Shown one piece after another: positions 1-18,654 of a stretch of DNA of 18,654 nucleotides (the first letter of the stretch is position 1; every line of letters begins with the position of its first letter). Source of the stretch: Candidatus Thorarchaeota archaeon (GTDB taxonomy: Archaea; Asgardarchaeota; Thorarchaeia; Thorarchaeales; Thorarchaeaceae). The stretch spans positions 1 through 18,654 of the forward strand of contig JAOUFI010000041.1 of the NCBI GenBank assembly GCA_029858305.1, in the 5' to 3' direction. The notes under the pieces were generated by a model. The model searched no databases and had not been told where the DNA came from. It saw nothing but the letters and a program-made list of their open reading frames with translations. A program made the translations under genes and the position numbers.

Positions 1-1
1 A

Positions 2-466
2 GTCTTCATTGGTATAATCACTAAGAGCTTGAACTCGCTTGATATACCAGCTAGATTTGATCCTATGGGCTCTTGCATCAGAATTCATGGAAAGAAGATT
101 TCTGGTACTGCAGGATGGATTAAGCATGGGGTTTCCTTCATTCATGGTACGCTTCTTATAGATGCAGATCTGGATATGCTCCAGAAGAGTCTTCATCCAC
201 CCGAGGTACAACAGGTCTACCTAAGAGACAGTACTAGAATTCGGTGCATGGAAAGTAAGAAGGACACTGTGACAAATCTCAAGCAAGAGGTAGAAGACTG
301 TCCGACACAGAAGGATATTAAATCAGCAATTATCAGGAACCTCGAAGAACTTGTCGGAGTCAAAATAAAAGAGAGGCATTCGACTAGAGAGGAGAAGCAT
401 ACTGCACAGGCTTTATATGATTCACAGTATAGCAAGCCTTCATGGAACTTAGGAACGCCAGCCTAG
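2..466 (+). CDS. lplA: Lipoate-protein ligase A family protein (5'-truncated by the window edge)
   Basis: The frame is open from base 2, so the TTG at 29 is probably not the real start. It carries LplA motifs GKKISGTA and FIHGTLLID and a C-terminal Y-S-x-x-x-WN. Confidence 0.85.
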   Translation, partial: VFIGIITKSLNSLDIPARFDPMGSCIRIHGKKISGTAGWIKHGVSFIHGTLLIDADLDMLQKSLHPPEVQQVYLRDSTRIRCMESKKDTVTNLKQEVEDCPTQKDIKSAIIRNLEELVGVKIKERHSTREEKHTAQALYDSQYSKPSWNLGTPA

Positions 467-493
467 TTCTCATCATAGCCGAGGAATAGTAAA

Positions 494-838
494 ATGACAG
501 ACGATGTTGAAAAGACTCTGAAGAGCTTCATGAAGCATTTTGGTGCATTAAACAGAGACATTCCTGAAACGCGAAATGCCTTCACAGATCTACAGAAAAC
601 TGTGCATAAGGATGGAGCCCTTTCAGCGAAATTTAAGGAAATCATTTGCATCGTCGCATCGATCTTGTCACCCTGCGAGGAGTGTATGGTATATCACACC
701 AAGCAGGCGCTCACTCTTGGTGCAACACGTGAAGAAATTATGGAGGCATGTTCTGTTGCCATTGTTATGGGTGGCGGACCTGCGGCTTCTCACGTAGCTG
801 TAGTCCAAGACTGTCTTGATGCTTGGGCACCTAGATAG
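494..838 (+). CDS. Carboxymuconolactone decarboxylase / AhpD-like protein
   Basis: GALSAKFKEII, CEEC (CxxC), YHTKQA and GATREEIMEA...MGGGPA signature; GAGG upstream of the start. Confidence 0.9.
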   Translation: MTDDVEKTLKSFMKHFGALNRDIPETRNAFTDLQKTVHKDGALSAKFKEIICIVASILSPCEECMVYHTKQALTLGATREEIMEACSVAIVMGGGPAASHVAVVQDCLDAWAPR

Positions 839-843
839 TAATC

Positions 844-1887
844 TCATTCGAATTTTGTGAATAATACTTTGATGGCCTTCTGGTTCTCCATTAGCGAAAA
901 TCCTACTTCCCACTCTTCAAGAGAGATTCTATGTGTAATCAATGGAGCTACATCTACCTTCTTAGATGCCATCAAACGAAGTGTGGTGACCCATGAGGAT
1001 GGAAGTGTTCCCCATGTACCTGACATTGTTAGCTCCTTAATCGCCATTGCATCGAGATCAATATCAAGAGGCCGTCCACGAATTCCAAGTAGTGTGACAT
1101 GTCCAGCTACTTTAACAAAATCAAGTGCTTGGTTGCAGGCAATACAAGCTCCAGAAGCCTCGATAACCACATCAGCTCCACGGTTGTCAGTTTCCTTTTT
1201 GATAGTATTGATAGGATCCTTATCAACTTGAACATCAAGAGTCAGGTCAGCGCCTAGTTTCTTTGCTATGTCAAATCGCCATTGATCAGATGAAACACCG
1301 GTGATTATCACTTTTCCTGCACCCATGGCTTTCGCAACCTGGGCTGAGAGAAGACCCATTGTTCCAGGTCCCTGCACGACAACTACATCTCCTGGTACTA
1401 TCGGAGATTTATCAATTATAGCGTGGACAACACAGGCTGTTGGCTCCGCAAGTGCTGCTTCCTCCAAGGTCACACCTTGAGGAACCTTATGGATGATATA
1501 TTCAGGCACCGTGAGATATTTAGCAAAGGCTCCATTGGCTAAAGAAGTCCCAAGAATTCGTTTTTTCTCAGATGTGCATCGGTTCATATGGCCTGTCTTG
1601 CATTGATAGCATTTCCCGCAGTATGCTGTTGCTGGAGATACGACAGAATCGCCTATAGAAACCTCTGTGACATCCGGTCCGGTCTCTACAACTCGTCCCG
1701 CATACTCATGCCCGAGTACAACAGGAGGGGTATAGAATGTCTGGTCATGTTTTATGTGAATATCTGTACCACAGATACCTGCTGCAGCGACTTCGATCTT
1801 GACCTCATCTTTTTTTGGTTTAGGATCGTTGATTTCTTTAAGTTCTAGATGTCCAGGGCCTCTAGCAGTTTTCATCAGTGCTCTCAC
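844..1887 (-). CDS. Zn-dependent medium-chain alcohol dehydrogenase (threonine/sorbitol dehydrogenase-like)
   Basis: GICGTDIH, LGHEYAG, structural Zn site CGKCYQC..C, ALAEP and the GPGTMG Rossmann motif. The start was moved to the GTG at 1887 (MRALMK) because GAGGT lies about 8 nt upstream. Confidence 0.9.
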   Translation of the reverse strand: MRALMKTARGPGHLELKEINDPKPKKDEVKIEVAAAGICGTDIHIKHDQTFYTPPVVLGHEYAGRVVETGPDVTEVSIGDSVVSPATAYCGKCYQCKTGHMNRCTSEKKRILGTSLANGAFAKYLTVPEYIIHKVPQGVTLEEAALAEPTACVVHAIIDKSPIVPGDVVVVQGPGTMGLLSAQVAKAMGAGKVIITGVSSDQWRFDIAKKLGADLTLDVQVDKDPINTIKKETDNRGADVVIEASGACIACNQALDFVKVAGHVTLLGIRGRPLDIDLDAMAIKELTMSGTWGTLPSSWVTTLRLMASKKVDVAPLITHRISLEEWEVGFSLMENQKAIKVLFTKFE

Positions 1888-1951
1888 AGTGTGCAACCTC
1901 AGTTGAGCAGTATACAGTGGGTTATAGAATCTTATGGATATGTTCGATATA

Positions 1952-2233
1952 TCAGCATTCTTCGCGTTCTAGAGAGTTGAAGAACTGCGGAGGTTCATCT
2001 CCCTGATCGAGTGAACGAACTCGAAATCCAGTACCTTGTTCATCTCGAAGCCTACTTGCGGTCTGAGCTCCTACAAAGCGTTTCCGTACGTTTGCCTCTT
2101 TCCCAAGCCAAAGATACACGTTCTTATTCTCACCATCGACTACACATATCACACGTTCAGAAGTTAGACCATTTCGTGTGATGCACACTGACTCTGATGT
2201 TCCATCCTCATTCATCTCTAGTGCGTTAGCCAT
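1952..2233 (-). CDS. Single-domain gelsolin-like protein (Asgard ProGel-type actin regulator)
   Basis: 93 aa. VICVVD...VYLWLGKEAN..KR..GAQTA and DQGDEPPQFF match the gelsolin repeat consensus (IYxWxGxxA...QGxEPxxF). GAGGA ribosome-binding site. Confidence 0.85.
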   Translation of the reverse strand: MANALEMNEDGTSESVCITRNGLTSERVICVVDGENKNVYLWLGKEANVRKRFVGAQTASRLRDEQGTGFRVRSLDQGDEPPQFFNSLEREEC

Positions 2234-2414
2234 GTGGTGTTCCTCAGGATATATAGTCGAGTAGATGGCATTGCAGGGGTAGTGGCTTGTATAAAGTTAC
2301 AGATTGTATCTAGTGAAATACTTTGCCTATGAAACCGTATATACTCTATTAGGATATCTTAAGAAAAACTACTTACCTAAAAGTATGGGTATTATGATGC
2401 GAATTTGTGCATCC

Positions 2415-2774
2415 CTACACACGTTCAAAGGTGGCTCTAAGGGTGCCACCACAATACGTGCATTTCGCCTCCAATGGGCCAACCCAATCGATTCCTTCCT
2501 GAGATATGGATGCACCACACGACGGACACCTCTCTGGAAGACGCACGGTGGTCATTTGGGATCCATCTGATCTTGTCTGCCCGCGATACCGTTCAGGAAT
2601 GACAAAAGTGGGTGCTTCCATGGAGAATCCACGCGCTACGTTTCCAGCCACACGCGCCCCGCTGCGACAGACTGTAATAGCAATTGTAATGGCAATCACA
2701 ACAAATATGATAGGAACGATGATGAACATCATTCCAAAGATGTTGAAAATGGAAAAGGGATCCCACATTTGCAC
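2415..2774 (-). CDS. Hypothetical single-pass membrane protein with C-terminal zinc ribbon
   Basis: Long hydrophobic N-terminal segment; C-terminal CPSCG...CTYCGG; GAGG upstream of the GTG. Confidence 0.75.
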   Translation of the reverse strand: MQMWDPFSIFNIFGMMFIIVPIIFVVIAITIAITVCRSGARVAGNVARGFSMEAPTFVIPERYRGQTRSDGSQMTTVRLPERCPSCGASISQEGIDWVGPLEAKCTYCGGTLRATFERV

Positions 2775-2847
2775 TTAATATTCGCCTCATATTGTAGTGT
2801 TTTGTATCCAGCCAGAAAGTGACACCTTATATCTTTTGCATCTACAA

Positions 2848-3822
2848 CTATCTAGCCTCTTCCATGCCTGCTCGAAGTGATGCCGCAGTTCTGAAGAATA
2901 CTAGACTTATGGCAAGCATACCAAGTCCGAAGGCTATGCCAAAGACTGTTGGATAGATATAATCAGACATACTCCAACCCAGATAGACAAGGAGAAGACC
3001 TATGCCGCCGCCTACGACGAGGTGCAACAGACCACTAAACATAGTCATTGCTCTGAAAGCCAATTTTCTTGGAAATGTAAGGTGTACTATTCGACCAGAA
3101 GCGCCATCGACAAGAGCATTGTATGTTCTCACATTGTAGGTGTATTTGATATGCCATATTGGTATGCTGATGAGAAACACTGCGGGAGTTTGCAAATCGC
3201 TTTTCATCTCTTGGATAGTATCAACTTCTTTCAACGCTTCCTCGTAGAGGGCTTTTTTCATAATCGCAGATGCTTTCTTAATTGCTTCTCCCTGTTCCAT
3301 TTGAACAGGCATTGTTGTTCCGTATACATCAATGATCTTGTCCATGTTGAAGAATTCTTTTCGCCTTGTTGGAATCACATACTCCAGTAGAGCTTTGGGA
3401 GTATCAGGATTTGCAGGGATGAAAATGTCTCTCTCAAAATCCAGATGACCAGTTTCATTGATTTTGTTATAATGCAACGACCGGCGAGTGTCTTCGCCCT
3501 TGAAATCTGGTTTCTTCTGAATCCCCTGATAGTCAGCTCGAGCCTCCACTTCAACAACCCAAAATGGCCAGAAAATTATCTTACTCTCTTTAATCTCAGC
3601 ATTCTCTAATCCTTTGGGAGCACCAAGCTGTTTCATCGCCCAACTCAACATCTTTTCCCGTGCTTCGTCCAATCCGAATTGCAACTGCATCATGTAGTTT
3701 TCTTTTAGAATGGTACCAGTTCGGGTCTGAATCGTGGTGTTGCAATAGGAACATACAACGGTACTGCTTTGTGGTGGGATTTCAACCATCCCATCACAGT
3801 TGGGACATTTTATTCCACTCAA
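2848..3822 (-). CDS. Zinc-ribbon membrane protein (paralogue of 3819..4880)
   Basis: N-terminal CPNC...CSYC; FWPFW; IPIWHIKYTY..ALVDGASG; two C-terminal TM helices; 4-nt overlap with the upstream gene. Confidence 0.8.
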   Translation of the reverse strand: MSGIKCPNCDGMVEIPPQSSTVVCSYCNTTIQTRTGTILKENYMMQLQFGLDEAREKMLSWAMKQLGAPKGLENAEIKESKIIFWPFWVVEVEARADYQGIQKKPDFKGEDTRRSLHYNKINETGHLDFERDIFIPANPDTPKALLEYVIPTRRKEFFNMDKIIDVYGTTMPVQMEQGEAIKKASAIMKKALYEEALKEVDTIQEMKSDLQTPAVFLISIPIWHIKYTYNVRTYNALVDGASGRIVHLTFPRKLAFRAMTMFSGLLHLVVGGGIGLLLVYLGWSMSDYIYPTVFGIAFGLGMLAISLVFFRTAASLRAGMEEAR

Positions 3823-4880
3823 CGAATTTTACCTCCTAGGCGTCTGATTGTTCCATCCAAGGAGAACTCATTCCTACGCTCCTCACCATTCTTGTCGACT
3901 TGGACTTCATACTTGAGGGCACCACCAACAGTTATGATTGAACCGACCCAAAGAACGCAGGATAATATTACAGCAACAATTGGAATCATCCATAGGTCGC
4001 CAGCGTCGGAATCAGCATGAAGGAAGAATATGAGAATATAGGGAAGAATCTGAAAGAGCGCACTCGCTGATATTAGCAAGAAGAAACTAACAAGCCATTT
4101 CTTTAGCCTGTACCTTTTTGTGACAGGGAGTTCACCAAGGAGTACTTCACCTGTTGCACCAGATACGGCAATCCTGAAAGTTCCTTTTTGGTATGAATAA
4201 CGCACAAGCCAGTAAGGAGCATGTGTGTACACACTTGACTCTGGAGTGATTTCTAGATGATGATCAAGCAGCTTGTCCATCTTCTTTAGTAGTTCAGCAC
4301 GCTCGCGATCCTTCTTATTTCTCTGTCCACGTTTAATGGCATCCTCATCACTGATTTCAGAGTTGAGTACTGGAGCGGTATCTGTCATTTCAATTGTGAA
4401 GTCCTGAGTTTGCGAATCTTCAAAGGAAGAGAGAAGCTCTTCTATGCCAAAAGTAGCGGCGTGTCTCCGAGCTATGACCCACTCTATCATATGCCCAGAA
4501 TCGTGTTTCTCAAATCGGCGATATTTTCTAGAGTCGCCAGAACCTTCTGTCTTGTAACCGAAGTGATATGATTTGAATTTACCTTCCACGCGAAAAATAG
4601 GAATCCATTGTAGTCGCGGTTCTTCCAGCTCAATATTTCTAACTACACTACTACCTACCGTTTTCTTTGTTGCAAATTCCAACCAGTTCATCACCGTAGT
4701 CTTGATGGTATTCTTATCCAGTCTATTTGGAAGAATAAAGTGACGAATCTCTTTTCCCCCAATTGTAAATGTGTATCCACAGTAGGGACAAGTAGCAATA
4801 ACATCATCTGCACCAAGAGGATAAGGTGCATTACACTTCTCACAGCGGTACTGAGTAATTGTGGCTGGCTTATTCGTCAT
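3819..4880 (-). CDS. Zinc-ribbon membrane protein (paralogue of 2848..3822)
   Basis: N-terminal CEKC...CPYC; WIPIF; APYWLVRYSY..IAVSGATG..GELP; two C-terminal TM helices. Confidence 0.8.
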   Translation of the reverse strand: MTNKPATITQYRCEKCNAPYPLGADDVIATCPYCGYTFTIGGKEIRHFILPNRLDKNTIKTTVMNWLEFATKKTVGSSVVRNIELEEPRLQWIPIFRVEGKFKSYHFGYKTEGSGDSRKYRRFEKHDSGHMIEWVIARRHAATFGIEELLSSFEDSQTQDFTIEMTDTAPVLNSEISDEDAIKRGQRNKKDRERAELLKKMDKLLDHHLEITPESSVYTHAPYWLVRYSYQKGTFRIAVSGATGEVLLGELPVTKRYRLKKWLVSFFLLISASALFQILPYILIFFLHADSDAGDLWMIPIVAVILSCVLWVGSIITVGGALKYEVQVDKNGEERRNEFSLDGTIRRLGGKIR

Positions 4881-4987
4881 CAGGACTATCTCGCTATAAT
4901 TTCCTTAACAATGGTAAGTAGAAGTGCAAAAGGCGCGAAATATGCAAACTCACTACGACCACATAGCTCAATATCCACCTTCGGAAC

Positions 4988-5029
4988 TTATAAAAGATTC
5001 ACAGATTAGACAACAAAGTCAGTTGGAGG
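4988..5029 (+). promoter_or_regulatory. Putative TATA box (TTATAAAA, 4988-4995) and ribosome-binding site (GGAGG, 5025-5029) for the gene starting at 5038
   Basis: Archaeal TATA consensus about 45 nt upstream of the ATG; GGAGG 8 nt upstream. Confidence 0.55.
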
Positions 5030-5037
5030 CCCAAAAA

Positions 5038-5397
5038 ATGCAGATACCTACATTTCTCTTAAGAAAACTCTACATCAAGGGAAGTCTCGAAAATGTCGAC
5101 GATGGTTTCTCGTTCAAATTAAAGAACTCGATATCATCAGGTACAGCTATTAGTATTGAACCCATCAAAGTGAATGGGAATGAATACCCACTTGATGCCA
5201 CTATTATCAGCTCTGCTGATGGTCAAATCATTGGCAGCGAGATTTCTGAGGGAAATTCTTTCCCCATTAAAGTTGGTCTTGATATCTCGATCCATGTTAA
5301 GGGGGATGCTCTTCCAGAAGGAGAACATACCATAGACATTTCGCTGACCACAAAGGAAGTTGGAAAACTCGCCTTTGATGTTACTGATTCAATTTAG
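5038..5397 (+). CDS. Small beta-rich hypothetical protein, resembling the accessory N-terminal domain of some HMG-CoA reductases
   Basis: ATG at 5038 with GGAGG is preferred over the GTG at 4924. IPTFLLRKLYIKGSLEN..GFSFKLKN pattern; the family link is from memory only. Confidence 0.7.
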   Translation: MQIPTFLLRKLYIKGSLENVDDGFSFKLKNSISSGTAISIEPIKVNGNEYPLDATIISSADGQIIGSEISEGNSFPIKVGLDISIHVKGDALPEGEHTIDISLTTKEVGKLAFDVTDSI

Positions 5398-5407
5398 AAA
5401 ATAGGAA

Positions 5408-5432
5408 TGCAGAGGACAGAAAGTCTTCTGCA
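5408..5432. terminator. Hairpin between convergent genes, possibly a bidirectional terminator
   Basis: TGCAGAGGAC-AGAAA-GTCTTCTGCA forms a 10-bp stem with one G-U pair on the + strand, 10 nt after the stop at 5397. Confidence 0.5.
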
Positions 5433-5451
5433 GTCTATATAATTGAACGCT

Positions 5452-5628
5452 CTATATAATAGATAGTAATAGAAAGACTAGAATGAGTAAGGGAGGAACA
5501 AAGCACATCAGAGATATCAGAACATTGCCTATCTTTTGACCTCTTTTTTCTGTAAACGGACAGACATGGATTTGGGTTTCACTCTTATGAAGTCTTATCT
5601 CCTTTTCTTCAGAGTTTTCACAAGACAT
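5452..5628 (-). CDS. 58-aa small protein with C-terminal transmembrane helix (absent from the ORF track)
   Basis: Translated by hand as MSCENSEEKEIRLHKSETQIHVCPFTEKRGQKIGNVLISLMCFVPPLLILVFLLLSII*. It fills an otherwise empty 340-nt gap. Confidence 0.6.
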   Translation of the reverse strand: MSCENSEEKEIRLHKSETQIHVCPFTEKRGQKIGNVLISLMCFVPPLLILVFLLLSII

Positions 5629-5735
5629 CTCTATTCTATTTACTCCTTGACCTCTATCTTTTGATTCTTTTGTTATTCATAACGGTAAGGGCAATAGTTT
5701 TCTGCATATGCAGTGTCTTTGTATCGGTGGAAAGT

Positions 5736-6647
5736 ATGTACGTCAAGATACGCCATGATGGTTCTCTCGGTATCGGGCGTGGTACAGAGGGAGATGCAGA
5801 GATCACTATGGGCTTTGGCGAGGCCCATATGGTTGCCGCTGCACTTGAAAAACTCGCCCAAACAGCTAGAAATCATAAACAGACCTATCTCAAGACCACA
5901 AATGTAGGAGGTGGAAATAAGATAGATTTCATGCGTGCTGATGATGGAACAATCACAATCTCAGGAGATAGACAAACATACATCTGCACAGAACCAGAAA
6001 TTCGTGAACTAGCAGAGAAACTTAGACATTTGCCACCAGTCGAGGTAGCACCGCCCTCAGATTATGTCAAGAAGATTACTCCATCAAATGGATTATGTCT
6101 AGTGCTCACAAATGGAGGCAACTCAATTAGATTACGATTGCCTGAAGCTGCCCTCCTGAAGACTGCAATTCGTAGCAGTATTGATTCAAGATATTATGAT
6201 GAAACCATAATGATAGGTCAAAGAAGAATTGTCGTTAGTAGAACAAGCGATTTGAAATGGCAACTCCGAGGTGGAGAAAATACCGTAAACTTCACAGCCT
6301 TTGAAATCGAAGCTTTAGTAGCAGGTCTTCATAATGGAATATTGGACGTTCTAATGGATCTAGTCAAGAGCTTTGGAGCTGATGACATTTCGGATATCAG
6401 AGTCAAGAGTGTCCTTCAAAGAATCGAGCAGGAGACTGCAAAAGTCTTCGGAGAAGACAAGAACTGGAAAGGAGTAGTCAAAGACCTCACGAAGAGAACA
6501 AAATCAGTAATAGGTATTGGCGAATTTGCTGATGAACGTGCAGGACGCTTCATCGACATGTGTAAGTATGTATATAGTAAACTTGATACGATCTTCATTG
6601 AACCTCTCTTCGAATTGTTTTCAAACACTTTTGTTGCAGAGACTTAG
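5736..6647 (+). CDS. Hypothetical protein with four beta-beta-alpha internal repeats and a helical C-terminal domain
   Basis: ATG at 5736 preceded by GGTGG is preferred over the TTG at 5661. Long uninterrupted ORF with a recurring strand-E-helix unit. Confidence 0.8.
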   Translation: MYVKIRHDGSLGIGRGTEGDAEITMGFGEAHMVAAALEKLAQTARNHKQTYLKTTNVGGGNKIDFMRADDGTITISGDRQTYICTEPEIRELAEKLRHLPPVEVAPPSDYVKKITPSNGLCLVLTNGGNSIRLRLPEAALLKTAIRSSIDSRYYDETIMIGQRRIVVSRTSDLKWQLRGGENTVNFTAFEIEALVAGLHNGILDVLMDLVKSFGADDISDIRVKSVLQRIEQETAKVFGEDKNWKGVVKDLTKRTKSVIGIGEFADERAGRFIDMCKYVYSKLDTIFIEPLFELFSNTFVAET

Positions 6648-6810
6648 TTCGCAGACTCAACAATTTATGTGAGATAACATAATGTTGCGAAGAAGAAGAG
6701 CAATGTAAAATATGAAACTCTGTCCATATCTATTATAGCTATTGTCAATCCCACAAGTCTTATGACAGGAACAGAATACGGCCATACCCTAGGATATTGA
6801 GGTTCAGTAA

Positions 6811-7674
6811 ATGTTGCGTATCGGGTATATTAAGCAACTTCAGAAGAGATGGGGTCGAAGAGCACCAAAACAGATGCTTCGCATGATGCGACTACATCGA
6901 ACACCCTTTCAGACAATTCTTCAAAATATATTCGGAGCATTAGAAGATGGCGATGGACGATTTGCTTTTCCAACCATAGCTGCAATTGCTAGGATGCGAC
7001 CCGATCTTGTTCGTGAAATAGTGAACGAAGGACATGAAGTAGCAAGTCATGGATATAATCACGTAAGATATCCGACCCTCAGTGCGAATGATAGAGAAAG
7101 AGATTTTGCCCTCAGCCTTCAAACCTACAGGAAACTGGGTATCGAGATCAAGGGTTTCCGAGCTCCTTATGATAATTATACAGATGATATGCCAGCATTA
7201 CTTGAGAAGTACAAAATAGTTTGGGACGGTGGATTTGGTTACCGTACAGAATATAGAGAAAAGACTCATTTCTTCAACTTCAATCTCAATGATCGACCTT
7301 CGAGTGTCACATACATCCCGCTAAATATTTGGAGTGATGACTTGATGATTGATGTTCATGGAATGAGCCCTGAAGTGATATCAAAAACATTGAAGGAATC
7401 TATTACTCAAGCTTCTAGGACAGAGGGAGTCATTATGTTTGATCTTCATCCAATCAGAATGGGGCAACCGGAGTTTGTAGGATGCCTTCGAGATATTTGT
7501 GTTCATGCGAATAGCCTCGGTGCCTGGTGTACTACTCCAAGTGAAGCGGTCAATTATTGGAAAGCACATAAGAAATGGAAGGGAGACAGCTCTTTCTGTC
7601 TACTTCTAACTGGAGATATCGATAATTGGGTGTTCTCAGATTATCTCAGAAGAGTGATATGGAAAAGAAAATAG
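6811..7674 (+). CDS. Polysaccharide deacetylase (CE4/NodB-like)
   Basis: HEVASHGYNH metal-binding motif, GFRAPY and DLHP; motif-1-like LLTGDID at the C-terminus. Confidence 0.85.
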   Translation: MLRIGYIKQLQKRWGRRAPKQMLRMMRLHRTPFQTILQNIFGALEDGDGRFAFPTIAAIARMRPDLVREIVNEGHEVASHGYNHVRYPTLSANDRERDFALSLQTYRKLGIEIKGFRAPYDNYTDDMPALLEKYKIVWDGGFGYRTEYREKTHFFNFNLNDRPSSVTYIPLNIWSDDLMIDVHGMSPEVISKTLKESITQASRTEGVIMFDLHPIRMGQPEFVGCLRDICVHANSLGAWCTTPSEAVNYWKAHKKWKGDSSFCLLLTGDIDNWVFSDYLRRVIWKRK

Positions 7675-7695
7675 TAAAAAATGGAGAGATAAGAA

Positions 7696-8142
7696 GTGGG
7701 TAAGTTTCTCGGGAGAATTCTTCGAATTCTGGCATGGATTGCACCTACCTATCAATTCAGAGCGAGTGTTTACAAAAAATGTGGCGTAAAAATTGGTAAG
7801 GGCATATACATGGGTTTCTTAGTCATAATTGACGGTGAATATCCTGAGTACATAGAGATTCAGGATTGGGCGAGTATAGGACCTGGAGTAAAAATTATGG
7901 CACATTCAGGTGGTAGTCCGTATCATCAGCATCATAAAATCTTCCATGAAGGACCCAAGAAGGTAGTAATTGGTAAAGGAGCATGGATTGCCACAGGTGC
8001 TATAGTTCTGCCAGGTGTAACAATTGGTGAGGGAGCTATAATAGCAGCAGGATCAGTGGTAAGTAAGGATATTCCACCATTTACTCTGTTTGCTGGAAAT
8101 CCAGCACGGATGATTCAAAAATTGGAACCCCAGAAAGACTAA
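7696..8142 (+). CDS. Left-handed beta-helix (hexapeptide repeat) O-acyltransferase
   Basis: VVIGKGAWIATGAIVLPGVTIGEGAIIAAGSVVSKDIPP...GNPAR, with the His in MAHS. Confidence 0.9.
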   Translation: MGKFLGRILRILAWIAPTYQFRASVYKKCGVKIGKGIYMGFLVIIDGEYPEYIEIQDWASIGPGVKIMAHSGGSPYHQHHKIFHEGPKKVVIGKGAWIATGAIVLPGVTIGEGAIIAAGSVVSKDIPPFTLFAGNPARMIQKLEPQKD

Positions 8143-8384
8143 GGAGAAAGTTTCTTCCTGAGAAGGGCTTTGAGATCACCTACAGACCAAATATCAACTA
8201 CCTCTTCATCTTCAAAGAATATTTCAAACTCATTTTCAAGCTCACTTACAATAATAAAATGGGCCATTGAATCCCAAGGTTCGAAATCTTTACGTTTTAG
8301 TTCATCACTAATTTCGTGTTTTTCCAAAAGAAGAACTTTTGATAAGATGTCAAGCAAGCGATCTTCGATTTCAGTCAATCTCAT
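8139..8384 (-). CDS. Acyl carrier protein (FkbH-associated type)
   Basis: 81 aa and acidic; WDSMAH carries the phosphopantetheine serine; ELENEFEI...SVGDL; ATGA overlap with fkbH. Confidence 0.9.
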   Translation of the reverse strand: MRLTEIEDRLLDILSKVLLLEKHEISDELKRKDFEPWDSMAHFIIVSELENEFEIFFEDEEVVDIWSVGDLKALLRKKLSP

Positions 8385-10216
8385 TCCTCTATTAGTTCAA
8401 TCCACTCTGGTACCTCAACTGTTTGATCTGCCAAGTTGAGAATCCAAGTTATGACATTATCATCAGATGGTGTATGCATTACAAATCCGTGACGTTTGTA
8501 GAAGTCTGCGGCAGGTGGATTCTTGTTAGTCGGTATATATTCACCGAGTACACGTTGAGCCTTTGATTTTCTCGCATCAGCCACTATTTTGGCAAGCATC
8601 GCAGTTTCAGCCGACCGTCCAATCACTCTGCAACTCATCAGGAAGGAGTCAATCAACCAATCACTAGTTTGCTTCCGAACGATAGCCACTCCAACTATTC
8701 CTTCATCGCCAAATCTATCCTTGACAGCCATGCTATATACAGCAGCTTCTTTTGACTGTCTGAAATTGTTTACTTCAGCATCCGTATAACGTTTGGTGGT
8801 CAGATTGAATTGATTTGTTTTACCTATCAGCTGAACTACTCGGGGGGCGTCAAAATCATTCACTTCATTCGCTGTGACTTTCAATTCAAGTGTTCGCAAG
8901 AAATCTTCAATTGAGGTCGCACTCTTCTCTAATTCGGACCTTTTTCTCTTACCGGCATACATCTCTCCGCGAGTTAGATCCTCTTTTGTGAGGGACAATA
9001 CATCGAACACCTTAAGGTTCTCAAGCATATCGCGATACAATCGCGGATTCTTTGGCATGTCGACAACTAGAACCTCGGGATGCACCTGTGATACCTGTGC
9101 TCTCTCAACAGGATTGTCATCTAAGAAGACCATACTGTCTAAGCCAATGTTGATTTCAGCGGCAAGTTCCTCAAGATTTACTACTTTGTTTTGCCAATTG
9201 ATTCTCAAAGCAGCAAAGTGCTCTTCCTTAAGAATTTGAAAGGGATGCTCACGAAATACTTTGACTACATCATCGTAATTGTTCTTACTACAAATTGCTA
9301 GAATGATACCTCGATTATATAGACTGAGCAGGGTCTTTTGAAACTCTACGTATTCGATTCCTGGAGCGGTATTTCCGAGCTTGATTCCCTCGAGACCATC
9401 CTCACCAATGATACCACCCCAGAGCGTGTTGTCTAGATCAAGCACAATGCACTTCTTTGTCTTGCCTCGCAAAGCCAAGATGTAACGAAGATATTCATCA
9501 ACTAGGATGGGAGTGAATTGCTCACTAAAGGGAACTGATCCACGATACCAAGTATTCCAATTAATTACTCGTGATTTGCCAAAATCACTTGCGATAGAAT
9601 CAAGATCTACAACAAAAGAACGGGATTTTTCTTGGAATCGTTGGGCAAGGGATGAATTCAATTCACCAAAGAATTGCAGGAAACCAAGTTTCTGTTTGTT
9701 ATCAACGATGCCAAAAGGAGTGAATGAGGGAATAATGAAATTATTCACCAGAATAAGAGCAGAAGTACTAGACTCAAGGGTGTCTACAAGTGAACAAATT
9801 CCCGCAATGACCTCTTTCTGGATATTCTTTCTTTCCTTTTCATTCATCCGAATGAATGAAGCAATAAACAGCTTATCAAGGATTGACCATGCATCAATTG
9901 AAAGGACTATCACATCAGGTGATAACTTGTAGAGGTTGGAATTCTTGTCCAATATTTCTTGACGATAAGTATTGAACCCTCCAACAAATGTTTTCACATT
10001 AAAACCAACAATTCTTGTTTTAATGTCAAGACATGCTGCAAGTGGTTCAAGTGTTGCGGAACCTATTACTGCAATACGAACTGCATTAGTATCATTCTTT
10101 GATACTTTAATACCGAGTGCCTCAATTTTCTTGTATGCACTCCAAAGATTCAGGTATGATGGATTTTCCCGTGCAGGTGCAAGAATATTGGAAATTCTCT
10201 CATCATCGCGGCTCAT
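8381..10216 (-). CDS. fkbH: FkbH-like HAD-IIIC glyceryl-transferase/phosphatase (N-terminal SGNH-like, HAD and GNAT-like domains)
   Basis: KCIVLDLDNTLWGG, CSKN, VFLDDNPVER, KTNQFNLTT, DRFGDEGIVG and FLMSCRV (the acyl-carrying Cys). Confidence 0.93.
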   Translation of the reverse strand: MSRDDERISNILAPARENPSYLNLWSAYKKIEALGIKVSKNDTNAVRIAVIGSATLEPLAACLDIKTRIVGFNVKTFVGGFNTYRQEILDKNSNLYKLSPDVIVLSIDAWSILDKLFIASFIRMNEKERKNIQKEVIAGICSLVDTLESSTSALILVNNFIIPSFTPFGIVDNKQKLGFLQFFGELNSSLAQRFQEKSRSFVVDLDSIASDFGKSRVINWNTWYRGSVPFSEQFTPILVDEYLRYILALRGKTKKCIVLDLDNTLWGGIIGEDGLEGIKLGNTAPGIEYVEFQKTLLSLYNRGIILAICSKNNYDDVVKVFREHPFQILKEEHFAALRINWQNKVVNLEELAAEINIGLDSMVFLDDNPVERAQVSQVHPEVLVVDMPKNPRLYRDMLENLKVFDVLSLTKEDLTRGEMYAGKRKRSELEKSATSIEDFLRTLELKVTANEVNDFDAPRVVQLIGKTNQFNLTTKRYTDAEVNNFRQSKEAAVYSMAVKDRFGDEGIVGVAIVRKQTSDWLIDSFLMSCRVIGRSAETAMLAKIVADARKSKAQRVLGEYIPTNKNPPAADFYKRHGFVMHTPSDDNVITWILNLADQTVEVPEWIELIEE

Positions 10217-10222
10217 GTTCAA

Positions 10223-10672
10223 TCACGTTCCTGGTAAAAGTTCTGAAACTTTCTCGTTTAGCAATTTCTGAAATACTATTGTATTAGCAGATTGGATTGA
10301 TGGAATTACACATGCGATTGCAACAGCATATTGCGAACTATGTGCGAGACTCAGAATTATTTCAATATCAGGCAAGTTGCTAATCGAAACATAGGGAGAA
10401 TCATTTTCATCGTGAAAAACATCAATGGATTTCATCGATAGCGATAGTCTTCTCGTCATCGCCTTGATTGTTGCTTCCTTTGCAGCAAATATTACTGCGA
10501 GATGCGGAAACGGATCTGAATATCTCGAGCAATAGTCCATCTCTTGTTCTGTAAAGATGCGATTGAAAAAGTTGGACTCAAGATCCAACTCTCTGAATCG
10601 TTTTATTTCGATAATGTCCACTCCAATACCGAATTTATCATCTTGTAGAAAATCTGCGTCCGCATTCAACAT
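10223..10672 (-). CDS. acpS: Holo-ACP synthase (AcpS-type 4'-phosphopantetheinyl transferase)
   Basis: GIGVDIIEIKRF, IFTEQE..YC, FAAKEATIKA and SLAHSSQYAVA. Confidence 0.9.
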   Translation of the reverse strand: MLNADADFLQDDKFGIGVDIIEIKRFRELDLESNFFNRIFTEQEMDYCSRYSDPFPHLAVIFAAKEATIKAMTRRLSLSMKSIDVFHDENDSPYVSISNLPDIEIILSLAHSSQYAVAIACVIPSIQSANTIVFQKLLNEKVSELLPGT

Positions 10673-10699
10673 GGTTCAATCTCTGCGAGGCTATGGGAC

Positions 10700-10710
10700 T
10701 CTTATAACGA
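10700..10710 (-). promoter_or_regulatory. Putative TATA box for acpS-fkbH-ACP
   Basis: TTATAA at 10702-10707, about 30 nt upstream of the acpS ATG. Confidence 0.4.
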
Positions 10711-10721
10711 TAATGGCAGGT

Positions 10722-12158
10722 CTATGCAAGTTCCTTTGCAGACGTTTCCAGAATTGCAGTAGACCATGGGTATCTTTGAAGGATGTTATTCATTAGCCTA
10801 CGAACCTTCAGTTCCTCAGAGGTGCCTGAATAGACTAAGAGCATCACAAGACCTCCTCGTGTTCGTTTGAATTTCTGATACATCGTCTTAGTAGTGTTAA
10901 TTGTGTCACACACAATCATGACTTCAGCATGAGGAATGTCTAAGTCACGTTCACCAACAGGAGACATAACAAGTACCTGTGCATTATCATCTTCTCGAAA
11001 AGCTCTTAGAACATCGGCTTTATCATGTGACTGGCCAGTTATCGTAAGAACAGCGAAACCAGATTTCTCGAGAACTTCTTTGATTTGCGAGACCATTTCG
11101 AGATAGGATGTAAGAACGAGTGTCTTGTTGTGTTCAGAAGCTATCTTCAATATTCTAGTCACTTTGGCAGAGATCGTTGGTAGTATTCGCCTGAGTTCAC
11201 TGATATTGAAATAGTTCTTTATGTAGTCGCCATAAAACATTCGCAAGAACTGCTTCGGGGGCATAGCGTAGACATATTTCCTGAGCATCAGAAGAGCCGT
11301 ATAACGTCCCTTCAGTTCTTCAGAGATTGGTAATCGCTCAAGAAGAAGATGCACTCTTCTAGAATCTCCATCAACAATGTCAAGATTGCCATCCTCTTCG
11401 AGCTCACTCATAATCTCAGCTCGGGTAGTGCGAATGAGTTCATCAAGGACTTTTGATATTGACCGTATTTTTGTGTCACTTACTGCGCTCACGGAAAGAA
11501 ATGTTGGTTCAAGAAAATCTTCGACATCAGTGCCATACAGATCTTCCATGGTTATGAGCTCGGCACCTTGTATGTACTCTCGAAGAGTTGCTAGTTCATC
11601 ACGAATCTCAATCTGCTCTTTAGTAAAAACAGCATGATCATCTCTCAAAGTTCCACTCATACCGATGACCCATTTTCCCTTTAGGAATGTAAGAAGAGCA
11701 GGCCATGGGTAAACAAGAGCTGTCCTCCCACCAGACCGTCGAACAAGTGTATCCACCTCATTGATGAGCACGATCTTGAACCGGTCGAACAGCGATGCAT
11801 CTTTTTGAAACGTGCTTGTTAGAACCTGTGGCGTTGCCACTATCACACGTTTCTCACGAAGATTATAGATTCGGTTTCCAGATTGGATACGAGAAGAGAG
11901 CTCCCCAAGATCTTCCTCAAGACCACCATACTCGCCTCTGAGGTAATCCACTGTTTCAACGAGTGAAGAAGATGAGTGAACTATAATCAGAATCCCAGCT
12001 TCGGGGAATTTTTCCGCTACAATCTGATGTGTAATGAATCGTTTTCCTAGACCGCAGTCTAACTCCAAAAGAAGAGGAGTGTCCTTCAGCTCACTGACCC
12101 TATCTAGAATATAGGATTGATAACCTCGTGGAGTATACTTGGGTTTTGGCTTTGACAT
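10722..12158 (-). CDS. SF2 (Hef/ERCC4-like) helicase-fold protein with degenerate motifs and no nuclease domain
   Basis: PRGYQ (Q motif), DCGLGKR (I), VATPQ (Ib), INEVD (II), MSGT (III), VGERDLDIP (V), QKFKRTRG (VI). Confidence 0.8.
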   Translation of the reverse strand: MSKPKPKYTPRGYQSYILDRVSELKDTPLLLELDCGLGKRFITHQIVAEKFPEAGILIIVHSSSSLVETVDYLRGEYGGLEEDLGELSSRIQSGNRIYNLREKRVIVATPQVLTSTFQKDASLFDRFKIVLINEVDTLVRRSGGRTALVYPWPALLTFLKGKWVIGMSGTLRDDHAVFTKEQIEIRDELATLREYIQGAELITMEDLYGTDVEDFLEPTFLSVSAVSDTKIRSISKVLDELIRTTRAEIMSELEEDGNLDIVDGDSRRVHLLLERLPISEELKGRYTALLMLRKYVYAMPPKQFLRMFYGDYIKNYFNISELRRILPTISAKVTRILKIASEHNKTLVLTSYLEMVSQIKEVLEKSGFAVLTITGQSHDKADVLRAFREDDNAQVLVMSPVGERDLDIPHAEVMIVCDTINTTKTMYQKFKRTRGGLVMLLVYSGTSEELKVRRLMNNILQRYPWSTAILETSAKELA

Positions 12159-12215
12159 TACTCAATCATCTGTCTAGTGTGTTATGAACCCATCTGAAAG
12201 CCCTTAAGAATTGAC

Positions 12216-12605
12216 CTAAAATTGTTTGAAGACTTTTGCAAGTGAAGGTCCCTTCACATGCATGTCAAATTCAAAGAAATGACCAAAGGGAACCATATGG
12301 ATCTCAAAACCTTGCTGCTGGAGTTTGTCTGCGACCTCATTAATCAGAGCAGCTGCAAAATCAGATTCTGCCTTGCTCTCATCAAGATGGGCAAACGAAT
12401 GGAGTATGATTCTATTACATGAAACCTTCTGAGAAAGCCATCTAATGTTCTTGACCATCTTACGCAACACGCTCGTATGGTTTGATAAATCAGCAACCTC
12501 TGAATGTATCCAGACAAGTACAGATTCCCCTAGTTGGGTCCTCGCATCTTCAGATTCATTTCGACGAAACCAAAAGCTCTCAAGGTGAAACATGAGTAGC
12601 CTCAA
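12216..12605 (-). CDS. Free-standing threonyl-tRNA synthetase editing domain (archaeal Thr-ED / DTD-like fold)
   Basis: MRLLMFH start (TTG at 12605, with GGGGTGA 7 nt upstream); VWIHSE..D, IILHSFAHL and PFGHFFEF..HVKG.SLA. Confidence 0.85.
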   Translation of the reverse strand: MRLLMFHLESFWFRRNESEDARTQLGESVLVWIHSEVADLSNHTSVLRKMVKNIRWLSQKVSCNRIILHSFAHLDESKAESDFAAALINEVADKLQQQGFEIHMVPFGHFFEFDMHVKGPSLAKVFKQF

Positions 12606-12658
12606 GGACAAATCACCCCTTGTATCAATCAACCAATGAATATGGATTCATCGTTTTT

Positions 12659-13525
12659 CTACAGACGCTCGCCATTTCCAGGCATGTCCGCTTCATCCTC
12701 TGCATCGAACTGTGTCGGTCCGCCAATAGGCTGATGTTCGATTTCAGCTTCGCCTCTGGGCTTTCGCGGGATTGCTTTCCCATGCACCCAAATTGTATTT
12801 GGAGGAATCGTTGTGTCCTTAGGAACCACAGTATTGGCACCCACAATCACATTATCGCCGATATCAGCTCCAGGTAGAATTACAGCGTTTGCTCCCACAG
12901 TGACATTGTTGCCCAACCGCACTGTCTTGAGGTAAAGGCGTCTGCCTTCATATACATGACCGCTCAGAATTGCATCATAACCAAAGAAGCAATTGTCTCC
13001 AATAATTGTGCGTTCCGGATTGAATAAGCGTCCATTGCCGACTACAGTGTTTTTACCTATCTTTGTGCCAAAAGCTTGATGCCGGGGTTTTGTGTCAAGG
13101 AATACAGAGAAGAATCCGGCAAAATAGGGAAAGAGGATGTAATAGACCTCATAGTATTCGTAAAGCAACCAAGCTTCTGATTCAGCCTCATAATAACCAT
13201 CCTCAAGAAATGGTATTCCTCTCCGTGAGAGCTTAAGCATAGCAAGTAAGAATCCTAGAAACACTGCATAGCATGTTAAGCCAACAGGAACAAAGAGAAC
13301 AAAGACCCAGAAGTATTGGATTACAAGGGGATCAAAGGTTCCAGTGAGGAGTGGCAATGCCGCCTCATAGAGTGTAGCAAACGGAAAGCCAAGGCTGTTC
13401 AAGAAGTTTGTAAAATGCAGCAGAAAGAATCCGAAAAATAATATTGCAGGGATTGCTGCTATGGTCAGACTCACCATTATAGAGAGGACCATGTACATTG
13501 TATATCCAAGAGACCTTGCTTTCAT
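12659..13525 (-). CDS. Membrane-anchored hexapeptide-repeat (LbH) acyltransferase-like protein
   Basis: N-terminal hydrophobic helices, then IGKNTVVG / IGDNCFFG..SGH / LGNNVTVGANAVILPGADIGDNVIVGAN; acidic tail. Confidence 0.8.
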   Translation of the reverse strand: MKARSLGYTMYMVLSIMVSLTIAAIPAILFFGFFLLHFTNFLNSLGFPFATLYEAALPLLTGTFDPLVIQYFWVFVLFVPVGLTCYAVFLGFLLAMLKLSRRGIPFLEDGYYEAESEAWLLYEYYEVYYILFPYFAGFFSVFLDTKPRHQAFGTKIGKNTVVGNGRLFNPERTIIGDNCFFGYDAILSGHVYEGRRLYLKTVRLGNNVTVGANAVILPGADIGDNVIVGANTVVPKDTTIPPNTIWVHGKAIPRKPRGEAEIEHQPIGGPTQFDAEDEADMPGNGERL

Positions 13526-13673
13526 AATTTACACTCCGGGTAATTCTCTTTTATTTGGTTTAGTATTATAGTTTGTTAAATGTCAACGGAATGAAGCAAG
13601 AAAACAGACCTCTTAGAAAGAGATATAGAGAGTACTTTGAAAGCGAGCGGCAATCTGAACAGGTGAATTTGCA

Positions 13674-14903
13674 ATGGATTATGACATGATTGTGGCAGGC
13701 ACAGGTCCAGCAGGGCTCATGACAGCCGAGCGTGCTTCTATGTACGGACTGAAGACATTGGTATTGGAGAAGCGCGCGGCTGTGACAGACTCTCTGATGG
13801 GCGAGCTTGTTACAGACAAGGCTCTGAAATTACTGAGAGTGAAATCAGACTCGGAGTATATAGGAAACAAGTTCACTTCTATTGTGGGAGAGAGCCTTGA
13901 TACAGGTTCTAACATTGTTGTTGATAGGACCCTTCTAGGTAACTCGTATTTGTTCGATGAAGATAAGTGCCAAGAGCTGATGCGCGATAGAGCTCTCGCT
14001 GATGGTGCAGAGTTTAGGTATAAGGCGAGGGTCAAATCTGTTATTAAAGAGAGCAGTGCAGTGGTTGGTGTAAAATATGGCAGTGACCAAGAAGTCAAAG
14101 CAAACCTTACTGTTGGAGCAGATGGATCTTTCAGTAGGGTATCTGAAACTGCAGGTTTTACACATCCGAAATGGCTTCTTAGCTATGGCTATCGATTCAA
14201 GCTCACAAACTGCAAGAATGTCGATCCGAACGTCGCTTATTTCTTCGTTGGAAAAGATATAGGTCTTGGTTATCTTTGGCTCTATCCTAGATCAGAGACT
14301 GAGGTCAATCTTGGCATAGGACGAGTGCCTTCTTCAAAGGAAAAATGGAGTAAGTTACCTCCGATGCAGGATGTGCTCCGCAAATATATGAAGACACATT
14401 CTGAAACAGAGAGCGCAAAGATTGCTTCCGTTAATGGCGGCGTTGTTCCCTGCGCGGGTATTATTCCAAGGTTCACCGATGCGGGCGTTGCACTCTGCGG
14501 AAACTCAGCAGGTCAGGTCTCCTCCATTGTCGGAGGCGGCGTGACCACATGTTTTCATGCGGGTCAGGTGCTTGCAAAGCACGCAAAACGAATGGTTGAT
14601 TCTGATGATTTCTCGAGAAGGAGTGTCTTTCTATATGAGAAAGAGTATAGAAAGTCCAAACTAGCATCAAATATCACAAATACCGGAAAAGGAATGTGGG
14701 CAGTATCTAAGTATGCCATGCTCAACGACCCGATTGCGGCAGCAGAAATTGTGCTCGGCCAATTAGATGCAAAGACACTCAATGAATTGATTCAAGGTCA
14801 TGCAAGTGTTGCGACCTACATGACCCTCATGACAGATTTCCTACCAATGGTTGCTAAAATCGGAGTGGGATACCTGAAGGCAATCGCTATGACAGGTCTG
14901 TAA
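13674..14903 (+). CDS. Geranylgeranyl reductase family FAD-dependent oxidoreductase
   Basis: VAGTGPAG, LVLEK, VGADG, GYLWLYP and CGNSAGQV..IVGGGV; AGGTGA ribosome-binding site. Confidence 0.85.
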   Translation: MDYDMIVAGTGPAGLMTAERASMYGLKTLVLEKRAAVTDSLMGELVTDKALKLLRVKSDSEYIGNKFTSIVGESLDTGSNIVVDRTLLGNSYLFDEDKCQELMRDRALADGAEFRYKARVKSVIKESSAVVGVKYGSDQEVKANLTVGADGSFSRVSETAGFTHPKWLLSYGYRFKLTNCKNVDPNVAYFFVGKDIGLGYLWLYPRSETEVNLGIGRVPSSKEKWSKLPPMQDVLRKYMKTHSETESAKIASVNGGVVPCAGIIPRFTDAGVALCGNSAGQVSSIVGGGVTTCFHAGQVLAKHAKRMVDSDDFSRRSVFLYEKEYRKSKLASNITNTGKGMWAVSKYAMLNDPIAAAEIVLGQLDAKTLNELIQGHASVATYMTLMTDFLPMVAKIGVGYLKAIAMTGL

Positions 14904-14904
14904 G

Positions 14905-15050
14905 CTTAAAGAAGTGTGAAGCAGGGGACACCCCCCCGCGCCCACCTGCTTCGTATACCGGTTTTTTGACCGGTCGCCCTGTATCATGCCCGTTGTGGAT
15001 TACCGTAAAGCTATCCACCACCGGAGTACTGCAGCAATCAGCTGCAAGAA
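14905..15050 (-). ncRNA. Candidate structured small RNA (four consecutive hairpins), family unknown
   Basis: GC-rich island in AT-rich surroundings, with stems at 14918-14952, 14957-14974, 14995-15018 and 15030-15046. The first stem pairs fully only on the minus strand (G-U pairs). TATA-like tract upstream and CTTCTTT downstream. Confidence 0.45.
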
Positions 15051-15069
15051 TTAGCAAAGCAAACGATAC

Positions 15070-15086
15070 TTAAATATATATTAATT
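15070..15086. promoter_or_regulatory. AT-only tract TTAAATATATATTAATT, putative (bidirectional) TATA region
   Basis: Lies about 50-65 nt upstream of ATG 15137 and about 25 nt upstream of the minus-strand hairpin array. Confidence 0.55.
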
Positions 15087-15095
15087 GTATACAGA

Positions 15096-15116
15096 CATCA
15101 AGTTAGTAACTTGATG
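15096..15116. promoter_or_regulatory. Perfect inverted repeat CATCAAGTTA-G-TAACTTGATG, putative operator
   Basis: 10-bp arms with a 1-nt spacer, between the TATA tract and the first TrmB-like gene. Confidence 0.65.
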
Positions 15117-15136
15117 AATCTACATACTACTCAATA

Positions 15137-16201
15137 ATGAGTGTGAATGAGTCTATGCTTAACAACAAGGAATTTACAGATGCTCTCAATCTGTTTGGAT
15201 TTATTTCAGGAGAGCAACGAGAACCACGGCTCCTAACCATCCTCAGTGTGATACTGAAACTGCAAACGAATCCACCTATGCCTCTTACTTTCTCTCAAAT
15301 CTACGAAGAAATTGAGAGGGAAGATTCAAGCGCTAGACTGACAAAGGCATGGATTCACAAAGTGTTGAAGGCACTTATTGAAGTGCAACTGATTCGGGTA
15401 GATAGTCAAACAGCTCACCGCAAGAGGTACATTGCTGATGTGAATACTGTGATGGCAGGTCTTGAACAGATAAAGAGTCAAAGAGTCAAACAACTTGAGG
15501 CTCAGATACAAGAATCGAAAGATGTCCTTAAAGAAGTGAGCGCCCTCGACTGCGGCAAGCTGGCTCAGGAATTTGTAAAAGACATTACAGGGCAGCAGCA
15601 AGAGATTAGCTCTCGGGTCGTTAGAGGAGTTGACGCGCTGCATAGAGTTCTGAGGTATAATATGCTCGACTTGGCAAAAAAGGGAGATATCATACGGGCG
15701 ACTTTACTATGGGCTGGACCTTGGATTGATTCAACTGCAGGAGAACGAATATTGAGATTCTTTGAAGCAGCCGAGAGAGGTGTAGACATTCGCTATCTTA
15801 TCTCTACAGATATATTCAAACTAGAAAACGAACAAGAAAAAAGAACAAACCTGCAGGCGATGGTGGGCTTGTTTCAAAAATTAATCGAAATGAGGGCACG
15901 AGGCAAGAAGTTCGACGCCCGTTTCTATCTCGGACCAAAGACATACAATCAGATTTCGCTAAATAGAGATAATATGGCTTTGATCATTACAGAAAATCCT
16001 GTTACTGCCACATGGATTACTAGGCGATTCAATCCAGATCTTATTGACAACGCCGTGAGATCGTTTGATAGAGACTGGAAGCGGTCCAAATCAATCTTCG
16101 ATCTCACACCGCAGGAGATGGCTGCTATGGGAGGAGTCCCCGGGGGAGTAATGAGTCAATTAGTAAATTCTAAAAGAAAGGAAGAAATAATTCATGAATG
16201 A
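15137..16201 (+). CDS. TrmB-like regulator paralogue 1 (wHTH, coiled coil, PLD-like effector domain)
   Basis: PLTFSQIYEEI...LTKAWIHKVLKALIEVQLIRVD..RKRY wHTH; AAERGVDIRYLI; NPDLIDNAVRSFDRDW. Confidence 0.75.
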   Translation: MSVNESMLNNKEFTDALNLFGFISGEQREPRLLTILSVILKLQTNPPMPLTFSQIYEEIEREDSSARLTKAWIHKVLKALIEVQLIRVDSQTAHRKRYIADVNTVMAGLEQIKSQRVKQLEAQIQESKDVLKEVSALDCGKLAQEFVKDITGQQQEISSRVVRGVDALHRVLRYNMLDLAKKGDIIRATLLWAGPWIDSTAGERILRFFEAAERGVDIRYLISTDIFKLENEQEKRTNLQAMVGLFQKLIEMRARGKKFDARFYLGPKTYNQISLNRDNMALIITENPVTATWITRRFNPDLIDNAVRSFDRDWKRSKSIFDLTPQEMAAMGGVPGGVMSQLVNSKRKEEIIHE

Positions 16202-16224
16202 AGGGAGAATAGAGGGCAGCACTG

Positions 16225-17127
16225 ATGCAAGAGACATGGGATGTATTAGAAACTGTTGGTTTTGATATGAAGAGGAAGGACATGATAGTCCTTGGCGCAC
16301 TTCTCAAATCACAGAGTGAGCCAAAAGCGTTCGTTGATTTTGAGTCTTTGAGAGAGCAACTTGCAAAAGATGAAGGAGGAAAAAAGGGGAAGGACTCACT
16401 CATCTATCGTAGTCTCTCATGGCTTGAACAGGCTGGATTGCTTCAGGTTGACAGAAGCGGGCACAAGCATGGGTACAATTCAAATTTAGGTATGATGCAG
16501 AAGGTCTTGAAACAGCGAATAAAAACAAAGTTGTCGGAATTTGCGAAAGAGAGCAAAGCTCTTGATGTTGATATTCATGTGATATCAGAAATCAATGCAA
16601 ATTCACTTGCAGCAGATGTGGTAGCACTGGCAGTGGGAACACAACTAGCAGAAAGACCTTTTTTCGCCCAAGGATGGCAGAACATAGTGAAGCTCCTAGA
16701 CGATAAAGTCTATAGAAACCTCAAGAAAAACGATATCATCAGATTCACATTGGAATGGTACGACCGCCCAAAGGAATTGGAAGAACCAAGAGTGGACATA
16801 ATCGAGAAAATACTAAAGGAGGGGGTAGAAGTACGAGGATTGGAACATCGAAAACTGGGGGGCAAAAGTTACCAGCGATTTGCTCAGCTATTTAGGATTT
16901 TCATTCAGAAAGGCTACAAGGTTGGCTTACGGGTGCGCTTGAGGGAGGATTCGACGTATCAATTTGTAGGACGCAGTTCTGAAGGAATTCTACTCATTGT
17001 TTCAGAGAATCCACTATCTGGAACATGGCTGCCGAGAAGTGCTAATCCAGAGCTGGTTGATAATGCAATTCAAAGCTTTGACAGGGACTATCTTGAAGGA
17101 TCTGAAATCTCTTCATTTGGAGAGTGA
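16225..17127 (+). CDS. TrmB-like regulator paralogue 2
   Basis: DSLIYRSLSWLEQAGLLQVD..KHGY wHTH; KEGVEVRGL; NPELVDNAIQSFDRDY. The start codon is uncertain. Confidence 0.75.
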   Translation: MQETWDVLETVGFDMKRKDMIVLGALLKSQSEPKAFVDFESLREQLAKDEGGKKGKDSLIYRSLSWLEQAGLLQVDRSGHKHGYNSNLGMMQKVLKQRIKTKLSEFAKESKALDVDIHVISEINANSLAADVVALAVGTQLAERPFFAQGWQNIVKLLDDKVYRNLKKNDIIRFTLEWYDRPKELEEPRVDIIEKILKEGVEVRGLEHRKLGGKSYQRFAQLFRIFIQKGYKVGLRVRLREDSTYQFVGRSSEGILLIVSENPLSGTWLPRSANPELVDNAIQSFDRDYLEGSEISSFGE

Positions 17128-17133
17128 CATTGA

Positions 17134-18096
17134 ATGACAGGGAGAAAATCTATTGAAATCCTGACAAAGCTCGGAGTGGATATGAATTCAAGTCAGATGA
17201 TGGTATTCAAAGCAATCATCACTGCGGCAAATGGCCTCTCAAGATCTGTCACCTATAAAGAAATAGTTGATGCAATAAAGAAGATTGCTGATAAGAAATA
17301 TACCAAGGCTTATGTGTATCGACAATTAAGCAGCTTGGAGAAAGAGGGATTCATCGTTGTAGATGCAATCCAGCATCCAAAACGATATAGTATTTCAGAA
17401 TCTACACTATCTTCTGCCTTGGCAAGAAAGAGTCAACATACTCTCTCGGAACTCAAGTCAAAGCATCAAGCTATCACCAGACAGCTGAAACTCCTAGAAA
17501 CTGTGGATCCCGAGGAATTGGCAATCACTGCCTACAACACTCTTGTCGGAATCTCTCCCGGTAGTGAGTCAACGATCATTGAAGGGATTGAGAACGTGAG
17601 GAGCACGGTGATTAGAGAGTTTGCAGATGGAGCCAAGCCAGGAGACTATGTTAGAGTTTTAGCTCCAGCAAGTACAATCGCAGAGGGCCTTGGGCCAGGT
17701 GGAATGACAGAACTTCGTATTATACAAGGAGCATCAAAGGGTGTAAAGGTACATGGAATGCTAACGCCTTTTCAGCAGCAGGAGATGAGCACCGAGCTGA
17801 TTGCGGGATTCCTCAAGACGCTCTCAGGACCCTTTTTTGAGGCAGTGAATACAGGAAATGTTAAGGTCAAACTCGCGAGGGAGCCTGTACAGACATATAG
17901 AATGGTCAGTCTCAATAATGATAAAATGCTCCTTTATCTTACTCATGCAAAAGAATCGGATGTTGCAGCCTTGATTCATAGAGGAAAAAATGCTGGACTC
18001 ATAGATGATGCAGTTTCAACCTTTGATAGACTTTGGGAGAATGGCGTGGATATTGCTGAGATTCTAGCAAAGATGATGAATTCTGGCAAGATGTGA
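17134..18096 (+). CDS. TrmB-like regulator paralogue 3
   Basis: VTYKEIVD...YTKAYVYRQLSSLEKEGFIVVD..PKRY wHTH; IIEGIENVRS; KGVKVHGML; NAGLIDDAVSTFDRLW. Confidence 0.78.
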   Translation: MTGRKSIEILTKLGVDMNSSQMMVFKAIITAANGLSRSVTYKEIVDAIKKIADKKYTKAYVYRQLSSLEKEGFIVVDAIQHPKRYSISESTLSSALARKSQHTLSELKSKHQAITRQLKLLETVDPEELAITAYNTLVGISPGSESTIIEGIENVRSTVIREFADGAKPGDYVRVLAPASTIAEGLGPGGMTELRIIQGASKGVKVHGMLTPFQQQEMSTELIAGFLKTLSGPFFEAVNTGNVKVKLAREPVQTYRMVSLNNDKMLLYLTHAKESDVAALIHRGKNAGLIDDAVSTFDRLWENGVDIAEILAKMMNSGKM

Positions 18097-18653
18097 TTAC
18101 TCTATCACCCAAGCTTTGTCCTTTGAGAGTGTCTGGAAGATATCATCACAGACAGCCTGAAAATCTTCGTAGAGGCCGTACTCTCCTCCTGCTGCATATG
18201 GATGACCTCCACCATTGAAGAGCTTCGCAGCCATATTGCACATAACGGTTTCTTTTCCTCGACGTATGCCTAGCATGCCACCTTGACTTAGCATCAAGAG
18301 CAAATCTGCAACCTCTAGATTTTCTCCATCCATCTTAGATTCTCAGGGTTAGAGGCATATGTACCCATGTCTGTCGATGTTAGACCACTAGGGATCTCAA
18401 CAACTCGCACAAGGCGATTATGTAAAATATGATCGCTATGACCGGCAAGAGCTTTTCGCATTTTCTTTGCTTTCTCTTTTCGATAGTGATCCACACGTTT
18501 GTCAAGGAGTTGATCTTTAAATTTGTGACTAACACTATCCCAAACGCCCCCAAGTCCACTCTCTGCAAGCTTTGAGAGAACAGGATACAGCACATCAAGA
18601 ACCTCTTCACGTCGATCAATTGCTCCAAACCGGAGGACGGACACAGCATCTGT
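18097..18653 (-). pseudogene. DHH/DHHA1 phosphoesterase-family gene (3' part), split by a 1-nt frameshift at about 18335; pseudogene or sequencing error
   Basis: ORF 18315..>18653 (open to the window edge) and ORF 18097..18333 (GIRR...AKLFNGGGHPYAAGG, DHHA1 motif) join if one A is restored in AAT CTA A[A]G ATG GAT. Confidence 0.7.
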
Positions 18654-18654
18654 G

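What the first reader, a model, noticed from the sequence alone, without database searches (positions are those of the whole stretch)
6811..13525. Possible deacetylate-then-glyceryl-acylate surface glycan or lipid tailoring system
Seen: a CE4 deacetylase and a soluble LbH acyltransferase converge on the ACP gene (stops overlap at 8139-8142), and a second, membrane-anchored LbH protein heads the co-directional run containing acpS-fkbH-ACP. Established: some LbH enzymes (LpxA/LpxD) use acyl-ACP donors, and in lipid A synthesis deacetylation precedes ACP-dependent N-acylation. Inference: the deacetylase frees an amino sugar and an LbH enzyme re-acylates it from glyceryl-ACP, giving N-glyceroyl sugars on S-layer glycans or lipids.
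Basis: inference. Interest (0 to 1): 0.7.

Follow-up and report, generated by a model that had tools for sequence, protein, structure and literature searches.

The report
Archaeal carrier-protein glyceryl acylation cassette

Summary
The LbH and ACP stop codons overlap.

These five genes form one real unit.
- All five are linked in 10 of 10 loci from two distant Asgard families, where no other window gene is nearby.
- The cassette-type FkbH and CE4 co-occur in 55 of 56 FkbH-positive genomes among 400.
- Three same-genus genomes lack exactly this block, and a fourth keeps a deletion scar.

The membrane LbH (12659-13525), the helicase and the ThrRS editing-domain gene are not part of the unit. 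They stay in cassette-less genomes.

Catalytic residues are intact in all five proteins. The ACP and AcpS are the only ones found in this genome. The CE4 appears to carry its first motif at the C-terminus (circular permutation, inferred).

The acetyl-to-glyceryl swap by the soluble LbH is plausible but untested. The same CE4+LbH pair also exists without any ACP in another Asgard genus, so an acyl-CoA donor stays open.

This scan has reported the same cassette before in other Thorarchaeota genomes.

Verdict: first reading partly supported; a new variant of known chemistry.

The parts
6811..7674 (+). CE4-fold (NodB-homology) hydrolase, 287 aa, putative de-N-acetylase. The first motif appears relocated to the C-terminus (C263-N272).
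   Evidence: PF01522 gives 48.7 bits and matches profile positions 19-119 only; TIGR03006 matches positions 37-141 only. Invariant in 26 of 26 Asgard orthologues: H80, H84, R117, P119, Y120, D176, D177, D181, D211, L212, H213, and most of a conserved C-terminal block 263-272 that includes D269 and D271. AF2 model: pLDDT 89.3, pTM 0.87, last strand 262-267. Foldseek best hits are 3rxz, PuuE 3cl6, 3s6o, 1z7a and HP0310 3qbu, TM about 0.65.
7696..8142 (+). Small soluble left-handed beta-helix acyltransferase, 148 aa (WcaF/MAT/GAT-like), with an amphipathic basic N-terminal helix. Candidate transferase of the ACP-borne acyl group.
   Evidence: Hexapep 46.2 bits. It lies below the cut-off of every named NCBIfam equivalog (best 75.5 bits against 300). 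Best PDB hits are O-acetyltransferases SACOL2570, MAT and GAT, E about 3e-18. H70 is invariant in 26 of 26. Net charge +7; residues 1-18 have hydrophobic moment 0.56.
8139..8384 (-). Acyl carrier protein, 81 aa, attachment serine S39 in an invariant W-D-S motif.
   Evidence: NCBIfam ACP models give E 4.4e-6, below cut-off. The profile of 25 orthologues hits 31 of 31 ACPs in the PDB, best 2lml at E 2.3e-8. D38 and S39 are invariant in 25 of 25. It is the only match to that profile in the genome. Net charge -10.
8381..10222 (-). FkbH-type enzyme, 613 aa (FkbH_N + HAD-IIIC phosphatase + C-terminal Cys domain). Predicted glyceryl-S-ACP synthase using 1,3-bisphosphoglycerate. The true start may be the ATG at 10216.
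   Evidence: TIGR01686 gives 321.8 bits against a cut-off of 146.65; FkbH_N gives 52.9 bits. D262, D264, T266 and C531 are kept in 32 of 32 Asgard cassette sequences. PDB 3slr (BF1531) matches at E 2.5e-53. There is a single copy in the genome.
10223..10672 (-). AcpS-type 4'-phosphopantetheinyl transferase, 149 aa.
   Evidence: PF01648 gives 67.1 bits against 25; TIGR00556 gives 65.4 against 45.35. It is the only PF01648 match in the genome.
10673..10721 (-). Right junction of the cassette: a 49-nt spacer between the helicase stop and the acpS start, holding a TTATAA element about 30 nt before the ATG. Possible own promoter (inferred).
   Evidence: Read directly from the sequence. In cassette-less relatives the helicase abuts the gene homologous to 5661-6647 with only 115-154 bp between them.
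6648..6810 (.). Left junction of the cassette, a 163-bp spacer. In 8 of 13 same-genus loci a methylmalonyl-CoA-epimerase-like VOC gene sits here; it is absent in this window.
   Evidence: VOC family: Glyoxalase_4 and TIGR03081 at 72.5 bits, below its cut-off of 114.95. The own genome has only a 34%-identical VOC elsewhere.

Best explanation
Window 6811-10672 is a self-contained, block-inherited five-gene cassette that builds and spends an ACP-bound three-carbon acyl group.

Proposed steps:
1. AcpS puts phosphopantetheine on S39 of the cassette's own ACP, the only carrier protein detected in this genome.
2. FkbH takes 1,3-bisphosphoglycerate, removes the phosphate with its HAD domain, holds the glyceryl group on C531 and passes it to holo-ACP, giving glyceryl-S-ACP.
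3. The CE4-fold enzyme removes an N-acetyl group from an amino sugar. This happens in the cytoplasm or at the inner membrane face, because none of the five proteins has a signal peptide or a membrane span.
4. The small LbH acyltransferase moves the glyceryl group from ACP onto the freed amine, giving an N-glyceroyl sugar for a cell-surface glycan.

What is shown here: gene identities, intact catalytic residues, block inheritance, and the fact that the ACP and AcpS are unique in the genome.

What is inferred: the glyceryl chemistry (by homology), the LbH as the ACP-dependent transferase, N-acylation rather than O-acylation, and the identity of the acceptor.

The membrane LbH at 12659-13525, the helicase and the ThrRS editing-domain gene are bystanders.
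For: Conserved unit:
- All five genes are linked in 10 of 10 loci of families f18 and f20 (FkbH about 46% identical), with the order rearranged and none of the window's other genes nearby.
- They are also linked in 8 of 8 loci of other genera of the same family. Among 13 same-genus loci, FkbH, ACP and AcpS are in all 13; CE4 and the small LbH are each in 11, and each missing copy falls where the locus reaches a contig end.
- They are linked as well in a Hodarchaeota record and two Promethearchaeota records.

Co-occurrence in 400 genomes of the phylum:
- 56 genomes have the cassette-type FkbH and 61 the CE4 orthologue; 55 have both.
- Of the 6 CE4-only genomes, 2 are contig ends and 1 is a deletion scar.
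- AcpS is found in 53 of the 56.

Natural deletions:
- G001, G013 and G024 lack exactly this block, with the flanking genes 115-154 bp apart.
- G015 keeps only abutting AcpS and CE4 fragments.

Residues intact:
- FkbH D262, D264, T266 and C531, 32 of 32.
- ACP S39, 25 of 25.
- LbH H70, 26 of 26.
- CE4 H80, H84, R117, P119, Y120, H213, D269 and D271, 26 of 26.

No other consumer of an ACP in this genome (88.9% complete):
- No other ACP or AcpS.
- No MBOAT.
- Only two short thiolase-like PF00109 matches, of the kind that also ring in archaeal control genomes.

Other support:
- FkbH chemistry as described in PMC8949500 (passages read).
- The CE4-then-N-acyl-transfer logic has a precedent in VimE/VimA (PMC7468200, passages read).
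- One representative protein fuses a CE4 domain to FkbH and one fuses a VOC domain to FkbH.
- LbH genes lie near FkbH in 19 of 76 non-Asgard loci.
- ACP is acidic (-10) while CE4 (+8) and the LbH (+7) are basic.
- The genome has DegT-type sugar aminotransferases and a nucleotide-sugar dehydrogenase.
Against:
- The nearest solved relatives of the LbH are acetyl-CoA-dependent O-acetyltransferases. It fails every curated equivalog cut-off, including LpxA and LpxD.
- A CE4 paralogue (25-30% identity, full length) followed by an LbH paralogue (41-42%) occurs in genus g75 with no FkbH, ACP or AcpS nearby, and no FkbH in that family (0 of 135 genomes). A second LbH plus CE4-like pair sits on contig C65 of this genome. 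So the pair can work without an ACP.
- The permuted CE4 orthologue was found only in Asgard loci. Of 76 non-Asgard FkbH loci only 2 had even a weak CE4 hit, so most FkbH/ACP/LbH sets do without a deacetylase.
- The two fusion proteins are single-member clusters and could be gene-calling artefacts.
- There are no glycosyltransferase or sugar-nucleotide genes next to the cassette in the window, so the acceptor is unknown.
- The count of LbH genes near FkbH has no matched control. This genome alone has 5 other LbH hits.
Confidence: 0.5

Rival explanations
1. O-acylation. The LbH transfers the glyceryl group (or an acetyl group) to a hydroxyl of a sugar or glycan, as its nearest solved relatives do. 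The CE4 enzyme acts on a different position or at a different step, for example trimming an acetyl group elsewhere on the same glycan.
For: Best PDB and NCBIfam relatives are O-acetyltransferases: SACOL2570, MAT, GAT, WcaF and the YvoF type. The presumed catalytic H70 is conserved. Most non-Asgard FkbH+LbH loci have no CE4.
Against: The tight, phylum-wide linkage of CE4 with the LbH and FkbH is most simply read as sequential action on one atom. LbH N-acetyltransferases are also among the hits, at E 6e-13 to 4e-7. Sequence alone cannot separate N- from O-transferases in this fold.
Confidence: 0.2
2. The CE4+LbH pair is an older acyl-CoA-dependent two-enzyme unit that merely sits beside the AcpS-FkbH-ACP trio. 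The glyceryl-ACP is used by an unlinked enzyme, or the LbH acetylates the ACP-bound glycerate.
For: The same pair exists without any ACP system in genus g75 next to an AglM-like UDP-sugar dehydrogenase. A second LbH plus CE4-like pair lies on contig C65 of this genome.
Against: The five genes are gained and lost together, 55 of 56 and as a block deletion. No other candidate acceptor enzyme for an acyl-ACP was found in the genome: no MBOAT, ketosynthase or second carrier protein. One protein fuses CE4 to FkbH.
Confidence: 0.15
3. Lipid tailoring. The glyceryl (or glycerate) group is put on an isoprenoid lipid or polyprenyl carrier rather than on a sugar.
For: Both LbH proteins score best against the heptaprenylglyceryl-phosphate O-acetyltransferase model (75.5 and 57.9 bits, cut-off 300). 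The LbH has an amphipathic N-terminal helix. A geranylgeranyl-reductase-family gene lies at 13674-14903. ArnD, a CE4 enzyme that acts on a lipid-linked sugar, is among the fold matches, though only at rank 23.
Against: The reductase gene and the membrane LbH are not linked to the cassette outside this family and remain when the cassette is lost. The YvoF-model scores are far below cut-off. Related FkbH loci in other archaea lie among glycosyltransferase and nucleotidyltransferase genes.
Confidence: 0.08
4. One reading: the membrane-anchored LbH at 12659-13525 belongs to the system and re-acylates the target from glyceryl-ACP at the membrane.
For: It lies on the same strand, upstream of acpS. 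It resembles the membrane-embedded LbH repeats of Pls-type synthetases, which act on carrier-bound substrates (TIGR02353, E 1.5e-11).
Against: It is absent from 10 of 10 distant cassette loci. It is absent from cassette-bearing L021 and L046. It is retained next to the reductase gene in G001, G013, G024 and G015, which have no cassette and no AcpS. Two unrelated genes separate it from acpS.
Confidence: 0.04
5. Extender or starter-unit supply for a polyketide, tetronate or non-ribosomal product.
For: This is the textbook role of FkbH/ACP pairs (PMC8949500, passages read; listings).
Against: The genome has no ketosynthase beyond two thiolase-like fragments and no other carrier protein. There are no dehydrogenase or methyltransferase genes for methoxymalonyl-ACP in the cassette.
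Confidence: 0.02

Closest known systems
FkbH/OzmB-type glyceryl-S-ACP synthases with dedicated ACPs (methoxymalonyl-ACP, tetronate and NRPS-starter pathways)
   Same: HAD-IIIC DxDxT motif, C-terminal catalytic Cys, a score above the curated TIGR01686 cut-off, and an adjacent stand-alone ACP. The chemistry is described in PMC8949500 (passages read).
   Different: There is no PKS, NRPS, condensing enzyme or downstream dehydrogenases. The partners are a CE4 hydrolase and an LbH acyltransferase. The host is an archaeon that otherwise lacks ACP and AcpS. An extra FkbH_N domain is present, as in B. fragilis BF1531 (3slr).
Wbp/Vim pathway of Porphyromonas gingivalis and Tannerella forsythia (VimE CE4 deacetylase, then VimA N-aminoacyl transfer onto a di-N-acetyl-glucuronic acid sugar)
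   Same: A CE4 enzyme exposes an amine that a second enzyme re-acylates with a non-acetyl group (PMC7468200, passages read). The best named relative of this CE4 is the PEP-CTERM deacetylase type TIGR03006.
   Different: The acyl donor here would be an acyl-ACP rather than an aminoacyl donor. The transferase is an LbH protein and not a FemAB/GNAT-like VimA. The CE4 seems circularly permuted. No Wbp genes are adjacent.
NodB / NodA / NodF of rhizobia, and LpxC / LpxD of lipid A (both recalled, not read here)
   Same: De-N-acetylation followed by ACP-dependent N-acylation. NodB is a CE4 enzyme and NodF a dedicated ACP. LpxD is an LbH enzyme that uses acyl-ACP.
   Different: There is no NodA-type transferase and no LpxC-fold deacetylase. 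The LbH scores only 32.7 bits on LpxA (cut-off 226) and is not among the best 25 listed for LpxD. The acyl group would be a C3 hydroxy-acid and not a fatty acid.
MAT / GAT / WcaF-type hexapeptide O-acetyltransferases
   Same: LbH fold, the conserved His corresponding to the catalytic His of GAT (recalled), and the C-terminal GNPAR motif.
   Different: It lacks the N-terminal Mac domain, is 148 aa long, is below all equivalog cut-offs, and is genetically tied to an ACP system.

Membership tests
FkbH (TIGR01686) glyceryl-ACP synthase | Score above the curated family cut-off | tested here: met
   321.8 bits against 146.65
FkbH (TIGR01686) glyceryl-ACP synthase | HAD DxDxT phosphatase motif and C-terminal catalytic cysteine | tested here: met
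   D262, D264, T266 and C531 in 32 of 32 sequences. Also invariant in 22 diverse homologues.
FkbH (TIGR01686) glyceryl-ACP synthase | Loads glyceryl from 1,3-bisphosphoglycerate onto a cognate ACP | not testable with these tools
   Needs an enzyme assay with mass spectrometry of the ACP.
Acyl carrier protein | Conserved D-S attachment site and ACP sequence profile | tested here: met
   W37-D38-S39 invariant in 25 of 25. The profile hits 31 of 31 ACPs in the PDB. The single sequence is below Pfam and NCBIfam cut-offs.
AcpS-type phosphopantetheinyl transferase | PF01648 / TIGR00556 above cut-off | tested here: met
   67.1 against 25 and 65.4 against 45.35. The equivalog TIGR00516 gives 59.4 against 59.8, just below.
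Carbohydrate esterase family 4 (NodB homology) | HxxxH, RxPY and LxH motifs and the (beta/alpha) barrel fold | tested here: met
   H80, H84, R117, P119, Y120, L212 and H213 invariant. Foldseek probability 1.00 to CE4 structures.
Carbohydrate esterase family 4 (NodB homology) | Motif 1 (catalytic and metal-binding Asp) on the first strand at the N-terminus | tested here: not met
   The N-terminal 46 residues are basic helices with no acidic residue before residue 46. The profiles match only from positions 19 and 37 onward. A D-x-D-N-W motif that is invariant in 26 of 26 follows the last strand instead. The local alignment of the tail to a canonical CE4 N-terminus is not significant (183 of 500 shuffles scored as high) and Pfam finds nothing in the tail. 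The permutation is therefore inferred, not shown.
MAT/GAT/WcaF/YvoF named LbH O-acetyltransferases | Score above any curated equivalog cut-off | tested here: not met
   Best scores are 75.5 against 300, 71.1 against 192 and 63.3 against 347.
LpxA/LpxD acyl-ACP-dependent LbH acyltransferases | Family score and the ACP-binding C-terminal domain | tested here: not met
   LpxA gives 32.7 bits against 226. The protein ends about 10 residues after the beta-helix.
ACP-dependent sugar N-acyl swap (works like Nod, Lpx or Vim) | The transferase takes the acyl group from the cassette ACP and puts it on the CE4 product | not testable with these tools
An assay is needed.

The most novel reading that the evidence does not exclude
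The cassette is an archaeal surface-glycan tailoring system in which an LbH enzyme outside lipid A biosynthesis uses an acyl-ACP (glyceryl-ACP) to N-acylate an amino sugar freed by a circularly permuted CE4 deacetylase. It would be the sole purpose of ACP and AcpS in these Asgard archaea. It is ancestral to at least Thor-, Hod- and Loki-like lineages, and an optional epimerase-like VOC gene would set the stereochemistry of the glyceryl group.
Probability: 0.35. Interest if true: 0.75.

Novelty: new variant of a known kind. Interest (0 to 1): 0.58.

Why it matters
Archaea are held to do almost without acyl carrier proteins. [quoted passage not shown] Here an ACP with its own activating enzyme is kept in many Asgard lineages for a job that is neither fatty-acid nor polyketide synthesis.

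If the reading holds, three things follow.
- It assigns genes to N-glyceroyl (glycerate-bearing) sugars, a decoration whose biosynthesis has not been worked out.
- It adds a second class of ACP-dependent LbH sugar acyltransferases beside LpxA and LpxD.
- It gives a marker that varies between close relatives, with natural knock-outs, for studying Asgard cell surfaces.

Searches for prior descriptions found none.
- FkbH + archaea: 5 papers, none on this.
- Acyl carrier protein + Asgard: 21 papers, 12 listed, none by title or abstract on this.
- FkbH + glyceroyl: 2 papers, both on polyketides.

Only open-access text was searched.

Tried and rejected
- Complex prediction of the LbH trimer with ACP: queue full twice, then the tool was declared unavailable. 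No result.
- Expression: no RNA holder was listed for window 6700-10750.
- Circular permutation by sequence: the local alignment of the CE4 tail to a canonical CE4 puts D-I-D-N-W on D-F-E-D-W, but the score is not significant. Pfam on the 36-38-aa tails of three orthologues gave no hit.
- The 427-aa gene beside the g75 CE4+LbH pair: no Pfam, NCBIfam or Atlas lead. It has a 64%-identical copy elsewhere in this genome and is not adjacent in a third g75 genome, so it was dropped as unrelated.
- PKS/tetronate reading: rejected, because the genome has no ketosynthase and no second carrier protein.
- MBOAT (DltB-like) acceptor, as in the Nitrosopelagicus FkbH locus: none in this genome.
- Within-family synteny as evidence of function: rejected, because the whole 18 kb is syntenic there.
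- The FkbH paralogue (about 30% identity) in some Asgard genomes lies in glycan loci (GT2, PIG-L deacetylase, sulfotransferase, FkbM methyltransferases) with no ACP among ORFs of 70 aa or more. Not pursued.
- PMC9385802 passages on ACP held nothing on archaeal ACPs.

Full report
**What is there.** The window comes from a Thorarchaeota (Asgard) genome bin. The names come from sources of near-identical proteins. The bin is 88.9% complete with 2.8% contamination.

The ORFs and family scans give these genes:

| Coordinates | Strand | Product |
|---|---|---|
| 6811-7674 | + | CE4-fold hydrolase |
| 7696-8142 | + | 148-aa left-handed beta-helix (LbH) acyltransferase |
| 8139-8384 | - | 81-aa acyl carrier protein (ACP) |
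| 8381-10222 | - | 613-aa FkbH protein (FkbH_N + HAD-IIIC + C-terminal domain; TIGR01686 321.8 bits, cut-off 146.65) |
| 10223-10672 | - | AcpS |
| 10722-12158 | - | SF2 helicase |
| 12216-12632 | - | stand-alone archaeal ThrRS editing domain |
| 12659-13525 | - | 288-aa membrane LbH protein |
| 13674-14903 | + | geranylgeranyl-reductase-family gene |

The LbH and ACP stop codons overlap at 8139-8142. The ACP start overlaps the FkbH stop, and the AcpS stop abuts the FkbH start.

**Which genes belong together.** Inside the family the whole 18 kb is syntenic, which says nothing about function. Three other comparisons are informative.

(a) Distant loci. In 10 of 10 loci from two distant Asgard families (FkbH about 46% identical) the same five genes are linked in a different order: CE4-AcpS-FkbH-ACP on one strand and the small LbH beside them on the other. 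None of the window's other genes is near. The same holds in a Hodarchaeota record and two Promethearchaeota records.

(b) Co-occurrence. Among 400 genomes of the phylum, 56 have the cassette-type FkbH, 61 have the CE4 orthologue, and 55 have both.
- Of the 6 CE4-only genomes, two are contig ends and one is a deletion scar. The other three are 52-80% complete.
- The single FkbH-only genome is 69% complete.
- AcpS is found in 53 of the 56.
- Related genomes are not independent, but five families are involved.

(c) Natural deletions.
- Three same-genus genomes (G001, G013, G024) lack the block. The gene homologous to 5661-6647 and the helicase gene lie 115-154 bp apart there.
- In G015 an AcpS fragment (residues 15-54) abuts a CE4 fragment (residues 5-131).
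- In all four, the membrane LbH and the reductase gene remain.
- Conversely, the membrane LbH is missing from two cassette-bearing loci, L021 and L046.

So the unit is 6811-10672. The membrane LbH, the helicase and the editing-domain gene are neighbours only.

**State of the five proteins.**
- FkbH keeps D262, D264, T266 and C531 in 32 of 32 cassette sequences.
- ACP keeps W37-D38-S39 in 25 of 25. Its single sequence is too divergent for Pfam, but the profile of orthologues hits only ACPs in the PDB (31 of 31).
- The LbH keeps H70 (26 of 26). Its best solved relatives are acetyl-CoA-dependent O-acetyltransferases (SACOL2570, MAT, GAT; E about 3e-18), with sugar N-acetyltransferases further down the list. 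It fails every named NCBIfam cut-off.
- ACP is acidic (net -10). CE4 (+8) and the LbH (+7) are basic.
- None of the five has a membrane span. The LbH starts with an amphipathic helix.
- In this genome the cassette holds the only ACP, the only AcpS and the only FkbH.
- There is no MBOAT and no real ketosynthase.

**The CE4 protein is unusual.**
- Motifs 2, 3 and 5 of the family (H80/H84; R117, P119, Y120; L212/H213) are invariant.
- The N-terminal 46 residues are basic helices, and the family profiles match only from positions 19 (Pfam) and 37 (TIGR03006) onward.
- Residues 263-272 at the C-terminus are invariant in 26 of 26 at every position but 264. This block supplies a strand followed by D269-I-D271-N-W. 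That resembles the D-x-E/D-D-W first motif of the PuuE / PEP-CTERM-deacetylase subgroup, as seen at the N-terminus of the canonical CE4 in locus L055.
- The AF2 model is confident (pLDDT 89.3, pTM 0.87). It matches that subgroup best: 3rxz, 3cl6, 3s6o, 1z7a and 3qbu, with TM about 0.65.
- I read this as a circular permutation that keeps the active site. It is an inference: the tail alignment is not significant, Pfam finds nothing in the tail, and I could not inspect coordinates.

**Relatives outside the cassette.**
- The three-domain FkbH family is very large: 15,044 clusters at E <= 1e-3.
- In a FastTree of 100 sequences the Asgard cassette FkbHs form one group of 22 rows (SH-like support 100). 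Its nearest sampled relatives are ammonia-oxidising archaea, DPANN archaea, Patescibacteria and some bacteria. This is a quick method and the tree is unrooted.
- In 76 non-Asgard FkbH loci, tblastn finds an LbH gene in 19, a VOC gene in 17, AcpS in 8 (mostly DPANN and Patescibacteria) and a CE4 hit in only 2, both weak. There is no matched background control.
- The Nitrosopelagicus locus holds two nucleotidyltransferases, a canonical CE4, an LbH, an MBOAT, FkbH, ACP, a MaoC dehydratase and a GT2. The Nanoarchaeota locus lies among GT2, YfhO and PMT-like genes. Both are glycan contexts.
- Of 22 long FkbH representatives, one is a CE4-FkbH fusion and one a VOC-FkbH fusion. Both are single-member clusters.

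**A sixth, optional gene.** A methylmalonyl-CoA-epimerase-like VOC gene (Glyoxalase_4; TIGR03081 46-72.5 bits, below cut-off) accompanies the cassette in 7 of 10 distant loci and in 8 of 13 same-genus loci. It is absent from this window, where 6648-6810 is only 163 bp. It persists in G015 after the cassette was deleted. By analogy with thioester epimerases it could invert C2 of glyceryl-ACP (inference).

**Evidence that cuts the other way.**
- In genus g75 of another Asgard family, a full-length CE4 paralogue (25-30% identity) is followed by an LbH paralogue (41-42%). No FkbH, ACP or AcpS is nearby, and that family has no FkbH match at all (0 of 135 genomes). The pair lies beside an AglM-like UDP-sugar 6-dehydrogenase.
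- Contig C65 of this genome holds another LbH (506 aa) plus CE4/DUF2334-like (348 aa) pair.
- The CE4+LbH couple therefore works without an ACP elsewhere. This supports the view that the two enzymes act on one substrate. It also leaves open that the cassette's LbH uses an acyl-CoA.

**Most likely mechanism.** AcpS primes the ACP. FkbH makes glyceryl-S-ACP from 1,3-bisphosphoglycerate, by homology (chemistry in PMC8949500, passages read). CE4 removes an N-acetyl group from an amino sugar on the cytoplasmic side. The LbH moves the glyceryl group to the freed amine.
- The nearest studied logic is VimE/VimA of the Wbp/Vim pathway (PMC7468200, passages read).
- NodB/NodA/NodF and LpxC/LpxD are recalled analogues.
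- The genome can make amino and uronic sugars.
- My confidence in the whole chain is 0.5. For the parts: about 0.95 that the five genes are one unit, about 0.8 that the carrier bears a glyceryl group, and about 0.9 that the membrane LbH is unrelated.

**Novelty.** Open-access searches found no description of FkbH/ACP systems in archaea. Archaea are described as mostly lacking ACP and AcpS (PMC3533463, passages read). This scan has noted the same cassette before in other Thorarchaeota genomes and reached a similar reading. Those notes are unchecked AI notes; I re-derived the linkage here. To my knowledge the following are additions: the block-deletion evidence, the ACP-less CE4+LbH pair, the apparent CE4 permutation and the fusion proteins.

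Noticed in passing
L142:890-11437 (G052, another Asgard family); not in the window's genome: The PF01648 scan of 400 Asgard genomes hit 123. In families f5 (28 of 31), f14, f17, f20, f9 and f26 most matches lie in open frames of over 1,000 aa, commonly about 3,200-3,800 aa. One 3,515-aa example reads NMO-like enoyl reductase, KS, AT, three PP-binding domains, KR, DH and an Sfp-type PPTase. This is a PUFA-synthase or type-I FAS/PKS-like megasynthase in Asgard archaea.
   Followed up: partly
window 12659-13525 (-) and 13674-14903 (+): The membrane LbH protein (hydrophobic N-terminal half, Pls-like LbH domain, acidic tail) is divergently paired with a geranylgeranyl-reductase-family gene. The pair is kept across the family, also where the cassette is lost, and the LbH is duplicated in tandem in L041. 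Its function is unknown.
   Followed up: partly
L133:8183-9616, L134:7374-8856, L135:8000-9397 (genus g75): A CE4 paralogue plus LbH paralogue pair without FkbH, ACP or AcpS, beside an AglM-like UDP-sugar 6-dehydrogenase in two of the three genomes.
   Followed up: partly
own genome contig C65 (L143:2025-4592, -): A 506-aa LbH protein directly followed by a 348-aa DUF2334/CE4-like protein, flanked by housekeeping genes. It is a second acyltransferase-plus-hydrolase pair in the same genome.
   Followed up: partly
L136:7891-8392 (G015): Deletion scar: an AcpS fragment (residues 15-54) abuts a CE4 fragment (residues 5-131, with stop codons). FkbH, ACP and the small LbH are gone. The VOC gene and all flanks are intact.
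   Followed up: yes
window 15137-18096 (+): Three tandem paralogous genes (354, 300 and 320 aa; 21-27% identical to each other by cross-hits; only a weak PLD-like hit). They are conserved as a trio across the family.
   Followed up: no
window 1952-2233 (-): A 93-aa gelsolin-repeat protein (PF00626, E 1.8e-4), an Asgard-type eukaryote-like gene, conserved in relatives.
   Followed up: no
window 4924-5397 (+): A stand-alone 157-aa protein matching only the N-terminal domain of HMG-CoA reductase (PF25653, 83.2 bits), conserved in relatives.
   Followed up: no
window 12216-12632 (-): A stand-alone ThrRS editing domain. It is absent from several relatives (L041, L044, L045, L047, L048, L139, L140). 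Many relatives carry an extra 1.5-1.9 kb between it and the helicase that this window lacks.
   Followed up: no
L033:4727-6883 (-), genus g43: An AglB/STT3 oligosaccharyltransferase lies just upstream of the cassette, read as two ORFs (503 + 199 aa). This could be a hint of N-glycan context or plain synteny.
   Followed up: no
L026, L027, L028, L029, L030, L049: A second FkbH paralogue (about 30% identity) occurs in some Asgard genomes. In the loci annotated it lies among GT2, a PIG-L deacetylase, a sulfotransferase, an LPG-synthase-like gene and FkbM methyltransferase genes. No ACP was seen among ORFs of 70 aa or more.
   Followed up: partly

What the first reader, a model, noticed from the sequence alone, without database searches (positions are those of the whole stretch)
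8139..10672. Complete acpS-fkbH-ACP glyceryl-carrier module in an apparently Asgard archaeon, with no PKS, NRPS or MBOAT nearby
Seen: three tightly coupled genes (6-nt gap and ATGA overlap) with a possible own TATA box. They encode a PPTase, an FkbH with intact DxDxT and SCRV motifs, and an ACP with WDS. Established: FkbH-family enzymes load glycerate from 1,3-bisphosphoglycerate onto a holo-ACP, and archaea generally lack ACP-based chemistry. Inference: this is a self-contained carrier-protein pathway. No ketosynthase, condensation domain or DltB/MBOAT gene is in the window, so the glyceryl acceptor step must use something else or be encoded elsewhere.
Basis: partly seen in the sequence, partly recalled or inferred. 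Interest (0 to 1): 0.8.

Follow-up and report, generated by a model that had tools for sequence, protein, structure and literature searches.

The report
Archaeal carrier-protein sugar-acylation gene cassette
A Thorarchaeota (Asgard) genome holds a real acpS-fkbH-ACP operon, but it belongs to a conserved five-gene cassette whose neighbouring acyltransferase and deacetylase-like genes probably put a glycerate-derived group on a sugar of the cell's protein-linked glycans.

Summary
AcpS (10672-10223), FkbH (10216-8381) and ACP (8384-8139) lie on the minus strand with a 6-nt gap and an ATGA overlap. DxDxT, SCRV and WDS are intact, and a conserved TATA-like box lies upstream.

The contig is archaeal and not chimeric. 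The 18-kb block is syntenic in congeners, one of them named Thorarchaeota.

The [quoted passage not shown] reading is only partly right. The two convergent genes next to the ACP belong to the same unit: a hexapeptide-repeat acyltransferase (7696-8142) and a CE4 deacetylase-like protein (6811-7674).
- All five genes are lost together in three congeners.
- They stay clustered, in a different order, in other Asgard families.
- Across 400 genomes the acyltransferase and this FkbH type co-occur in 54 of 58 carriers; the four exceptions sit at contig ends.

In other lineages the cassette lies beside AglB and amino-sugar genes.

Best reading, about 0.5: glyceryl-S-ACP is the acyl donor for tailoring a glycan sugar.

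Counter-evidence: sister acyltransferase/CE4 pairs exist without any ACP genes, the CE4 lacks the canonical Asp-Asp motif, and nothing has been tested biochemically.

My paper searches found no description. This scan reported the same cassette on other Thorarchaeota genomes at least eight times.

The parts
10223..10672 (-). AcpS-type 4'-phosphopantetheinyl transferase (149 aa), first gene of the trio
   Evidence: PF01648 scores 67.1 bits against a cut-off of 25, and TIGR00556 65.4 against 45.35. G17, D19, E66 and K70 are invariant in 23 of 23 orthologues. It is the only PF01648 hit in G000.
8381..10216 (-). FkbH-family loader (611 aa): FkbH_N domain, HAD-IIIC phosphatase domain, C-terminal GNAT-like domain with SCRV cysteine
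   Evidence: TIGR01686 scores 321.8 bits against 146.65, PF21211 52.9 against 27, and there is a weak PF00583 hit on residues 479-578. PDB 3slr (BF1531) matches residues 45-410 at E 2.4e-53. D260, D262, T264, S310, K311, D366, D367 and C529 are invariant in 27 of 27 sequences.
8139..8384 (-). Divergent acyl carrier protein (81 aa, pI 4.5) with W37-D38-S39
   Evidence: The orthologue profile matches solved ACPs at E 2e-6. WDS is invariant in 26 of 26. It is the only hit of the A4 profile in G000. PF00550 does not detect it.
7696..8142 (+). Hexapeptide-repeat (left-handed beta-helix) acyltransferase, 148 aa; candidate glyceryl transferase
   Evidence: PF00132 scores 46.2 bits against 27. The best solved relatives are galactoside/maltose O-acetyltransferases at E 3e-18, and H70 aligns to their T-H-P histidine. 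H70 is invariant in 26 of 26. The gene co-occurs with type-1 FkbH in 54 of the 58 genomes that carry either, out of 400 searched.
6811..7674 (+). CE4/NodB-fold deacetylase-like protein (287 aa) with non-canonical motif 1
   Evidence: PF01522 scores 48.7 bits against 23.1. H80/H84, R117-A-P-Y120 and D211-L-H213 are invariant in 25 of 25. The DD of motif 1 in 7y51 aligns to H29-R30. The C-terminal LLTGDIDN (265-272) is invariant. The gene is lost together with the trio.
10699..10715 (-). Conserved TATA-like element (CATTATCGTTATAAGAG) about 35 nt upstream of the AcpS start
   Evidence: TTATAAG is found in 12 of 12 loci of the genus and in 6 of 7 loci of other genera of the family. A promoter function is inferred and has not been shown.
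6752..6765 (+). Conserved element (CACAAGTCTTATGA) about 45-60 nt upstream of the CE4 gene start; possible promoter of the CE4/acyltransferase operon
   Evidence: One search shows similar CTTATGA or CCTTTTGAAAG strings at the same distance in most loci of the family. This was read by eye and not tested statistically.

Best explanation
The finding is the ACP-handling half of a five-gene cassette: CE4 deacetylase-like protein, hexapeptide-repeat acyltransferase, ACP, FkbH and AcpS.

Proposed mechanism:
1. AcpS converts apo-ACP to holo-ACP at Ser39.
2. FkbH takes D-1,3-bisphosphoglycerate, removes the 3-phosphate with its HAD domain, carries the glyceryl group on Cys529 and passes it to holo-ACP.
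3. The basic beta-helix acyltransferase uses glyceryl-S-ACP in place of acetyl-CoA to acylate a hydroxyl or amino group of a sugar. The sugar is most likely a nucleotide- or lipid-linked amino sugar destined for the AglB-dependent N-glycan.
4. The CE4-like enzyme first frees that position by removing an acetyl group, or otherwise edits the same sugar.

What is shown:
- gene identities and conserved catalytic motifs;
- co-inheritance of the five genes;
- the absence of any other carrier protein or PPTase in the genome;
- recurrent placement next to AglB and amino-sugar genes in other lineages.

What is inferred: the substrate (taken from the FkbH family), the acyltransferase's use of the ACP thioester, the order of steps and the acceptor.
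For: (1) Natural deletions.
- In congeners G001 and G013 the flanking genes u328 and the XPB-like helicase are direct neighbours and all five genes are missing.
- In G015 an AcpS remnant abuts a CE4 remnant.
- The neighbours u328, Hexa288 and GGR stay in place.

(2) Rearranged but kept.
- All 27 type-1 FkbH loci examined carry all five genes within about 5 kb. These are the window, 11 congener loci, 9 loci of 8 other genera of the family, 4 loci of family f18 and 2 of f20.
- The gene order and the flanks differ in f18 and f20.

(3) Phyletic profile over the same 400 genomes of the phylum.
- 56 genomes have type-1 FkbH and 56 have the acyltransferase orthologue; 54 have both.
- The 4 discordant genomes (G004, G011, G356, G125) have the gene at a contig end.
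- A small stand-alone AcpS is present in 52 of the 56.

(4) Metagenome scan seeded with the acyltransferase.
- Of 63 loci with at least 56% identity, 57 show the CE4 gene and 51 show at least one gene of the trio.
- 32 show all five genes.
- In 9 of the 12 loci without the trio, the contig ends within 500 nt.

(5) Link to glycans.
- AglB/STT3 lies next to the cassette in 4 of 4 f18 loci and in 12 of the 63 metagenome loci, in at least three arrangements.
- L100 and L114 add a UDP-sugar dehydrogenase, a GFO/IDH/MocA oxidoreductase, a DegT aminotransferase, a nucleotidyltransferase and glycosyltransferases.

(6) No other user of the carrier.
- G000 has one PPTase and one ACP.
- No MBOAT was found in 5 of 5 genomes, and PF00109 gave only short partial hits.

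(7) FkbH family function. [quoted passage not shown]

(8) A related beta-helix acyltransferase sits beside another PPTase/ACP/AMP-ligase module in G160.
Against: - Ten metagenome loci carry a sister acyltransferase (50-55% identity). Nine of them have the matching CE4 gene, and none has FkbH, ACP or AcpS. L140, L141 and L144 have 3-8 kb of flank on each side. The pair can therefore work without a carrier protein, presumably with a CoA thioester.
- The acyltransferase's nearest solved relatives are acetyl-CoA-dependent O-acetyltransferases.
- The CE4 protein lacks the canonical Asp-Asp of motif 1, so deacetylase activity is not assured.
- A second FkbH type (about 30% identity) occurs in G024, which is 99% complete and has no PPTase hit. 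FkbH-like proteins are therefore not always ACP loaders.
- In the window's own family the cassette is not next to AglB, which lies on contig C50.
- No expression data, structure model or biochemistry is available.
Confidence: 0.5

Rival explanations
1. The cassette holds two modules that share a pathway but not a hand-off. The acyltransferase/CE4 pair acetylates and deacetylates a glycan sugar with acetyl-CoA, as its ACP-less sisters presumably do. The glyceryl group on the ACP is delivered by something else, such as the GNAT-like C-terminal domain of FkbH or an unlinked enzyme.
For: - Group B loci keep the pair without any ACP genes: 0 of 10 have the trio and 9 of 10 have the CE4 partner.
- The same N-terminal helix and the same CE4 C-terminal motif occur in both groups.
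- The nearest solved relatives use acetyl-CoA.
- The FkbH C-terminal region gives a weak GNAT hit.
Against: - No other transferase is conserved with the trio across the 27 genome loci.
- The phyletic match of this acyltransferase clade with FkbH within the phylum is nearly exact, 54 of 58 carriers.
- The G015 deletion removed parts of both halves in one event.
Confidence: 0.2
2. The acceptor is a membrane lipid or glycolipid head group, not a protein-linked glycan. The cassette then tailors archaeal lipids.
For: - The best NCBIfam hit of the acyltransferase is heptaprenylglyceryl phosphate O-acetyltransferase, although at 75.5 bits against a cut-off of 300.
- In the window's family the cassette lies near a geranylgeranyl reductase, an HMG-CoA-reductase N-domain protein and a membrane-anchored hexapeptide protein.
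Against: - Those neighbours stay when the cassette is deleted.
- They are absent from the f18, f20 and metagenome loci, where AglB and nucleotide-sugar genes appear instead.
Confidence: 0.1
3. This FkbH loads or yields an acyl group other than glycerate. The VOC/glyoxalase-fold protein found in many versions of the cassette may isomerise or epimerise it, so the transferred group would not be glyceroyl.
For: - A VOC gene sits inside or beside the cassette in 8 of 11 complete congener loci, 3 of 4 f18 loci, 2 of 2 f20 loci and 37 of 63 metagenome loci.
- The substrate is inferred only from family membership.
Against: - The window's cassette, L022 and all 9 loci of other genera of the family lack the VOC gene, so it is not essential.
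- The HAD and Cys motifs of FkbH are all conserved.
Confidence: 0.1
4. The trio is a starter or extender-unit module of a secondary-metabolite pathway (tetronate, methoxymalonyl-ACP or NRPS), or it is bacterial contamination or a chimeric join.
For: - The family is mostly bacterial.
- Plasmid homologues at about 32% identity sit with KAS III, E2-like acyltransferase and PKS genes.
Against: - Synteny with archaeal marker genes holds in 11 congener loci and 9 loci of other genera, on contigs up to 3.2 Mb.
- No true KS, FabH-like, dehydrogenase or O-methyltransferase partner was found in the window or the cassette.
- A condensation-domain protein exists only in G000, on another contig, and not in 4 congeners.
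Confidence: 0.03

Closest known systems
FkbH/OzmB-type glyceryl-ACP loaders with stand-alone ACPs (methoxymalonyl-ACP and tetronate pathways, NRPS FkbH domains)
   Same: - Same family by the curated model (TIGR01686).
- Same DxDxT and Cys motifs.
- A dedicated small ACP is encoded next door.
- Function in those pathways as described in passages of PMC7489565 and PMC8949500.
   Different: - There is no KS, FabH-like, dehydrogenase or O-methyltransferase partner.
- The partners here are a beta-helix acyltransferase and a CE4-like protein.
- The host is an archaeon.
- Identity to plasmid-borne bacterial examples is only about 30%.
Vibrio cholerae O1 tetronate module (VC0248-VC0252, wbeK-O), which N-acylates perosamine
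   Same: The logic is the same: a small hydroxy-acid is built or held on a dedicated carrier and transferred to an amino sugar of a surface glycan. PMC3441752 passages state that the perosamine amino groups carry tetronate and that VC0248-52 make it.
   Different: - That the wbe genes encode an ACP, an AMP-ligase, an Fe-ADH, a LuxC/E-like protein and a hexapeptide transferase is recalled and was not seen in any call.
- The acyl group there is activated by an AMP-ligase, not by FkbH.
- An Asgard look-alike of that layout was seen in G160, not in this genome.
LpxC/LpxD steps of lipid A synthesis (recalled)
   Same: An amino sugar is de-N-acetylated and then re-acylated from an acyl-ACP by a left-handed beta-helix acyltransferase.
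   Different: - The deacetylase is of a different fold (LpxC, not CE4).
- The chains are fatty acyl.
- The acyltransferase here is closer to galactoside/maltose O-acetyltransferases.
- This is an analogy only.
BF1531 of Bacteroides fragilis (PDB 3slr), an uncharacterised FkbH_N + HAD protein
   Same: It is the closest solved structure, at E 2.4e-53 over residues 45-410.
   Different: - No function is assigned in the entry.
- The solved chain lacks the C-terminal Cys domain.

Membership tests
FkbH family (TIGR01686 / PF21211) | Score above the curated cut-offs of the family models | tested here: met
   TIGR01686 scores 321.8 against 146.65, TIGR01681 78.4 against 35.75 and PF21211 52.9 against 27.
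FkbH family (TIGR01686 / PF21211) | HAD motif I DxDxT and the downstream HAD motifs | tested here: met
   D260, D262, T264, S310-K311 and D366-D367 are invariant in 27 of 27 sequences.
FkbH family (TIGR01686 / PF21211) | C-terminal cysteine that carries the glyceryl group (role recalled) | tested here: met
   S528-C529-R530-V531 is present and invariant in 27 of 27 sequences. The residue's catalytic role was not tested.
FkbH family (TIGR01686 / PF21211) | Forms glyceryl-S-ACP from 1,3-bisphosphoglycerate | not testable with these tools
   This needs enzyme assays. It is inferred from the family.
AcpS-type (group I) PPTase | Single ACPS domain of about 120-150 aa scoring above the family cut-off | tested here: met
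   PF01648 scores 67.1 against 25 and TIGR00556 65.4 against 45.35. The equivalog model TIGR00516 scores 59.4 against 59.8, just under its cut-off.
Acyl carrier protein (PF00550) | Match to the PP-binding model above the cut-off | tested here: not met
   There was no PF00550 hit for the protein or in the genome search. NCBIfam ACP models reach at most 26.9 against a cut-off of 66.
Acyl carrier protein (PF00550) | Carrier-protein homology with the serine of the DS motif in register | tested here: met
   A profile of 12 orthologues matches solved ACPs (2lml 2.3e-6, 2ehs 2.4e-6), with the WDS serine aligned to their (W)DS serine. S39 is invariant in 26 of 26.
Hexapeptide-repeat acyltransferases of the galactoside/maltose O-acetyltransferase type | Hexapeptide repeats and the catalytic histidine (role recalled) | tested here: met
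   PF00132 scores 46.2 against 27. H70 aligns to the T-H-P histidine of 3ftt and is invariant in 26 of 26.
Hexapeptide-repeat acyltransferases of the galactoside/maltose O-acetyltransferase type | N-terminal region of these enzymes (about 60-70 residues before the repeats) | tested here: not met
   The match to 3ftt starts at its residue 74 and at query residue 30. Residues 1-29 form a conserved basic segment, GxxxGRxxRxxAW, instead.
CE4 / NodB polysaccharide deacetylases | Domain model above the cut-off; motifs 2 (HxxxH), 3 (RxPY) and 5 (LxH) | tested here: met
   PF01522 scores 48.7 against 23.1. H80, H84, R117, P119, Y120, L212 and H213 are invariant in 25 of 25.
CE4 / NodB polysaccharide deacetylases | Motif 1 Asp-Asp (catalytic base and metal ligand; roles recalled) | tested here: not met
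   In the profile alignment the DDGPF of 7y51 pairs with H29-R-T-P-F33. Whether the invariant C-terminal LTGDID supplies the aspartates could not be tested, because structure prediction was off.
Dlt-like carrier-protein / MBOAT systems | An MBOAT membrane acyltransferase partner | tested here: not met
   PF03062 was found in 0 of 5 genomes of the genus, while it rang in 4 control genomes.
Tetronate or methoxymalonyl-ACP gene sets | FabH-like or KS, dehydrogenase or O-methyltransferase partners beside FkbH and the ACP | tested here: not met
   None was found among the window ORFs. PF00109 hits in 5 genomes are short partial matches (model positions about 143-228 of 252) in ORFs of 390-421 aa.

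The most novel reading that the evidence does not exclude
Asgard and other archaea have taken a bacterial-type carrier-protein system and use it as a private acyl donor for their N-glycosylation pathway, without fatty acid or polyketide synthesis. Some archaeal glycoproteins would then carry glyceroyl-substituted amino sugars. That would be an ACP-dependent modification of protein-linked glycans, which is not described in the papers I could search.
Probability: 0.4. Interest if true: 0.75.

Novelty: new variant of a known kind. Interest (0 to 1): 0.62.

Why it matters
Archaea are held to do almost without acyl carrier proteins. [quoted passage not shown]

In this cassette a complete holo-ACP system is kept for one narrow job, in about one in seven sampled genomes of the phylum closest to eukaryotes (56 of 400). 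It is inherited vertically at one chromosomal site across a whole family.

If the product is a glyceroylated glycan sugar, three things follow:
- It defines a new building block of archaeal surface glycans.
- It gives a simple in vitro system for ACP-dependent sugar acylation.
- It gives a mass tag (+46 Da relative to acetyl) to look for in Asgard glycoproteomes.

It also shows that FkbH loaders are not confined to polyketide and non-ribosomal peptide chemistry.

Tried and rejected
- RNA evidence: no RNA holder was listed for window 7696-10672.
- Idea that the conserved basic N-terminal segment of the acyltransferase is an ACP docking site: dropped, because the ACP-less sister proteins keep it.
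- Idea that the CE4 fold is circularly permuted, with the C-terminal LTGDID standing in for motif 1: not testable here and left open.
- Ketosynthase search: 17 PF00109 hits in 5 genomes, all short partial matches in ORFs of 390-421 aa. The model also rang in all 4 archaeal control genomes. I read these as thiolase-like, which is an inference.
- Condensation domain: one PapA5-like protein beside a TetR gene on G000:C17, absent from 4 congeners, on a contig without clear archaeal markers. Rejected as the conserved partner.
- Neighbours u328, Hexa288, GGR and the XPB-like helicase: rejected as cassette members, because they remain in cassette-free congeners.
- Plasmid homologues are polyketide or tetronate-type and gave no cassette like this one.
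- Search of G000 for a 2,3-diamino-uronic-acid pathway: only scattered, moderate hits, so inconclusive.
- Paper searches. FkbH + archaea gave 5 papers, none on this by title or abstract. FkbH + polysaccharide + ACP gave 2. Thorarchaeota + ACP gave 4. Asgard + PPTase gave 1. FkbH + O-antigen gave 0. HAD-IIIC + ACP gave 1. None describes the cassette.
- Supplementary files were not opened and could hold gene tables that list it.


Full report
**Observation.** The window is a whole 18,654-base contig (G000:C16) of a 3.04-Mb genome bin, 88.9% complete with 2.8% contamination. On the minus strand lie AcpS (10672-10223), FkbH (ATG 10216 to stop 8381) and a small ACP (8384-8139). A 6-nt gap separates the first two, and the last two share an ATGA overlap.
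- AcpS and FkbH pass curated thresholds: PF01648 67.1 bits against 25, TIGR01686 321.8 against 146.65, FkbH_N 52.9 against 27.
- The ACP is too divergent for PF00550. A profile of 12 orthologues finds solved ACPs at E 2e-6 with the WDS serine in register.
- DxDxT (D260/D262/T264) and SCRV (C529) are invariant in 27 of 27 FkbH sequences. WDS is invariant in 26 of 26 ACPs.
- TTATAAGAG lies about 35 nt upstream of the AcpS start. TTATAAG is kept in 12 of 12 loci of the genus and in 6 of 7 loci of other genera of the family.

**Taxonomy and integrity.**
- The window encodes a gelsolin-repeat protein, the archaea-specific ThrRS editing domain, a geranylgeranyl reductase and an XPB-like helicase.
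- A relative of the locus is titled Candidatus Thorarchaeota archaeon AB_25 and another Promethearchaeota archaeon.
- The whole 18-kb gene order is repeated in 11 congener loci, on contigs up to 121 kb. It also recurs in 9 loci of 8 other genera of the same family, two of them on contigs of 1.55 and 3.16 Mb.
- The contig is therefore archaeal and is not a chimera at this locus.

**The unit is five genes, not three.** The ACP's 3' end overlaps by 4 nt the end of a convergent two-gene operon. That operon encodes a CE4/NodB-type protein (6811-7674) and a 148-aa hexapeptide-repeat acyltransferase (7696-8142). Four independent lines tie these two genes to the trio.
1. Natural deletions.
   - In G001 (97% complete) and G013 the flanking genes u328 and the XPB-like helicase are adjacent and all five genes are gone.
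   - In G015 a 40-residue AcpS remnant abuts a CE4 remnant, which is a deletion scar.
   - G004 and G011 have the cassette split over contig ends.
2. In families f18 and f20 of the same phylum the five genes are again together. The order there is different (CE4>AcpS>FkbH>ACP> with the acyltransferase on the other strand) and the flanks are unrelated. All 27 loci examined have all five genes.
3. Over one sample of 400 genomes of the phylum:
   - 56 have this FkbH type and 56 have the acyltransferase orthologue; 54 have both.
   - The four exceptions are contig-end cases.
   - 52 of the 56 have the small AcpS.
4. A metagenome scan seeded with the acyltransferase returned 80 loci.
   - Of the 63 loci with at least 56% identity, 57 show the CE4 gene, 51 at least one gene of the trio and 32 all five.
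   - Nine of the 12 loci without the trio end within 500 nt.

The other neighbours (u328, the membrane-anchored Hexa288, the reductase and the helicase) stay behind when the cassette is deleted, so they are not part of it.

**Anatomy of the two added proteins.**
- The acyltransferase is basic (pI 9.6, against 4.5 for the ACP).
- It is closest to galactoside/maltose O-acetyltransferases (E 3e-18) and has an invariant histidine at the position of their T-H-P histidine. It lacks their N-terminal region and has a conserved basic segment instead.
- The CE4 protein keeps motifs 2, 3 and 5. The Asp-Asp of motif 1 is replaced: the DDGPF of 7y51 aligns to H29-R-T-P-F33.
- An invariant LLTGDIDN sits at its C-terminus.
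- Whether it is an active deacetylase is open. Folding tools were off.

**Acceptor.**
- No MBOAT was found in 5 of 5 genomes of the genus.
- No true ketosynthase appeared, only short partial PF00109 hits in ORFs of about 390-420 aa.
- No conserved condensation-domain protein was found.
- G000 has one PPTase and one ACP.
- In the four f18 loci the cassette starts about 600 nt from a divergent AglB/STT3 gene.
- 12 of the 63 metagenome loci also have AglB within 8 kb, in at least three arrangements.
- Two of those loci embed the cassette among a nucleotidyltransferase, a UDP-sugar dehydrogenase, a GFO/IDH/MocA oxidoreductase, a DegT aminotransferase, a second hexapeptide transferase, an Asn-synthase-like protein and glycosyltransferases. 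From recall, that gene set resembles the pathways for 2,3-diamino-uronic acid sugars found in bacterial O-antigens and methanogen N-glycans.
- L128 carries eIF2-alpha, so these contigs are archaeal.
- This points to a sugar of the N-glycan pathway and away from a lipid or a secondary metabolite.

**Against the simple story.**
- Ten metagenome loci hold a sister acyltransferase (50-55% identity). Nine have the matching CE4 gene and none has FkbH, ACP or AcpS. Three of them have 3-8 kb of flank on both sides.
- The sisters share the N-terminal segment and the CE4 C-terminal motif.
- The pair is therefore older than its link to the carrier and can work without it. That the cassette's acyltransferase has switched to glyceryl-S-ACP is an inference from co-inheritance.
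- A second FkbH type (about 30% identity) lies with FkbM methyltransferases or glycosyltransferases and without an ACP. It occurs in G024, which has no PPTase hit.
- A VOC/glyoxalase-fold gene is a frequent sixth member, but it is missing from the window.

**Known relatives and novelty.**
- FkbH loaders with stand-alone ACPs are well known in polyketide, tetronate and NRPS pathways (passages of PMC7489565 and PMC8949500).
- Carrier-dependent N-acylation of an amino sugar has a precedent in the V. cholerae O1 tetronate genes. PMC3441752 passages give the chemistry and the gene range; the domain content is recalled.
- A cassette joining FkbH/ACP/AcpS to a beta-helix acyltransferase and a CE4 protein, in archaea, was not found in six paper searches.
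- Passages of PMC3533463 state that most archaea lack ACP and ACP synthase.
- Within this phylum, however, 123 of 400 genomes have a PPTase domain, often fused to a 3,200-3,800-aa FAS/PKS-type protein.

**Earlier scan notes.** I looked at earlier notes only after reaching the five-gene reading (searches came). The scan has reported this same cassette on at least eight other Thorarchaeota windows. It has also reported a version next to aglB in a Bathyarchaeia genome and a bacterial version. My results agree with those notes. They add the deletion scar, the 400-genome profile, the ACP-less sister pairs and the sugar-gene contexts.

**Not done.** No expression data, no structure or complex models, no named-taxon phylogeny and no biochemistry.

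Noticed in passing
L075:1516-11628 (G069:C9), and rows with open frames of 3,200-3,800 aa: Many Asgard genomes of other families (for example f5, 28 of 31) carry the PPTase domain at the end of a giant single-chain FAS/PKS-type protein. The one checked has NMO-type ER, KS, AT, a second KS-like region, ACP, KR, DH and ACPS domains. It is not present in the window's genome. Earlier scan notes describe it.
   Followed up: partly
L017:7102-7491 and equivalents; L054:10928-11332; absent from the window (164-nt gap at 6648-6810): A VOC/Glyoxalase_4 protein of 130-138 aa is a frequent sixth gene of the cassette: 8 of 11 complete congener loci, 3 of 4 f18, 2 of 2 f20 and 37 of 63 metagenome loci. It is missing in this genome's cassette and in all 9 loci of other genera of the family.
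   Followed up: partly
L140, L141, L144 (metagenome contigs): A sister module holds only the beta-helix acyltransferase and the CE4-like gene, with a divergent RidA/L-PSP gene in two of the three loci and no FkbH, ACP or AcpS nearby. Its acyl donor is unknown.
   Followed up: partly
L025 (G006:C47), L024 (G028:C38), L064 (G110:C52): A second FkbH type (about 30% identity, about 610 aa) is always followed by an unassigned protein of 296-319 aa. It lies among FkbM methyltransferases, or among GT2 glycosyltransferases, a sulfotransferase and a nucleotidyltransferase, with no ACP seen. G024 has it but has no PPTase hit.
   Followed up: partly
L157 (G160:C3:554000-572000): Another carrier-protein cluster in an Asgard genome: a beta-helix acyltransferase related to the cassette's, an Sfp-type PPTase, a MaoC dehydratase, an ACP, an AMP-ligase, an Fe-ADH, LuxE and LuxC. 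From recall it resembles the V. cholerae O1 tetronate gene set.
   Followed up: partly
G000:C17:10399-11820 (L074): A 474-aa condensation/PapA_C-type acyltransferase lies next to a TetR regulator. It was found only in this genome among five of the genus, on a contig with no clear archaeal marker. It may be a recent transfer or bin contamination.
   Followed up: partly
window 15137-18096 (+) and 2848-4880 (-): Three tandem paralogues (354, 300 and 320 aa, 21-27% identical to each other) and a tandem pair (324 and 353 aa) have no Pfam or NCBIfam family. Both sets are conserved across the family's loci.
   Followed up: no
window 12659-13525 (-) and 4924-5397 (+): A 288-aa protein joins an N-terminal hydrophobic region (read by eye from the translation) to a hexapeptide-repeat domain. 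A stand-alone HMG-CoA-reductase N-terminal domain protein of 157 aa is also present. Both stay in cassette-free congeners.
   Followed up: partly
L013:866-1546 (G010:C106): In one congener the acyltransferase matches only over residues 1-91 inside a longer open frame. This may be a frameshift or a divergent C-terminus in that assembly.
   Followed up: no

What the first reader, a model, noticed from the sequence alone, without database searches (positions are those of the whole stretch)
14905..15050. Strand-specific structured RNA candidate transcribed divergently from the TrmB triplet
Seen: four back-to-back hairpins in a GC-rich ~140-nt island. On the minus strand the last one reads GAAGCAGG-U-GGGCGC-(G6 loop)-GUGUCC-CCUGCUUC, 14 bp with two G-U pairs that are A-C mismatches on the plus strand. 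That argues it is not simply the terminator of the plus-strand GGR gene. It is followed by ACACUUCUUU and preceded by a TATA-like tract at the expected distance. The other stems are ACCGGU/ACCGGU, GUGGAU/AUCCAC and UGCAGC/GCUGCA. I recognise no tRNA, 5S or SRP features. Inference: an undescribed sRNA, possibly the regulated output or RNA partner of the three regulators.
Basis: partly seen in the sequence, partly recalled or inferred. Interest (0 to 1): 0.7.

Follow-up and report, generated by a model that had tools for sequence, protein, structure and literature searches.

The report
New structured small RNA of Thorarchaeota
This stretch is very probably a gene for a folded, non-coding RNA of about 140 bases that one family of Asgard archaea keeps in a single copy at one fixed spot; it matches no described RNA family and its job is still unknown.

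Summary
Window 14910-15049 folds into four consecutive hairpins, better on the minus strand (z -4.07) than on the plus strand (z -2.99).

It is a single-copy element, not a repeat. No match was found to Rfam, tRNA, RNase P RNA or SRP RNA.

Homologues lie in the same spacer (GGR gene, then the RNA on the opposite strand, then three paralogous regulator-like genes) in Thorarchaeota genomes. A covariance model hit 44 of 86 genomes of the family and 0 of 124 Asgard genomes of other families.

In 47 distinct sequences, 90% of the cells pair and 28 of 40 pairs carry double changes (shuffled 13.5). G-U outnumbers A-C 175 to 21. A TATA-like tract lies upstream in 38 of 44. A T-run follows in 25 of 44, and in none on the other strand.

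The most conserved part is the last hairpin with its G-run loop.

The "TrmB" neighbours fail Pfam, but a model of the first one has a TrmB/TrmBL2-like fold. One genome keeps the RNA without these proteins, and one keeps such a protein without the RNA.

No expression data could be found, so function is inferred. The likeliest role is a trans-acting regulatory RNA sharing a control region with the regulator operon.

This scan found the same family earlier in another genome (e1-5555044).

The parts
14910..15049 (-). Structured non-coding RNA gene (covariance-model match). The transcript probably starts near 15050-15055. Its 3' end in this genome is uncertain: about 14905 or further.
   Evidence: Model R1 scores 116.4 bits here. 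Homologues with compensatory changes. Sense fold more stable than antisense in 45 of 45.
15030..15046 (-). Hairpin H1 (GCAGC/GCUGC). Its sequence varies between genera and its pairing is kept.
   Evidence: All five pairs of the helix carry double changes.
15021..15029 (-). Conserved single-stranded joint J1/2 (GUACUCCGG; AACUCCG in most relatives)
   Evidence: C63, C64 and G65 are invariant. Kept in genus g3.
14989..15024 (-). Hairpin H2: outer CCG/CGG, inner GUGGAU/AUCCAC, G-U-rich tip
   Evidence: Replaced by a different hairpin in genus g5.
14975..14988 (-). Conserved single-stranded joint J2/3 (GGGCAUGAUACAGGGC)
   Evidence: Invariant G..UG.UA..GGGC in 23 sequences
14957..14974 (-). Hairpin H3 (ACCGGU/ACCGGU): variable and dispensable
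   Evidence: All 8 pairs carry double changes. Absent in G017 and in several g3 sequences.
14918..14952 (-). Hairpin H4 with the G7 run (14931-14937) in the loop. This is the most conserved part of the RNA.
   Evidence: Three separate double substitutions in the otherwise invariant lower stem.
15070..15086 (.). AT-rich TATA-like tract, probably serving the RNA gene and possibly the divergent T1 operon as well
   Evidence: An AT-rich 8-mer lies 24-36 nt upstream of the model start in 38 of 44 homologues.
15087..15116 (.). Conserved upstream DNA block (TTACTAACTTGATGTCTGTATAC) that overlaps a perfect 21-nt palindrome at 15096-15116. Candidate regulator binding site.
   Evidence: ACT[A/T]ACTT[G/T/C]ATG lies 58-60 nt upstream of the model start in 34 of 46 homologues, and at 48-60 nt in 36 of 46. 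The palindrome is unique in the genome.
15137..18096 (+). Three tandem paralogous genes: T1 15137 (more likely 15155)-16201, T2 16225-17127, T3 17134-18096. Each has a winged-helix plus PLD-like architecture and a TrmB/TrmBL2-like fold.
   Evidence: Paralogy. T1 model and PDB fold search. Below the Pfam cut-off. Found only in this family among those sampled.
13674..14903 (+). Geranylgeranyl-reductase-family gene, convergent with the RNA gene. Its stop codon lies 14 nt from H4.
   Evidence: Pfam GGR_cat and NCBIfam GG-red-SF. Syntenic in all loci.

Best explanation
The stretch is a stand-alone gene for a structured non-coding RNA of about 135-150 nt. Among the genomes sampled it was found only in one family of Thorarchaeota (Asgard archaea). 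It is read from the minus strand, starting about 25 nt downstream of an AT-rich TATA tract, and it folds into four consecutive hairpins. In most relatives it ends at a T-run that abuts the stop codon of the convergent GGR gene.

The surfaces under the strongest constraint are hairpin H4 with its G-run loop and the unpaired joints AACUCCG and GGGCAUG.UAC. H1 and H3 are only structurally constrained.

I infer that the RNA acts in trans as a regulatory RNA, either by pairing with pyrimidine-rich RNA or by binding a protein. I also infer that its promoter is co-controlled with the divergent operon of three TrmB-fold paralogues. A conserved DNA block lies upstream of the RNA promoter, which is the activating position. 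The same block lies downstream of the likely T1 promoter, which is the repressing position.

Shown here: the structure, conservation, strand, copy number, range among sampled genomes and synteny. Inferred: transcription, trans action and control by T1-T3.

My odds: a real ncRNA gene, 0.9. A trans-acting regulator under T1-T3 control, about 0.45. The confidence given below is for the combined statement.
For: Fold: minus strand z -4.07 against plus strand -2.99. The sense fold is more stable than the antisense fold in 45 of 45 distinct homologues.

Copy number and location: one copy in the window's own genome and one hit per genome in 44 of 86 family genomes. Always between GGR and T1.

Separate folds of each segment give a hairpin in 23/23 (H1), 23/23 (H2), 22/23 (H3) and 23/23 (H4) sequences.

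Covariation, model-fitted alignment of 47 distinct sequences: 90.2% of cells paired against 39-41.5% for slid partners. 28 of 40 pairs carry double changes, against 13.5 +/- 1.9 shuffled (0 of 500) and 6-12 slid.

Covariation, structure-blind MAFFT alignment of 45 sequences: 81.7% paired against 36-52% slid. 19 pairs carry double changes, against 13.4 +/- 1.8 shuffled (0 of 500).

Strand: 175 G-U cells against 21 A-C cells. A TATA-like 8-mer lies at -24 to -36 in 38 of 44. A run of five or more T lies within 30 nt downstream in 25 of 44, against 0 of 44 on the opposite strand.

Constraint: H4 stays nearly invariant while T1 falls to about 30% identity.

Control region: the conserved block lies 58-60 nt upstream of the model start in 34 of 46 homologues, and at 48-60 nt in 36 of 46. 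For the position rule I read passages of PMC4706686. There, TrmBL1 represses when bound downstream of the TATA box and activates when bound upstream of BRE/TATA, and one site can do both at a divergent promoter.

The T1 model has TrmBL2 (E 8e-10) and TrmB (E 4e-6) as its best PDB matches.
Against: There is no expression evidence: none of the 21 listed runs is RNA.

The window's own copy has no T-run of four or more within 30 nt of H4, so its 3' end is unknown.

The pair counts come from an alignment fitted to the model. On the MAFFT alignment one of the five measures, further pair types, does not beat the shuffles (66 of 500). The sequences are related, so the shuffle controls overstate.

The link to T1-T3 is synteny only, and it breaks in G001 (RNA without the protein family) and in G003 (T1-like gene without the RNA).

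A crude duplex scan of 2838 ORF starts gave no outlier target. One attractive site, the ribosome-binding site of the hexapeptide-transferase gene, is not conserved.

No covariation supports any pseudoknot.
Confidence: 0.55

Rival explanations
1. The RNA is the scaffold or partner of a ribonucleoprotein. Its invariant H4/G-loop and joints are protein-binding sites, possibly for the three neighbouring paralogues (one hairpin each) or for an unrelated RNA-binding protein, and it does not pair with mRNAs.
For: Conservation sits in joints and in a whole hairpin sequence rather than in one short seed, while peripheral stems vary or disappear. The RNA and the T1 family have the same family-restricted range: the RNA in 14 of 26 and T1 in 24 of 26 family genomes, and both in 0 of 124 outside. 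Synteny is fixed. The C-terminal domain of T1 is PLD-like, a fold also used by nucleic-acid-binding enzymes.
Against: G001 (97% complete) keeps a structurally intact RNA, and no T1-family gene was found in it. G003 has a T1-like gene with no RNA. The best structural matches of T1 are DNA-binding TrmBL2 and TrmB. No tool here can test RNA-protein binding.
Confidence: 0.15
2. The RNA is a sensing or switching RNA. The G-run loop of H4 pairs either with the pyrimidine-rich 3' tail or with the AACUCC joint, forming a pseudoknot or an alternative fold. In this way it controls its own termination or its read-through into the antisense of the convergent GGR 3' end.
For: The 25 nt after H4 are pyrimidine-rich: mean 0.78 against 0.50 for the genome, and at least 0.72 in 34 of 45 sequences against 3.8% of random pieces. 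In genus g3 the tail holds GCCCCC(U)C, which is complementary to the loop GGGGGGGC, with a duplex of -17 to -18 kcal/mol. In g1 the tail holds ACUCC opposite GGGGU. The T-run abuts the GGR stop codon, so read-through would be antisense to GGR.
Against: No non-nested covariation was found. The g1/g3 difference is a single evolutionary event. The window's own clade (G000, G007, L107) lacks the tail altogether. A G-run pairs with any C/U-rich tract, so the energies mostly reflect composition.
Confidence: 0.1
3. It is not an RNA gene. The inverted repeats act at the DNA level as operator palindromes for the neighbouring regulators, or they are the 3' UTR or terminator of the plus-strand GGR mRNA.
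For: The stems are DNA palindromes by construction. The element always follows GGR. A similar hairpin in a Bacillus genome is an ordinary terminator-like hairpin followed by a T-run (L068).
Against: G-U cells outnumber A-C cells 175 to 21, and the sense strand folds better in 45 of 45. T-runs occur only on the minus strand, 25 of 44 against 0 of 44. A TATA tract lies at a fixed distance. Unpaired joints are conserved, which a set of palindromes does not explain. The RNA persists in G001 without the regulators.
Confidence: 0.05
4. It is a very divergent member of an RNA class that is already described, such as a guide sRNA or another housekeeping RNA, and the Rfam models miss it.
For: It is single-copy and kept in most genomes of the family searched, as a housekeeping RNA would be. 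Asgard RNAs are poorly sampled in Rfam (my own knowledge).
Against: No Rfam match at E up to 10 in the window region, and none at the RNA at E up to 5 in 12 homologous loci. No tRNA. RNase P RNA and SRP RNA lie elsewhere in the genome. The ACA after H4 and the AUGAUAC string are not conserved. Not found in 124 other Asgard genomes.
Confidence: 0.05
5. It encodes a small protein starting at the conserved AUG in the J2/3 joint.
For: The AUG is nearly invariant, and in the window it opens a 48-codon frame.
Against: Across the 47 distinct homologues, 43 have the motif. Their frames run for 2 to 56 codons and use all three phases downstream, because of indels in H3 and in the G-run. The remaining 4 have no such start. 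The substitution pattern is pairwise compensatory.
Confidence: 0.01

Closest known systems
Bacterial sRNA genes transcribed divergently from their own regulator (OxyS/oxyR, GcvB/gcvA, SgrS/sgrR). Recalled from my own knowledge; also named by the earlier scan note e1-5555044.
   Same: A small structured RNA gene sits back to back with a gene for a DNA-binding regulator. The two share a short control region that holds a conserved, partly palindromic element. The RNA has its own promoter and terminator.
   Different: The domain of life and promoter type differ (archaeal TATA/BRE). There is no sequence or structural homology. There are three paralogous regulators instead of one. Control by them and base-pairing targets are not shown. 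The RNA survives without them in one genome.
TrmBL1/TrmB control of divergent promoters in Thermococcales (passages of PMC4706686 read)
   Same: The neighbouring protein T1 has a TrmBL2/TrmB-like fold. A conserved element lies upstream of one promoter and downstream of the other. A second palindrome, TACTCA-N4-5-TGAGTA, has the same 6-N5-6 format as the TGM TATCAC-N5-GTGATA.
   Different: T1-T3 do not reach the Pfam TrmB cut-off, and hhalign to two TrmB-domain proteins of the same genome gives probabilities of 0.14% and 8%. The known TrmB regulons are protein-coding sugar-metabolism genes, not an sRNA. Binding has not been tested.
Archaeal trans-acting sRNAs of Methanosarcina, Haloferax and Sulfolobus (recalled; no paper read here)
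   Same: The size class is 100-200 nt. They are intergenic, have their own promoter, and end with an oligo-T terminator.
   Different: Those were found by RNA-seq and are mostly species- or genus-specific with weak structural conservation. This one is defined by family-wide covariation, has no expression data, and lies in a lineage for which my searches found no described sRNA.
Protein-sequestering RNAs with repeated G-rich loop motifs (CsrB/RsmY type; recalled)
   Same: An invariant G-rich hairpin loop is the most conserved feature.
   Different: There is only one such hairpin, not an array of GGA loops. CsrA is a bacterial protein, and whether it occurs in this genome was not searched here. 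Nothing was tested.

Membership tests
Any Rfam 15 family | Covariance-model score at or near the family threshold | tested here: not met
   0 matches at gathering score in the whole window. 0 matches at E up to 10 in 14700-15300. In 12 homologous loci, 3 weak matches at E up to 5, none at the RNA.
tRNA / tmRNA | Cloverleaf or tmRNA fold found by ARAGORN | tested here: not met
   0 genes in the window
RNase P RNA / SRP RNA | Being the genome's copy of these universal RNAs | tested here: not met
   RNase P RNA lies at C44:45535-45873 (157 bits). The SRP RNA candidate lies at C50:9890-10201 (95 bits, just under the cut-off of 96.5).
H/ACA guide sRNA | Hairpin with a large internal pseudouridylation pocket, a K-turn or K-loop, and a conserved ACA 3' of the stem | tested here: not met
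   H4 has only a 1-nt bulge. The ACA after H4 occurs in the window's clade only; relatives read UAC, GAC, AUC or UCC there. This was judged by inspection, not with a dedicated program.
C/D box sRNA | Conserved C box (RUGAUGA) and D box (CUGA) near the ends | tested here: not met
   AUGAUAC in the window reads AUGGUAC or AUGUUAC in relatives, and no D box is conserved. By inspection.
MITE / dispersed repeat | Several copies per genome | tested here: not met
   Only the self match in the 3.04-Mb assembly. One hit per genome in 44 genomes. 0 hits in viral contigs for the H4 pattern.
Terminator or 3' UTR of the plus-strand GGR gene | Structure and T-run on the plus strand | tested here: not met
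   G-U 175 against A-C 21 in the minus sense. Runs of five or more T: 25 of 44 on the minus sense, 0 of 44 on the plus sense. The sense fold is better in 45 of 45.
Regulator-coupled sRNA (OxyS/oxyR type) | sRNA gene divergent from a regulator gene, with a shared control region | tested here: met
   The gene order GGR>, <RNA, T1>T2>T3> holds in all loci that are long enough. The conserved block lies 58-60 nt upstream in 34 of 46 homologues, and at 48-60 nt in 36 of 46.
Regulator-coupled sRNA (OxyS/oxyR type) | The regulator binds the shared region and controls the sRNA; the sRNA pairs with mRNAs | not testable with these tools
   No expression or binding data. The crude target scan was inconclusive. 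G001 and G003 break the coupling.
TrmB family (for T1-T3) | Pfam PF01978 score over its cut-off of 25.6 bits | tested here: not met
   T3 scores 14.4-15.9 bits. T1 and T2 are not listed at E up to 1. 0 of 34 T1 orthologues match at E up to 0.01.
TrmB family (for T1-T3) | Winged helix, long helix and PLD-like C-terminal domain, as in solved TrmB/TrmBL2 structures | tested here: met
   For the T1 model (mean pLDDT 74.4), the top 8 PDB matches are TrmBL2 chains (E 8e-10 to 1.5e-8) and the 9th is TrmB 3qph (E 3.9e-6). PLD-fold proteins follow. TM-scores are low (0.28-0.41), so domain arrangement may differ. Only T1 was modelled.

The most novel reading that the evidence does not exclude
This is an Asgard-specific riboregulator built around a ribosome-binding-site mimic. 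The invariant G-run loop plus its 3' flank (GGGGGGUG) can pair with the 3' end of this genome's 16S rRNA (..GAUCACCUCCU) over 8 base pairs, two of them G-U. The invariant AACUCC joint and the CU-rich tail resemble the anti-Shine-Dalgarno sequence itself. The RNA would then either titrate small ribosomal subunits or mask Shine-Dalgarno sites. A loop-tail pseudoknot would act as the on/off switch, and the three TrmB-fold proteins would set its level. That would be a new mode of global translational control in the closest prokaryotic relatives of eukaryotes.
Probability: 0.07. Interest if true: 0.85.

Novelty: new variant of a known kind. Interest (0 to 1): 0.6.

Why it matters
My four literature searches turned up no description of a lineage-specific non-coding RNA in Thorarchaeota. 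Rfam has nothing that matches this one.

A single-copy RNA, kept with compensatory changes in most genomes of a family (and, in altered form, in genera the model missed), has one hairpin held nearly invariant while the neighbouring protein drifts to 30% identity. Such an RNA must do something that matters to these cells.

It gives a concrete, clonable object for studying RNA-based regulation in Asgard archaea: about 140 nt, a defined promoter region and three candidate regulators. It also adds a new family, with a usable alignment and model, to RNA annotation.

If the G-run loop proves to address the ribosome or a conserved protein, the finding would bear on how translation or gene control is organised in the lineage nearest to eukaryotes.

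Tried and rejected
- **Expression.** The look-up of sequencing runs listed 21 runs and no RNA holder.
- **Known families.** Rfam, ARAGORN, RNase P and SRP gave nothing at this place.
- **Mobile or viral origin.** 0 hits of the H4 pattern in viral contigs.
- **Small ORF from the conserved AUG.** Rejected.
- **Alternative hairpin GGCAUG/CAUGCC seen in one relative's whole-sequence fold.** Not possible in the window or in G006 and G007, so dropped.
- **Alternative pairing of J2/3 CAGGG with the 3' strand of H4.** When H4 changes (G018, G004) J2/3 does not follow, so it is not supported.
- **Pseudoknots.** An all-against-all column scan found no convincing non-nested covariation.
- **Target: ribosome-binding site of the hexapeptide-transferase gene.** CCCGGAGU is complementary to ACUCCGGG, but it occurs only in G000 and its closest relative.
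- **Genome-wide duplex scan.** Three RNA segments against 2838 crude ORF starts gave top hits at about 4-5 sd and no outlier.
- **Regulon search.** The 21-nt palindrome and the 23-nt block are unique in the genome. The three extra TACTCA-N-TGAGTA sites lie next to unrelated genes: DUF2769, ferredoxin-domain, response regulator and unknowns.
- **T1 identity by sequence.** No PDB sequence match with E below 0.1, by single sequence or by profile. Atlas leads to TrmB clusters score only 0.88-0.89. hhalign was weak.
- **Literature.** The search was badly framed (28,296 papers) and gave nothing useful.
- **Structure prediction.** Not accepted because the tool was not ready. It was repeated, after the wait the tool asked for.
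Full report
**Observation.** The 233-nt spacer lies between a geranylgeranyl-reductase-family gene (13674-14903, +; Pfam GGR_cat and NCBIfam GG-red-SF) and the next plus-strand ORF (15137-16201).

- Read as minus-strand RNA, 14900-15055 folds to -62.5 kcal/mol. The mean of 200 dinucleotide shuffles is -47.1 (z -4.07, none as good).
- The plus strand reaches -49.9 (z -2.99) and loses most of the inner stem of the last hairpin, because that stem's two G-U pairs become A-C.
- The region is moderately GC-richer than its surroundings.

**What it is not.**
- No Rfam family matches: none at gathering score in the window, none at E up to 10 in 14700-15300, and none at the RNA in 12 homologous loci at E up to 5.
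- ARAGORN finds no tRNA.
- The genome's RNase P RNA and its SRP RNA candidate lie on other contigs.
- BLAST against the window's own 3.04-Mb assembly finds only the element itself.
- The H4 pattern is absent from the viral collection.

It is therefore not a dispersed repeat or a MITE.

**Relatives.** BLASTN finds the stretch at 74-89% identity in 22 of 27 other genomes of the same genus. Record titles of pattern hits name the group as Thorarchaeota, which are Asgard archaea. Of 28 hits, 25 are such MAGs and 3 are bacterial chance hits.

- I built a covariance model from 23 sequences. It finds one copy per genome in 44 of 86 genomes of the family. By genus: g1 24/27, g3 11/17, g5 3/5, g2 2/2, g4 2/7, g7 1/7.
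- In two genera that the model missed (g5 G062, g9 G035), the same spacer still holds ACGAAGCAGGG..G-run..CCCTGCTTC. Three further genera have more altered versions.
- A second model from 75 hits (47 distinct sequences) finds the RNA in 14 of 26 sampled family genomes, and in 0 of 124 genomes from 26 other families of the phylum. That is 'not found in those searched', not proof of absence.

**Structure.**
- *Separate folds.* When each segment between conserved anchors is folded alone, 23/23, 23/23, 22/23 and 23/23 sequences form hairpins H1-H4. The stem sequences often differ: for example H1 GCAGC/GCUGC against GACAACG/CGUUGUC, and H3 ACCGGU/ACCGGU against GCCGAUG/CGUCGGC.
- *Model-fitted alignment, 47 distinct sequences.* 90.2% of cells are standard pairs, against 39-41.5% when partners are slid. 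28 of 40 pairs carry a change on both sides, against 13.5 +/- 1.9 in shuffles (0 of 500) and 6-12 when slid. The smaller 23-sequence set gave 15 against 6.3.
- *Structure-blind alignment.* A model-fitted alignment leans towards its own model, so I repeated the count on a MAFFT alignment with the structure projected from one row. It gives 81.7% paired against 36-52% slid. 19 pairs are doubly changed, against 13.4 +/- 1.8 shuffled (0 of 500; slid 10-15). The count of extra pair types does not beat the shuffles (66 of 500), and H3 is badly aligned (54% paired).
- *RNAalifold.* On the first MAFFT alignment it recovered only H1 and H4.

The sequences are related, so these controls overstate. Even so, three independent double substitutions in the otherwise invariant lower stem of H4, together with the wholesale replacement of H1, H2 and H3 sequences between genera, are hard to explain without an RNA structure.

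**Strand and gene signals.**
- In the paired cells G-U occurs 175 times and A-C 21 times.
- The sense strand folds better than the antisense strand in 45 of 45 distinct homologues, with means of -55.0 and -45.4 kcal/mol.
- An AT-rich TATA-like 8-mer lies 24-36 nt upstream of the model start in 38 of 44 homologues with full flanks.
- A run of five or more T follows within 30 nt in 25 of 44.
- Read in the other direction, the figures are 19 of 44 for the TATA-like 8-mer and 0 of 44 for the T-run.
- The window's own copy has the TATA tract (15070-15086) but only TTCTTT after H4, because the GGR stop codon lies 14 nt away. Its 3' end is therefore open.
- A reading frame from the conserved AUG is not kept. 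In the 43 of 47 distinct homologues that have the motif it runs 2-56 codons in three phases, and 4 have no such start.

**Anatomy of constraint.**
- The nearly invariant parts are the joint AACUCCG, the H2 stem GUGGAU/AUCCAC, the joint GGGCAUG.UAC(AGGGC), and above all ACGAAGCAGGG...G6-7...CCCUGCUUC.
- H3 can be lost (G017 and several g3 sequences). H2 is replaced in g5.
- H4 stays the same while the neighbouring protein T1 falls to about 30% identity.
- The 25 nt after H4 are pyrimidine-rich, 0.78 against 0.50 for the genome. In g3 they contain a tract complementary to the G-loop. The window's clade lacks this tail, and no non-nested covariation was found. A pseudoknot or switch therefore remains a hypothesis.

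**Neighbours.**
- The order hexapeptide-transferase<, GGR>, <RNA, T1>T2>T3> holds in every locus long enough to show it.
- T1, T2 and T3 are paralogues: 28% identity at E 3e-26, and 26% at E 1e-18.
- None reaches the Pfam TrmB cut-off. T3 scores 14-16 bits against 25.6, and 0 of 34 T1 orthologues match at E up to 0.01.
- Of the 120 homologues listed (196 found), none carries a precomputed Pfam domain.
- hhalign to two true TrmB-domain proteins of the same genome is weak.
- An AlphaFold model of T1 (mean pLDDT 74.4) has eight TrmBL2 chains (E 8e-10 to 1.5e-8) and TrmB 3qph (E 3.9e-6) as its best PDB matches, followed by PLD-fold proteins.

So 'TrmB-like' holds at the level of fold and architecture, not at the level of Pfam family membership.

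The T1 family has the same range as the RNA: 24 of 26 family genomes, and 0 of 124 outside.

**Control region.**
- A DNA block, ACT[A/T]ACTT[G/T/C]ATG, lies 58-60 nt upstream of the RNA model start in 34 of 46 homologues, and at 48-60 nt in 36 of 46.
- In the window it is part of a perfect 21-nt palindrome at 15096-15116, which is unique in the genome.
- For the RNA gene this block lies upstream of the TATA tract. For the T1 operon, which has no other AT-rich tract in the spacer, it would lie around or after the transcription start.
- In Pyrococcus, TrmBL1 represses when bound downstream of the TATA box and activates when bound upstream of BRE/TATA. It can do both at one divergent promoter. 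I read passages of PMC4706686, found through the listing.

That is the basis for my inference that T1-T3 auto-repress their own operon and activate the RNA gene. It is an analogy, not a result.

**Limits of the coupling.**
- G001 (97% complete) has a structurally intact but divergent RNA (G12 loop). A DHH/DHHA1-like gene sits in place of T1-T3, and no T1-family match was found anywhere in that genome.
- G003 has a T1-like gene 18 nt after GGR and no RNA.
- G066 has neither.

The RNA therefore does not strictly need these proteins.

**Function.** There are no expression data. A crude target scan gave no outlier, and one tempting target is not conserved.

I commit to a trans-acting regulatory RNA whose level is set through the shared control region, at about 0.45. 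The rivals are:
- a protein-binding or RNP RNA (0.15);
- a switching or antisense-acting RNA (0.10);
- a DNA-level element or GGR terminator (0.05);
- a missed known class (0.05);
- a small ORF (0.01).

The G-run plus its flank could pair with the 16S 3' end (GAUCACCUCCU), and AACUCC resembles the anti-Shine-Dalgarno sequence. I keep this as the bold reading at low probability.

**Prior knowledge.**
- Searches for Asgard or Thorarchaeota with non-coding RNA, sRNA, or RNA motif and covariation returned 5, 1 and 1 papers. I saw the listings only, and none concerns this RNA. One search was uninformative.
- This scan had already reported the same RNA family from another genome (e1-5555044). My analysis was done before I saw that note, and it agrees.
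- New here, beyond the brief summary of that note that I could see: the fold evidence for T1, the three genomes that break the coupling, the conserved upstream block, and the strand statistics.

**Verdict.** This is a real family of structured ncRNA for which I found no description, in Thorarchaeota. It is of moderate to high interest, and its function is open.

Noticed in passing
window 15128-15143; G000 C27:2859, C114:1579, C182:1952: A 6-N4/5-6 palindrome, TACTCA-N-TGAGTA, lies just upstream of the T1 start. It is imperfect in the window and is present in 17 of 46 homologues. Three perfect copies lie in other intergenic regions of the genome, where about 0.5 would be expected by chance. The format resembles the TrmBL1 site TATCAC-N5-GTGATA. 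The neighbouring genes are unrelated to each other (DUF2769, ferredoxin-domain, response regulator, unknowns).
   Followed up: partly
G000 C114:1394-2263 (locus L136): About 870 nt without any ORF of 65 or more codons surround one of the TACTCA-N-TGAGTA palindromes. This could hold another non-coding gene.
   Followed up: no
window 15137-15155: Orthologue alignments and the T1 profile start at about 15155, so the true T1 start is probably the ATG at 15155 rather than the one at 15137. T1 would then have a 5' leader that contains the palindrome.
   Followed up: partly
L129 (G001 C4) 2946-4055; L131 (G066): In two genomes a 369-aa DHH/DHHA1-like gene (GGGHPYAAGG motif, recognised from memory) replaces T1-T3 next to GGR. 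One of these genomes has the RNA (G001) and the other does not (G066).
   Followed up: partly
window 8381-10672 (minus strand): An FkbH_N-domain protein (613 aa) lies next to a 4'-phosphopantetheinyl transferase (ACPS). This pair is more typical of bacterial polyketide loci and is unexpected in an Asgard archaeon.
   Followed up: no
G000 C50:9890-10201: The genome's SRP RNA candidate scores 95 bits, just under the Rfam gathering score of 96.5, so standard annotation would miss it.
   Followed up: no
loci L059-L062, L071, L104 (genus g3), 20-35 nt after H4: The 3' tail of the RNA holds GCCCCC(U)CUCUC, which is complementary to the loop GGGGGGGC (predicted duplex -17 to -18 kcal/mol). No run of five or more T follows within 30 nt in most of these sequences, so the 3' end of the g3 RNAs is unclear.
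   Followed up: partly
locus L092 (G035, genus g9), spacer after GGR: H4 is expanded and carries two G-runs (GGGGGGG ... GGGGGG) within one long hairpin.
   Followed up: no
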